NCBI GenBank assembly: GCA_964035545.1
Contig: OZ037766.1
Location: 6,128,722-6,192,721, forward strand
Length of the DNA stretch: 64,000 nt
DNA from: Bugula neritina
Taxonomy: Eukaryota > Animalia > Bryozoa
Direction of reading: 5' to 3'
This document shows, one piece after another, positions 1-64,000 of the stretch. Made by a program: the position numbers and the translations under genes. Position 1 is the stretch's first letter; every line of letters begins with the position of its first letter. Below the pieces are notes generated by a model, which did no database searches, had not been told where the DNA came from, and saw only the letters and a list, made by a program, of their open reading frames with translations.

Positions 1-1853
<1,853 letters not shown>

Positions 1854-2538
1854 TGAGATCATTTCTTATATGGCAGCTAACAAATTATTTTTAATGAGAA
1901 AGCGTAACATATACCATTATAATATATTGATCTATTTTTTTGTTTTTTTCTTGGTGTTGGATATCAAATTTGCCGAATCTCTGAGGTGTATATTTTAACA
2001 TTGCATATCACACAATAGTCGAGAATAGCCATATAAACCAAATGCTGTTATAAAAGACAGTTATGATGGTTTAGTGCAAAGGAATAGAATCAATAGACAT
2101 TTCTATGGAAATTGTAAAAAATATTACTTTTTTTCACTTCTGGACCATTTATGTACTTTAAAACTGAAGCAAAAGTTGCCGTGCTAAGGTTGAATTTTTT
2201 ATGCAGTGTGCTGCGGCCTTCATGCTTGCCCATTTGATAAAATACATAGAAAGATGATGAATTAGAGTAGCTATTGGGTACATTATGACTTTTATATAAA
2301 AATATATGCTTCAAATACAACAGGTCTTTATAAACTGACTACTAGATTCAGCTAAAGTCAAAGAGTACTAAAGATACTAAAAGCTAAGCTGATGTCAACC
2401 CTGCAACTAACAGCATACAATAAATAGAAAATGGCACTCAGCACACAATTTCAGATGAGTTTAAAATAGAAAAAAAGATCAACAGTGAATGGAAGGATTA
2501 AGTTCTGGCATGAAGAGATCAGACTGCGGCTGATCCGG

Positions 2539-5500
2539 TTATGCGGGTTTCACTTGTAGGCGGATGCTTTGTTGATTGTCCAAACATTCTCTCAGCTTAT
2601 CTTCTGTCATCGTGAGTCTCTGCTCCAGTATAGAGACTGTCTGCAAAAATATAAATTATCTAGCTACTTTTTCTAATGAAAAATTTGTTAAATTATACAT
2701 CATATTAGCTCAAAAAGAATTAAATTGTATAGAAGACTGAGTAATATAAGGTTCTAAAGCAGAAAAGCCCTCTAGAAAGGAATGTGGCTTGAACAGAATA
2801 TTTCTCTATAGCTTTGATACTGTATAAAAATAGCATAGCTAGGTAAAAGTTCCCATCAGCTAGGTTTTTCCACAAAGAATGAAGCTAGCCAATTCATTGT
2901 AATGTAATTATCTCACAAGAGTGTACTATGGAAATAGGTATATAAAATTATACATTACTCTGTAATTTGAAAATATACAACTCGTGTTGTATGGAAAATC
3001 CTATTATAATGAAGCACTTAATGTAATGTCCTCAACTTAGTTCATCAAGTCAAGTACCAGTGTTACGTCAAGTACATGCGTTACAATATGGAGTACCTGT
3101 GTTATGTCAAGTACCTGTGTTATGATGTCAAGTACCTGTGTTATGATGTCAAGCTGTCCAACTATATGCTCGAGTGTTGCTGTCAGCTGATAAGGTATAT
3201 TCTGTGGCTCAGTTGGTTGTTTGAGTGGAGGAGACAGATCAGGTGTGCCAGTCTCTCCACGTCTAGCCCGGTCAGCGGAGGTCAGCTCAAGGTCACTAAG
3301 GGACGGTTGGTTAGGCACCCCATTGACTAATCTAGATGCACTTTGGACTCTAGGTGAGGAGTCACAATAGTCTCCAGCACCAGCAAACCTCTGTGATGAA
3401 GCAGAAGGCTACAGAATATTATAAGAGTTATCATCTCCTGTGACCCTTCAGATATGTAGATACACTAATTGCTAGGCATATGATTTCAGGCACACATTAA
3501 AATATGAACAAATCATGGCGATACTGGAGTCTAAACCTACACAGTGCCAACTCACTTAGCAGTTGGTCCACTAGACTACTGACTACCTTCAAACAAAGGC
3601 TGGATATAGAGCTATCTACACAGAACACCCATTAGCCTATACAATCTAATAGCCAGCTTTAGCTGTAATTGCATTCCACAAGCTACTACAGTTAGCACTG
3701 ATTCCACTAAAATATATGCTCTACACTGTTATACTTAGGACTTGTGTTTTAGTAAATTAAAGATCTACAACTCAAAGTAATAATCCTTGCATACAATGCT
3801 CACCTTTGGCCTAGAAAACAAAGAGGGGCCAACTTCCACCACACCTGGGTTATCATCCGTCATACTTCGCACCTGAGAATGGGCGTTTACCTAAAACAGT
3901 AGTGATGACTATTATTTAGCATGAGGTTTATTAATACCAACATTGTTATTTGAATGAAAATTTGCACTAATCTTGCTCTATATAAATTCATTTAGAAAAT
4001 TAACTGGTTTATTACAAGTAAAAGCCAACTAAAATAAAATTTTGTAACTTTATACATTTTAAACTAGTAAACACTACATAGCCAATATCTTGGAATAAGG
4101 ATAGATAACTCCATACCTTGACTGGACTAGACCTGGGCTCTGGACAGGTAGACAGTCTGGCTGATCTGGGTTCACTGGAAACTTTGTGAGCTTTCAGCAC
4201 TGCACTATAGTCTGTCTTGTCAAAGTTGGTCTTCCACACTAAACACTACAACACAGCGACATGCTGGACCAGCTGCACATTGCCACTAACAAAATTCACT
4301 TCATTCAACTGAACTAGTAATAAGTCACATCTATGTAAAGAAATGCACTCCACGCATTACATAGTAAATCATATTCACAGAGCAGCTACCTTCTCATCAG
4401 CTCCTCCAGTTGCAAAGTATTCGCCATTCCTTGAGAAGTTTGTCGCGGTGACCGAACCCTAAAAGTGTACACAGTTGAGTCACAGATTGTTCATATTCAA
4501 ACATTCAGTTATTACTACAATTTTAACTATAATAACTTCTAGTATAAATACATTTCTTAATATGAATACTCATACTGTCACTACAAGCGTTACAAGCTAC
4601 TTCAAACAGCCACTAGCAACTATCCCTACCAGAGCTCACTGTGCTTTATGCCACTGCAACATGCTTTATCAGAAGTAAATTAAAATTTGCTAGCTGCGCT
4701 AAGAAAGTTACCTTTACACATGTTACAGTATTACTAAGGCTCACGAACCTGGTGGCCATGCAAGGTATAGAAGAGTCGACCTTCTAGAAGATCAAACACT
4801 TTAATGGTGTTGTCATCTGACGCAGATATAAGAAAATTTCCAGAAGAATGAAACGCTACATCATTGACTGGAGCATTGTGGGCTACAAAAGATGCAACTT
4901 CGTCTCAAAATATTCTTAGCTGTATTTGAAATACATCAGATATATAATTAATTTGTACTGTTTTACATAATTTAGAAGATGGTTTGAAAGAAAATCAGAG
5001 AAGTGAAACGGAAATGAGAATAATTTGTGTTTCAACCATGTAATCAAAATGGATGAAATGTTTATGGTGACAGGAAACTGGCCAACTACTTCAACCAGAT
5101 CACCATCTGCTAGCACAAAGATACAGCTCCAGCTGGAGCATGCAGTACTCATTCATAAGATACTCTCTCTAACTGTCTAATGGAATGGAGACAGGCAAGG
5201 AAACACCTTTAATAGGCTAGAAGAATCACCTGTATAGTGTTGCAGCAATTTGTTGACTCGAATATCCCACACTTTGACTGTATTATCAGTGCTGCCGGCT
5301 GCCAGACACGTGCCACTAGGATGCCAGGCAACTTTATTCACATGTCTACAACACGACTACACCATTTATCCTTTCAATTAACAATAGAAAATTAATTTAT
5401 TTTTATTCTCTATCATTGCATTTAACAATATTATAAGAGAAATTAGAATGAGCCTAGAGCTGTCAGCATTCTACTAATGCCTAGCTACATCATAAGCTGA

Positions 5501-7190
5501 CTAGAGACATACCCCGCTGCCTCAAAGAAGGTGTGAACACACTCCTTGCTGTTCCTGTCCCACACCTTCACAGTTTTATCATCTGAACCAGAAACAAGAA
5601 GCCTGGAGTCTGGGGAGAATCTGGCTGAGCGCACCCAGTTCATGTGTTCATTCAGAGAAAACTGGAACTTCTGTCTGTGAGTGGACCAGACCTAGACAAT
5701 AACAAACCCATGGCTTAGAGAATACACAAACAGATGTCTTGCTTGAAAAACTTAGTCTGAAACATAAGAGAAGTTGACGTCATTGTCACTAATCCCACTA
5801 GTAATAAAAATGGAGAGCTGAATAGCTGAGTAACAAGCTAGATATCGTCTACATCAGACGGTGTATGTTTGCAGATTCACCTTAATAGTTTTATCATCAG
5901 ATGCTGTAGCCATGAACTGTCCATCGCAAGAGAAGTCCACACTCCTAACTGTAGCTGTGTGGGCCTTGAAAACCGTAGACTCTCCCTTACTGTAAACCAA
6001 ACAGCAATAAAACTGAGGCTTAGAATGTCCTCACACAGCGACACATGAGTTTTATAAGCTTGCTACATTTCCAACAATCAACAAGGAATACTTAGCAACA
6101 AACCGCATTCTCATTTCTAAAACCTAAACATGGTTACAGATTAATTCAACTTGGTGCACATCTCTTTTGAGATGGCTGATACAGTAAATAATTATATTCT
6201 GCTAATCATGATTTACTGTATTGAGAAAAAATATTAAATTAGATGACTTTTAGTGATGATAAAATAAAAAAACATACATTCACATGACACTTGCTTGCTT
6301 GAGGCTAGTAAAACTGGCATTAGGAAAAATAAATGCAACTAACTCACACGCTGGGTATCCACAGCCGAACAGTTTTATCTCTAGAACAAGAAGCTACCAG
6401 ATGTCCAGATGGTGAAAATCGAACGTCTGTTACAGCATCCTGCAAATGTATCTTTGGTAAAGGCGTTGAGTAAACAATTCTACAGCTTACATGTTTTGAT
6501 TGCAAATATACAAGTGCCTCTTCTCTAAGATTATTGTGAGTGACTTAATATATGCACACACGAGCGCACATACACACGTGCACACACACATACACGAAAG
6601 CAAACAACTACAATAATTAAAACAAAAAGTGAAACAAAAATTGAAACACAAAACAAACCTTGTGTCCAACAAATCGGTAAGCTCTGGTCTGTGGTTTGAA
6701 GTTCCAGATCATGAGACATGAATCCATGGATCCAGAAGCTAAATGCAGAGCACAAGTAAAGTTATTATCATAGTTTTGTAGAGCTTAACAAAAACCGGTA
6801 TGACGCGTGGTCATTGGAGATACAAGTAGCTACTATAATAACATAAATAAAAGAGTAAATTAGTCAAATATTTTTGGTCCAATTATATTATTATGCATAA
6901 CATTATACAGTTACAGTGATAAAATTTGTAAGTTTCGCATCAAAATTAGTTACTGCCCATATAATTACGTACCAAGTTGTTTCATATTGGGATTGAAATC
7001 CAAACTTGTTATTGTATCTCTGTGACCTTTGAAATTCCTTTCAAGAGTAGGGTCTTCCTGCATAACAAATATTCTAATGATCCATAAGCTATTATTTGTT
7101 ATTGAGAAAAAAGGGCAAAGATAATTTTATTTGATGCTTAAAAATCATAATGTTCGGATAAGTTAAAATACTTACTAAATTGGTCGTCAT
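2539..7190 (-). CDS. POC1: POC1 centriolar protein (WD40 propeller + C-terminal Poc1 coiled coil), ~489 aa, 13 coding exons
   Basis: Exons 7176-7190, 6973-7057, 6659-6738, 6348-6439, 5881-5989, 5513-5691, 5230-5345, 4749-4882, 4390-4458, 4117-4245, 3804-3890, 3136-3408, 2539-2640 give [19 protein letters not shown]...[36 protein letters not shown]...[37 protein letters not shown]; 1470 nt, all GT-AG. Confidence 0.96.
3050..3153 (-). repeat. 18-21-bp tandem repeat (CTTGACATCATAACACAGGTA) spanning the POC1 exon 12 donor
   Basis: Three near-perfect and two to three degenerate copies of exon end + GTA. Confidence 0.9.
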
Positions 7191-8222
7191 CTTTGCTTTA
7201 TATTTCCACCTGCGATATGCACAGAAAATTGTTTTACTGAAAATATAACAAACAAAAGAAATTAGAATATATATATAAAAAAATATCTAATTGATGTATT
7301 TGCTTGATTTAATAACAAAATTGCAAATAAAATCATTTTCACAGATACTAAATAAATGCTTAAAGACTCCAATTCAAAAAAGTAAAACATTTTTCGGTGG
7401 ATACAACAGGAATAATATTAAGTCAACAATACTGAAGTGCAATAAATACTGTTAATACTTGAGTTTTTAGCTTTGATTAATTAATACTTGCAGCACTTGG
7501 TATTTTAACTACTAAATGTGACAGTACTAGTAACAATAACATAACATATTTTAATTGAAATATTCAATATCATTATATAATTACAGCAGTATTTATGATC
7601 ATTTATTATAGTTGGTTGTAAATACTATAAATTAGTTTGGATAACAAACAGTCAGTTTAATATCAACATTTAGTTCTACTTAATACTGAATGTGACATTT
7701 AATTTAATATTGAGTGCATGATTTGTGTCATGATATTCTCATTCTAACTTTAGCAATAATAATCGTAATTATAATGTCATTCATACTGATACTTTGATAT
7801 GAAAATTAGTTGACAATATTAACCTGCTTGTTGTGAAAAGATCATTATTATCACTGGAATTGTAATTTAAATTTTTATATTTCTATATTTTAATCCCTTA
7901 TGTTGATCATTGATAATAATAGTAACTAAATTATTATAATCATGACGTAGAACCAAAATTTCTAGTTGAATCTAAACTTTACTTTGATGTTTGTGCTGGT
8001 CAGCGAGAATTCTTTATTTTCATTCCTAATTTTATCAAAACAATTTATCAATTATCAATAGGAATATGAACATGAATCATCATTATGATTACAAATAAAG
8101 GTATTTTTATTATTATAAACATGAACATGAAATTCAATTATCAACATAATTATATTTAAAATTAATTTTCAAAAGATCACTATCAGTATTGAGTTATATT
8201 CAGTTATCATCATAACAACTAT

Positions 8223-8436
8223 TGGAATGTAATGCGGTTTATAGTCTTTAGCAGATAACCTACAAGCTAACCTGAGGCGATTGGCTAACTGCCTTACAAG
8301 CATTCGGATTCCCTACCGGATTTCCTACCAGCTTGTACGGCTTGGATATTGGCTATTGCGAGAGTGAAAGTAAAAGTAAAGACTGCACGAGGGAACTCTT
8401 ACGCAGACTGTCGAGTAAGTAGGACCTTACATTTCA
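8223..8436 (+). repeat. 5' LTR (214 bp)
   Basis: Direct repeat of 14021-14234 with 8 mismatches by eye; TGGAATGTAA...TTACATTTCA. Confidence 0.95.
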
Positions 8437-8455
8437 TGGCGCAGTCGGCAGGATT
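8437..8455 (+). other. Primer-binding site complementary to the 3' end of tRNA-Ser
   Basis: TGGCGCAGTCGGCAGGATT = reverse complement of AATCCTGCCGACTGCG-CCA, a metazoan tRNA-Ser type 3' end; directly abuts the LTR. Confidence 0.85.
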
Positions 8456-8466
8456 GTAGACAGTCA

Positions 8467-8612
8467 ACAGTGGAGAAGGAGTGAATAGTGGAGAAGAAAT
8501 AAAGAGTGGAGCAGAATCAAATAGTGGAGTTTGGAGAAGAATCAAATAGTGGAGAAGAGTGAATAGTGGAGCAGAATCAAATAATAAAGGGGAGACAAAC
8601 AGTGGTCGTGGA
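8467..8612 (+). repeat. Purine-rich ~18-bp tandem repeats (AGTGGAGMAGAATCAAAT-like) in the element leader
   Basis: About 7 units beginning AGTGGAG. Confidence 0.8.
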
Positions 8613-8652
8613 GAGTAACTATAAAAGCTTATTAAGTTATTTGAGATACATT

Positions 8653-11600
8653 TGTGACCAGTCGCGACAAAACCGGGGATGTGGCGGCGTTTATAAAGTG
8701 TAGTAAATGAAGGTTTAATTTGGAAATACTTAAATTTAAAATTAATTTCCAGTTTTTAGATTTTGAATTTTTCTAATACAAAAAAGTCCAAGGATTTCAA
8801 AAATCACACTTTCGTAAGCATTTGATGATTCCTTCAGCTCTAAAATTGCATTTAAAGTTGGTAACTAAGGCATTCAATTTTTTAAATGATGAAAAAATTG
8901 CGAAGTTATCAAGTAAAGAAAGAAGACAATTTTAGTCATTTTCATAGTTCGAGATTCTGCAGATTTATTTTTTATCAAATGGATTTAGCTTACACCTCTT
9001 TCTTCGCATTGTCAGAAGCATCGTATTTAAAATCGAAGGCTAGTTTTAGTTTTTCGTCGTGCTCCATCCAAAGTTAGCTTTTAAGTTACTGAGAGGTTTT
9101 GCCCTTTGGTGATAAATGCTAAACTTAATCTTTATCTTTAGCGTTCAAGCTTGAAAATCACAACAATACAGGTAATTATACTCAAAACCATCATTTACGC
9201 TACTAACTTAGAATTGTTGCCAGGATTATTTGTAGTTATCTTTTTATTAATATCCATACTGATACTGATAATATCACTAGGAGTATGTCTATTCTATACT
9301 AATAGTAATAACTATTTAAATGACTCTCACTATGACTCACAGTTTGAGGTACGGTTACTCATAATGATAATCATTCATGATTTACTGATACTGGTATTTG
9401 GCAGTAAAACCAAATGTAGCTCATTAATATTAATAGTATAACTTAAGTAATGATTAATAATTAAATTCACTATTTGAGTCTGACTCTGAGTTTCGCCTTA
9501 CTTACTTGACTTACTTGAAGATGCAATCACGTTAGACCACTAGATTAGCGTAAGCACTTGATACTCATACTGATAGTATTATATTTATTAATTTATTCTA
9601 TAGTTGATATTTAAATTTACATTGGAATTACTCTTAGTCTTAGTAACTTTTAGCCTCTGTCTTAGATTTTGTCAATACAGTTACTGATTACTATTACTAT
9701 TAACATTAGGCCTACCAGTCAAACTACCGGTTTCTTTTGTGATTTTTAAATTAGCTCAAAGTTTGATTTGAAATATAATGATAAAATCTTTATCACATTA
9801 TGCAGGCTTACAGTTACTGTCAAAACTCAATTGATAATCCTATTTATATTGATAAAAGCATCACCTATAACCAAAATTAAATGGTAAATGTGATTAAATG
9901 TAAATGAGTATAATGATGAAATATTAATGCGAGTTCATGGTGATTCTATAGTTGACTGACTTAGTTCTTCAGTAAGTTACTTTTAGTCTTATTTAGTGAG
10001 TAGTAACACTAACTGAATGCATAAATAGTCTAAGCTTTTTAATTTTATTATAAAGGATGAGCAAAAATTTATTCATATTTTAAAATAATTTATTGAATTC
10101 AAATCGATTTTATAGTAAATGTCTGTAATAGATTCAGTTGCACTTAGCTAGCTTTTTTACTCAATTAAATGCTTGAGTGGTTAATATAGTTATCGAAAGA
10201 CATTGCTTCAAAGTTGCCAATTGCAGATATGCTAGATATTCAAGTGCATAATGTGTAATTTTACTGATAATACTGTGTTAATGTAGAATAATCCGATATT
10301 CTGTACATTTTAGAAAGTGGACTTATGAGAGCATTAGAGTGAAGACTTATACCTACACAACTCTACTACCTATCAATCTAACACTTCTAATGTAGACACT
10401 CTGAATTTTGGCTTGCAAGGTTATGGCTTCTGCTTATTTCATTCATAAAAAGGTTTGCAGTCTTTTAATGATGTGCTTGAAAATTTTCAACAAATTTTTT
10501 AATTTAAATTGTTCTGTTTAATTCAATAAATTTAAATGTTGATAAAATGCAGGATGACAATTAACTGCTGCTATAGTAGTACCACAAGAGTGTTTAACCA
10601 ACTAAATTTTTATAATATAACTGCGTATAGTTTCTAATCAAACTACTGTTTTCTTTTGTTATTTAAAAAAGTCAACATTATACTTGCAGCTCTGGAATAG
10701 ACAATAGATAGGTAGATTGGCAGGATGGATGTCAAGTAACAGCATCTATAATTGCTAGAAAATCAGCTGATGATAGTGATGAAGCTTTTGCCACATACAT
10801 GATGTTATGTGTCCATACTCCGTAAACTCATATTATGAAGACCAAGGAAGTAGAAAGATGAAAAGTGCCTTTTTTGCAAAAACCGTAGAAGCTACCTAAT
10901 TTACTTTTCTTGATTAGAGTTAATTCAAGCATAATGATTGTATCCAGGCTGGATTTTTTTACTGCATTTAATTAGTTTTTTAAAATAATGTATTTGATTT
11001 TTTAAATGTGAATATTAATGCCTAATAAAACTCAAACGTTCTAATAGCTAATTTTATGTTTATATTTTCAACATCAATTGCTAAATTTAGTTGCCGTTAG
11101 AGATTATAAAGATATTTATGAATGAATCTCGAATGATCTCATAATAGTCAAATAATTTTCTCATAAGTGTTCTACTCATTAAGCAATAACTATGAAACAG
11201 CACAGCTCAATAGCTGCAGTTTGATATATTACACAATATATTAGAGGAGAGGAAGGTATTCAATGTATAACAGGAAGCAGCTGCCATTTTGTTTTATATG
11301 ACTTCCTGCTGACTTGGATGCCTAATTTAAATATCTCAACACACAAACTTGCTGAAACATCCTCTTCTTTGCTGGAATTGTTAAACCTTTCAATCATTAA
11401 ACAAAGTAAAAAGCAAATTGACAAATAAATTAGACAAAAAGTTTGGCGGCCATATTTGACCTAATTTTATGTTGAGGCAGCATGAAATTTAGTTTAACAG
11501 AAAGCCCAAACTTTCACAATTATTTCGGTACCAAATTTGTCACCATTCCTATTATACAAAGACCCGTTGCTAAGGCTTGTAAATTGTAAACAAATAATTC

Positions 11601-11827
11601 TCAACTTATTCTAGAGTTGCCAACTTTAAATGCGATTTTCTCGAAACAGTAATTTAGAAATTCTAAAAACGTTAAAGTTTTTAAATACTAATATCTCGAG
11701 TTCTATTTATGCTAGAGACTTCAAATAAAGTGCAAAATGTTTGAAAAAGTCTGCTCTATCACTTTATAGTAATAACTAGGTTTTCAACATTTTATATACA
11801 TCTCTTGTTTTGTGGTGCCAGGTCACA
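8653..11827. mobile_element. Nested non-coding DNA-transposon-like insertion with ~30-bp imperfect TIRs
   Basis: Left end TGTGACCAGTCGCGACAAAACCGGGGATGT vs reverse complement of right end TGTGACCTGGCACCACAAAACAAGAGATGT (23/30); ACATTTGTG at both junctions; GTGGAG-rich leader resumes right after 11827. Confidence 0.65.
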
Positions 11828-12056
11828 TTTGTGGAGTTTAGTTTGTGTTATCAGTAGAGTAAGAGTAAGACTAAGAGTTAGTGGAGTGACAGTGAAATAT
11901 TAATATTATTATTTATAATTCGGTTAGAGTATTAGATTTGATAAATTCAAATTTAATATTAGGTTTAAGGATTAACAGGGTTATTAGTATAATTAAGCTT
12001 TCTGGTAGTGATAAATAAAATTTTAAATTTTATATCACGCTCACATTCAGATCATA

Positions 12057-13535
12057 ATGGCAACTAACACTAGGTTCACCGACCTCAATCGGTTTCCTAA
12101 GTTAGTTTTGAGCTCCGATAATCAGAGTGATTGTTTTAAGAAATGGTTGGTAAAATACAACCTGTCAGTTCGATTAGCAACCCTTGAAATGGGTACTGAA
12201 ATGCTGTCCAATATTGCAGTAAATAGATTTAGAGGTGAAGCTAAGTTTCTAGCTTTGCTCAATGCCATTGGAGATGAGGGTATTGATGTGTTACAATCTT
12301 CAGGATTTGATCTTGAATGGAATGATGATAATGCTCATAATGATGCTTTAAATTTGTTGAAAGGTCACTATGAGAAAACAGAAAATGTTCATGTGGCTTG
12401 GGTTAAGGCAGCAAATTTGTCTCAAACATGCGGCGAAGATGAGTTAGAGTATTTGCTACGTGGCGAGAAACATAGTAGAAATTTAGGATTTGTTGAAGGG
12501 GCTAATGTGGAAGACCTTAGACAAAGGTTTGCTATTAGTATGGCAGTAGTTGGTTTAAGAGATGAATATCTTAGAAGACAACTTATGCTTAATGAAAATA
12601 TCACTTGGAAAGCGTTGTCTGATATTTTGAAGACTAGGAATATTGCTAGAGAATCTGCTGCAATGGTTTCTGAGGTTAGATCTAGTAGTTCTAATTTGAA
12701 TAATAACTTTGCTAACATAGCTGAAGTTAGAACTAAGTCTGATAGAGTAACGGACAGAAGGTCATCTTACTATGATAATGATAGACATAAAGGTAGATAT
12801 AGTTCTAGAGATAGTAGTCGAGATTATTCTCGCCACAAGTCTCCAGACTATAGGAGTAGACATAGAGCTAGCAGTAATAGTAGTAGTAGCAGTTCAGACA
12901 GTTTATGTTATGTTTGTCATAAACCTGAGCATGTTGCTAGGAATTGTCTGAAAATAAGATGTTATGCATGTGGAAAACATGCCCACATAGCAAGAGACTG
13001 TAGAATGCGTAGGTCTTACAAGGACAAAGATTACTCTAGTAGAAGTAACTATAGAAGTCAAAGGAGTAGTAGCTCAGATAGAGAATGGTCAGTGGATAGT
13101 AACGATAGTTCTTCCTGGAGATCACCTAGAACTAGAGCTGTCAGCTCTAGTAAGGTTAGATTTATTGATAGTGAACCATACGATAGAGCTGAAACATGGA
13201 AACAGAATCTTAGTGTTAATGATAGAAATATTGAGTTTGTTTTAGATACTGGTGCAGATGTGTCTACAATTACTGAAGACACAAGTAAAACATTAGCACT
13301 TAAGCTTCACGAAAGTGATCGAGTTTTGAAAAGTGCCGACAACTCCCAGCTCTCAGTGTTAGGCAAAGCTGAGGTTGTTTTAAGAAGCAAGTTTAAGAAA
13401 ACAGTAACTAACCTGTATGTTATTAAAGGTTCTAAGTCTAATATACTAGGTTTGACGGAATTGAAGAACCATAGTCTGTTAACTGTAGTTAGCACTGAGG
13501 CTCAGTTGGTCTCTTGGAGAAATACATTGAAGTAG
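12057..13535 (+). CDS. gag: Gag-protease polyprotein (492 aa): capsid-like region, RS-rich tracts, two CCHC zinc knuckles, retropepsin
   Basis: CYVCHKPEHVARNC and CYACGKHAHIARDC (CX2CX4HX4C); FVLDTGADVSTI and NILG aspartic-protease motifs; uninterrupted ORF inside the LTRs. Confidence 0.92.
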   Translation: MATNTRFTDLNRFPKLVLSSDNQSDCFKKWLVKYNLSVRLATLEMGTEMLSNIAVNRFRGEAKFLALLNAIGDEGIDVLQSSGFDLEWNDDNAHNDALNLLKGHYEKTENVHVAWVKAANLSQTCGEDELEYLLRGEKHSRNLGFVEGANVEDLRQRFAISMAVVGLRDEYLRRQLMLNENITWKALSDILKTRNIARESAAMVSEVRSSSSNLNNNFANIAEVRTKSDRVTDRRSSYYDNDRHKGRYSSRDSSRDYSRHKSPDYRSRHRASSNSSSSSSDSLCYVCHKPEHVARNCLKIRCYACGKHAHIARDCRMRRSYKDKDYSSRSNYRSQRSSSSDREWSVDSNDSSSWRSPRTRAVSSSKVRFIDSEPYDRAETWKQNLSVNDRNIEFVLDTGADVSTITEDTSKTLALKLHESDRVLKSADNSQLSVLGKAEVVLRSKFKKTVTNLYVIKGSKSNILGLTELKNHSLLTVVSTEAQLVSWRNTLK

Positions 13536-13625
13536 CAGTAGTGACTTCTAGCACTTAGTTATAGCTAGGGAAATTACCAGTGGGCGACCTAGGTCAAACA
13601 CCTGGTAAAGCGGATGCACGGAAGT

Positions 13626-13781
13626 CCACCTTGGTGGCATGGTATTAGCCCACCCTGGGGGTGCTAAGGATGATCACTTCGGTGATCAAGTTCACGACCA
13701 CTCTGGTGGTCAGGTTATTGTCCACTCCGGTGGTTAGACTAAAGTCCACTTTGGTGGCAATTTTGGGAACCACTTTGGTGG
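13626..13781 (+). repeat. Array of seven 12-nt palindromic cores (CCAC-YYYG-GTGG) at exact 24-nt period with variable 12-nt spacers
   Basis: Cores start at 13626, 13650, 13674, 13698, 13722, 13746, 13770. Confidence 0.9.
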
Positions 13782-13872
13782 TAAACCAGACTGTGTACTG
13801 TACATAGAGGTTGGTATTTTGTGTTATCAGGCTGATTGGTATTTTGGTGTTACTGCTCAGCCCAACAAACCA

Positions 13873-14020
13873 CTCAGTTCCATGTGTTACTTTATACTGC
13901 TAAATTCCTCAAAGGGGAGCATGGAATATTATGTACTCAATTCCATGTTTTGCTTTCTATTAAATCCCCAAAAGGGGAGCATGGAATATTAAGTGGTTCA
14001 TCTCTATAAAAGGGAGGGCA
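13873..14020 (+). repeat. ~60-bp tandem duplication of PPT + LTR start, then the functional PPT
   Basis: AAAGGGGAGCATGGAATATT at 13911-13930 and 13971-13990; AAAAGGGAGGGCA|TGGAATATAA at 14008-14030. Confidence 0.85.
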
Positions 14021-14234
14021 TGGAATATAATGCGGTTTATAGTCTTTAGCAGATAACCTACAAGCTAACCTGAGGCGATTGGCTAACTGCCTTACAAGCA
14101 TTCGGATTCCCTACCGGATTTCCTACCAGCTTGTACGGCTTGGATATTGGCTATTGTGAGAGTGAAAGTAAAAGTAAAGACTGCACGAGGGGACTCTAAC
14201 ACAGACTGTCGAGTAAGTCGAACGTTACATTTCA
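14021..14234 (+). repeat. 3' LTR (214 bp)
   Basis: Direct repeat of 8223-8436, preceded by PPT and followed by TSD CTAT. Confidence 0.95.
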
Positions 14235-14974
14235 CTATAATCATGAATATTATTATTTAAATTTATATTTATTATGTTATTACTTATTAATTACTCAAAG
14301 TCAATGGTAATGTTATTAGTATTACTAATAGTAATAGTAATACAGTACGATTGTATTACTAATACTATTAGTATTATTATTATTATTGCTATTTCTAATG
14401 TAATTACATGTAGTGATGTACTCATACTGATAGAGATACTGTATAATCAATAATGTACACCAATTTGCATACTGTCACTGGTACTGTATAGTAATTTACT
14501 AAAACTAAGAGTTACTGTTACTGTTAGTCACTTAGTGTTGGACTTAGAGTTAGTATTACTGTCACTCACTTATAGTTATTGTTATAAGTATAAGTGATAA
14601 AATGAAACATTGACACAATTTTAATTTAAAAAATAAACTGGCTTTACTCTAACGTTTTAGCTAAAACTTGTACAGCATCAGCGTGAGACTAACTAACTAA
14701 CTAACTAAGTGAACATGAACTTGAAGTTTAAGTTGAAGCTGAACATCAATCAAAATTAAAGTTGTCAGTGGCTACTAGTACTAGTACTTTGAAATTTAAA
14801 AACGTATTGTATTTGTAGCCACGTCCCTATTGGTGAAAGCAATTAAAAGTGTTGATGTAGCGGAAATGAATATAATCATTATCATTATGATTATTTATAT
14901 CAGTAGGAGTATACACGTAGTAATACTAATAGTAATAGTAATAGTCAAATATGATGCAGAAAAATTAAAAAGTT

Positions 14975-15100
14975 GTTTACAATGATTTGAATTTGGCGTT
15001 TCCGCTTTGTTTGCGCTTGAAATGGCATTGGCGCAGCGTATTTTCTAACATGTGGGAATTTGTGTATACCGGAATGATCCGATGACCAATCAGAAAACTG
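14975..15100 (-). promoter_or_regulatory. Candidate promoter / non-coding first exon of POC1
   Basis: Local CpG-richer island with CCAAT motifs (~15027, ~15086), TTTGAA (CHR-like) and a possible minus-strand donor ATT|GTAAAC near 14980; the POC1 ATG exon is preceded by an acceptor (GCAG|GTGG, ~7210). Confidence 0.3.
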
Positions 15101-16428
15101 TCATACTACGGTATCGCAACGCTTAAAAAAGCAAAAGAGAACACAAATCTTAACTTACAGGTTTTACTACCACTGCCTCATTCTTGTTATCCATAGTAGC
15201 TGTAAGTTTACTGTAATGGACATATTTCCATGATGCACTTTTTGCTCACAAACCATGAATTACCGTACCCAAATTTCCTGCATGATCATGTTTTTCAAAG
15301 CTTTAATCTAGCTAAATATAATTGGAAATAATTTACAGATGCTTAAAAATAAAATACATGTAAAAAAGCAAATTATGAAAATCAAGAGAACATACTCTTC
15401 AAGCAATATAAGATATAATCATAATTTGGTACTTAGTTGTTAATAAATAAAATCAACATCTGACATACGTCATAGTTTATAGGTTGCATGTAACAGGTAA
15501 ATTATGACTTAATGCCAGATGTGGATTTCATTTATCAACTACTTCATTTTATAAAAATGTTGTAAACAAAAACAATTCATGTTCTATAAAGTGTGACAAA
15601 CAAAGATGCAAGCCTTGCAGAAACAAGTAACTTGTATATAAACAACTACTATATAAAATGTAGACTTACCACAACCCATCATCTATCTAGAACTTACACG
15701 AATCTAAGAGAGTTACTTTTGCAGTTGTTATTTGTAACTTATGTATCTTTGCTGATAATAAATACCATGAAAACTCAGAAATTTAAATTAGGACAAAAGT
15801 ATCAACTTTAAATTAATTTAACTGGATACAATTGTTTTACACGAGTATGTGCATAATTTGCCTGAAACCAAATGTTTCTGTATTAAAGTAATACAAATAA
15901 ACTGCTATCAAGTTTAGGAAATTAAACTATTTTTCTTCTATTGTAAACATCTACTTAGGTCCTATGGGAAGGTAGTATTACATTTATAGCAAACATACGA
16001 AGAGCATAAAAATCAAATTACATAGGTGAAAAAGATGTATATAGTATATATTTCCATTTATATATGATCATTTTAAACAAAAGCAAATAAGAAAAAATCA
16101 ATAGTTTCAAATTAAAATAAAAACTTCCAAAACAAGAATTGAATATTTCCTCATAAATAATAAATATCATTTTGGAAGAAATCATTTAAAAAAGGAAAAG
16201 TTATGACAATAAAAAATTAGGTAAAATATATCAACACCGTTGTATGTTAACAATTATTATTATTGTGTTAATAGAAAACACATCTGGCCACAAAACATGT
16301 AGAAACATCTAAACACAAAATCACAGTACATTGTATAGCTTTCAGAGCATTCACTTAAACACTCATATAAAGGTATCACAGTCAGCTTTGTAAAAACAAA
16401 AGAGAATAGAAAACATCTATGTAAAAGT

Positions 16429-19400
16429 TTAAGAAGTATCTCTCGGTATATACTTCTCTCGCTCATACAATGGAGCATCACTCACTCGATATTTGAGGAA
16501 ACAGATGGTGGGTTTCTTGCCATTAAGATGACACGCAATGTAGAGATAATCACCAATCACGTGGCAGTCTATCCAGTCTACTGGGTCCTGGAACTGATAA
16601 GTTGCTATCTTCTTTCTGATTTCAAACCGAATGGTCAATTCCCCATTTCTATCTGCTATTGCCAGCCAGTTGTCCTGAAGGCAGGCTGCGACAATCTAAA
16701 CATCAAATAAACAATTACATAATAAGCTAAATCATTATAAAACAGTAAGAGCAGAAAAACTAATATAATTTTGGGCTAAAATCTTGATTATAAAATTTAG
16801 GCTTTTGTAAAAGAAATTTTGCAACTCTAAAAACAGTTCAGTGGGTGTCTGAGTTAAAAACTAGGAGGTAAGTACAGTAATGAAAAAATGGAAAAAAAGT
16901 TTGTGTTTTAAATTAAAAACATAGCAAAAGTCCACAAGAAATTTAATCCTCGCTCCAAACCAAGATTTATTAAGAAGAAAATTGATAGAAACTTGGGTTT
17001 TGAAAGTTCTCCACTACTGCACCTGAAGGTCATAATCCTTCACAATGCATTTTAGTAAAAAATAGTATATTGTGATAAACTTCAAAACCTAAAAGTTGTG
17101 AAATCTTAGTCAGACAAGTGCTTGTTACAACGTACTTTTTTATCCTAAGTTTCACATGCTTTACTAATACCTAAATAAATTGAAAAATAGCCATGAGCTA
17201 AACTGAAATGGTTGCATATATTATTATGGTTGCATGCATGCAACAGGTTTTCAAATACTGCAATTAATATTTATTAACTCAACCATTAAACATAAACTTT
17301 TTGATAACATGAAAACATTCAAAAACAAGATCAAGCAATACTAAATCTCAGCTCATTAAATATTTTTGAAATTTAAAGTTTCTGTTCTGTTAACAGCTAT
17401 TCATGTTTTATAATATGTAAGAAGAGTATGTTCCAACATGTTATGTATACATTATTATTAAGAATGACGCAATGTAACATATGAAATACCAAACAAGGAC
17501 TGCTATATATGTGGCTAAAACTAAAATTAAGTATTGATGGTGCTGAAACATGCCAGTTAGTCAAAGCATACTTCTAGAGGTCATAAGACAACATGGACAA
17601 ATTAATTTTGGCCTTTATATTGATGATGGACTAGGAATTAATAACAAAACTCCAAAAGAAGCAGAAAACCTAAAATTATTTAAAATATTAAAGACAAATA
17701 GACTAAAAATTCAAGCTAATAAAGTTATAGATTTTTTAGACACTACTTTAAATCTAAATGACAGAAGCTATCCATCATATAACAAAGCAACTGGCTTTAC
17801 CAAATACATCTACTACTACTTTAAACACCCAACAAACATTTTATCATATAGGCCCCACAGACTATAATACTGTAATTAATCCTGTCAACTAAAAATATTC
17901 ACAATGAAAAAAAATATATATATATAAACTAATATCACTATGACACTCTATTACTACACATTCAACAAAACACACCAACATAAACTATACAACATATAAA
18001 TTAACCTCATCGCATCTTTCAAACTTCTGCAAATACACATATAGGCTTATTCACACACTTAAAGTGGTACACAAAATAAATGTGCATAAGCAAAAGGGAT
18101 ATTTTAGCTGCCAATCAAATAATATTGATATAACATCTATTAACAATAAATAACAAACACAACAAAAAAATTAACCTCCTGGTTTCTTTGAAGCCTCTGT
18201 GAATAGCAGAAACAATATTATAACTTTGTTAGCAGAATGTAGTATTTATATAGAGATTTAAGAAACCTTTAAGTCTACTATATTGTAAAAGGGCAGTAAA
18301 TTAGCATGCAACCAAATTCTTAACATTATCAGGCAGTTTTCATCACCACCTGGTATATTCAAACTGATTATTGAATATAATACTTACATCAGGCCCTTTG
18401 CCCAGTGTGAAGCTGCTCTCTGTAGTCTTCTGTAGTGCATTCCATACGGTAACCTGTCCTCTAGTAAATGACAATATCTGTCCCTCTTCCACCTCAACTA
18501 TCAATTGATAAATAAATTCAATGGAAAAAGTATTAGCCAAAATAGCTTGAATAGTTAGTCATGGTACTAATAATATCGCACTAGTAATAACTATGCACCA
18601 TAACTTTGATCAACAAATAAACAAAATCAGAACATAAAATAAAGCTGTATTGTACAAAAATGTTTAGGATCTAGCATAAACATGACTTTATTAAAACTCC
18701 ATGTGTCATCAGCATAATACATATATACCTCAATAATTGGCTGTATCTAAAATTTTATTCAAATAAAAATTTTGAATAAAATGAGTAACTAAACCAACCA
18801 ATACTAACAAAATGATGATAAACAAGTAGATAAACAAAATTACCATAAGAAATAGTTTTTAAGCTAACATCAAGCCCACTAAGTGAAATATTGTAATTAT
18901 TAGTAAATAGTAAATTAATACCGCTGTGTATATAGCACTCATGTCATAGTCAGGACTTGCACCAATAATTTGGTAATTGGATAACCGATTACTAATTCTA
19001 CAGCATTTTTTATTGCCTGTCATATTTTGAAGTTACATTGAGTTAAAAGGAAGCACAATATTATCAATATTTGAGATCACTGAAATTGTTTTTTGCTATC
19101 ACCAATGTCAAAAGCAACATTCGACAGTTAAATGGCGGTATCTGTTCAAGCATTATAAAATGCTCGAGAGATGTAAAACTGGGCTTCAAAATGCTATTCA
19201 ATGCAAAATCCAGAAATATTGCATTAAATAATATACTCAGTTTCATAAACAGATACAGTATAATAAGTGCTATGTTTCAGTAAGCAATAAATTCCACCAT
19301 ATAAGTAGTACAATACTTACACTGCAGGCATGTCACGTGAACTTTCTGCTCATTTCCAAATATTTTCTTTGCCTTTAAAAGAATTAAAGATAAAATGATA

Positions 19401-22400
19401 AAAGAGCTGGAGTTATAAATGTCAAAACTCTAACAAAACCTCAACTAGTAATCAAACAGGTTAGAGCTCAATCACATTGAAGTGAGTGCAGTATAAGGGA
19501 GAACTTTGGAAAATCTTGTGTTCTAGATGAAAAATATCACAATCATGAATCATGAGCCAATAAAATCCTAAACCTGCACCTCAAACTAAATCTCACAAAA
19601 ACGGATTCAAAAACTTAAACTATTGAAATATCATGGTCTATCTAAATATTCGCATTGCTATAATGTTTTAAGCCTTTTAATAAAATATTCATCACATTAT
19701 GTTAACAAACTTACACAACAACTCTGAGTTTTACTTGCATTTCAACTAATTTTTTGACAATTGCAGTCAGACTAAGCTCACAAATATTGCAAATTACAGA
19801 AAACTGTGGCACCCATTCTAAAACCAAATGAAACTGCTAGTTCTAATTTTAGCTCCAAAGTGCACCTACATCAGTAGGTAGATTCCAGGAGGTGAGACCA
19901 GAGTTGGCGCCAGTATCACTGTACACAAAGTCATCCGTGGGCATCAGAGTCATGGTTGCTTGCTCGTCCATAGCAAGCTGATTGGTGAGAACAAGTGACT
20001 CCCCTTGCAGCTTGTAGAACAGAACGTTGTGCGTCATGTCACTGAACTTGCAGTCGACTACAATCTTTCCAGCAGACGTCATACCATGGAGGGTGATCTT
20101 CATCTTACTAGTGTGCTCTTTGAGGTTGAAGATATCTGACGTTATTTCCTTCACTAAAACACAACATGTGACACATTACAGTATAACTGTTTTATTAGAA
20201 ACACCTGGAGAGCTACTAGTTTAATATGTTTAAAGCCAGAGCTACGAATCTGTAAACTTAGTCACTGGCTAGACGGCAAAAGGTTTGCATATATCAAATA
20301 TAGAAATTTAAATCTAACATGTAATTGTTAAAAAATGTATATAACTTTTTAAAGTTTTAAATTTTTTCCTAAAAGTCAACAGTCATGTGCTTCATATTTA
20401 GCTACAGACACCTGAACTAATGTTAAGATGCTAATAAAATTCAGCATTTTAACATAATATATGCGTTCGGTTTCTAATCTAAACTTTGAACCTCAACAAA
20501 AAGAAGATACACACTACCAATAACATTTTGAGAATTTGCTCCCCAATGCTATTATCTCAGAATTTTAGTTGTGTAAATACTAGAAAAAACTTACAAGGGT
20601 AGACAATATCATCTTTAGCATCAAACTTATCCAATAAGTCGTCCCACAGGGTTTCTAGGCTATCCAGTATAATGGGGTTTGAGACCTGACAATTAAAAAT
20701 TATTACTTTAACTGATTGACGGCATTCACCAATATAATGTGAGTTTACAGAAACAGACCAGATACTCAATATACAGTGATCATACAGTCATACATAACTA
20801 TTGAAGAAGAGTAATTTACCAGAAAAGTACATCAAAGTTCTTAAATTTTCAAGAAAACTGATATGACACAAAACATATGAAACATCCCTTTGACAACATT
20901 CTCTGTCACAGCATTTATCACAATATAGGGCGGAGTGTTGAACACTCCACACACTTTCTACTTCAGTCCCTAAAGCTAAACTCCAATTCGATTACTGAAG
21001 CTTTTTAGAAATAAGACTATATCTTAGGTTCTCTCTTACCACATAAGGATTAAGTTCGTAGCTTCCATCAGCAGCTTTGTTAAAGAAGCTGAGGTCAGTT
21101 GGATCTGCATCTTTCTTATCTCCAGTCAAGTGTCTAACCATTATTTCCATTAGTTGTCCGTCAACTTTGTGGGGCAACTCCAAAGCTGGGTTCATAAAAT
21201 TCTGAAAAAAACACAATAGAAGTATTGCAAAACCATTTTTATTAGAAAAAAATATTTTTTTATTTCTACTGCTCCATTTATTTAAATTGTTTAACAATCA
21301 CCCAATCAACCATAAAAACTGATAAAAATAGTTACAGTGAGTGAGTAGCATTTATTTTTAACAAAGCCACTGCAAACAAAACCTTACAACATAGGCGATA
21401 GACTCACGGAATTCTGGTAGGGAATAAGGCTAATGAAGCCATCTGCTAGTTTAACCTCCGTAGTCTGAGGAATACACACGACTATCTTTAGCTCATCTAC
21501 AGTGTGCTGCTCCACCAGGACTAGCTTCTCGCTGTTTCGGTCAAACCAGGCAGATAAAACATTCCTAGAGCCAATATCTGCAACCTTTTTGTTTCTCAGA
21601 CGATCAATATACCAAATCTGTATAACAAGAAACATGGTATCTTATTCAGCAAGTTGAACATACTATTCAATTTCAAATATATTAAAATTGAAATATAATG
21701 ATGGTTCCCCCCTCGCTTTCCCTCTAAGATTATGATAACTTATAATTTGTTCATATATTGTCAAATGACAAGATACTAAAGTTTACATTGTTAAAACGTA
21801 GCAGTATTAGTTGATTTTCTAAAATTTTCAGTTATCAACTACAGAATAACACTTTTCAGTTAACCAAAAGAAAATCATTCAACTGTGAGTTTATCAAACA
21901 TGCAAAGAATTCAGTAAAGAGCACAGACCGAGGCAAACTTCTGTCCAACATCCGATACAGTTTCCACGACAGCAAAGAAGCACTTGGCAGCTCGTTGAGC
22001 GGAGACACTCACGATTCGTCCCTCAAACTTCTGGTAACAGATAAACTCTCCGGTCAGCTCCCACAACTTGATAATGTTGTTGTTATTATGACTGAGTATG
22101 TAGTAGAAATTGGAGATGCACTGAGAAGCCTGGTACTTCTGGCTTGCATTCTGCAGGTACTCTGTAGCAAAAGTTCAAAGTTCTCTAAACTGAAAATACT
22201 TCATGAAAAAAAATTTAATATATTTTCTGAAATTTTTGACTCAAAGAATTAAAGAAATATAAAATCAAGAGACAACAACTTCGCCTATAATAATGACTCA
22301 TTGACTGGAAAGCATCATGACAACGTTTTTTCATAAAATAATTGTGCTTTCAAATTTTTGAATTAAAATTCTGGCTTACACAAATGTTTTAATTTGTTTA

Positions 22401-25400
22401 TAAAGATGTAAAAAACTAATATTTGCCGTTTGCAGTATACCAAAAGTTACTTCTGAACTGTTTTAATACCATTTCTCATTTTAGATAATAAAACAATTTC
22501 AATAAACTAAAGCAACATGCAACATTTGAGTGAAATCAAACTCATGTAAGAATACTCCAACTTGAAGCTATTTATTGGATCAAGTATGTTTTCAAGGTGA
22601 TTCTAAAACCTGTGACTTATTATCGCCTACACAAATAACACACCTACTTATCATATAGGTAAAAGAAAAAGAAGCGGTTTTTTATTGTAAAAAATTCCCG
22701 TAATTTTTAGAATAAGACTAGGCACTCACTAGTTCCATCTTTGGTGAGTAAAGCAGTATCTGCTGTCTTCGGCAGCATCGTCACAAGATGGATATAGTTT
22801 CTTACATCAACTTCGTACACAACTCTTTTGTAGAGCCTCCAGGCAGCGCGAGATGTCAAAGCTGTGTCTTCATTGCACATAGACAAAAACTGTAACCATA
22901 GCAACCATAGTAACTATAGCAACCATAGCAACAGTAGCAACTATAGCAACAGTAACAACCATAAAAACCACGAGGTTTATATACTGTGCAATGTACATCA
23001 ATAAAAAGAAAAGCTCTGATATCAATAAATTTGCATTACTGTGAAATTTAACTATGCACCTATTAATCAAATTTGAACATAATTTACCAACAAACATCAT
23101 ATATTTTATACTTTGTCTTTAAACTGTCATGAGAAAAACCTCATTTTGCCTGAGCATAAAAACCTTTCAATGTTCAAACTGTCATACTCTAAAGTGTGTC
23201 AAAAGTTACAAAAAACCACTGTGTTTCTAGCCTTATACTTTAATCCACCCATAACTAAAAGCGTCAATCATTTCAATAATATGAGATCATGAGATGGCTG
23301 AATAAGTATTCCTACTGACTTAACATAACCGCTTACTTGTTAAAAATATACATTAAAAATTATGGGGTTCTTAGCCCTATGCATATACTCAATTCTCTAC
23401 TTGGGAGATTCCTTACCAATGAGTAAAAGTTGTTGGGGTTTTCTCGGAGTTGGGTCACATACACAACGAGCATATTGTGCAGCATTTCCAACAGGAATAC
23501 ACTGTTTGTCAGACGTTTCATCTCCTCGGCATCAGCCACACTCATCACTATCTCTAAGATGTTTCCATACTGTTCAATCACATAATCCACACCAAACTCT
23601 AAACCAACAGGAACACAGTATGTTATTACAATGCTGCATCTTATATATACTTCATTCCCAAAAATCTATAACTGGTAGCATTTGTGAAAGATATATACAT
23701 TACTTATGATCTTGAGACATAATGCTCTCACTTTATGCTCAGCAACAGCATTTGGTGATTGAGCTATCTCACTCAAGCTGCTAGCATTTTGCAAGGCTTG
23801 TGATTCCTAGGTGACCCCTAGAGTCACTTGAGCACTCTGGCTTGGGTTTACACATCTTTTAAATATATGCTTTAGTAGAAACATAAATTTCTACTATTGT
23901 GCTGATGAGGGGACAAATCCAGAAACAGCTGATCCAGATTGAGATATATATATGTATATATTTTCCAGCAATATTTTACTTCAACTATGGCAGAGGTATT
24001 CTGAGCAAGACTGTACCTTGCAGCAGTGGAACCAAGAAGTCATAGCTCATTATAACATCCATGTAGGCAACAGCTTCGTCACCGTGTTCTTCATCTTTGT
24101 TAACGTGCTGCTCAACCAGGTTTGAAGCGAACAGTCGCTCGAGGAAACTCAACACCGTCACCTTTCTTCGACCTTGAGGATATCCCTGGATAAAAATTAT
24201 ATTAGTGAGAGCTTTATCAAACAAGGCATGTTGAGGAATAAAATCACAACCCAGAGGAGGGGCTAAAACTGAAAGAGTTTCTTCCCACATAAGACATGAG
24301 TATTAAAGCTTTAAGACTAAATTCAGCGAACCAATTTCATAAAAAGCCTTTGTTTGTTAAAACGTGCAAAATTTTTAGAGCAAAGCTACACATGTATGCA
24401 CCCATTCACATGTGCATTGTTTTAAGGTTTAAAGTTTCTTTTAAAAAATGAAGTTAACTGCAACAGATTAAAATCAAGTAACTAGTTTTTGGTGAGTGCT
24501 GGCAACTATTATTACGAGTATATTACATATCAAACTCATAACTTGTGGTCAACTTTTAAAGTGGTTTACCTCAAAACAAGACCTTTATATCAATTTAAAA
24601 CTTTGGTCAATACATCATTAGAATGTGTAAAAAGTAGTAGTAACTAAATTAAACTGAGTAACAAGTGATAAATAAAAGTACTCCATACTCAAACCTTATC
24701 CTTAAGTATAAAGACATAAATAGCAATATTTCTTAGAGCTTCAGAAAACCAATAGTGCCTCACAACTATTTATGGAGCATTACAGTTTTTTAAACATTTA
24801 TTACAACACCTTAACTATTATATACAATACATTTCAAGAAGAAAATTTTTGAAGATATGGGTATAACTCATAAACTATGAGTTTATATTCCATAATAATA
24901 CAATGTGACACTCATCTTGTAGGATTCTTTCACTTTCACTTTCTCATATGATATATATAAATGCAAACTTAGAGCTGTAAGCAAGTTTCAACAAGTCTAA
25001 CCTTTTCTTTGCTAGAGGTGACTGGAGCTCGTGTGTCCAAAGGGGCGAGAGCAGCTTTCAAATCAAAATCACCAGCGTTATCTTTTATATGTGGTAGCTG
25101 CCTAGTATCGTACCAAGAGTCCACTAAAGTTGAAGAATAAGTGTATGATAAGAAATTATTTTGATGCGGAAGATGTACTCTTAAATGATAAATTAATACA
25201 ATAATATTGAGCAACGCTGCATTTAATTTGGTGTACAACAAAAGTCTATTAACATATTTTGCAGAATTTTACAGTGGGGAGTTGGTAATCAAATGCAAAA
25301 TAAAAGCTGCTAATACACTCATTTGTTTAGCCTCCAAGCATATATAAAATTAAATTACATGAACATACATAAACTATACCTTCATGAGCTGTATTCAGGC

Positions 25401-28400
25401 TTTCACCGAAAAGATCTATTGTCAAATCTGAGACAGTTTTTGATACCAATTCTGCATCATAGCCGCCGGTTGCCAGATGAAATTCATTGTTTTCATCTCT
25501 ACTCAGCAGTGATTGGGAGATCATCTCTGACACAGCCTTATCTTCCAGTTTCGTTAAACTCTCCTCCAAATTTGCTTTATTGATAACAACAAACTTGGCA
25601 ACCTTTTTCAGAACAGAATAAACTTCCTTCAGGAATTTCCCTATAATGTGTTTCGCTCCCTCTTCTGACGCAAATAGCTTCGACACGTAAACTATTTCCT
25701 TCGGACTCAAAAGATTTGACCGCAGCAGTGTTTCGACTTGTTCACTAGAAATAAAAATCTTGGTATAAAAAAACACAGAGGAATGTGTTGGTTACGGTGT
25801 TTGGTGATAAGGACACAAATGGAAAAGTAGGTGAAAATGGCACATTTTCAATATTGGGGCTTGGGTTTGCAAACCAATTCAAGCTAGAGCAGCAAAAGTA
25901 TTATAGTTAACTTATAAAAACATTTTTGGTCATAAAATAAAACTTTGAATATCAAAACTTGAGAATGGTATAAATAGCTTTATCAATATGCATACTTCAT
26001 AATAATTCAGTTATCCTACAGCTTATAAAAGATAAAAAGAGTTTAAAAATTTCATAAAAAAGCTTGGTTAGTTTGGGTTTAGTTATCTTTTATCTTGAAA
26101 CTATTTTCATCCTAAATTCTGCAGAACATAAAAGTTTCAGAGAATATAGCTTCCTATTACAACTTTAAGTAACTATTATTTTCAATAATAGTTCAGTCAT
26201 TTCACTATTTTATGTTGAATAAAATTCCATCAGTAAATACAACTCAAAAACAAGAAATTTAAGAACAAGTAGCAGCTACTACAAAAAGCTGAAAAAAAAA
26301 CTCAGCAGACTAAAATCGATTCAAATCTCACCATCAACAAACTCTTGCGCCAAATGAACAATACATTTTCATAATATTTAGATCATGTGTACAACTCAAC
26401 ACATTAAACTTTCCTAGCCAATCTACTATTTCAAGACCTGGAAATCACTGCCTCACATTTATAATGCTATCTGACATCACATTGATAAAAATTTCAGAGT
26501 ACTCACACATCCTTGACATAGTCACCCTGCTCATAAGCCTCCAATTGGCAGTCTTTCATTACTTCATTAAGATAAGTTAAAGTGCTGGCCTCCTGAAAAC
26601 ACCACAATGCACTTTCATAAATATTATTTATATTGATTCATTTTATGAAAAATTGCTTTAATGCCGCAAATAATCATTCTTCTGTGTTTAGGTAGAGTTA
26701 TTACCGTTTTGTTAAAATCTTCCACGGTCAAGAATTGCCTGTCAGCTTCGGTTAAACGGAACACTGATAAGTTCTTAAAGGCTGCATTCTTGACAGCCAC
26801 AAGAGAAATTCCATCTTCGCTGTCTGCGTTGTCTTTGTAGGGTTTTTCAAGTCCAAATACAAGCAGCGCAGTCATAATGTGAATCATTCCATTCATTTCA
26901 CCCGCATCTTGCTCTGTCATCTAGTAATGAACACAATCAATGGACAGTTCTTATATAACACAAAATTATTATGTGACAATGAGGTCTTGCAGCAGGAAGT
27001 TCAAATGACAATGTTAATGGCTTAAAACTGCTCAGTAGCATAGCATGGGTCCTTTGCAAACAAACTGTCAAAACTGTAATACATGCGCACAGTGCACACA
27101 CACACAAACACACACATACATGCATATAGTATAGATTTAATTATATATATATAATTTCATCTCAACTGCTAGTAAGTTATTTTCCAATGTAGCAAAATTT
27201 CTCAAACTTTTCCTTTGCCCAAAACTTAAGATATGTTTCGGAAATTTGGTAAAGTTATTACATTAGGCAATTTCAAAGTAACCTGCTTCTAGAGAGTTTA
27301 TTCGACTCTAAGAACTGCCCAGTCTTACAGCACAGACTATCTAGTTATGATACATACACTGTACAAATATGTCATAACATAAGCTTACTTGCAGGACTCA
27401 ATTCAACTCACCTCAAGATAAAACTTTTCAACATCTGACTTTTCAGTTTGTTCAGTGGTAGCATCTTGTTCCTTAGTAACTTTTTGCTTTTGACCCTCTT
27501 CAAATATCTTTTTGTATATCTTGACTAATGTTGCAGCAGGGTGTTTCAAAGAGCAACTACAGCCAATGTAATATATGCTTGTCAAGTTGCAGGAAAAGCA
27601 TGTAGTCGGGCATGCAACCATGCACAACTATAGCATAAGCATGTGCATATATATTTTATGAAAACTTTTGAAGTTTAGGTTAGAAGTAAAACACTGTAAA
27701 CTAAAACATCATAACACTAATTTTATATTAAAAAACATTACTTCAACGATAAGTCAATCATACTGAAATAACCAAATGCCGCGGTGGAAATTTGATTACC
27801 AATAACACAATAGCAAATGTAAGACAAAAACATGTTTCAATATATTTCATCGCAAGCTTTGAACTGTTTTTTTATTCATAGTGAGACTGATTGGATGATA
27901 AATTTATATCAAAACATTTTTCTATAAAATTACACAATTTTAACACAGAGACTACTTCGTTACACTGCTACTACCTGTTGATTACACTGCTACTACCTGT
28001 TGATTACACTGCTACTACCTGTTGATTACACTGCTACCACCTGTTGTTTACACTGGTACCATCTGTTGATTACACTGCTACTACCTGTTGATTACACTGG
28101 TACTACCTGTTGATTACACTGCTACTACCTGTTGATTACACTGCTACTACCTGTTGAAAATAAGTCGCAGCAGGAGAGGGTTGTGAACATATCCAGCTAC
28201 TTTTGCTAGCGTCTCAATCTCACCAGAGGTCAGTTTATCTGCGAACAGATAATAATTGGTTCAGACAATTTCTGTATGCAATTATTAGAATGCTGAAATA
28301 CACAGAATATTTTTACACCGCAATAACCAAAGCAAATCTACAAATAATAATATAATCCATTAGCTTCTTCTTCATTTCTTTATTTTTATGCTTTCAAGGT

Positions 28401-31400
28401 AATTTTTAGACCTATTTGCTATTTTAAAATTTTTCCTTTTTAAAAAAAACACTCTTTGTTTTAGTCTGTTTGTACATACTTGAGATTTTAGTCTAAAATA
28501 ACCTGTTAAAACAACGAAAAACACTGATTTGATAACAGTCATAAAAGCTTTTAATGCCACTTACCTTTCGCAATATGTCTGATGTATTTATCTCCCTCAT
28601 CTGCCGTCAGATCAGCAAGGAGTATATGTGTCATCCCGTCTGCAGATCTATCCGCAGTGAGAGCCTTGCCAAGGTCGTTGATGTATGCTTCACTGTCCTT
28701 GAACTTCTTATTAATCCTTTGAAGCTTTTTGTCAAAATAAATATCGGCTTCCTTTCTAGCAACCGAAATAGAGTATGCAATTAAAATGTTGATGATGGTG
28801 CATATTTTATTTTGTATCAGTGCAAGTTACAACAAAGAGCATGAACATCAGGTTGCTATAGGAGAATGATATTTTATAAAACAATGTCCAAACAATACCT
28901 TGCTTCATCAATCTCGTCAAATGCTGACTTTACCTTCTTGAATTTTCTTTTCACCAAGTTTTCAGATAGAATTTTAATTTGAACGGCTATATTTTCCATT
29001 AGTACTGCAAACACGATACAACCAAATTTAATGCTATGAGTCACAAATGGACCATTATTAAACAGTTGGAAAGTAAAACGCTTTTATTGCAATAGTTTAA
29101 AATTTAGAAAAAATATTTCTAGCTCATACAAAAATTTTAAAAAAATGTGTTAGAACAGACTAAAACAATCTATTGCTATTGAATATGCTGTGCTGGCCGA
29201 ATATGACTTTATGACTTATAGTTGTTAGAATGCATTTAAAACTATTACAGATTATTGCATACATACCATCAGCTTGTTCAAACATGGAAAGTGATTCTTC
29301 TAATGATTTAGCTTCTCCAGCATCATTTGCATTTTGCTCAATCTTTTCCAGTTGCTCCATATCCTTACGCAAAATCTCTGTATTTTCTTTTTCACTTTTC
29401 TTGTTATCCGTAGGACTAATGGCATCATTATTTCCCTCTTTTTCGCCTTCTTCGTCACCATCACCTTCTTCATCTTCGCTGTCACTGTCATCACTTCCAT
29501 ACAGCTCAGTAATTATCTCCATTTGTGGACCTAAATCAAAAGTACAGATTAAAATTATAATGCTGCATTTATTTTAATAATTAAGTAGCAAACCTTCCTC
29601 AAACTGTGTGCCTTTAATACTTTTCAGTACCAGTTCCATGCCATTACTTACTGGCTATTCATTTATCAATCTCATCTACTCTAGTGTTACTTTCTCATTT
29701 TTCAAATACACGACATGCAATATATCTTAAAAGCTATTTTATAATACTTACATTTTGATAGGTTTTGATTCACTTCTTGCACAGCTTCTTCTACAAAATT
29801 TAAAAAAAAAACAATTCATTTTTTTAAATATACTGATTGAAAGCCAGCAATTAGATGCTCACGCAAAAAAAATAACTCTGAAAGTAATAGAATAATCAAT
29901 TATAAAATTATAAGAAGACTTCTTATAGATGACTGAAGTATGGACTTACTCAGTACATTGTCCAAAATTGATTCAATGTTCTTTTTATGGTCAACCAGTC
30001 TAAGGTCGTTGAAAAACTCTGAGCGTTCATCGGTGACCCTGACACTCACCACAAGTGAGATGTTTACCGGAATAGCATGCATGCACAGAGCGATGAACTT
30101 GTTGAGATTAGCGTTAGTCTCAGCTAAACTCTCTAGCGAATCAAGGACTAGTACCACAGGTTTGTCCGCACACATGTGTACTTCTGTAAGAATGCTTTTG
30201 AACAAATCGATCATGGCCGACAAACTAGAATTTCCAACAGAGCGAGGAAGAATGGTTGATCCATAAAGCAAGTGCAACTGCTTGCTTATTCCCCTGAGTA
30301 ACTTGGGTAAAGTTTTAGTCAACTCGGTAAGACCACAAAATCTAACTATGCTAACAGAATCTTCACCCATGATCTTTGGTATCTGAGAACATAAAAATGT
30401 TTTGCCTGTTTTGATGCCACCGGATATGATAATTGGAGAGCTTTTAACTTTGGCATCCGATACGATGGCTGCCCGTACTTGGTCTATTTGCTCCTTTCTT
30501 TCAAAAGCATTTTCAGAGATTGTGTGACAGAGGTGCACATGGTTCCAGACATCCATAGTCTCAAATGGCTGTAAGTATACGTGTGGGTTAGTTGCTTTCT
30601 CCTGCTTTTCAATATTGGCACGTCTCTTGTACGCTTTGACAATCGCAGACTCTATTTCTGATACAGTTGATACAGATTTGATGCCCAATGATGCAGCCAT
30701 TTCAGTGTAGTATTTGACAGCTGTAAGAATAAAAACAAAACGTGGACATAAAAACACAGACTTATTGGGTTGATAATATTATTCAGGTGACTATAGTTAT
30801 AAGTGGTAGTAGCGAAAGTCTAAATACACTCATTATTATTATTCACTAGTGAACATTAATGTGCAAATCATACAAAGTTAGAAAGTAATGAATATATAAT
30901 TTGATTGTTATACTAAGCATAGCAAACAAGATATGATTATACATCAACTGACCCGAGTTGCAGATATGTCATGATAACAACTGTTTGAACCAGATTCCTA
31001 ACAAATGGATTTTCAGACATAAAAATGTTAAACTATAGCTGCTGCAACAATTCAAATTTATGTGAGTCAGTTTACTTCATTTAGTACCGGTCACCCGTAC
31101 AGGACTACGACCGTATAGACATGTAATATCAATGCACTAACCATCTATCTTTCCATTGATTGCTTCAATATCAGCAGCCTATAATAAAGATAAAATTATT
31201 TCACACAAACTACCTAAATTTTTATTATATAATAATTAAAATTACTATAGTGATATGCATATGCAATATAATATAAATGTATGGAAAAGATTTCTGGTAA
31301 ATACACCTTACACCAACAAATATAAGTCACACATTTTCTTCAAATTCAATAAATTTTGCACCAAATCAAATGACTAGGATATTAAGATATTCTTAGAATT

Positions 31401-34400
31401 AGAGTGAATAAACGTCTTAATATACCAGGGGTAGCTGCTCATATACATTACTATAGCAGTATATTTACAACCAGTATATTACAGCAACTAATTTACATCA
31501 CTGGTTTACAAGCCAACTATAATCATAATACATCAGAACGTTCACCTAGACATGTCAAAAGTTGAGAACCTTGCTGCTTATGTAAATTTTGAAAACACAG
31601 TTTACAGATATGAATGCTAACACCCTTTCTTTAAAACTACGCAATAATAAAACTCATATATAAGATTATAAAATAACCAATTTAAGAGCATCTATAGTTA
31701 GTACATCACCTCCCATTCTTGAGCCTTTAGGTAGTAAACGTCTGCATCGTGCGCACACGGTTCATAGTAATCTCGAGAAGTCACAGAGTTGGCCGCTATT
31801 GCCAGCTCTTTACTTAGAGAAGGTATTATTTGCCTTGAGACTTGGGGCTTAAAACTTTCCTGCCATAAATGAAGTATTCATTATACAAAATGAAAATAGT
31901 TACAGCAATTTGAGTAATGTAACTTTATTTAAATGATCAAATGGTGTCTCAACTTGTCTCTATTTTATTAACAGGCAACAAAAACTAGTAACAAACTTTA
32001 CCTCTTGAAGTTTTGGCAAGTCTTCTGCTTTCTCAGGATCTTTTGCTTTTTCAGGAGCTTCTGCTTTTTCAGGATCCTCTGCTTTTTCAGTGTCTTCCAC
32101 ACTTTCAGATTGTTTCACTTCTGTAGAATCTTCTGCTTTGTCAGTATTTTCCACATTTTCTGCGTTTTTAGAATTTTCATCGCTTTTAGACTGTTCACTA
32201 ACTTTCAGTAAAGTGAGTACAGACCTTTCCTGGTAATCACTCATAAACTTCTTTAAATCCTTGATGCACATTAGAGACGGAATATGAAGAAAGTTTGCAT
32301 TTATAGACTGGAAAGCTTTTTCCTCCTCAGGTGTTGGACCTAGTAAAATAACAGACGCTAAATAGTAATACTATTTTAGGTAGCAAAATGCGACTAATAA
32401 TAAAATATGAGCATTATAATAAAACATTTCAACTAAAAGCTAAGAAATATGCAAAGCTAAATGTTCACTTGGTTTCACATGCCCAAAAAATGGCATATCA
32501 AAAACAACAGGCGCCAAAGCCTCATGAATCATCTTACTATCAAGTCTAACATCAAGTTATTCCTCCAAGTAATAAGCTTACTCAGTTAAAAATAGTGATA
32601 AAAACTACAAACTGGTTTTTGTCAAAAAGTAATGCAGAAAACTCACTTATAGTGAAAACAGTAACACCTCCTTTCTTTTGTTCTGGTTTAACAAGTGGAT
32701 TTCTATACCATTCTGGGACAACGTAACTAGCTTTGTCTACGTCAGTCTGAATGGTTTCAGCTTTAGCCTGCTCTCTTAGTTTCGCGGCGTTGTCATCACG
32801 CCTCTTAGAGCTCTGGGCACGGCCTCCCTTATCAGGGTAAGAGTAATGAATGTATAAAACTTATTATAAATACAATAGATGGACTCTCTTGTTAACCAAA
32901 ATGAGATTTATTCATGCATGAAACATACCAAAATTATTGATTTCTGCCGAGTTGAAAGTTGTCTTTCCATTGGGGGTTTCTTTTTCTCTCGCAAAACTAC
33001 TTGATTTTCAGAATCATTAATAGTTTGAGGTTCTGTGTTAGCCTGGGAATCATCATTAGCCTGAAAACTGACACCTGATGGTGCCTCATTAGAAACCTCA
33101 GAATTCTCGACTACTTGAGAAGTACTGGAATCGTGCACTTCTTCCGGCGCCTTCTGTTGAATTCCTGGTAGAACTACAAAAAATGCAGAGTGAATTTAAA
33201 CCCACAGTTCTGTAAATGCACAAAAACTTACATAATGTATAAAAGAACAAAAATAAAGTTTTATTAACTGGGATAGGAAGTTTTATATTGAATATATATA
33301 ATAACTCTATAAGTTAAACCTGGAGCTTGTAGGTACTTGCTGCACAAGCACATGATTTACTAATTAATAAATGGTTGCCCAATGGAAATATACATCAAAA
33401 AATAACGTTAGAATAAATTCAACTATTTCTTACACTTTCTAAAAATTTTCTTGAATAAAATTTGTAATTTAAATTGCGACACATCTAACTACCAAAATAC
33501 ACAATAAAACCAAAATTGTTTAGCATCAACCAAATACTGCAGTCCTTTTTACGCATGTGTATGAACAAATGAAAGCACTATTTACTCTGCATATAACAAT
33601 GTTGAAATAAAAGTTGCTGTACCTGGTTTCAAACTAGCTACACTAGAAGTTCTAGTATCAGGGCTACCTTGGCTTTGTCGTCCAACACTTGCTGCAGGAC
33701 TGTCTGTTTTACCTTTAGAGGTCTTGACTGAAGTCACAGTTCTAAAAAACACAGTAGGCCCAGCTGAAATTTTCCTGCAGATACCAGGAACAATTTCATC
33801 ATACTGTGAGCACAAACCTTTTGAATCAGATTGAATATATGTTAAAAATATCTTTAGAGAGTCAAAAAGTATCTGATGAGCAGGATCAATAAAAACATAC
33901 ATCTAAAAATCTAAACACAGTTTGGTAAAGTGATGTGGTACAACGGTCAAGTTTGTTAGTTTAACTTATCTTAGTATACATTAGAAGGTTTTGAAGATGG
34001 CAGTAACCTGATAGTTTCAATTTCACAAATAAACTAAATGAAGTGAAATAAAAGAATAAAATGAATGAAATTCACATTTTTCAGACACATTTTAATATTT
34101 TAGGGATTTGGGGTTAAATAAGATCTAGACAGGAATAGCTAAACTTTCCCATATTCTACACTCATGAAGCATTAGTTGAAATCATATTTCTTATTCTCCA
34201 ATTCAGCATTCATCAACTCACAATGGAGGTGTGACATATACAATACAATTCAACACATAATCAAGGCTTTGTGCAGGATATATAAAATGGCAATATAAGT
34301 GCTAAAAAGAGTGTGGAAACTATACACAGGAAATAAAACTTACCCCTTCAAACTATCACTAAAACAAATAACAGATTCTAAAACTATTTATACTTTACTA

Positions 34401-35841
34401 CGAAAATAACTACTCAAGCTAATAGAAAATAGTGCTTGAATAGTTATTCTATAACTATTTACTCTTGGCAATCAAACAAAATATAAAATACGTAAAACGA
34501 AAGATTGTTGATTGATCAATAAGATTTAAAAGGTATAACTAACTTTTAACCACAAACATTACGTATTTTAATAAATTTTGAATTGCCAAAAATAACCGTG
34601 ACAATCTACATCTAATTTTTCACACCAAATTTACATGTTTTTGTTAAGATTTTTGTGTTTAGGATCCCACGTGTTTTGAGCATAGTACTCGTCATTAGAG
34701 TTCATCTGCAGAGGACGCAACTTGGCTCCTGGCAACAGTTTAGCTCCTGATTTCATGGAAGCAGAACCATTGCTAGTAGTAGAACTCCTTCGCTGAACCT
34801 TTGGAGGCTACAAGAAAATACAAGTAAGCTACGTTACTAGCTATTTGTGCTTAAGCGTTATCACCAACAAAATATCAACAAAAATACACAAGAATAATTC
34901 AAGAGATGATAGAATGTTGTTTAAAGGGTTGAATAAAATATTAATTGATAAAAAAATTATGATGTACTAGTCAGCTATCTTAGTAGTCTAGTGGGTCAGA
35001 ATAAAACATGCAATTAAACAAATAAACTTGATTCCAGTCATTTGAGATTGTTGCCTACTACCACCATTCTCTCGGCATGGTATGAAAAAGAAATAGCAAA
35101 TCTTGAAGTTAGTAGCAAATAAGTATTGTTTCCATTAAACTTTAAACACTAAATAAAAATTTTTTTTCTGCTGCTATTCATGTATACATTTTAATTTTGT
35201 GAATCGATATTAGAAATATGTTGGCAAAACTATATTAGGCTATATTGAATGCTGGAGCTATTTATATTTAATATTGATATTATTATTAAAATAACTACTT
35301 ACCTTTGGCTTGTGAACAACAGTAGAACTTTTGAGATCAACACCTGCAAAAGTTTCATCAAAAATCAATTCTGTCAGTATAATTAAAATTTTATCCGTAA
35401 AACGAAACAATTTAATTAATTTTACAATAAAATGTCACATTATTATGACAGATTAAAAAAATTGCAACTTTTATAAACGGCATAGCTTTTCTAAATCACA
35501 GTGCACTAGCAGTCAATATAATAAAAAATTTATCATAGTACAAGATGTTGCTGGTTACCTGGTACTGTGGATTTAGTAGATGGAGCAGTGATCTTCAGTG
35601 TTGTTGTAGGCTTATTCCACGTGTCTAGTAAGTGAACAAAAATAATCATTTTAATATGGGAGCTTTTGGGTATGGTACTTTTTTCAAATTTTTGTAAGAC
35701 TGAATTTACCATAAAAATTACTAATCACATGAATTAAAAAGGAGTTTATTTATTGTTACCTGTTGAAGTGACACTAGGTTTAGTCTGTGAAACAGGTTTT
35801 TTCACTGTAGGCCTTTGATACCTTGCTGCAGGAGGAGGCAT
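16429..35841 (-). CDS. Divergent NACHT and WD40 repeat domain-containing protein (NWD1/NWD2-like STAND NTPase), ~1,914 aa, 32 coding exons
   Basis: Phase-consistent exons: 35760-35841, 35559-35624, 35303-35343, 34635-34807, 33623-33741, 32929-33173, 32647-32827, 32002-32339, 31710-31859, 31142-31178, 29950-30720, 29752-29790, 29267-29530, 28899-29004, 28565-28755, 28151-28238, 27412-27556, 26705-26920, 26507-26592, 25380-25744, 25002-25123, 24017-24185, 23417-23598, 22730-22889, 21929-22161, 21408-21617, 21040-21201, 20595-20685, 19870-20153, 19321-19372, 18388-18497, 16429-16695 (5745 nt). Walker A PIIISGGIKTGKT, IVRFCGLT, Walker B PVVLVLDSLESL, NPLLLRLIF, C-terminal beta-propeller-like strands (IIKLWE, LTSWN, VTVWN). 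Start codon and a few small exons are less certain. Confidence 0.8.
17530..17870 (+). pseudogene. Degenerate Penelope-like element reverse transcriptase fragment (intronic)
   Basis: DGAETCQLV (other frame) then GLYIDDGLG...IDFLDTTLNL...KYIY..KHP, matching PLE motifs DGAExCELVG / GLYRDDGL / FLDxTLxL / SNHP; frameshifted and truncated. Confidence 0.75.
22893..22962. repeat. 9-bp repeat (ACCATAGCA-like) abutting an acceptor of the NACHT-WD gene
   Basis: About 8 degenerate units directly upstream (minus strand) of the exon starting at 22889. Confidence 0.8.
27960..28156. repeat. 22-bp minisatellite (TACACTGCTACTACCTGTTGAT) x ~9 spanning an exon donor
   Basis: Minus-strand unit GTAGTAGCAGTGTAATCAACAG reproduces CAACAG|GTAGTA. 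Confidence 0.92.
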
Positions 35842-37984
35842 TCTTCTTTTAAAAAATAGAACTGTTTCAGTTAAAGTTTCGTGGAACAATTTTTATTAAG
35901 GGAAATGCTTATAACTAGAAATATTAAATGAATTATAACTAATGATGAAAGTGAGGAGGGTAAAACTCTTGTATTAGTGTTTAGCGCCATTAACACAGAA
36001 CCATCTGAAACAAAATTTAGCAAACCCATGAAAAATTGAATATGCATTTAGCTACAACCTAATGTCAAGCAAGTTGGTTGCTAGTCATATTTATATTTAG
36101 TAGCATAAATATTTCAATCGAGCATTAGTGCTGATTTTAAATTATAAATCAAATTATGGAAACTACAGTTAATTGTGAGTATACACTATATGTATAATCA
36201 TTTGAAGATAGTTATAGTAACATTTAGTTTTATAATCACTAATTTTTATGTTTATCATACTATTAGAAATAGTCAATGTCAAACTCAAAGTATCATTATC
36301 ATAGTCACCACTTACATTATTATAATACAATTACATTGATATAGTAATATAAAAAATAATAAAAAATCCAACCATCTATCAAAATGCAATATTGAAAGAT
36401 ATTAAATTCACAATCATTACAATCACAATAGTAATAATCATGATCATCATAGAGTGATCATAATCACCAAAGTCAGTCACTCAGTGTGAATATGATTATG
36501 AATATCAAATTCAATATCACAACTACTTCAACAAACAATATTAAATCATACTAGACTGATTATAAGTATAAACTTATGGATTATGGTTAAGAAATTTATA
36601 ACAGTCATCAAGTTAGGCAAAAACACCATTATTATTTATTTTCGATCTGATTAAAGTGTAAAACCTGATACTCAAACTGAAACTAAAATAATTTTTGTAC
36701 GCCTACAATGATGATCTCAGCCGTTCGAGCTTTGTTGTTAGAAATCATTAAACGACAGTATTATTAGACTAGATTCTCGAGTGCGACTTAAGTTCGTCAA
36801 TGGTTTTTAAAATATAAATAAACTCACCGATAAACTTTTACTAAGAATAAAAACCTACGCTACAGTCAAATAGTGCGTGTTTAATGTTTAGCAGTATCTT
36901 AGCAGCAACTTCGTCGGGTTTTTAAACAAACCATATTTCGTCTATTCGAAATACGACAAAATACAGTAACGACTAAACAAAACTTTGATAAAAGAAGATA
37001 ACTCTGTTGGTTTATTAGCTCTATTAATGGCATAGTTGGCATAATTTCCAATCAATACGACCCAGACTTAAATTCTAAGTATAGCATTTAAAAAAAACCT
37101 TCAAAAAGCTTAAATTATCATACTCCTATCAACTTAGGATTTGAAATACAGGAAGCATCATCGTTTGAACTCCATCAGTTTGCTTGTAGAAAAAACCTAC
37201 TTCTGCATACACTATGAGAAATAGCTAAATACCAACACATGTGTAGAAAAGTCTGATTAGTTCAAAAGTCGTACAATTACTCTATTCAAAAGACCTTGAG
37301 AGCAATGTAAATCCAGAACTTTAATATGTTCAAGTAAAATTGTTCACTATTCATTGCATTTTATTTAATAAACAAATAGGAATGGGCTTCAGGTTGAAAA
37401 AAATCTCATCTAAAATCGTAGTTGAGATATTGTAAAGTTCGATAAAATCAAGAAAAAATTATTGAACTATATGCATCAAGGTGGCTTATGGGCAAAGCAC
37501 CATCCTTAGGTGCTGAACATGAGTACTGCGTATCTACAAATGAAATAATTGATAGTCAATAAATCTACATAACTTTTATTTAATTTTGCAAAATTTGATG
37601 TTACTACCAGTTAATGCAATAATATGTATGTAATATATAAATAAATATAAATTTGCTAAGAAAAAATATCTTAAACTGTAAATTATGCAAATAAAAAACG
37701 TCTTTTTTGAAAAAGTTCTTTCAAAAAGCCTTGTAATCTCACATAAATATTATTATTTATGCCAAATACTTCGACTCCAAACTCAATTCAATAGAATACA
37801 AGAAAAAATAGTAATAAAAGGAAGAAAATACAATATAAACACAATACAATAAATACAACAGGAACACATTGAAACCATTATTGGAAATTTGCTGGAAGAT
37901 TGTAAATAACATGGTATCTGAATTGTAATATAATACAACCAAATACAGATTAGGAGCTCGTCATTCCTTTATAGAATATTCTGA

Positions 37985-40900
37985 TCACCAGTGACAGCCA
38001 TGAATATCAGCTACTTTCTTAATGAAATCCAAATGGCTAGCAAAGAGCTGTAAATCCTGAGAAATATCAACCCATTTCACTCCGATTGCGTCATCACCTG
38101 TTGAAAATCAAGAACAATCAATATTCTATAATAAATAAAACTTGTGCAGTCCAAGCTAAAATTTTAATCGAACAACAAAAAAGTTGATTTGAAGAGCTTT
38201 AGTTGCACGTCTGCAATATTTGTCAAAATATCGTGAAATTTATTAGAAGTTGAATTACACTGATGATTATTAATTTTTTTATTTTTAATTCATTGACAGT
38301 TGAACACAACGCACTTTGAAAGAACAACAATAAGCGTTTTTACAAACTTTATATAGTGTAGGTGATACAATAAGAATTAAAGAATAATCTACAGTCAATA
38401 ATATTATCGCTGAACAATGGTTTCAAACATTAGTCATAAACAACAGTCGTACCAGCATTCAATGTGAAAGCTCCTACAGAATTGCCCGAATCATCATGGA
38501 AGTTGTGTGCTACTGTCTCTATCCAGGAGTTATCTGTGTTACGGGGGTCATCAACATACCCCCTGTACACCTGTTGGATACAATACAATATATTCAAATA
38601 TGTCAAACGACTCTTGAGAGTTGTCTCTTCTACATATTTACATTTTCAGAAACTGACTAAAGAGCTTGTCATCAAACACATAGAAGAAGATGATCATTTT
38701 ATTAATAACTTTCTGAGTCAATGCCCCTCTGGAAGATAATGAACCAGTAAATACAGAGGAGCATGGGGCAGAGATACTTTTTACGCCACCTTGTACATAC
38801 TTTAAATGACATCTTATGTTAAATAATCCTACAGAGTTTTGACTTTTTTCCATTTTTGTTCATGTCTACTTATTAAAGCCAGTATTTACACTGAATGTCT
38901 GTGATATGCAAAAAATCAATCAACCAAATATTTTAGTTTAATTGTGTATAACTTAAAATACATAAGAATCAACAGCAAACACTAACAATAATCATTATCC
39001 CCAGCATATATTGTACTATTATAGGCTAATCTGCACTAACTGACCTCAGTTCCATGTTGAAAGAGGTCATCTACTTGAGTTGTAACTTTCTCAACTTGGT
39101 CAGGGGGAAGCTCTAAGGTGTTCATAGCCTCTTCACTGAACTCTCTTTTCAGTGTAATATTTATATTCTCTCCAGCATCTACCATGCCCTGGACATGGCA
39201 TAATACTTGAGTATAATAATAAATTTTACATTTGTTTGTCTCTTGAAAAAGTGTAACAGTCTTTAAAATGGCAAAACAACTCCAAATGATAACAAGGTAC
39301 AAGATAATTATTGGTTTGAATTCAACTTTAGTATTTCAACTTACACCAGGTACAGCCCACACACCGTGATCTCTTCTCACAATAGCTACAAACTGCAGCA
39401 CTAATTTCTGAGAAACAGGATCAGTTATCTTGTTTCCGGCATCATCTCTCTTCCACCTGCAAAAGAAAACTGAGTAGAGCATTTACATCTGCACTTTACA
39501 TCTGCACTTTACATCTACACTTTACATCTACACTTTACACTTGTGTTTAGCATTTGTACTGACATGTTGAATATACACCTGTGAACTATCACTTTTGCGA
39601 AAACATAATTTTCCCTGAATTGGTGACTAGTCTACTTGTGCACAAGTAACATGGAGAGCTACAGACTTGACATTATGCAGCCACTGTATTAGCGTATAAT
39701 TTCAATACGGTTAAACTATTCTGCCCTTGAAATGAAGTCAATATCAAAAGATTCAGAACCCCAGCCAAGCATACATCAAGAACTGTGGATGCATAATACC
39801 TTTTATCAATTTCTTTCAGAAAAAAAATTCTTTACCCTCTATAACTGTTACCAATATATGATTTGTTTGGGTAGTAGTCAATGTGTGCCAAACAATTAAA
39901 CTTACAGCAAAGTGGCTGTAGCTACCAAAACACTGGCAGAACTACTCTACACTCTTTTATGGTTTATATTTAGTGTACAAGGAACTAGTGGTTTAGTAAA
40001 CACAAGGCCAGTGGTTTGAAATCCAGTGAAAACCATTGACGATGTTAGGAAAAGTCATAATTGCTGCTGTGCCACATATGAATAAGTTCTTAGCCTGCTT
40101 TAAAAAACCCTTTTCATCAGGAGCTCCCACAAGGATAGTGACTATAAACCCACATGAGTGTTATTTATCGTACTACAAATTTGAGTAACAGTTAACATAA
40201 TTTTAAAAAGGGTAAAATCACATTTAGTTGAAATTAAAGTTATTAAAATAAATAAAGGCTAACAATTGAGTTACAGTAACTTTAAATAACACACCAACAA
40301 ATAGAAGGTGACAAGAGCAACATATCCAACACACAAACACAATATGGTGTTAGCTAGCCAATTAGTCCGCCATTACATTGTTTGTATAACGCATTGTATT
40401 TTGCTATCATTGCCATATCTACTCATACCCAGATCTAATATAGTAATACATGTATATACAGGTTTATTAGCTGTGACATTTGCATGGCAACATAACAAGC
40501 TATATTATATGTATGTATATTAACTATGATTTTAAAAAACAACCTTAAGTTCAGAAATAAAATCATGAAATACTCGTAGAAAAAGCAGAATGGTTTATAT
40601 CACCAAGTAATTTAGGCTGCTGTCTGATGAAGCAAACACACTACTTGATGACTCACCTGGTAACTATCGGATCAGCAGCGTGGTTAGGTCCCCACTTGCC
40701 CAGCGTCCCTCTACCTTTAAGACCTGTTCTACCAACCGGGTTTCTAAAGAATACAGGTTCAGGAAATTTAGGTGCCATAACTAGGTAAAGTAAAAAAGTT
40801 GTCCCTACACAATCTTAGCCTTAAGATCAGGAGTTACAATGTGATGTAGTCTTAGCCATAGTAATAAATTTGGGAATCCACTGATATAAATTATAAGTGA

Positions 40901-43214
40901 TTGTGTACAGATATGATAACATGTGAACATAATATTTTGTTAAAGATGATTAAAAATAAGGCCAGTTTTCTACAGTCACTGAGAGAGAACACTTATTGTA
41001 GTGAATGTCAGCATTAACCTTTCCAACATTTGGGTTTAAAATACATCAGTTTTGGTCGACTAATTTTCATCCCGTAATGACGATTCAATCATCTAGTATA
41101 CAATACGAAATAATTAGCTAGTAGTTCTAATCCCCAGGTACACAATTCGAATTGATAAAACTTAAATTAATTAGTGATGTAATTTCTTGCTCATGCTTAT
41201 ATCGTCATAACAAAGGTTACATACTCATCCATTAAATTACAAAATAATTATGGCTACCAATTTAACTTAATTTTATATTGAGAGTTCTAAGTATTAAATG
41301 TCAACTGCAAAGGCTTTACATAAAACTGTCCATAAAATTATTCAATGCTATACAGCAAGTGTATCAACTGCAATATCTCACAATTCTACTGACTATTTAA
41401 TAGTAATTATACCAATACATTAGGCAGTCAACAGTGGAGCACAGCTGTGTTTAAGAGGTGCAAATACTGCAAACACATATTACATATAAATGATGTTACA
41501 TTGGTGTATAAATAAATTATCAATCCCACCAGGCAATGTTACATTCTGAGTTAGGACTCTACAAGATAATACCACATCATTCAGGAGACCAGTATATTGT
41601 AAGTTTATACAACTTTATATGTTAAAACATACAACAGTATAGAGATTGCTAAACACTTGAGTAAGTATAGAAGTAGAAGTAGAAGTAAGAGTAGTTATAA
41701 CATATAGACATATATCAGAACTTAAAGTAAAGATCTGATCATACGGAGACCAAATATCCAATAAAACCTGAAAATCCATCAGGCTAAATTCACTGACATC
41801 CAGAAGTTATTTCCTCTACTTTTTAGTCATAGAGCTTGATTGGGTGTTTCTCAAATGCTTGTTAGACAAAAAAATACTTTTCCTCATTAGTTGTTCGGTA
41901 AAATAATATAACAAATTCAATCAGAGCATTTACCAAAAAATTAAAAGTATTTTGCTCCTTGCTGTAAATATATTCTAGGATGGTGATTGGTGGAAACAAA
42001 TATTGTTGCTATGGATACTAATAAGCACGTACGCCACTCAACAAAAGATATTCTGCCATTTTACTATTTTGATTGGTTGTACTCTGGCCAATATCAATAG
42101 AAATATTATTTTATGTTCACCCAGTGTGAATACACCTAGACCATTCAGCATAATATGACCAGACATGTAGAACTATAACAAGCAGCTAAAATAATTAACC
42201 AGCTTGAAAAGTGTGGCCCCCCCCATCTTTCTGTCAATAATAACTAGTTACAAACCAATATTACAACTACTGAAGTTAAACTAGCCAAATATCCTACTTA
42301 AAAAACATGAATATACAATGTTATGTAACAGAGAAAATTAATATTGATATTGAAAATTGATATTACATACAATGGCCGCCCTTTACAAAATTCATCAGTT
42401 TCGCCAGAATCCAAGGAATATTCACCCATGTGACTTCGTCTATCAATATTACCATCGATTGTGTTGAACTTTAAGCCTTCGATACTAAAACCATAAATGA
42501 TGTCCAGTTTAATGAAATGCAACAAGCAAATTGTTAATTTGCAAATGAGTTAACTTTCTAGCACATAGAATTAGGTACCTAATAAATAGTCACTAGATGA
42601 AAGCTTGCAATGCAATACACAATAAGCAACAAAAACAATACTACTTTTAAATTATCAAGAAATAAATAAAATCAATGAATAAATAATTCAAATTTGCTAT
42701 ATTTGTAACACTAGCAATGCCATGCCAGTCCTGTCACAGTAATCTTCAGAGGTCATTCATCTTGACCTAATTATCAAATAAAGAAGCACTAAGCAAAACA
42801 TAGAAAATATTATGAAGTACAGTGGTATTTGTTCAGTAAGAAAACCTTTTACGATAACAATAATTCATGTGTAAGAAAAGTCTTAACATAGCAATTTTGC
42901 TAATTAGAAAACATACAAATTTTTGCATATAAATCTCACTATGGAACAGAGAAATGTGTTGGAAATATACTTTGTTCAACCTGCGAAGTAAAGATACAAA
43001 TTTACCTGGGAGGATCAGCCCATTCAGGGCCACTCAGTACATGTGGCATAGTATAATCATCTGGATCATACTCTTTCCACTCAGCATCCCAAGATACCAA
43101 ATCATCTGGCACAGCGCATCGCTTCTGGTCATCATCTCTAATATAAAGGTGTGGGAATGACTTACGGCAGTTCGTATGCATGTGTCCGAACAACTTCGTG
43201 ATTGCTCTAGCCAT
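37985..43214 (-). CDS. NUDT9: ADP-ribose pyrophosphatase (Nudix hydrolase 9), ~298 aa, 7 coding exons
   Basis: Exons 43006-43214, 42371-42484, 40657-40743, 39345-39456, 39045-39188, 38453-38570, 37985-38097; [37 protein letters not shown], Nudix box GGMVDAGE...[37 protein letters not shown]. Confidence 0.96.
39481..39540. repeat. 13-bp minisatellite (CTTTACATCTRCA) x ~4.5 near a NUDT9 acceptor
   Basis: Directly visible. Confidence 0.85.
39984..40095 (+). mobile_element. SINE-like repeat (copy 2)
   Basis: CCAGTGAAAACCATTGACGATGTTAGGAAAAG...TGCCACATAT aligns by eye to the reverse complement of 1345-1450. Confidence 0.5.
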
Positions 43215-44340
43215 CAGTGCAAAGTTACTAAAATTGTAAAAAATATTACATAATAATTAATAGCTATTAATGAAAATAACTAAACTTTTGCTTAACCAAT
43301 TTCTGGATTGCACTATTACAGTATTACTATAATGGAGAAGATACAAAATCACCAACAGCTCCTGCTGCATAAAAACAATTTTCTACAACTGACATTAATC
43401 ATTATTACAGGTAAATATCTGATAATTGTGTTAGAATTACTGTTAGTAATAGTAATTCTAACACAATTTAAAATTATTTACTAGTACAGAAAAATTTATT
43501 AGCATGTTCATATTGCTGCTATTACACTGTTTGAGGTGTCTTTAGTTAAGTTGTCTTCCACTAATTTCAGCTAAATTTAAATTTTCATAGTTTTAATTCA
43601 ATTTTATATAAAATAGACATGACTCACTCACTGACCGTCAAAGTGACAGTGCTAATGAAAATTGTAGTCATAAAGTATCAGTATGAGTATGACTATGAGT
43701 ATGAGTATCGGTATTAACTATTATTAACTTTTAGTATTATTATTAGTATTAGTATTATGATCAGTATTAGTATAACTATAACTATAAGTATCAGTATTAG
43801 TATAACTATAAGTATTACTATAAGTATAAATCAGTATGATTGTTAGTATTTAGTATAAGTATATAGCATGAGTATCACTATCACTTAACAGCATGAGTAT
43901 GAGTAATACTAACTCAGTATGAGTACAGACTGAGAGTGAGACTGTAAAAATTGCCACTACTCGTTGGTATTACTATTAACAATAACTCTAAGTCTATGTT
44001 TAACCGTGAAGTGGTTTCAAAGTTTCAATAAAAGTTACAAACTTTATTACTGATTATTTATTAGAGTTAAAACAGCTGTTGGTAGTTTGAACTCTGAGCT
44101 ACTACCCTCTTCTATTACTCTATTATAATTATTAAATTTAATGTTCGACTTTATAATTATTTATTTATAATTTTATTTGTTTATTTACGCCATCAGTGAG
44201 CAAAAAGCGGTGAGATCAAATTACTACTAAATAAATAATACTTTGGCTTAGCTGAGTTTGCTATGCGATATTTGGGGGAGGCCTACAAAAATAAATGTTT
44301 TAATTTAGTCGGAAGGCTTTTAAAAGTTGAAGTTTTAGAA

Positions 44341-44452
44341 GCAGCTCTAAGTCGGGGGTCATTGAGTGCAGCAATTAAGATTATAGAGTTTAGAGTTGGG
44401 GGGTTTAAATTGGAGCTTTGAACTCCAAACTCGAGACTCCGAACTACTGCAT
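44341..44452. mobile_element. MITE-like repeat, related to 58387-58580
   Basis: CAGCTC..GT.GGGGGT.A.T.AGTGCAG.AATT...GAGTTTAGAGTTGGGG shared between the two loci. Confidence 0.55.
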
Positions 44453-45085
44453 TATGTTAACCCTTAACTAAGAACTTTTGATAAAAAAATTTGTTGAAAT
44501 GGTTTAATTCTTTAGACTTAGTTACAAAAAAGCGAAGTAAAGTAGGATGTTTGAAATGTTTCTCGTTTCGTAAATTATGCTAACTGTCATTTTTGTATCA
44601 AACTACTTTTGCGTTTCCTGTGACAGCCCCGTTGCCACTGAAGTGGAGTATTACTGTATTATCAATTATCATTATGATTTTGATATTTCAGTGCCTTTCA
44701 CTTTGCCACTAATGGGAGATAAATTTTCATATTACCTGCACGATTTTGAAATTAAGGATTTGATCTAAGCTCGTTACAGTGACGTTTATTCTATCTTGAA
44801 GTGTTTGTTGCCTAAACTGAAAGTGAAACTGGAAAAGTTTCAGTTTGATAAAACCAAGTCTTACATTTCTTTCAGTTACTGGATACTAATACAGTATTAC
44901 TAATAGTAATAGTCAATAAAAATTGATGTACTTGAAGTGAAATTTGAATTATTAGTTCAAAATTAACTATAACAGTAAATATAAGTAAGGTAATATAATT
45001 ATAAGTAAAGTCAAGTAAAGACACTGGCAGAGACTAAGAGCGCACTCAGTCACCAGCTTACAAAACCAAGAACTGCTTTTATAAA

Positions 45086-48000
45086 ATGGGGTATGAAATA
45101 TTTTACTGATTTCCTCTTTGTATTTATATAGTAATACGTCTAGTTATGATCCTAATAGTAATAATGATAATATGGCTAATTTTCAGATTTATTCCATTCG
45201 AAGTTGATATAATTAAGCAACAACAGTACTCAGTACTTGTATGACTTATTTTCAAAGTTTTGATCCAAATAGCACACTATTCACAATCATCAGTTCACTT
45301 GAAGCAATCTGAGTAACAATAAATTCATTGCCAGTTATGCAGTGTTAAAAAAATTGGATAGTTTTTTTTATTAAAAAACATGAAAAATATATATTTCAAT
45401 CGCTCAACAACTTTTATAAAATAAAAAATAAATACTTGCTTTAACCTAAGCTTTTGCATCAACTTTGTAAATATTGATGAGTACATACTGGAAAAAAATT
45501 GAAAGTGACTGTAGAAATCGCCATTTTGAACAAGTTTAGCAACCTTCATATATTGCAGTTAAATATCTCTAATCCTAATACTATTATTTTGCATAGTATT
45601 AGCTGACTATAACATTATTTTCTAGTTCTTCACTAGTAACAGCAGTTGTGAAAATTTCTGATTTTGTTTATATTACAGGGATGATGCATTACGTGTTCAA
45701 TATAAGTCTCGGCGCTTTGATGAAGGAGATCGGCTCTACGAGGGTGATCTAATTGGTGCTGAATCCGTAGAGTTTGATATCACCAATACTAGGAGAAGTC
45801 GAGTCAAATCTGATGACCAAAATGAATTTGCAGATAACCATTTTATCAACGGCAGCAATGATGATGCCGAAGGCGATCTAGGCAGCACAGGAGATTTCTC
45901 AAATATGTCTAGCTCTGCGTCTGCTTCTTACAGAAGTATGGGAAATAACCAGGAAGTTGAGTCAGAAGGTATATAATATTATTTTTGTTTTGCTCTCAAA
46001 CTTACAGAGCACAACAGAATATTTCTCACCGTGTCTGTTTTAGTCCAGTGTTCTGCAAAGCCAACTCAGTCGATAATTTCCATCTAATTCTGTTGCTTGC
46101 ATCCTTCCTATTTATTCAATGTCAACAATTTCATATCTAATCTTGTAGTATTCATCCATGTCCTCTTCTCTTTCTCTTGCCTTCAGCACTGATGTTGCCG
46201 ATTCTCTTTATACCTTCTTCTTTGTCTCTCCTTCATACATGCCCAGCATTTTTTCCTCATCACGTTACTGCTTTTACTTCTGTCTTAGAACCTCTCATTA
46301 TTTTTGTGCTTTTCTAGGCTAATGCCATGAATTTATTGCCTAAATTTTCATTTCTGTGGAACTGAGTCAATTTTCCATGTACTATGTCAGAGGCCATATC
46401 TCATTGCCATGCTACAATGCTGGTTCAATGCACATTTTGTATAACAATATCTTGACAGAACCTTTCTTATCACACAGCATGTTGTCAGATTTCTCCATTT
46501 GTCTCATGCCACCTCTGCTTTGCGTCGCCTTTCTTAGTGGATTGTTGTCCCAAGATATTTAAATGATGTTGTCTGTAGCTGTATTATCAGCTGGTGCTAG
46601 GTGCTCGGTTTTCCTTAGCTACTTAATTTGAGACCCCCTTCTTCCGGACATCCTCTCCACACCTTGGTCTTTTCTCCATGATTTCTGCATCACTGTCACA
46701 CAAAACTAAATCGTCTGTGAGCAACATTGCCCAATGCGCTTCCTCTCTTATATCTCCTGCGATGACCTCAAGGAATGTCATAGGAATATACTGTAGTGAG
46801 TGGCAGACATGTTGAAGTATGTTTTTCAAATACAGTTTCATTGCATCTTCAACTATAGTTTTATATATAATAATACTTTTTAGACACTTTCACTATTGAA
46901 CAAGCAATAGAGCAGCTGGGGTATGGAAAGTTCCAGCTCAAGATATCTTGTATCGCTGGGCTTGCATGGGTAAGTAAGTTTATGCAGTGATTTGTCAGCA
47001 TGTGCAAGCCTGTACTGTTTCATATATCTAGTTTTACTTACTTGCTCTTTCTGATATTAAACACCATCTTTGCTATCTGATATTAAACACCATCTTTGCT
47101 ATCTGATATTATACACCATCTTTGCTATCTGATATTATACACTATGTTTGTTGTCTGGAGTATCACTCAATGCTGTTTCAGACTGCTGACGCAATAGAAA
47201 TGATGGTGCTGTCTATCTTGTCCCCTGCTCTTCAGTGTGCCTGGGGTTTAGAGACCTACAAACAGTCTCTGATCACCTCCATTGTGTTTGTCGGTATGAT
47301 GGTTGGCTCCACCTTCTGGGGATCTCTTTCTGACAAATATGGCAGAAAGTTTGTAAGTTTTACCTGCCTACATTATATCTGGTAACTTCTATTTTAGTGT
47401 TGTGTCTTTAATAATGTTATTTGTTGAAAATAATTTTATATAATCTGTACCAAATGTTTCGGCTAAAAAAATTTACAATGTTGTTTGCAAAATAATGTTG
47501 TATGACAATTCCTTTCCAACTTTGACTCTGAATTTTGACAAAGCTCAGTATTTTCTGCTGTTACTTTTGAAATGCTATGAAACTATCTAATATTGGCATC
47601 TATGCACACTATAAATTTGCCAATTTAACCAATTAGACTTAAATTGCTACTCATCTAAGTGTAGAAGTTTCTAGTCTATTTAATGGCAAATACCGTAATT
47701 CTCTTTTGAAAAACATTTAAGGCATTTACTTTTGTAAATATTTAACTGTTGGTAGCCTATTTATGAAAGTTTAGCCTGCTAGTAATCTATATTTAGAATA
47801 CGTACAATATTGTTGAATATTTGTGTTGAAGGTGCTAGTCGTGTCTGCTGCATTCTGCATGTACTTTGGTATTCTAAGTGCTCTGGCAGTCACCTGGATA
47901 TGGCTGCTATTGTTCAGATGTGTGGTGGGATTTGGTGTTAGTGGCGGCAGTCAAGCGTAAGCTCTTTACATGCTATGATACGCATTCTACTATGATTCAT

Positions 48001-51000
48001 AATCTGATTGCAAATGCTGCTTTGTTTTATAATACTTGTGTTTAATAAGTGATTAATTAAGCTAGACCATTCTTGTTTTGATCAAAGTTTTAAAAGATAG
48101 CTATTTAACAGTCTTTCCTTCCAGTTTTTTTACATTTTCTTGTTGCTATTGCAAAGTATTATTTTTATATCATCATTTTAAATATTTGCTATTTTTGTGG
48201 AGATGGTTTTTGTTTGCAACTAGTTAATGTTTTAGTAACATGTTTTTTGATAAGAAAGTAATATACCAACAGTAGAGTTATGCCTTAGCAACTCAATTAG
48301 CTCTAAAGGGGTGGCCCTTTATCTGTCACCCTAGTAGGCCTACCCTAAACACAGAAGGCTAAAATCGTATGAAGCACACTTCACACTAGTCTCCTTAAGC
48401 CTGTGCATTATAATAGACACCTTTAGCAAATTTGAGAAAAAAATTTGTAGTAAGGCGATTGTTTTCGTTACATGTTTAGCAAATTGATGCTGCAATGGCT
48501 CCAACCATATTACCAGCATGTTATATTTCTTTTAATTTATGTTTACAATTATTGTTATTTAATAGATGTACAGTAGACTAATATCAGATATGAAAATGTT
48601 GAAGTTGTCTTCTGCTTCAAAACAAATTGAGCTTTAACAACAGTTGCTTCCTATAGTGATTTTATCTGTTGTTTTCTATTTTTAGGGTGACTTTATACAC
48701 TGAAATTCTACCTGTTAAGGCAAGGGCCAAGTCAATAGTGGCAATAGAGGTACCTTTGTGAAATATTTACCGTATTTCAAATTGCGGCTCTCGTCCATTG
48801 TTTTTATACTTGATTTAAGTATAATATTGGTTCACCTTATTCACTCTGTCTAACATGCATTTTTCACAAAGTTTTTGGATATGGCTATTGAGTTCAAATG
48901 ATTGATTTAACTTGTTGCAGATATTCTGGGTGCTCGGATCTGCATTTTCAACTATTCTAGCATTTATTGTGATGCCAACAATGGGATGGAGGTGGCTGTT
49001 GGCTTTCTCAGCAATTCCTCTGATAATATTCATTGCTGCTTGCTTTGTAAGTAGTTCTATGTTGTCATCAATGGAGTTTTTAGTAGCGAGTAGGTTCTGG
49101 ATTCTGGTTAAATTTACTTGTAGTTATGTTTAGCACAGCTCGTATTAACTTTTCATATTTCAAGTCAATGGTGGACCAGATCAAGTTATAAGTCTGTTAA
49201 AAGAACTTCAAGCCAAGTCTTGGTCATGTCAAATTTAATTTAAGTATGTCAAGTCAACTACAAGTCATCAAAAAGTTTATTGTCTGTATTGTAAAATGAT
49301 GTGTAACTCAGCTGGTGAGTGAGTATCTATAAATTATTAGCTTCACTTGTGTAATCTTCTCATAAACATATCATTTTTATACTTTTTTATAGTTTAATAT
49401 ATATATTGAGCTTTATCTGATTCATGCTTTGTATAAACTAACATGGTTTTAAATCGTTTCAACATTAAAAGTTGTAGAACATGATGATTTTGTAGCATTT
49501 TCTTTGCTATATAGTCTTGTATTAACTCCTATCAGTGTTATGATGTGTTGAAAGACAATATAGGCTATTTTATTACATCTGATTTGATTATTCAACCTGT
49601 GTTATGTAGTGGTTACCAGAAAGTATGAGGTTTAACCTTTCCAGAGGTCATGTCAATGCTGCCATGAAAACCCTTCAGGAATGTGCTGACACTAACAAGA
49701 AACCGATGCCCCTTGGTAGACTCATTGCTCCTCCGAAGGTAGGCTGCCTTTCTGAAAAAAAACTCCATTCAGCTTTGTGTTCATTTGTGCCATAAATAAA
49801 TGTATTGTGAGTGTAAACCATTTCTAAATATTTTCAAATTGATATTGTAAAAAAGCTCTTAATAATGTGCCTAATCTATATAACATAGATATATGTTTAT
49901 TATAAAGTCAAATTTTCTAATTTAAAGTAGTTGGCAACTCATTGAGGTATTTGGATTTTGTATTTACTAATCATTTAATTTTCCATGATGCCACAAAATA
50001 ATGCTTGCTGCCCCAGGCGAATTGCTATGTTGAAATTGAATTTATAGCAATAATTCCATTGATGTTCAGCATGTTAAAGTAGTGTGTGTCAATTTGTGTT
50101 TACACATCTAGAAATGATAAACCAGGTGGCTACTTTTTAATTTATTTCAGATCACAATTGCATACCATATGATGTGGTTAAATTTTCACATGCTAGAATT
50201 TTTTTCAAAATTCAATGTATATTGTTTTGATTGTTAGTTTGTTGACCCAACAAGTATTTTAATTTTTTTAATTCAAAACAAAGCAAGTCTAGTAAATCTG
50301 AATGTGCTTAATCTTCTAAATTATGTTGGCTTGTAGCAACAAAGAAGAGGGCAGATATCAGACTTATTCACCAAGGAGATGAGACGCACCACTTTTCTCC
50401 TCTGGATTATTTGGTTTTCCAACACTTTTTGCTATTATGGAATTGTCCTCCTAACAACTGAACTTCTTGATATTCAGAATAATGACGTGTGCAATGGTAA
50501 GTACCATGTGCTATTATCAACACGACCCACCTTTTTCCCAAGTTCGTATAGTTTACATTGCAAGCATATCAAGATGTTACACCTAAAGTGGTTGACAGTT
50601 TGTGACAGTGACAGTTTGTGCTGGTTTCTAGTCTCAACTTTTGGGGTCCTTAACAGTGAGGCCTCAAACTACACTGGCAACGCGGCTTGACATAGAAATA
50701 CTAGTTAGCCCGACATGCCTAAAGGATGAGATTTAATTCATCAGGCTTACACAGCCATGTTAGGTCCTTGACCTTTGTGTCACCGCTGCTCTATAATAAC
50801 TTGAGATCAACTTCCGGCTTTTTGTAACTGATTGAAGTCGGGAAATGTCGTCTATAAATTGTATTCAATGCAGTTGGTTTATCTTGTAGCTATTGCTGAA
50901 GGACATTTACCAGATGTGGAGTGTGCTTTAGACTGTCAAAGTTTAACTTCAAAGAATTATCTTGAACTTTTATGGACCACTGCTGCCGAGGTTCCAGGTA

Positions 51001-53417
51001 GTTTATGCTGACTTTATATAATATATTCATGAATTTGTATAATATAGACATGAGTTTGTATAATATAAACATGAGTTTGTATAATATAGACATGAGTTTG
51101 TATAAAATAGACATGAGTTCATATAATATAGACATGAGTTTATATCATATATACATGAGTGTATATAATATAGACATGAGTTCATATAATATAGACATGA
51201 GTTCATATAATTAGACATGAGTTTTTATAATATAGACATGAGTTTTTATAATATATACATGGGTTTGTATAATATAGACATGAGTTTTTATAATATAGAC
51301 ATGAGTTTGTATAAAATAGACATGAGTTTATATATATCAGGCACTAATAAAAATAGTGCTGTATGATACTCCATAGCTCAAATATGGTGCATAACTCCAG
51401 GTGCACCCATGTTAGTTCTTTAAAAGAAAGTATTATTTTTTAATATATCTAAAATTAACCTTTAACTATTTGTTTTTATATATTTCATATAATACAGAAT
51501 TATTGTTTCATTTATGCTTGCCATGCTGACCTGCCTTATGATTAAAGTTGAATCAGAGTGTTATAAAGTATAATGTTATAATGTTATAGTCATGTCATTA
51601 ATTTATTCAAGTGATTATAGTTAGTTGTGTTATGATTATTCAGGACTGGTGATAGTGTTTTTCTCTATTGATATAATCGGAAGGAAATGGTCATCGGCAT
51701 CCATGTTTATACTCTTTACGATATTTATTGGTCTGGTAGCTGTTTGCAAGGGAAGGTATGTTATCACAACACGTGATTACTCAAAGCACTCTTGGCATGT
51801 TTCTGGCAAGCTTTTTCTTATTTTTATTCAAAAATGTTTGATGTGAGCCTGTAAGATGCTTAGTTTAGAACTAAAGCTAAAAAAGTCTCTACTTTATATT
51901 TTTAGAATCTTCATGATTATCATGCTGTTTGCTGCCAGATGTTTTATATCCGGATCTTTCCAAGTAGTATTTGTATACACACCAGAGGTATGTCACTATA
52001 TGCTTGTTGATGACTCTCTTGTACGCATAGCTAGGTTATACGCACGAGGCTGTTTCGGTAGACGTGCCTCTTTAGCATGCAGTTTAGTTGACAAATCAAA
52101 TTTTGTTTTAGTCATTTGGAAGTGAAAAAAAGCATTTGATACAAATTGTGTTGTGCTACCTTGAAGATCTAGCATAGTTTTAGGTGACAGTTAATGTCAG
52201 GTGAATAAAAATTAGCATCATCCATTCAGTTATACAATGTGTGAATTAATATAAACTTGTAATATTCTGATGTCATGCAGTTTAATAAATACTTCAATCA
52301 TTATTTTGGGTTTTGTTGAATGATTCATATGTATTCAATGCTTTCTACTGCGATTCATATATATAGTCACTCACAAACGTTTTTATACATCAGAAAGGAA
52401 TTTATTTATAGATTTATCCGACAAGCTGCAGAGCTATAGGCTTAGGGGCTTGTAGTAGTATGGCCAGGTTTGGTGCTATCATCACACCTTTCATTGCACA
52501 GGTAAGTAAATTCTACTTCTCAAGTTAGTGGAGAAAAGTATTTAGTTGTTTTTCTTATGATATTGAAACACAATCCGCCTTTGCTATCTGTTCTAATGCC
52601 AGCTTTAGATCATTTGTTTGTTGGAAACAGTTCAAAGCTGCCTTTCTTCCTTGGTAGTATTTTTTTCCTAATATTACATGTATCTACTTTATTGATGAAT
52701 TCATATAGTTGGGTCTTCATACTAAATACAGTTCAAATGCAACTCAGTGAGCAAATATTAAGCAAACATGCTTTCACAAACTTGCCTCTGTTAGACACAC
52801 ACTAGAAGACAACTGAAGTAGGCTGATGATTTTTTTTGCTGGTGATGTTTATTGAAATATTTATTGCAAATGTACATAAAAGTAGCAGGAGCCTTTTTTA
52901 ATGTATTCAATATATTTGCTTCAACAATTGTATAAAACTAGTGCAATAAAAAGCTGATGTTTAGTTAAAGTTTCCATCTCTGGAAGTGAAAGCTTTTAAG
53001 CCAGCTCAAGACTGTACCTCTTACCATGCTGGGTACATGGTTTGAAGACTCATGTTGTGTCACAGGAGCTATTATGATTGCACGCTCTTTCTGGCAGCAC
53101 CAATGGCTCTGTTGCAAACCCGTGACCTCTTTAAAACTATACCAGCTCCTACAATACAGTTATAAATCGTGTATTGTATTTGTATATGAAATATTGTTGC
53201 CCCCATAGTCCTTGCTTATTATTTGCTGCTCGTTTGATAGTTTTTGTCATGCCAGAACCATATCTGTTTGTCGTTACAGGTTTTACTGAAGAAATCTATA
53301 TATGCCACACTAGCCATATACGCTGTTGTAGCAGCTGCTGCTAGCATAGCTAGTTTATTGCTGCCCGTAGAAACTAAGGGAAAGCAACTCCAAGAATCTC
53401 CTACTGCTGTCAGTTAA
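45086..53417 (+). CDS. SVOP: Synaptic vesicle 2-related protein (MFS transporter), ~561 aa, 14 coding exons
   Basis: Exons 45086-45090 (ATGGG|gt, tentative), 45679-45968, 46884-46969, 47182-47352, 47832-47956, 48686-48749, 48921-49046, 49610-49738, 50337-50496, 50890-50997, 51644-51755, 51906-51987, 52412-52501, 53280-53417; [60 protein letters not shown]. Confidence 0.93.
46030..46800 (-). pseudogene. Decayed non-LTR (RTE-like LINE) RT fragment in a SVOP intron
   Basis: [12 protein letters not shown] (cf. LFADDLVL) at ~46700-46740 and purine-rich basic-coding 3' part; no intact ORF. Confidence 0.6.
47045..47142. repeat. 26-bp minisatellite (CTGATATTAWACACCATCTTTGCTAT) x ~3.5 before a SVOP acceptor
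   Basis: Directly visible. Confidence 0.85.
51015..51332. repeat. 21-bp minisatellite (ATAATATAGACATGAGTTTGT) x ~15 just after a SVOP donor
   Basis: Directly visible; generates the spurious repetitive ORFs at 50890-51218. Confidence 0.93.
53050..53150 (-). mobile_element. SINE-like repeat (copy 3, more diverged)
   Basis: Minus strand GGTCACGGGTTT...CCATTGGTGCTGCCAGAAAGAGC...TAATAGCTCCTGTGACACA aligns with copy 1. Confidence 0.4.
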
Positions 53418-54181
53418 AAGCATGTTTTTGGTAACTTTTTACACTAAGCTAATTTTTAGGAAATCTCAATGTATAAGAAAATACTATTATTGTTTCTTAT
53501 TGATTTATTTGATACTTATTTAGTTATAATTATACATTTATATATGATATTGTATTTGTTTTCTGATACCATTATAATAACCATATTCGGATACTCGCTT
53601 TAGGAAATACTTACATTTACTTCTAGTATTTATCCCATGCACTTATTTTATTTATTTAGACATGTTCTAAATGATTAAAAATCTCATTTGAGCTTTATAA
53701 CATATTCCTCATGCTCACATTTATCAGCAATATTCATATTTTTCTATACAAACAAAATTTTATGTTCTCAATTTATTGTGATCTTTCTAGTATCTATATT
53801 AACACATGAAAATACAGTATCTTTGCTTGTTTATTAAGCATCATAAAAAGAGAAAGTTTTCTCTGCTAATAAATGTATCTTAAATAACTTCATGACTACA
53901 GCCTACTGCATATATTCATGTTAATATATTTGTAACGTCCGGTACTGATAAAAGAAGCAGAACCATTGCAAGTTCGGATTTCAGGTGAAACTTAAAAAAT
54001 CATGCTAAGCAACTGCTTCCATTTTGATAATTTGAAAATGGACAAGTGAAACATCTTATAAGGTGGAACTTATATCTAACAGAACACTCGCAAAACTACC
54101 AAATTGTTTTTAAAATACGACATAATTTCAAAACAATTTCGCCGGAAGATATGTATATCGTATGGACAGATCAACGCCGCG

Positions 54182-56656
54182 TCATTCTCTCCATGATACA
54201 AATACTTCATCTGTTCTAAACCTAAAAAGGAACATACATATATACAATATACACACATTACTTATTGTTATAGGAAAGTTATATGTATTTCCCATGAATC
54301 AAATAGCATGGTGTAACCCACCTTTGAGTGATTGTAGTTTCTTCCCAAGGAGTGGTTGCTCCAGTGCCAAACTCAAGTACTCCTGCCTGAGCTATCATAG
54401 CTCCATTATCAATACAGTACCTAAACAAAAGCCAGTATATATTATATCTTACACAAATGAGCTCTGAATACGACACAACAACATTCCATTTATGCCATAA
54501 GACGGGTAGATGTTGTAATAAAACTGTGCCTCACGTTTCAAACCAACTTTTACTCTAAAAGCACGGCAAATACTCTAATTTACCGAACAATATCAAAAGA
54601 AAGAAAACCTTAGAACAATTATTTCTTCGTGCATTTTTAAAATTTTCAGAAATGCTACAGTTGAGACATTAAAGAGACACAAATACACACTCTTGGTAGC
54701 TGAACCTGGTTATTGCTTCAGCTGATTTCTAATTGATTCTAGAAGAAAAGAAAATTGAGTCACCTGTCATCAGTAGCGCACAAGCTTGCTTTCCTTTCTG
54801 ATGTCATGATTGACATCATTTCCTGTAAACGTAGATTACAGCCAACACCTCCTACTATAAGCACTTCTGATGACCCGCAGTGTGCCATAGCTCGTTCAGT
54901 TATCTCGATTAGCATAGCAAACACCGTCTCCTGGAGAGAGAAACAGAGGTCCTCCACTGTGTAGTCACCAGACTTGATGAGAGAAGCAGCTTTCTCCTGC
55001 AGCAAACCCAACTTATATGTAGCAACTAAGTAAAGCAGAGTTGATACTGTTTTCCAGTTATCGTTTGAAAGTGGTTAGCAGAACATATTATATTAGTAAA
55101 ACCCATACAATCAATTGCTACACTATATAAAAATAACTCACAGTAGCTTCAAGAAATGAACAAATAATTTATTCATTAGCTGTCAATTTAAAGTGTTGAA
55201 CAATATTTTTATCTAAATCATAAAATAGCAGACAACTCCTCAAAAATGGATGCTATATTATACTTGCTATAAATAAAAAGCTAAACCAATAAAATATCAG
55301 CCAGCAGAATTTTCATCAACCATATTTACCTCTATAAAAGAAAGAAGACCTGAAAAGGATACATCCATTCCTTTGACGGTGTAGGGCAACTCCAGAAACT
55401 TTTTCCCTCTGTTGACAAACAAAAGCTCTAACATATTATTTACATAAATTTTGCTGATTTGAATAAATGTTATCTGGTTTCATAAAATACCAAAAGATAC
55501 TTTCATATTACTTGCTTTCTGGCCATCTTTTCAATATTGTATCCTGGGCTTGGATCATTTGATAGCTTTACAACTCTAGCAAATCTGTCAAGACAGTTCC
55601 CCACAGCTATGTCAATAGTCTCTCCAAAGATTCTGTATCGTCTTTGAGAATATGCAATGACCTGCAACAAAGCAAGTATGCTCAACATAACTGTAAGTGT
55701 AAACTAAAATCAGATAAACATGCATCTAGGTCTTAAGGTAAAAGTCTTAATAACAAAAATATATATTACTAAAAACTTATACAAATTCCTATTCTACAAG
55801 CTGAAACAAGTCAATATACTGTCTATAACTCTCACCTGTGTGTTGCCACCACTGACATACAAGACTGTAGGGTTTTCAGCACCGGTTACAAGTCTACCCA
55901 TTTCTATATCTATTATTGGAAGTGTTAAGAAGGCATACATATGCTCACAAATGTCACAGATTTCATTTATAAGAACAATTGTGATGGAAAAATATTTAAG
56001 GATATTAGTGTTTGGATCCAGCACCCCGTGCATATGGAGAAAGCATAATGATAAACAATGTGACTAGACACTTTTTATAACTTGGATAATAAAAAAACTA
56101 ACAAACGAACAGCCACATGGCATTTACTACAAAGGATACGGCCAATGCAGTGGTTAACACCAATGATTGGTTTGTTCCAAATCTGAGCCACGGTTCTGGC
56201 TACGATTGCTGTACACTGGAGAGGGGCGCCCATGCCAGGACCCTTGGTATAGCAGACGACATCAATGTCATTAGGCTGCACACCAGATTGCTCTAGTGCC
56301 TCCTTCAGTACAGTAAGAATGACTCTTCTATGATGTTTGGCTGTATCTCTCGGGAGAAAGCCTAACCACATGATATTAGCATAATGGTAAATTTACAGTT
56401 ATGTACAGCATATAAAAGGGACAATTTAATAAGAAAATTTACTTTTAGAAGTGATAAGATATCTGAACAGTTTAACACATGTCAATCAGTTGATTAAACT
56501 ACAGAATCAACACATTATCTACAAGAAATTTATCAACCTACCTTCTCCTGGCGGAGTAATATATGTACGACGGGGGTTTGACAACACAACTCCATCTTTG
56601 ATAATTCCAATACCAATCTTATTAGCACTACCCTCAAATCCAATAGCAATTACCAT
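54182..56656 (-). CDS. OSGEP: tRNA N6-adenosine threonylcarbamoyltransferase (KEOPS Kae1), 335 aa, 8 coding exons
   Basis: Exons 56542-56656, 56140-56361, 55836-55909, 55516-55661, 55330-55408, 54764-54996, 54322-54420, 54182-54221 (1008 nt); [72 protein letters not shown]. Confidence 0.97.
55910..56139 (-). other. U12-type (minor spliceosome) GT-AG intron in OSGEP
   Basis: Donor GTATCCTTT; branch CCTTCTTAAC about 14-16 nt from the 3' AG; no strong polypyrimidine tract. Confidence 0.88.
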
Positions 56657-58386
56657 GTTTACTTTAAGAGCTCTGTAAGTGCAAATTTCAAAAGTGCAAC
56701 GAATGCAATCAATCTAATTAGTAATTGATTGTTTTCTTAGTTGATTACTTACTAGTAAGGCCCAAATGATTTATAGAGGAAAATATTTTTGTTCATATAT
56801 ATGCAGTTTTATGGGGTCTTTGTTATGTATTTTTCTACCATAAATTAGCTCAATCTTATAGAAGAGTTTCACAAGAACATGCAATTTTTAGCAAAACTGC
56901 AGAGGAATGACAAACAGTCTACTTATCAAATACGCATTTTAAATATTTGCATGAGCTCAATATAAATTAGTAAGTAGTCTCATACAATTCAACTAAGCAA
57001 AATAATTTATTGTAGTTTAACCTATAATGTTAAGTTTCTATTTATAACTAGTACACAAAATATGTCAATACTGTAGCCCTTGACTATTTTTAATAACACT
57101 GAATCTATGGGTACATTTTTTAATGTAAAGTTATTAGAACTTTATAAAAAAAATTTGCAACTCGACTATAAAGTCTGAAATTAGTCCTTATTTTATAAAT
57201 TTGATAGGCACAAATTCTAAAATTTTACACAGATCAAGCAAGTTATTATATAAATTATTTGATTTCAGGAGGTTAATCTATTTGAGAAACTTCAACCATT
57301 TGAGTTAGCAAAAAGTCAGCCAACTAACTTAGAGTCTTAGACCTATCTCTACATCTTATCCCTGTTTGTATGTTCTATAATTCTAAGCATTCAGGTTTAT
57401 GGCAATAGATATTTGATATTCTAAATTTAAAGAAAGGGGCCTTAAAAATTTAGTATGATGCGGCGTAGTCAATAGTCCTGAAAATCTTCTTACAAAATGT
57501 AAAATTTAATTTTAGTGCCAATTGTGCCAAGTTACTTATGAGAAACAACTGAACACATCACTTAGTCTTGGGTTACTATTACATTTACTGTATTAGTATT
57601 AGTATAGTTATCACTACCACTATAAAATTAAACACAAGTTGTCATCATTACTATTGTTACTATAATTTTCACTAATTATTATTATCACCATACTCATAGT
57701 CATAGTGATAACCATTCAGTACACTTAGTCTTACAGTGATACTCGCATTCATATTGATAGTAACAACCATACTGTGATACTCGCATTCATATTGATAGTA
57801 ACAACCATAGTCATAGTGATACTGATTATTGATAGTTATAATGATGAATGTTATTATTATAATTATTATTATATGCAGAATGAGAATCAGAATAGGATTG
57901 AGCTACTATTACTATTAGCAGCTAAGTACATAGATTATTATTAATGATGATTATCATTATTATAAAACAGAGGCAAAGTTTAAATTCTATGGATCATGCC
58001 ACTAGTACTACTATTAGTAACAGATCATGTGGCGCAAAAATCTTGGTTTTGGGAATCCCAGGCAATTAATATTATTTTAGTAAATGTAATTGGTCGGATT
58101 TTGGTTACGTTTGAAATGGCCGTCTACCGAAGACTTCAGTACATCATTTTTTAACATATTGATATACTTGTCGTCCTAAGTTATGTTTCTTTTTGTTTTA
58201 TAGGACCTATTTATTTTTTATCTCAAGTCCAAAGGGTTAAACACATGTTTATCACTTTGGCGAAAACTATGTCGCAAAGCAAAATCTTTAATTAGAAGAA
58301 TCGTAGGATATTCACGTTTCAACTCTTTTAGTGGTTACATTTTTGTCTTATGTACTTGCGAAGCCTTTGATTGATTTGTTCTATAA

Positions 58387-58580
58387 GCAGCTCCAGGTTG
58401 GGGGTGACTTAGTGCAGTAATTTCCTGTTCTCGAGTTTAGAGTTGGGGTTGTGAGGTTTCAATCAATGAACTCAAAATAATTATTATTATCTTTTCCAGT
58501 TCAATGGCTTCAATAAAAACCCCAATTCTAAACTGGAAAATTGAAAACTGCTGCATTCAATCACCCTCAGCTCGACGCCA
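58387..58580. mobile_element. MITE-like element with ~60-bp degenerate TIRs
   Basis: Left ...GGGGGTGACTTAGTGCAGTAATTTCC...GAGTTTAGAGTTGGGGTT is the imperfect reverse complement of AACCCCAATTCTAAACTGG...CTGCTGCATTCAATCACCCTCAGC. Confidence 0.6.
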
Positions 58581-58958
58581 ACTGTTCTGTTTCATTATTT
58601 GGTTGGCATTGCTCATGCGCAATTGCAACTTGTACTTTGCAGTTTCAGTTTGTACTTCAAATTCAATCAATTAATAATTACTATGAACTATGAAATTAGT
58701 CACTATGAAATTAATTTTAAATGTTACTATTTAGTATTTTCAAAGTATAGCATAGCATATTATAAGTAAGACTATAAGTATACACTAAAAGTTTTACCGT
58801 CAAAATAAAAGTTAATAGTATTAATAATAAATAATAGTACTAATACTAATAGTAATAGTAATACTGTAATACTAATAGTAATACTAATACTAATATTAAT
58901 ACTAATACTAAATATTAGTAACTAATACTATTACTAATAGTAATACTAATACTATTAC

Positions 58959-59033
58959 TAATAGTGTTACTCATACTCATACTGTTGTATAACATTAAGT
59001 TAATGTTATACAACAGTATGAGTAACACTATTA
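58959..59033. repeat. 34-bp-arm palindrome with one 6-nt bulge
   Basis: TAATAGTGTTACTCATAC[TCATAC]TGTTGTATAACATTAA-G-TTAATGTTATACAACAGTATGAGTAACACTATTA. Confidence 0.9.
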
Positions 59034-59083
59034 AATTTATTTTTAATACTATTTATTGTTAAGATTTTCAGATTTAGGGTTGA

Positions 59084-59362
59084 TGTGCCACCAAGAGAGT
59101 CTATTTATCACTAGAGAAACTTCACCGAGTTAAGTTGAGTAGATATCGTTATATTTTAATACAAGAATACATAATAAAATCTAATGTACAACAGTAATGA
59201 TACGCACGTCTATTTAATTTACAGCACTATCCTCAACTGAGCTAGTAGCGCGAAGCTGTTACTATTACTCATAAAACAGCCTAGCTAATTGGCTAATACA
59301 TTGTTCCGGGTCAATACGCAACCTTGCGTATTGTGTTGCTGGTAGCTCCACGAGCCACCACA
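59084..59362 (-). repeat. Putative 3' LTR (~279 bp)
   Basis: Starts TGTGGTGG right after PPT GGGGGGGGGGGCAG; contains ATTAAA; ends CACA at the switch to AT-rich flank; partner LTR is outside the window so the distal end is unverified. Confidence 0.65.
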
Positions 59363-59639
59363 CTGCCCCCCCCCCCAGCAGAAAGCCCACTTTCTGATAA
59401 AAATAAAATTCACATAAAAAAAACGTATACTTCGTTGTGGGGGAATAAGAGAACAGTATAAAAGTATATACAAAAAAAACAACAACTGATAAATTATACA
59501 GGTATATATATATAACGTGCACAATATGTAATAAGTAAGAGAAGGTCCTATCTACATGTAGAGTACGTGCCACCATAGCGGTAGGGAATGCCACAGAGAG
59601 GTAGGGGAAGAGTAGTATAGAGTTGGAGATAGATTCCAG

Positions 59640-60713
59640 TTAGCTGCGGGCCGCACGCTTCATGCGTTTAATAGACTCCTGTAAATATTTGAGTTCACTG
59701 GATGCAGCCTGCACCCGTGGGGCCAGTCTGTACACTTCTTGCTCCAAGTCGTGTGCCCTAGCTTCTACTTCACGTAGGTTGCGGGCCCAGGGGGACGAGC
59801 GAGAGGAAGTCGGCTGTCTGTGTCTTTTCCGCTCTGAGGATGGGAGGGGAGGAGGGAGTGTATACGCATTTGTGTCTACCCTCTGTAGTACGACACGAGG
59901 AAAGGTATGCGGCATGCGTAGAGGACTGTGAGGTGGAGAGTTAGTAGGCTGTGTAGGTTTATCTGCGGCTCCAGAGATGATGGGTCGCGGGGAAGGGAAG
60001 TCTTGCTCCAGGCGAGATAGCCGAGCTGAGTCAGTGATGAGTGGTTTGATGGCGTTGAGAAAGGCAGGATAGGATGATTCGTCTACTTCATAGACATGCC
60101 CTTGATAACACTGCATAGTACGTTGGTGCCGCAATAGGTAATCACGATTGTAGCTATATTCTCCGCAAGGGCAGAAAGTGGTGATGTAGTGTTGCGGCAA
60201 GTGTACTTTTAGTCTGCGGTGGGTTGTGAATCGCTGCTGGCAGAGGTTGCATTCACGATTACTCTCACCTCCTTGATGGGTCCTAATCTCTCTCTCTGTG
60301 GCAGGGGTAATCCAGTTGGAGGTTGCTTCCAACTGGGGTGGCAGTTGTCTTGTTGTAGAAGTTGTTGGGGCCGGCTCTGGGTCCCACGCCATCTTTAGAG
60401 AAGGCATGCCCGGAGAGACGGGCGCGAGTGTGTCTACAAAAGTAGAATTATTGTTAGATCGCGGTGGATCTTTACAACATAATTCTAGTGACTGTCGACC
60501 GTTGCTAGCCTGAGAGTCACAGCTTTTGGAATGCACTCGAGGAACTGATGAATCATGTGTGGACTGACCAAGAACAGTGTCTAGCTCCAGGTCTAACAGA
60601 CCGTCGGCCATTACAGTGTCTTCATCGTCATTCACATGAAACGTGGTTCCCAGTAATTCTGATTCAATCTGCTGAATTAGTTCAGAATTTACTGGCATCG
60701 AGCCCGTTTCCAT
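59640..60713 (-). CDS. Accessory ORF downstream of pol (357 aa): low-complexity N-terminus, C2H2-like zinc fingers, C-terminal coiled coil
   Basis: CNLC-x12-H-x3-H followed by CPC...H...C; heptads LREVEARAHDLEQEVYRLAPRVQAASSELKYLQESI; lies between pol stop and PPT. Confidence 0.75.
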   Translation of the reverse strand: METGSMPVNSELIQQIESELLGTTFHVNDDEDTVMADGLLDLELDTVLGQSTHDSSVPRVHSKSCDSQASNGRQSLELCCKDPPRSNNNSTFVDTLAPVSPGMPSLKMAWDPEPAPTTSTTRQLPPQLEATSNWITPATEREIRTHQGGESNRECNLCQQRFTTHRRLKVHLPQHYITTFCPCGEYSYNRDYLLRHQRTMQCYQGHVYEVDESSYPAFLNAIKPLITDSARLSRLEQDFPSPRPIISGAADKPTQPTNSPPHSPLRMPHTFPRVVLQRVDTNAYTLPPPLPSSERKRHRQPTSSRSSPWARNLREVEARAHDLEQEVYRLAPRVQAASSELKYLQESIKRMKRAARS

Positions 60714-60730
60714 GAATAGGAATACAAGAC

Positions 60731-63700
60731 TTATACTGGCTTACCTGGGAACTCGGTATTAATGTCCATACTCGACGTTCTTGGTAAGGTTGGAGCTGGT
60801 TGTGAGATACGTCTGCCTTTGGCGATGTCAGCATAAGAAAAGGCTGAGCATCGTTTCTGAGGCACGAGGTCGGAACTATTTGTTTTACGCGCATTAATTC
60901 CTCCCACTATTCCGCCCTCGCAAAAGTTGATATTTGCGTGGGGTTCACAACTCCAACATTTTATCGTACGGTTTTCCCCTAGACTTTCATGTGCGCCGCT
61001 CCTAATGCAGTCACATACGAAGTCTTTTAAATATGGTGGGGGTTTCCTCGTACGCTGTCCCCTTTCTAGGGGGGGTGACACGCTTGCCGGTTCGTTAGTA
61101 GGGGCCTCTAATGGCGTCTCTACTTCACCGTTAGTGGTCACCTCTTCTTGTTCTCCGGATGGAGCCCCTCCCTCCGTGGGGGTTTGCACTTCCGGAACCG
61201 GCTCGGTTTCTGGAAGTGATGGAATTAGACTCGGCGGTGGCGGACACGCTTCTGTTGGCAAAAGCTGCCGCTCCTCTCTCACCAAGTTTTCTTCCCGCGG
61301 TATGACCACTTCGTATTCAGGTCCATGCCGCCGTCGCCCGCGCGTCGTTGTCTGCCTCCTGGGCTCTAACAACGGGGGGGCTTCTCCCACTCCGTCGGGG
61401 CTAGCCCAATACGGTTTCAAGCGAGACTCATTCTGGATAGACACCTGTCCTGAGCGCTCAATCTTGTACGTATGATTGGGCATAGCCTCGACGACCACGT
61501 AGGGGCCTACGAACTTAGGCTTCAGTTTATCAGCCTGTCCGCGACGCCTACGGTAATTGACCATCCACACCTTATCTCCCGTTTGATAGAGAGGTGGTTC
61601 ATCGGAATCTTCGTGCCGCACCTTCCACTGCTGTTGACGCAGTATATCGTGTGCGGCCTTCATCCGTTCCACTAGTTCACTGGCATACTCGTGAACCGAG
61701 TTGTCTTGCTCTGGAATGTGATAGGTGAGATGGTCAGGGACACGAGTCTCTCTCCCGAGCATCAAGAGGTTTGGGGTCTCACCAGTACTGGTGTGTGGGG
61801 TGCTACGGTATGCACGCATGACTTGCGGCAATACCGTATCCCATTCCTCTTGACCTCGTCCAAGGAGGAGACTCCGGAGTGCATCACCTAGCATCCGGTT
61901 GTTGCGCTCCACCACCCCGTTACCTTGAGGGTGGTAGGGGGTGGTCCTGCTCTGATTTACTCCCCAGAGGTGGCAAAGGTCGCTCATCAGTTGAGACTGG
62001 AATTGAGCGCCTTGATCAGAGTGTATCTGTTCGGGAAGCCCAAAATAACAGAATACATGTTGGTCTAGCGCCCTGGCCACTGTTGGGGCTGATGCATCTG
62101 GGATAGCCAGAGCATCCGCCCACCTAGTAAAGTGGTCGGTTAGTACTAGTATCCAATTATTGCCTCTGGGGGTCAGGGGCATGGGTCCGACCAGGTCTAC
62201 AGCGACTACTTGCCAGGGCCTACCAGCATATAGCCTCCGCCGTCCTGCTTCACCAGGGGGGCGGCTGTGCTTACTGGCCTGGCAGATCTCACACTGTTTG
62301 ACTCTGAGCCGGACGTCACGCTCCATCTGCGGCCAATACCACCGGAGCCGTAATTTGGATATCACTCTCTTGACCCCTGCGTGGGCCTGTTTGTGAGTAT
62401 CCCAAATCAACTCACGGCGGATGGCCGTGGGGCAGACTACCCTCTTCCTTTCCGGGTGTCTGCCGCTGGCAGCTAGAGAGATGGTTAGCAACCCATCCTG
62501 CCCGATCCGCAGCGAGTCCCAACGCTGACAGTATAGCCGGAACTCGGCGCATCCCTGTCGTATGCGTTCCTCGCTGGGTCGTCGCCCTTCCCTTTTGGCC
62601 CGGTATATGTCTGCCACGACTCCAGGCAGCTCTTCTTGGAGCTTCTTCAACTCTCGAACATTACCGGCCAATACAGGGTTGGCGCGGAGGTTTTGTACAT
62701 CCTCCGGGGACTCATCAACTCTTTGCCTGAGTTGACCTTGGTCCCAGTCAAACGGTGCTCCGTGATGAGCCAGCGTCTCCAACTCGCATCGCGGGGGACC
62801 TCCATCCCTCCTCTCGATGTTGAGACACTGTTTGCAACCTCCGTCAGGTCGGCGACTCAACCCATCCGCATTGCTGTGTCTCTTGCCCGGTCGATGTTCG
62901 ATCCGGTATGAGAATTCAGCTAGGATTTCGAGCCACCGGGCGACCTGACTGGAGGGCTCTGCTCTCTTGCACAACCAGATCAGCGAGGCATGATCCGTAC
63001 GCAGCCGGAACTTCCTGCCGTATAGGTAGGGTCTGAAGTGCTTCACTGACTTGATTACTGCCAGCAGCTCCTTGCGGGTAGTGCAGTAATTTCGTTCAGC
63101 GGGTGAGAGAGACTTGCTGTAGTAGGCCACTACTACCTCTCGGCCTTCCTGCACTTGTGACAGCACAGCGCCAACATTTTGGTCACTGGCGTCCGTGTCT
63201 AGGATGTACTCCAGAGTGGGGTCTGGGTAGGCCAAGATGGGCGCCGTTAGTAGGCAGCCCTTGAGGCGGTCGAACGCTTCTTGTTCGACTGGAGTCCACT
63301 GCCACGTCACTCCCTTTGCGGTGAGCCGGTTTAACGGCTGGGCTATGCCCGCAAAGTCTGGTATGTATTGCCTGTAATACCCTACCAGCCCCAAGAAAGC
63401 CCGGAGCCCGGTCAAGTCTTGGGGGTGACCCAGTCTTCTACTGCCCGTACCTTTTCGGGATCCGTTGCCACGCCGTTTCGACCGACAACGTGCCCCAGGT
63501 ATTTGACCTCCGGCTGCAATAGAGCGCACTTGGAAGGTTTGAGCTTAAGACCGGCACCTCGGAGTCTCTCGAAAACCTCCTGCAGACGACTGACATGTGT
63601 CTCGAAGTCTGGAGAGATTACGATGACATCATCGAGGTAGACCAGCAGTGTCTTCCAATGGAGTCCGCTAAGGACTTGTTCCATCAGCCTCTGGAAGGTG

Positions 63701-64000
63701 GCTGGGGCGGAGGTTAACCCGAAGGGCAGCACCTTCCACTTCCACAAACCGTCCCGTGTGATAAACGCCGCTTTCTCCTGGGCGTCGGGACTCAGAGGAA
63801 CTTGCCAATAGCCGCTTAGCAAGTCTAACGTACTGAAGTACTTGCTGCCGGCTAGGGCGTCCAATGACTCGTCAATACGAGGTAGAGGGTAGGCGTCCTG
63901 TATGGTTACGCTATTGAGTTTGCGGTAGTCCACACAGAACCGCCAACTGCCGTCTTTCTTCCGGACCAGTACGACTGGCGAGCTCCACGCACTATGGGCG
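60731..64000 (-). CDS. pol: Gypsy Pol (RT, RNase H, integrase with GPY/F module); 1-nt frameshift at ~63421-63425
   Basis: WRFCVDYRKLN, YPLPRID, LPFGL, VYLDDV; LRAFLGLVGYYR, DTDASD, TDHASL, NADGLSR; HHCC, VAVD/IHSDQG/VERNNR, KFVGPY. Confidence 0.95.

Follow-up and report, generated by a model that had tools for sequence, protein, structure and literature searches.

Phased inverted repeats in a gag-protease-only Ty3/gypsy element of Bugula neritina: a remnant of ORF3 and candidate cis-acting nucleic-acid signal

The stretch of Bugula neritina DNA analysed here (the window; 64,000 nt) carries on its forward strand a gag-protease-only deletion derivative of an autonomous Ty3/gypsy family of the same bryozoan. 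We refer to the derivative, which has 13 copies in the genome, as family A and to the autonomous family as family B. The window element comprises about 2.85 kb besides a 3.18-kb foreign insertion in its leader. It is bounded by two 214-nt LTRs with TG...CA ends (5' LTR, 8223-8436; 3' LTR, 14021-14234) that form a direct repeat of 96% identity; their termini are similar to those of the family B LTRs. Directly after the 5' LTR lies the primer binding site TGGCGCAGTCGGCAGGAT (8437-8454), which differs at one position from that of the autonomous element and which we take to be a putative match to a tRNA-Ser-type 3' end. The insertion (8650-11828) is a nested, unrelated non-coding repeat with no ORF longer than 96 aa, and at least 40 copies of it occur elsewhere in the genome at 90-97% identity, none of them adjoining other copies of the family. 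The gag-protease ORF (12057-13535; 492 aa) encodes two CCHC knuckles and a DTGA aspartic protease (Pfam zf-CCHC, Asp_protease_2 and gag-asp_proteas), and its identity to the autonomous gag-protease is 59-64% at the protein level and 75-79% at the DNA level.

Downstream of this ORF are a conserved 44-nt segment that we call SL0 (13570-13613), the array of inverted repeats with which this report is concerned (13626-13781) and a degenerate remnant of the ORF3 tail (13782-13871) that is barely alignable to the autonomous element. These are followed by two 60-nt tandem units (13872-13991; Tandem Repeats Finder score 168) bearing a motif that resembles a polypurine tract plus LTR start (aaaggggagcatggaatatta), as judged against the true junction at 14008-14030. 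The polypurine tract itself, aaaagggaggg (14008-14018), lies 2 nt upstream of the 3' LTR and matches the polypurine region of the autonomous element. The LTR pair, primer binding site, polypurine tract, CCHC Gag and aspartic protease place the window element in Ty3/gypsy (Metaviridae); pol, with the domain order PR-RT-RNaseH-integrase, is absent from it and present in the autonomous partner. Two RNA-library contigs, one of 1840 nt and one of 566 nt from an oligo-dT metatranscriptome, run unspliced from gag/protease through the array, which is not proof of transcription, and no splice joint near the array was seen in the assembled RNA-library contigs.

The array consists of seven 12-nt cores, each with 4-bp arms around a 4-nt centre, that start at 13626, 13650, 13674, 13698, 13722, 13746 and 13770. 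When the sequence was re-read, the exact 24-nt step and the 12-nt spacers agreed with those listed in a sequence-only reading of this DNA. The cores are CCAC-CTTG-GTGG, CCAC-CCTG-GGGG, TCAC-TTCG-GTGA, CCAC-TCTG-GTGG, CCAC-TCCG-GTGG, CCAC-TTTG-GTGG and CCAC-TTTG-GTGG. Two successive cores (CCACN4GTGG-N12-CCACN4GTGG) are found three times in the window as against 0.00 across 100 shuffles, and 63+63 times in the genome (216 Mb) as against 1+1 for the reversed control; all of the 100 matches listed, out of 126, are this array in families A and B. A wider search of metagenomes for three phased CCACN4GTGG cores gave more than 120 matches, and in all 80 loci that were read the neighbouring spacers were identical at 7-12 of 12 positions. 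These loci are therefore plain 24-nt tandem repeats on unrelated, mostly bacterial contigs and are irrelevant to the array, in which identity among units at spacer positions is 0.1-0.67, mostly below 0.5, and little beyond the cores is common to all.

Tandem Repeats Finder reports only 2.5 copies in the array (13698-13757) because the recent duplication involves units 4 and 5 alone. This 24-nt tandem duplication (13698-13745) is specific to family A; a single unit is found in two family A copies (L011 and L012), in all autonomous copies and in an RNA-library contig. Unit number thus varies, being seven in 11 family A copies, six in the other two and six in family B. Units 1, 5 and 6 have 4-bp stems, unit 7 a 5-bp stem and units 3 and 4 6-bp stems, and unit 2 has a bulged stem of about 9 bp. 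Three lesions are private to the window copy: one nucleotide is deleted after 13619, unit 2 reads GGGG and a TAG stands at 13735-13737. At these sites the remaining 12 copies of family A have the extra A, GGTGG and CAG, respectively. The loops had been described as always YYYG, which is true of family A, where the loops other than UUCG are CUUG, CCUG, UCUG, UCCG and UUUG, and not of family B, which has CUCA/CUUA, UCUA and UCAG. The likeness to c(UNCG)g tetraloops similarly fits unit 3 (UUCG) and, in some copies, unit 6, and none of the other units.

Where did the array come from? Family B has the layout LTR-PBS-gag-pol-ORF3-PPT-LTR, with a pol of 1055 aa in the C3 copy (L025 joined to L016), and the table of called genes lists RVT_1, RT_RNaseH, Integrase_H2C2 and rve for homologues that are 57-72% identical to it. 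The array sequence is present in seven genomic copies (85-87% identical) of this autonomous relative, within an ORF of 468-475 aa that overlaps the end of the integrase ORF. This ORF3 (468 aa) encodes three CCHC knuckles, a coiled coil and a tail predicted to be disordered (residues 330-461, pLDDT below 50), and it is intact in two copies with an omega of 0.26-0.31. In its frame the array reads as six His-x-Gly-Gly octapeptide units (...KLPVGDLGQTPGK...VHLGG-KPLA-HPGG...) with the motif (V/A/D)H-x-G-G, located in the C-terminal tail predicted to be disordered. As an octapeptide repeat it has an open frame in the autonomous copies, conserved H and G-G, and an array omega of 0.49.

An origin of the array in ORF3 is thus close to certain. 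Since the same sequence lies in frame inside ORF3 of family B, it is neither a replacement for pol, as had been proposed, nor a CRISPR-like array; it is what remains of ORF3 after an internal deletion. Identity between the families falls from 85% in the array to about 50-52% directly after the last unit, no homology to ORF3 was evident beyond about 30 nt on the upstream side of SL0, and the array and the 44-nt segment just upstream of it are the only recognisable pieces of ORF3 in family A. The xHxGGxxx frame that the sequence-only reading set aside is therefore the true reading frame of the parent's gene, and the TAG that had been held against coding is the mutation private to the window copy. 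The histidine codon is indeed always CAC, as had been noted, but CAC belongs to the stem.

ORF3 matches no Pfam family besides zf-CCHC. A gene of this type accompanies pol in relatives at 57-72% pol identity on marine metagenome contigs (L206-L211), and the full-length examples (L207, L208 and L210) share the three CCHC knuckles and the coiled coil. Word-based protein searches with ORF3 found a Bugula neritina protein only, and those with ORF3 of L207 found only itself; a HMMER search yielded distant ORF3s that lack the repeat, besides partial sequences from the same families of Bugula. Six diverged ORF3 copies (L061, L063, L068, L070, L073 and L074) were considered as comparators and discarded because they end before the array or have it deleted.

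Comparison of copies indicates, on statistical grounds, that the bases of the inverted repeats, synonymous sites included, have been under purifying selection in the replicating lineages, with loops, spacers and even amino acids left to drift. Between real copies of families A and B, differences are seen at 0 of 48 stem sites, 7-10 of 24 loop sites and 13 of 60 spacer sites (Fisher p 2e-5 to 7e-5), and the cores are clearly more conserved than the spacers. The non-stem sites taken together differ at 20-23 of 84, or about 24-27%, which is similar to the 21-25% seen in gag; the patch is therefore not a recent recombinant. At third codon positions 0 of 18 stem sites differ as against 8-10 of 26 others (p 0.003-0.014), and all of the third-position tests rest on these 18 stem sites (p 0.003-0.05). 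Among 21 copies, variants common to two or more occur at 1 of 48 stem sites versus 28 of 84 other sites (p 6.5e-4), the single shared stem variant being a C-to-U change that preserves a wobble pair. Private variants fall at 0.23 per site in stems and 0.18 elsewhere.

The codons tell much the same story. Third-position identity among units is 0.9 in the stems and 0.3 in the rest of the array. Histidine is CAC in six of six cores as against 24 CAC to 26 CAT elsewhere in the element, and the Gly/Ser codon ends in T in six of six cores, whereas elsewhere 37% of glycine codons are GGT. The residue before His varies (V, A, D, T, N) while its third base stays C, or U with A as its partner; at a loop base a Gly-to-Ser change is tolerated, and the synonymous T of that same codon is never altered. 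For SL0 and the array dS is 0-0.20, 2-3-fold lower than in the rest of ORF3 (0.23-0.59), and dN of the array equals that of the remaining ORF3, so that only dS is low. Five of the eight stem bases are codon positions 1 or 2 of the conserved His and Gly, and the signal is to that extent confounded with the peptide. Taken together, conservation of the paired bases exceeds the requirements of the protein, and an additional signal in the RNA or DNA of the element is therefore probable. We consider it likely that selection acts on the arms at the nucleotide level, and the suspicion of such constraint in the sequence-only reading was well founded.

It is possible that the repeat matters only as a peptide, for example as a metal-binding or flexible tail of ORF3, and that the window copy is a functionless relic. 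The palindromes would then be a by-product of codons of the form C-CAC-NNN-GGT-GG, inherited as units were duplicated, and units 4 and 5 show that units do arise in this way. In the autonomous element this frame is open and shows purifying selection, its most conserved residues are H and G-G, H-x-G-[DE] is kept at another spacing in a distant relative, which suggests that the motif matters more than the phase, and H-x-G-G is also written CAC...GGTGG in unrelated metagenomic Gly-rich genes. We nevertheless regard both the relic and the by-product as unlikely. Stem positions that are synonymous do not change, whereas third positions elsewhere are saturated among units and differ between families, and the base before His and the T of the Gly/Ser codon outlast changes of amino acid. 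Moreover, the stems reach into neighbouring codons (units 2, 3 and 4, and 7 bp in the distant relative L207), the array does not differ from the rest of ORF3 in dN and is low in dS, and the tail is predicted to be disordered.

If the arms are paired in RNA, hairpins should be evident in folding and in related sequences. Single units folded alone give -5 to -10 kcal/mol, and the whole module folds modestly better than shuffles (z -2.2 and -1.3); in context, the possibility of pairing between units leaves many of them with a low pairing probability. The compensatory C-G to U-A change noted earlier in unit 3 is present, as one pair. Covariation is slight: one of six pairs has changed on both sides, in a single old event, three of the four core pairs never vary, and the score lies above all but 6 of 500 shuffles. 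In L207, H-x-G-E codons carry hairpins of 5-7 bp (CUCAC-UUCG-GUGAG and AGUUCAC-CAGG-GUGAACU), in which the outer pair is U-A instead of C-G. Their spacing is 27 and 33 nt, and exact 24-nt phase, which had been read as a constraint, is thus absent from the one distant relative with such hairpins. Four further ORF3-bearing relatives have no such hairpins; the module is therefore lineage-specific and not a requirement across the clade. Rfam gave no match on 13400-14100 and three sub-threshold chance matches elsewhere in 8000-14400, and a tRNA scan returned nothing relevant.

SL0 belongs to the same module. Its 44 nt are homologous to ORF3 codons K-L-P-V-G-D-L-G-Q-T-P-G-K-A and include a 35-nt bulged stem-loop (13574-13608) that is predicted in both families. 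Only 1 of 44 nt differs between families A and B, which turns an A-U pair into G.U, and the segment is identical in L212 and L214. Its dS is 0-0.15, as against 0.23-0.59 elsewhere in ORF3, and A-to-G changes in its 5' arm (B relative to A; L020) keep plus-strand G.U pairs. The purine-rich leader, with its AGTGGAG repeat, shares reverse-complement 6-8-mers with the module at the level of shuffles in family A (p 0.09-0.21), and such matches are absent in family B.

On balance we favour the view that the array is an ORF3 remnant, coding for H-x-G-G in the parent, that would also serve as a nucleic-acid signal acting in cis and superimposed on the coding sequence. The protein's His/Gly repeat may largely be the shadow of that signal. 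The likely site of action would be the plus-strand genomic RNA, in which a row of small hairpins would expose pyrimidine-rich, G-ending loops. Zinc-knuckle proteins of the element itself, either the Gag nucleocapsid or the ORF3 protein, may bind several hairpins at once, and this multivalent binding may mark the RNA for packaging or handling. Recognition of this kind would explain exact retention of the module by a parasite that depends on its partner's reverse transcriptase and integrase. Such retention is seen in one non-autonomous family, and most of the divergence between A and B may predate loss of ORF3 in the ancestors of A, so that conservation in a non-coding context is a weak argument. 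A specific role in packaging or recognition is put forward tentatively, from sequence comparison. More speculative still is a retroelement recognition signal of an undescribed type, in which phased mini-hairpins, with H-x-G-G merely their translation, have been hijacked by a gag-protease-only parasite.

Given selection on the nucleotides, we lean towards RNA rather than DNA as its object. An alternative is that the array acts as double-stranded DNA, with one 12-bp dyad core per 24 bp serving as a site for a dimeric host or element protein, similar to an enhancer, silencer or insulator. Perfect dyad symmetry, conserved half-sites and a free centre are typical of dimer sites, perfect inverted repeats suit a duplex binding site equally well, and the conservation tests are blind to the difference between DNA and RNA. 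SL0 also contains the perfect palindrome GACCTAGGTC, and the palindromic motif clusters of Sireviruses have been read as cis-acting transcriptional elements (PMC2829016). Arm length, however, ranges from 4 to about 9 bp with extensions specific to individual units, which fits hairpins better than one common protein site. Furthermore, arm changes in otherwise intact copies keep plus-strand G.U pairs and break DNA symmetry, the hairpins of L207 are alike in fold while their half-sites differ beyond CAC/GTG, and no factor is known. We judge a DNA element to be improbable.

Two other accounts fare worse. Quasi-palindrome correction is a well-documented source of mutation in bacteria and yeast, and reverse transcriptases often switch templates, so the palindromes might owe their perfection to intrastrand template switching by a reverse transcriptase or DNA polymerase, with no selection involved. 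Arms of four bases are very short for this, private variants disrupt stems at a normal rate and stand uncorrected in resident copies, and the low dS of SL0 and retention of the module in a deletion derivative would be left unexplained; we find this account very hard to credit. The proposed likeness to a miniature CRISPR array, or to a phased small-RNA array with processed 24-nt units and informative spacers, is superficial and can scarcely be entertained: conserved cores, variable 12-nt spacers and a 24-nt phase invite it, but CRISPR arrays belong to prokaryotes, lie next to cas genes and combine identical repeats of 23-50 nt with unrelated, acquired spacers, whereas here the cores are of 12 nt, the spacers are orthologous, inherited between families and slowly drifting, the sequence is translated in the parent retrotransposon, the host is an animal, Cas genes are absent, the phase is not conserved in L207, RNA-library contigs are continuous across the array and Rfam has no match.

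A puzzling repeat-spacer array thus becomes an example, open to experiment, of codes that overlap in a mobile element, in which the same 150-200 nt encode a disordered protein tail and, as the frozen synonymous sites suggest, a nucleic-acid signal. The existence of a gag-protease-only derivative that keeps just this piece of its autonomous partner hints at where the cis requirement for mobilisation may lie, and in Bryozoa the cis-acting signals of Ty3/gypsy elements have hardly been studied. The analysis further delineates an uncharacterised family of ORF3 genes, marked by a coiled coil and three CCHC knuckles, across a clade of gypsy-type elements that come chiefly from marine metagenome assemblies. 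A practical consequence for genome scans is that hairpin arrays of defective elements should be compared with intact relatives before they are labelled non-coding. If the more speculative reading, that of an undescribed type of recognition signal, is correct, the array would be a clean natural case of an RNA structural repeat dictating a peptide repeat, and a packaging or recognition signal would lie at the 3' end of a Ty3/gypsy genome instead of in the leader.

Cis-acting RNA inside the coding regions of retroelements has precedents in the HIV-1 RRE, which lies in env, and in the packaging and dimerisation sequences in GAG of Ty1. Like these, the Bugula module is a structured stretch of several hairpins that is embedded in an ORF and falls in the 3' half of the genomic RNA, with suppressed synonymous change and retention in a derivative that needs its partner's proteins. 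It differs in having no sequence or Rfam similarity to them, in its tiny repeated units (4-9 bp) and in being lineage-specific, and its role is predicted from sequence. Retroviral packaging signals that bind nucleocapsid include the GGNG tetraloops of HIV-1 SL2 and SL3 and the Y-Y-Y-G/UCUG sites of MoMLV. The Bugula array likewise offers several small hairpins with exposed pyrimidine-rich, G-ending tetranucleotides, and CCHC knuckles are present in both Gag and ORF3. Unlike those signals, it is 3' and within a gene rather than in the 5' leader, the loops of family B are not all YYYG, and nucleocapsid binding is a candidate property. With the prion octarepeat (PHGGGWGQ) the ORF3 tail shares an eight-residue period, His followed by Gly-Gly and a disordered setting; there is no homology or Pfam match, residues besides H and G are not conserved, and the constraint is on nucleotides.

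There is also a likeness in design to the palindromic repeated-motif clusters of Sireviruses, in which symmetrical subunits are conserved and the intervening bases vary, and which occur in LTRs and at the start of the env-like gene (Bousios et al. 2010, PMC2829016). In those plant Ty1/copia elements the motifs are marked by a CGG-CCG signature, mostly precede the TATA box of the LTR and have been read as transcription-factor sites (PMC2829016). Both are clusters of short dyad-symmetric sequences in an LTR retrotransposon, and some Sirevirus copies reach the env-like third gene. The Bugula cores, in contrast, are CCAC/GTGG, lie wholly in ORF3 of an animal Ty3/gypsy element, recur at exactly 24 nt and share the frame of a peptide repeat, so that the array is not a cluster of the Sirevirus type and the likeness is of design only. 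Finally, LTR retrotransposons have captured third ORFs of several types, including env-like, GDSL esterase and DEDDy exonuclease genes (Rodriguez, Kenefick and Arkhipova 2017, PMC5408684). ORF3 of family B resembles these captured genes in being a third ORF after pol in an invertebrate Ty3/gypsy-like element, and it differs from them in encoding a zinc-knuckle and coiled-coil protein.

The array at 13626-13781 consists of seven 12-nt YCAC-NNNN-GTGR cores, with one start per 24 nt, and the 12-nt spacers between them share little similarity. A two-core pattern has three matches in the window against none in 100 shuffles, and across the 216-Mb assembly it gives 63 + 63 matches against 1 + 1 for a reversed control. 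The regular spacing and dissimilar spacers recognized by the sequence-only reading are real. All matches listed (100 of 126) are this array in two Ty3/gypsy families: family A, a gag-protease-only derivative that includes the window element, and family B, which is autonomous. Tandem Repeats Finder reports only units 4-5, because these two units alone are a recent duplication. Family A comprises 13 genomic copies with 88-97% identity across the array region, and unit number does vary among them, 11 copies having seven units and two having six. Private to the window copy, and absent in 12 of 12 sister copies, are three lesions: the unit 2 G in GGGGG, the TAG at 13735-13737 and a 1-nt deletion after 13619.

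The window element is bounded by 214-nt LTRs (8223-8436 and 14021-14234; 96% identical, TG...CA), with a primer binding site (PBS) directly after the 5' LTR and a polypurine tract (PPT) 2 nt upstream of the 3' LTR. Its sole long ORF (12057-13535) encodes a Gag protein, bearing two CCHC knuckles, in fusion with an aspartic protease (gag-PR). Since 8650-11828 is a foreign nested copy of a 3.18-kb repeat, unrelated to the element and with no ORF above 96 aa, the element proper is ~2.85 kb and consists of LTR, leader, gag-PR, a 480-nt 3' region with the array, and LTR. The nested repeat, possibly a non-autonomous element of large size, has at least 40 further copies at 90-97% identity spread across all chromosomes. 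The leader contains very little C (33 in 440 nt) and just 3' of the PBS (8461-8605) carries ~7-8 tandem copies of a purine-rich motif, (A/T)AGTGGAG(A/C)AG, at spacings that alternate between 17-18 and 25 nt; complementarity of this motif to the 3' hairpin arms (CCACT) shows no excess over chance. Two 60-nt tandem units at 13872-13991 each resemble the PPT joined to the beginning of the LTR (aaaggggagcatggaatatta), so the element has three such junctions in series; the units could either provide alternative sites for plus-strand priming or have arisen by slippage.

Where did the array originate? Seven additional genomic loci match it at 85-87% identity in a different context, inside a 468-475-aa ORF that overlaps the end of the integrase ORF. 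Extending two of these loci yielded a complete family B element with the order LTR (204 bp, 98.5-99.5% identical within one copy), PBS (as in family A with one difference), gag, pol (PR-RT-RNaseH-integrase), a third gene (ORF3), PPT, LTR. The gag-PR regions of the two families share 59-64% protein and 75-79% DNA identity, and their LTR ends, PBS and PPT correspond. Family A is thus a relative of family B in which an internal deletion removed RT, RNase H, integrase and most of ORF3. The xHxGG frame, at first dismissed, is the true ORF3 frame in family B and reads ...EKLPVGDLGQTPGKAAMRE-VHLGG-KPLA-HPGG-ANND-HLSD-QVHD-HSSG-QVKV-HSGG-ILGT-HSGG-EPTEGQGD... across the array. Thus, the array is present in the autonomous relative and, rather than being a non-coding replacement of pol as originally proposed, derives from ORF3 and is translated in the parent element. 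In one autonomous copy (L025, G000:C3:16844000-16853999) the leader, in the interval from LTR/PBS to gag, holds a 947-aa ORF (~3004-5844), probably a nested insertion, whose sequence resembles a LINE-type (non-LTR) reverse-transcriptase ORF. Contigs assembled from RNA-type libraries, which give no strand, ends or small RNAs and are not by themselves proof of transcription, span the family A element unspliced across the array: a 1840-nt contig covers 12124-13958, a 566-nt oligo-dT metatranscriptome contig covers 13307-13870, and a contig from another run has the six-unit form. A loose contig end has family B ORF3-context sequence adjoining the array.

ORF3 is a real gene, since it is intact in two copies, has an omega of 0.26-0.31 between lineages, and encodes three CCHC knuckles and a long, confidently predicted helix (residues 263-325); from residue 330 onward, repeats included, the protein is predicted to be disordered. 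A word search of the protein database returned a hypothetical Bugula neritina protein as the sole relative. Members of the family (L014:458-1861 from B. neritina; L207:5444-6622, L208:4399-5613, L210:5078-6358 and L211:4565-5884 from metagenomes) combine a Gly/Arg-rich N-terminus with three invariant CCHC knuckles, a long coiled coil and a disordered, acidic tail, and match zf-CCHC and no further Pfam family. The family is uncharacterised and belongs to a gypsy-type clade known mostly from marine metagenome assemblies. Many 300-350-aa ORFs in the B. neritina genome also show ~30% identity to its knuckle and coiled-coil part.

Relatives of pol occur on metagenome contigs, several of them marine, at 57-72% identity, and six (L206-L211) have an ORF3-type gene after pol, truncated in L206 and split in two in L209. 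The three knuckles and the arrangement with a coiled coil recur in L207, L208 and L210; L211 gives a poorer alignment. On the 7.1-kb contig with the closest foreign pol (L206, 70% identical), bacterial-type domain genes (AMP-binding, FAD-dependent halogenase-like) follow the retroelement at 5284-7140, which reflects either chimeric assembly or an unusual junction. Only one of these relatives, L207, whose pol is 62% identical, carries His-x-Gly motifs in its ORF3 tail. They are spaced 27 and 33 nt apart, and two of the three are perfect hairpins, CUCAC-UUCG-GUGAG and AGUUCAC-CAGG-GUGAACU, whose outer pair is U-A and not C-G. L207 adds independent support for hairpins on His-x-Gly codons, and the comparison shows the exact 24-nt phase and unit number to be an expansion in the Bugula lineage. 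Hairpins of this kind are absent from the other four relatives, so the structure is not needed by every member of the clade.

One possibility is that the array is purely a peptide repeat, left as a relic in family A. This is unlikely, as the arm nucleotides are selected beyond His and Gly. In three independent pairs of real copies from families A and B, 0 of 48 stem sites differ, compared with 7-10 of 24 loop sites and 13 of 60 spacer sites (stem contrast, Fisher p 2e-5 to 7e-5). Divergence at non-stem array sites is ~24-27% (20-23 of 84), equal to that of gag, which rules out a recent recombinant patch; the unusual feature of the array is its frozen arms. In the ORF3 frame, third codon positions account for three of the eight stem bases (the one preceding His, the C of CAC and the T of GGT/AGT), and at third positions 0 of 18 stem sites differ versus 8-10 of 26 others (p 0.003-0.014). 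Among units of one copy, identity is 0.9 at the three stem third positions and 0.3 (saturated) at others. Outside the array, the element's His codons are CAC:CAT 24:26 and 37% of Gly codons are GGT; at the cores, His is CAC in 6/6 and the Gly/Ser codon ends in T in 6/6. The residue preceding His varies by unit (V, A, D, D, V, T/N) and its last base is a constant C, except in unit 3, where a U is matched by a partner A, the one compensatory pair. The last loop base changes GGT to AGT (Gly-to-Ser) in two family B units, with the synonymous third base of that codon invariant.

In a McDonald-Kreitman-like comparison, 21 copies (three of them additional variants, drawn from a public B. neritina assembly and one metagenome contig) were used to separate private variants, which mostly reflect post-insertion decay (0.23 per stem site, 0.18 per other site), from variants common to at least two copies, which have passed through replication. 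The latter occur at 1 of 48 stem sites versus 28 of 84 others (p 6.5e-4), and the one in a stem, a parallel C-to-U change, retains a G.U pair; at third positions only, stems have 5 private and 1 shared, versus 5 and 12 elsewhere (p 0.05). Between family B and two diverged lineages, dS is 0.10-0.20 for the array, 0-0.15 for the 19 codons preceding it and 0.23-0.59 across the remaining ORF3, while dN is roughly equal throughout, array included. Taken together, these results show purifying selection on the arm nucleotides themselves, added to any selection on His and Gly, and bear out the nucleotide-level constraint suspected from the sequence.

The array belongs to a ~210-nt module that the non-autonomous derivative has kept. 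Its upstream part, 13570-13613 (44 nt), is near-invariant in all lineages, identical in two further variants, and predicted to fold as a 35-nt bulged stem-loop in both families, whose sole difference there turns an A-U pair into G.U. No homology between family A and ORF3 was found more than ~30 nt upstream of the stem-loop, and A/B identity drops to ~50% right after the last unit; family A retains the module and little other ORF3 sequence. A single ORF3 copy (L074, G000:C2:24723533-24723888) has residues 76-423, module included, deleted, and such copies were not seen to form a family; this one case would fit a need for the module in propagation. A 4247-nt contig of JGI metagenome 3300003318 holds two partial ORF3 3' ends with arrays in inverted orientation (L213/L214), one truncated exactly at the first unit.

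An alternative reading is that the array is a row of double-stranded DNA binding sites, since a dimeric DNA-binding protein would also select perfect inverted repeats. We consider this improbable, to about the same degree as the peptide repeat. The few arm changes that keep G.U pairs on the plus strand and the unit-specific arm extensions (6 bp in units 3 and 4, ~9 bp with a bulge in unit 2, against 4 bp) lean towards RNA, though not decisively. Covariation among 13 units (one copy from each family) is thin, with three core pairs invariant and one compensatory, and the folding advantage of the whole module over shuffles is modest (z -2.2 and -1.3). Predicted in-context pairing probabilities of single units range from 0.01 to 1.0 because all units are mutually complementary, and Rfam gave no family match. 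Mutational maintenance of the palindromes is very improbable, and neither the UNCG-type nor the CRISPR-like framing held up, a CRISPR-like or small-RNA array deserving almost no credence.

We infer that the module acts in cis as a signal, most likely as a row of RNA hairpins that the zinc-knuckle proteins of the element would bind. Recognition of the hairpins would serve packaging or RNA handling, and the gag-protease-only parasite would require the module for mobilization by its autonomous partner.

Plant Sireviruses have clusters of palindromic repeated motifs with conserved half-sites that were read as transcriptional elements (PMC2829016), and the inverted repeats of the array can be likened to them. 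Such palindromic motif clusters of LTR elements, overlapping cis-elements in retroelement genes, and non-autonomous partners that keep cis signals are already known kinds. What is new is the design, in which phased mini-hairpins are embedded in a peptide repeat, its location in an uncharacterised zinc-knuckle ORF3, and the host phylum, Bryozoa.
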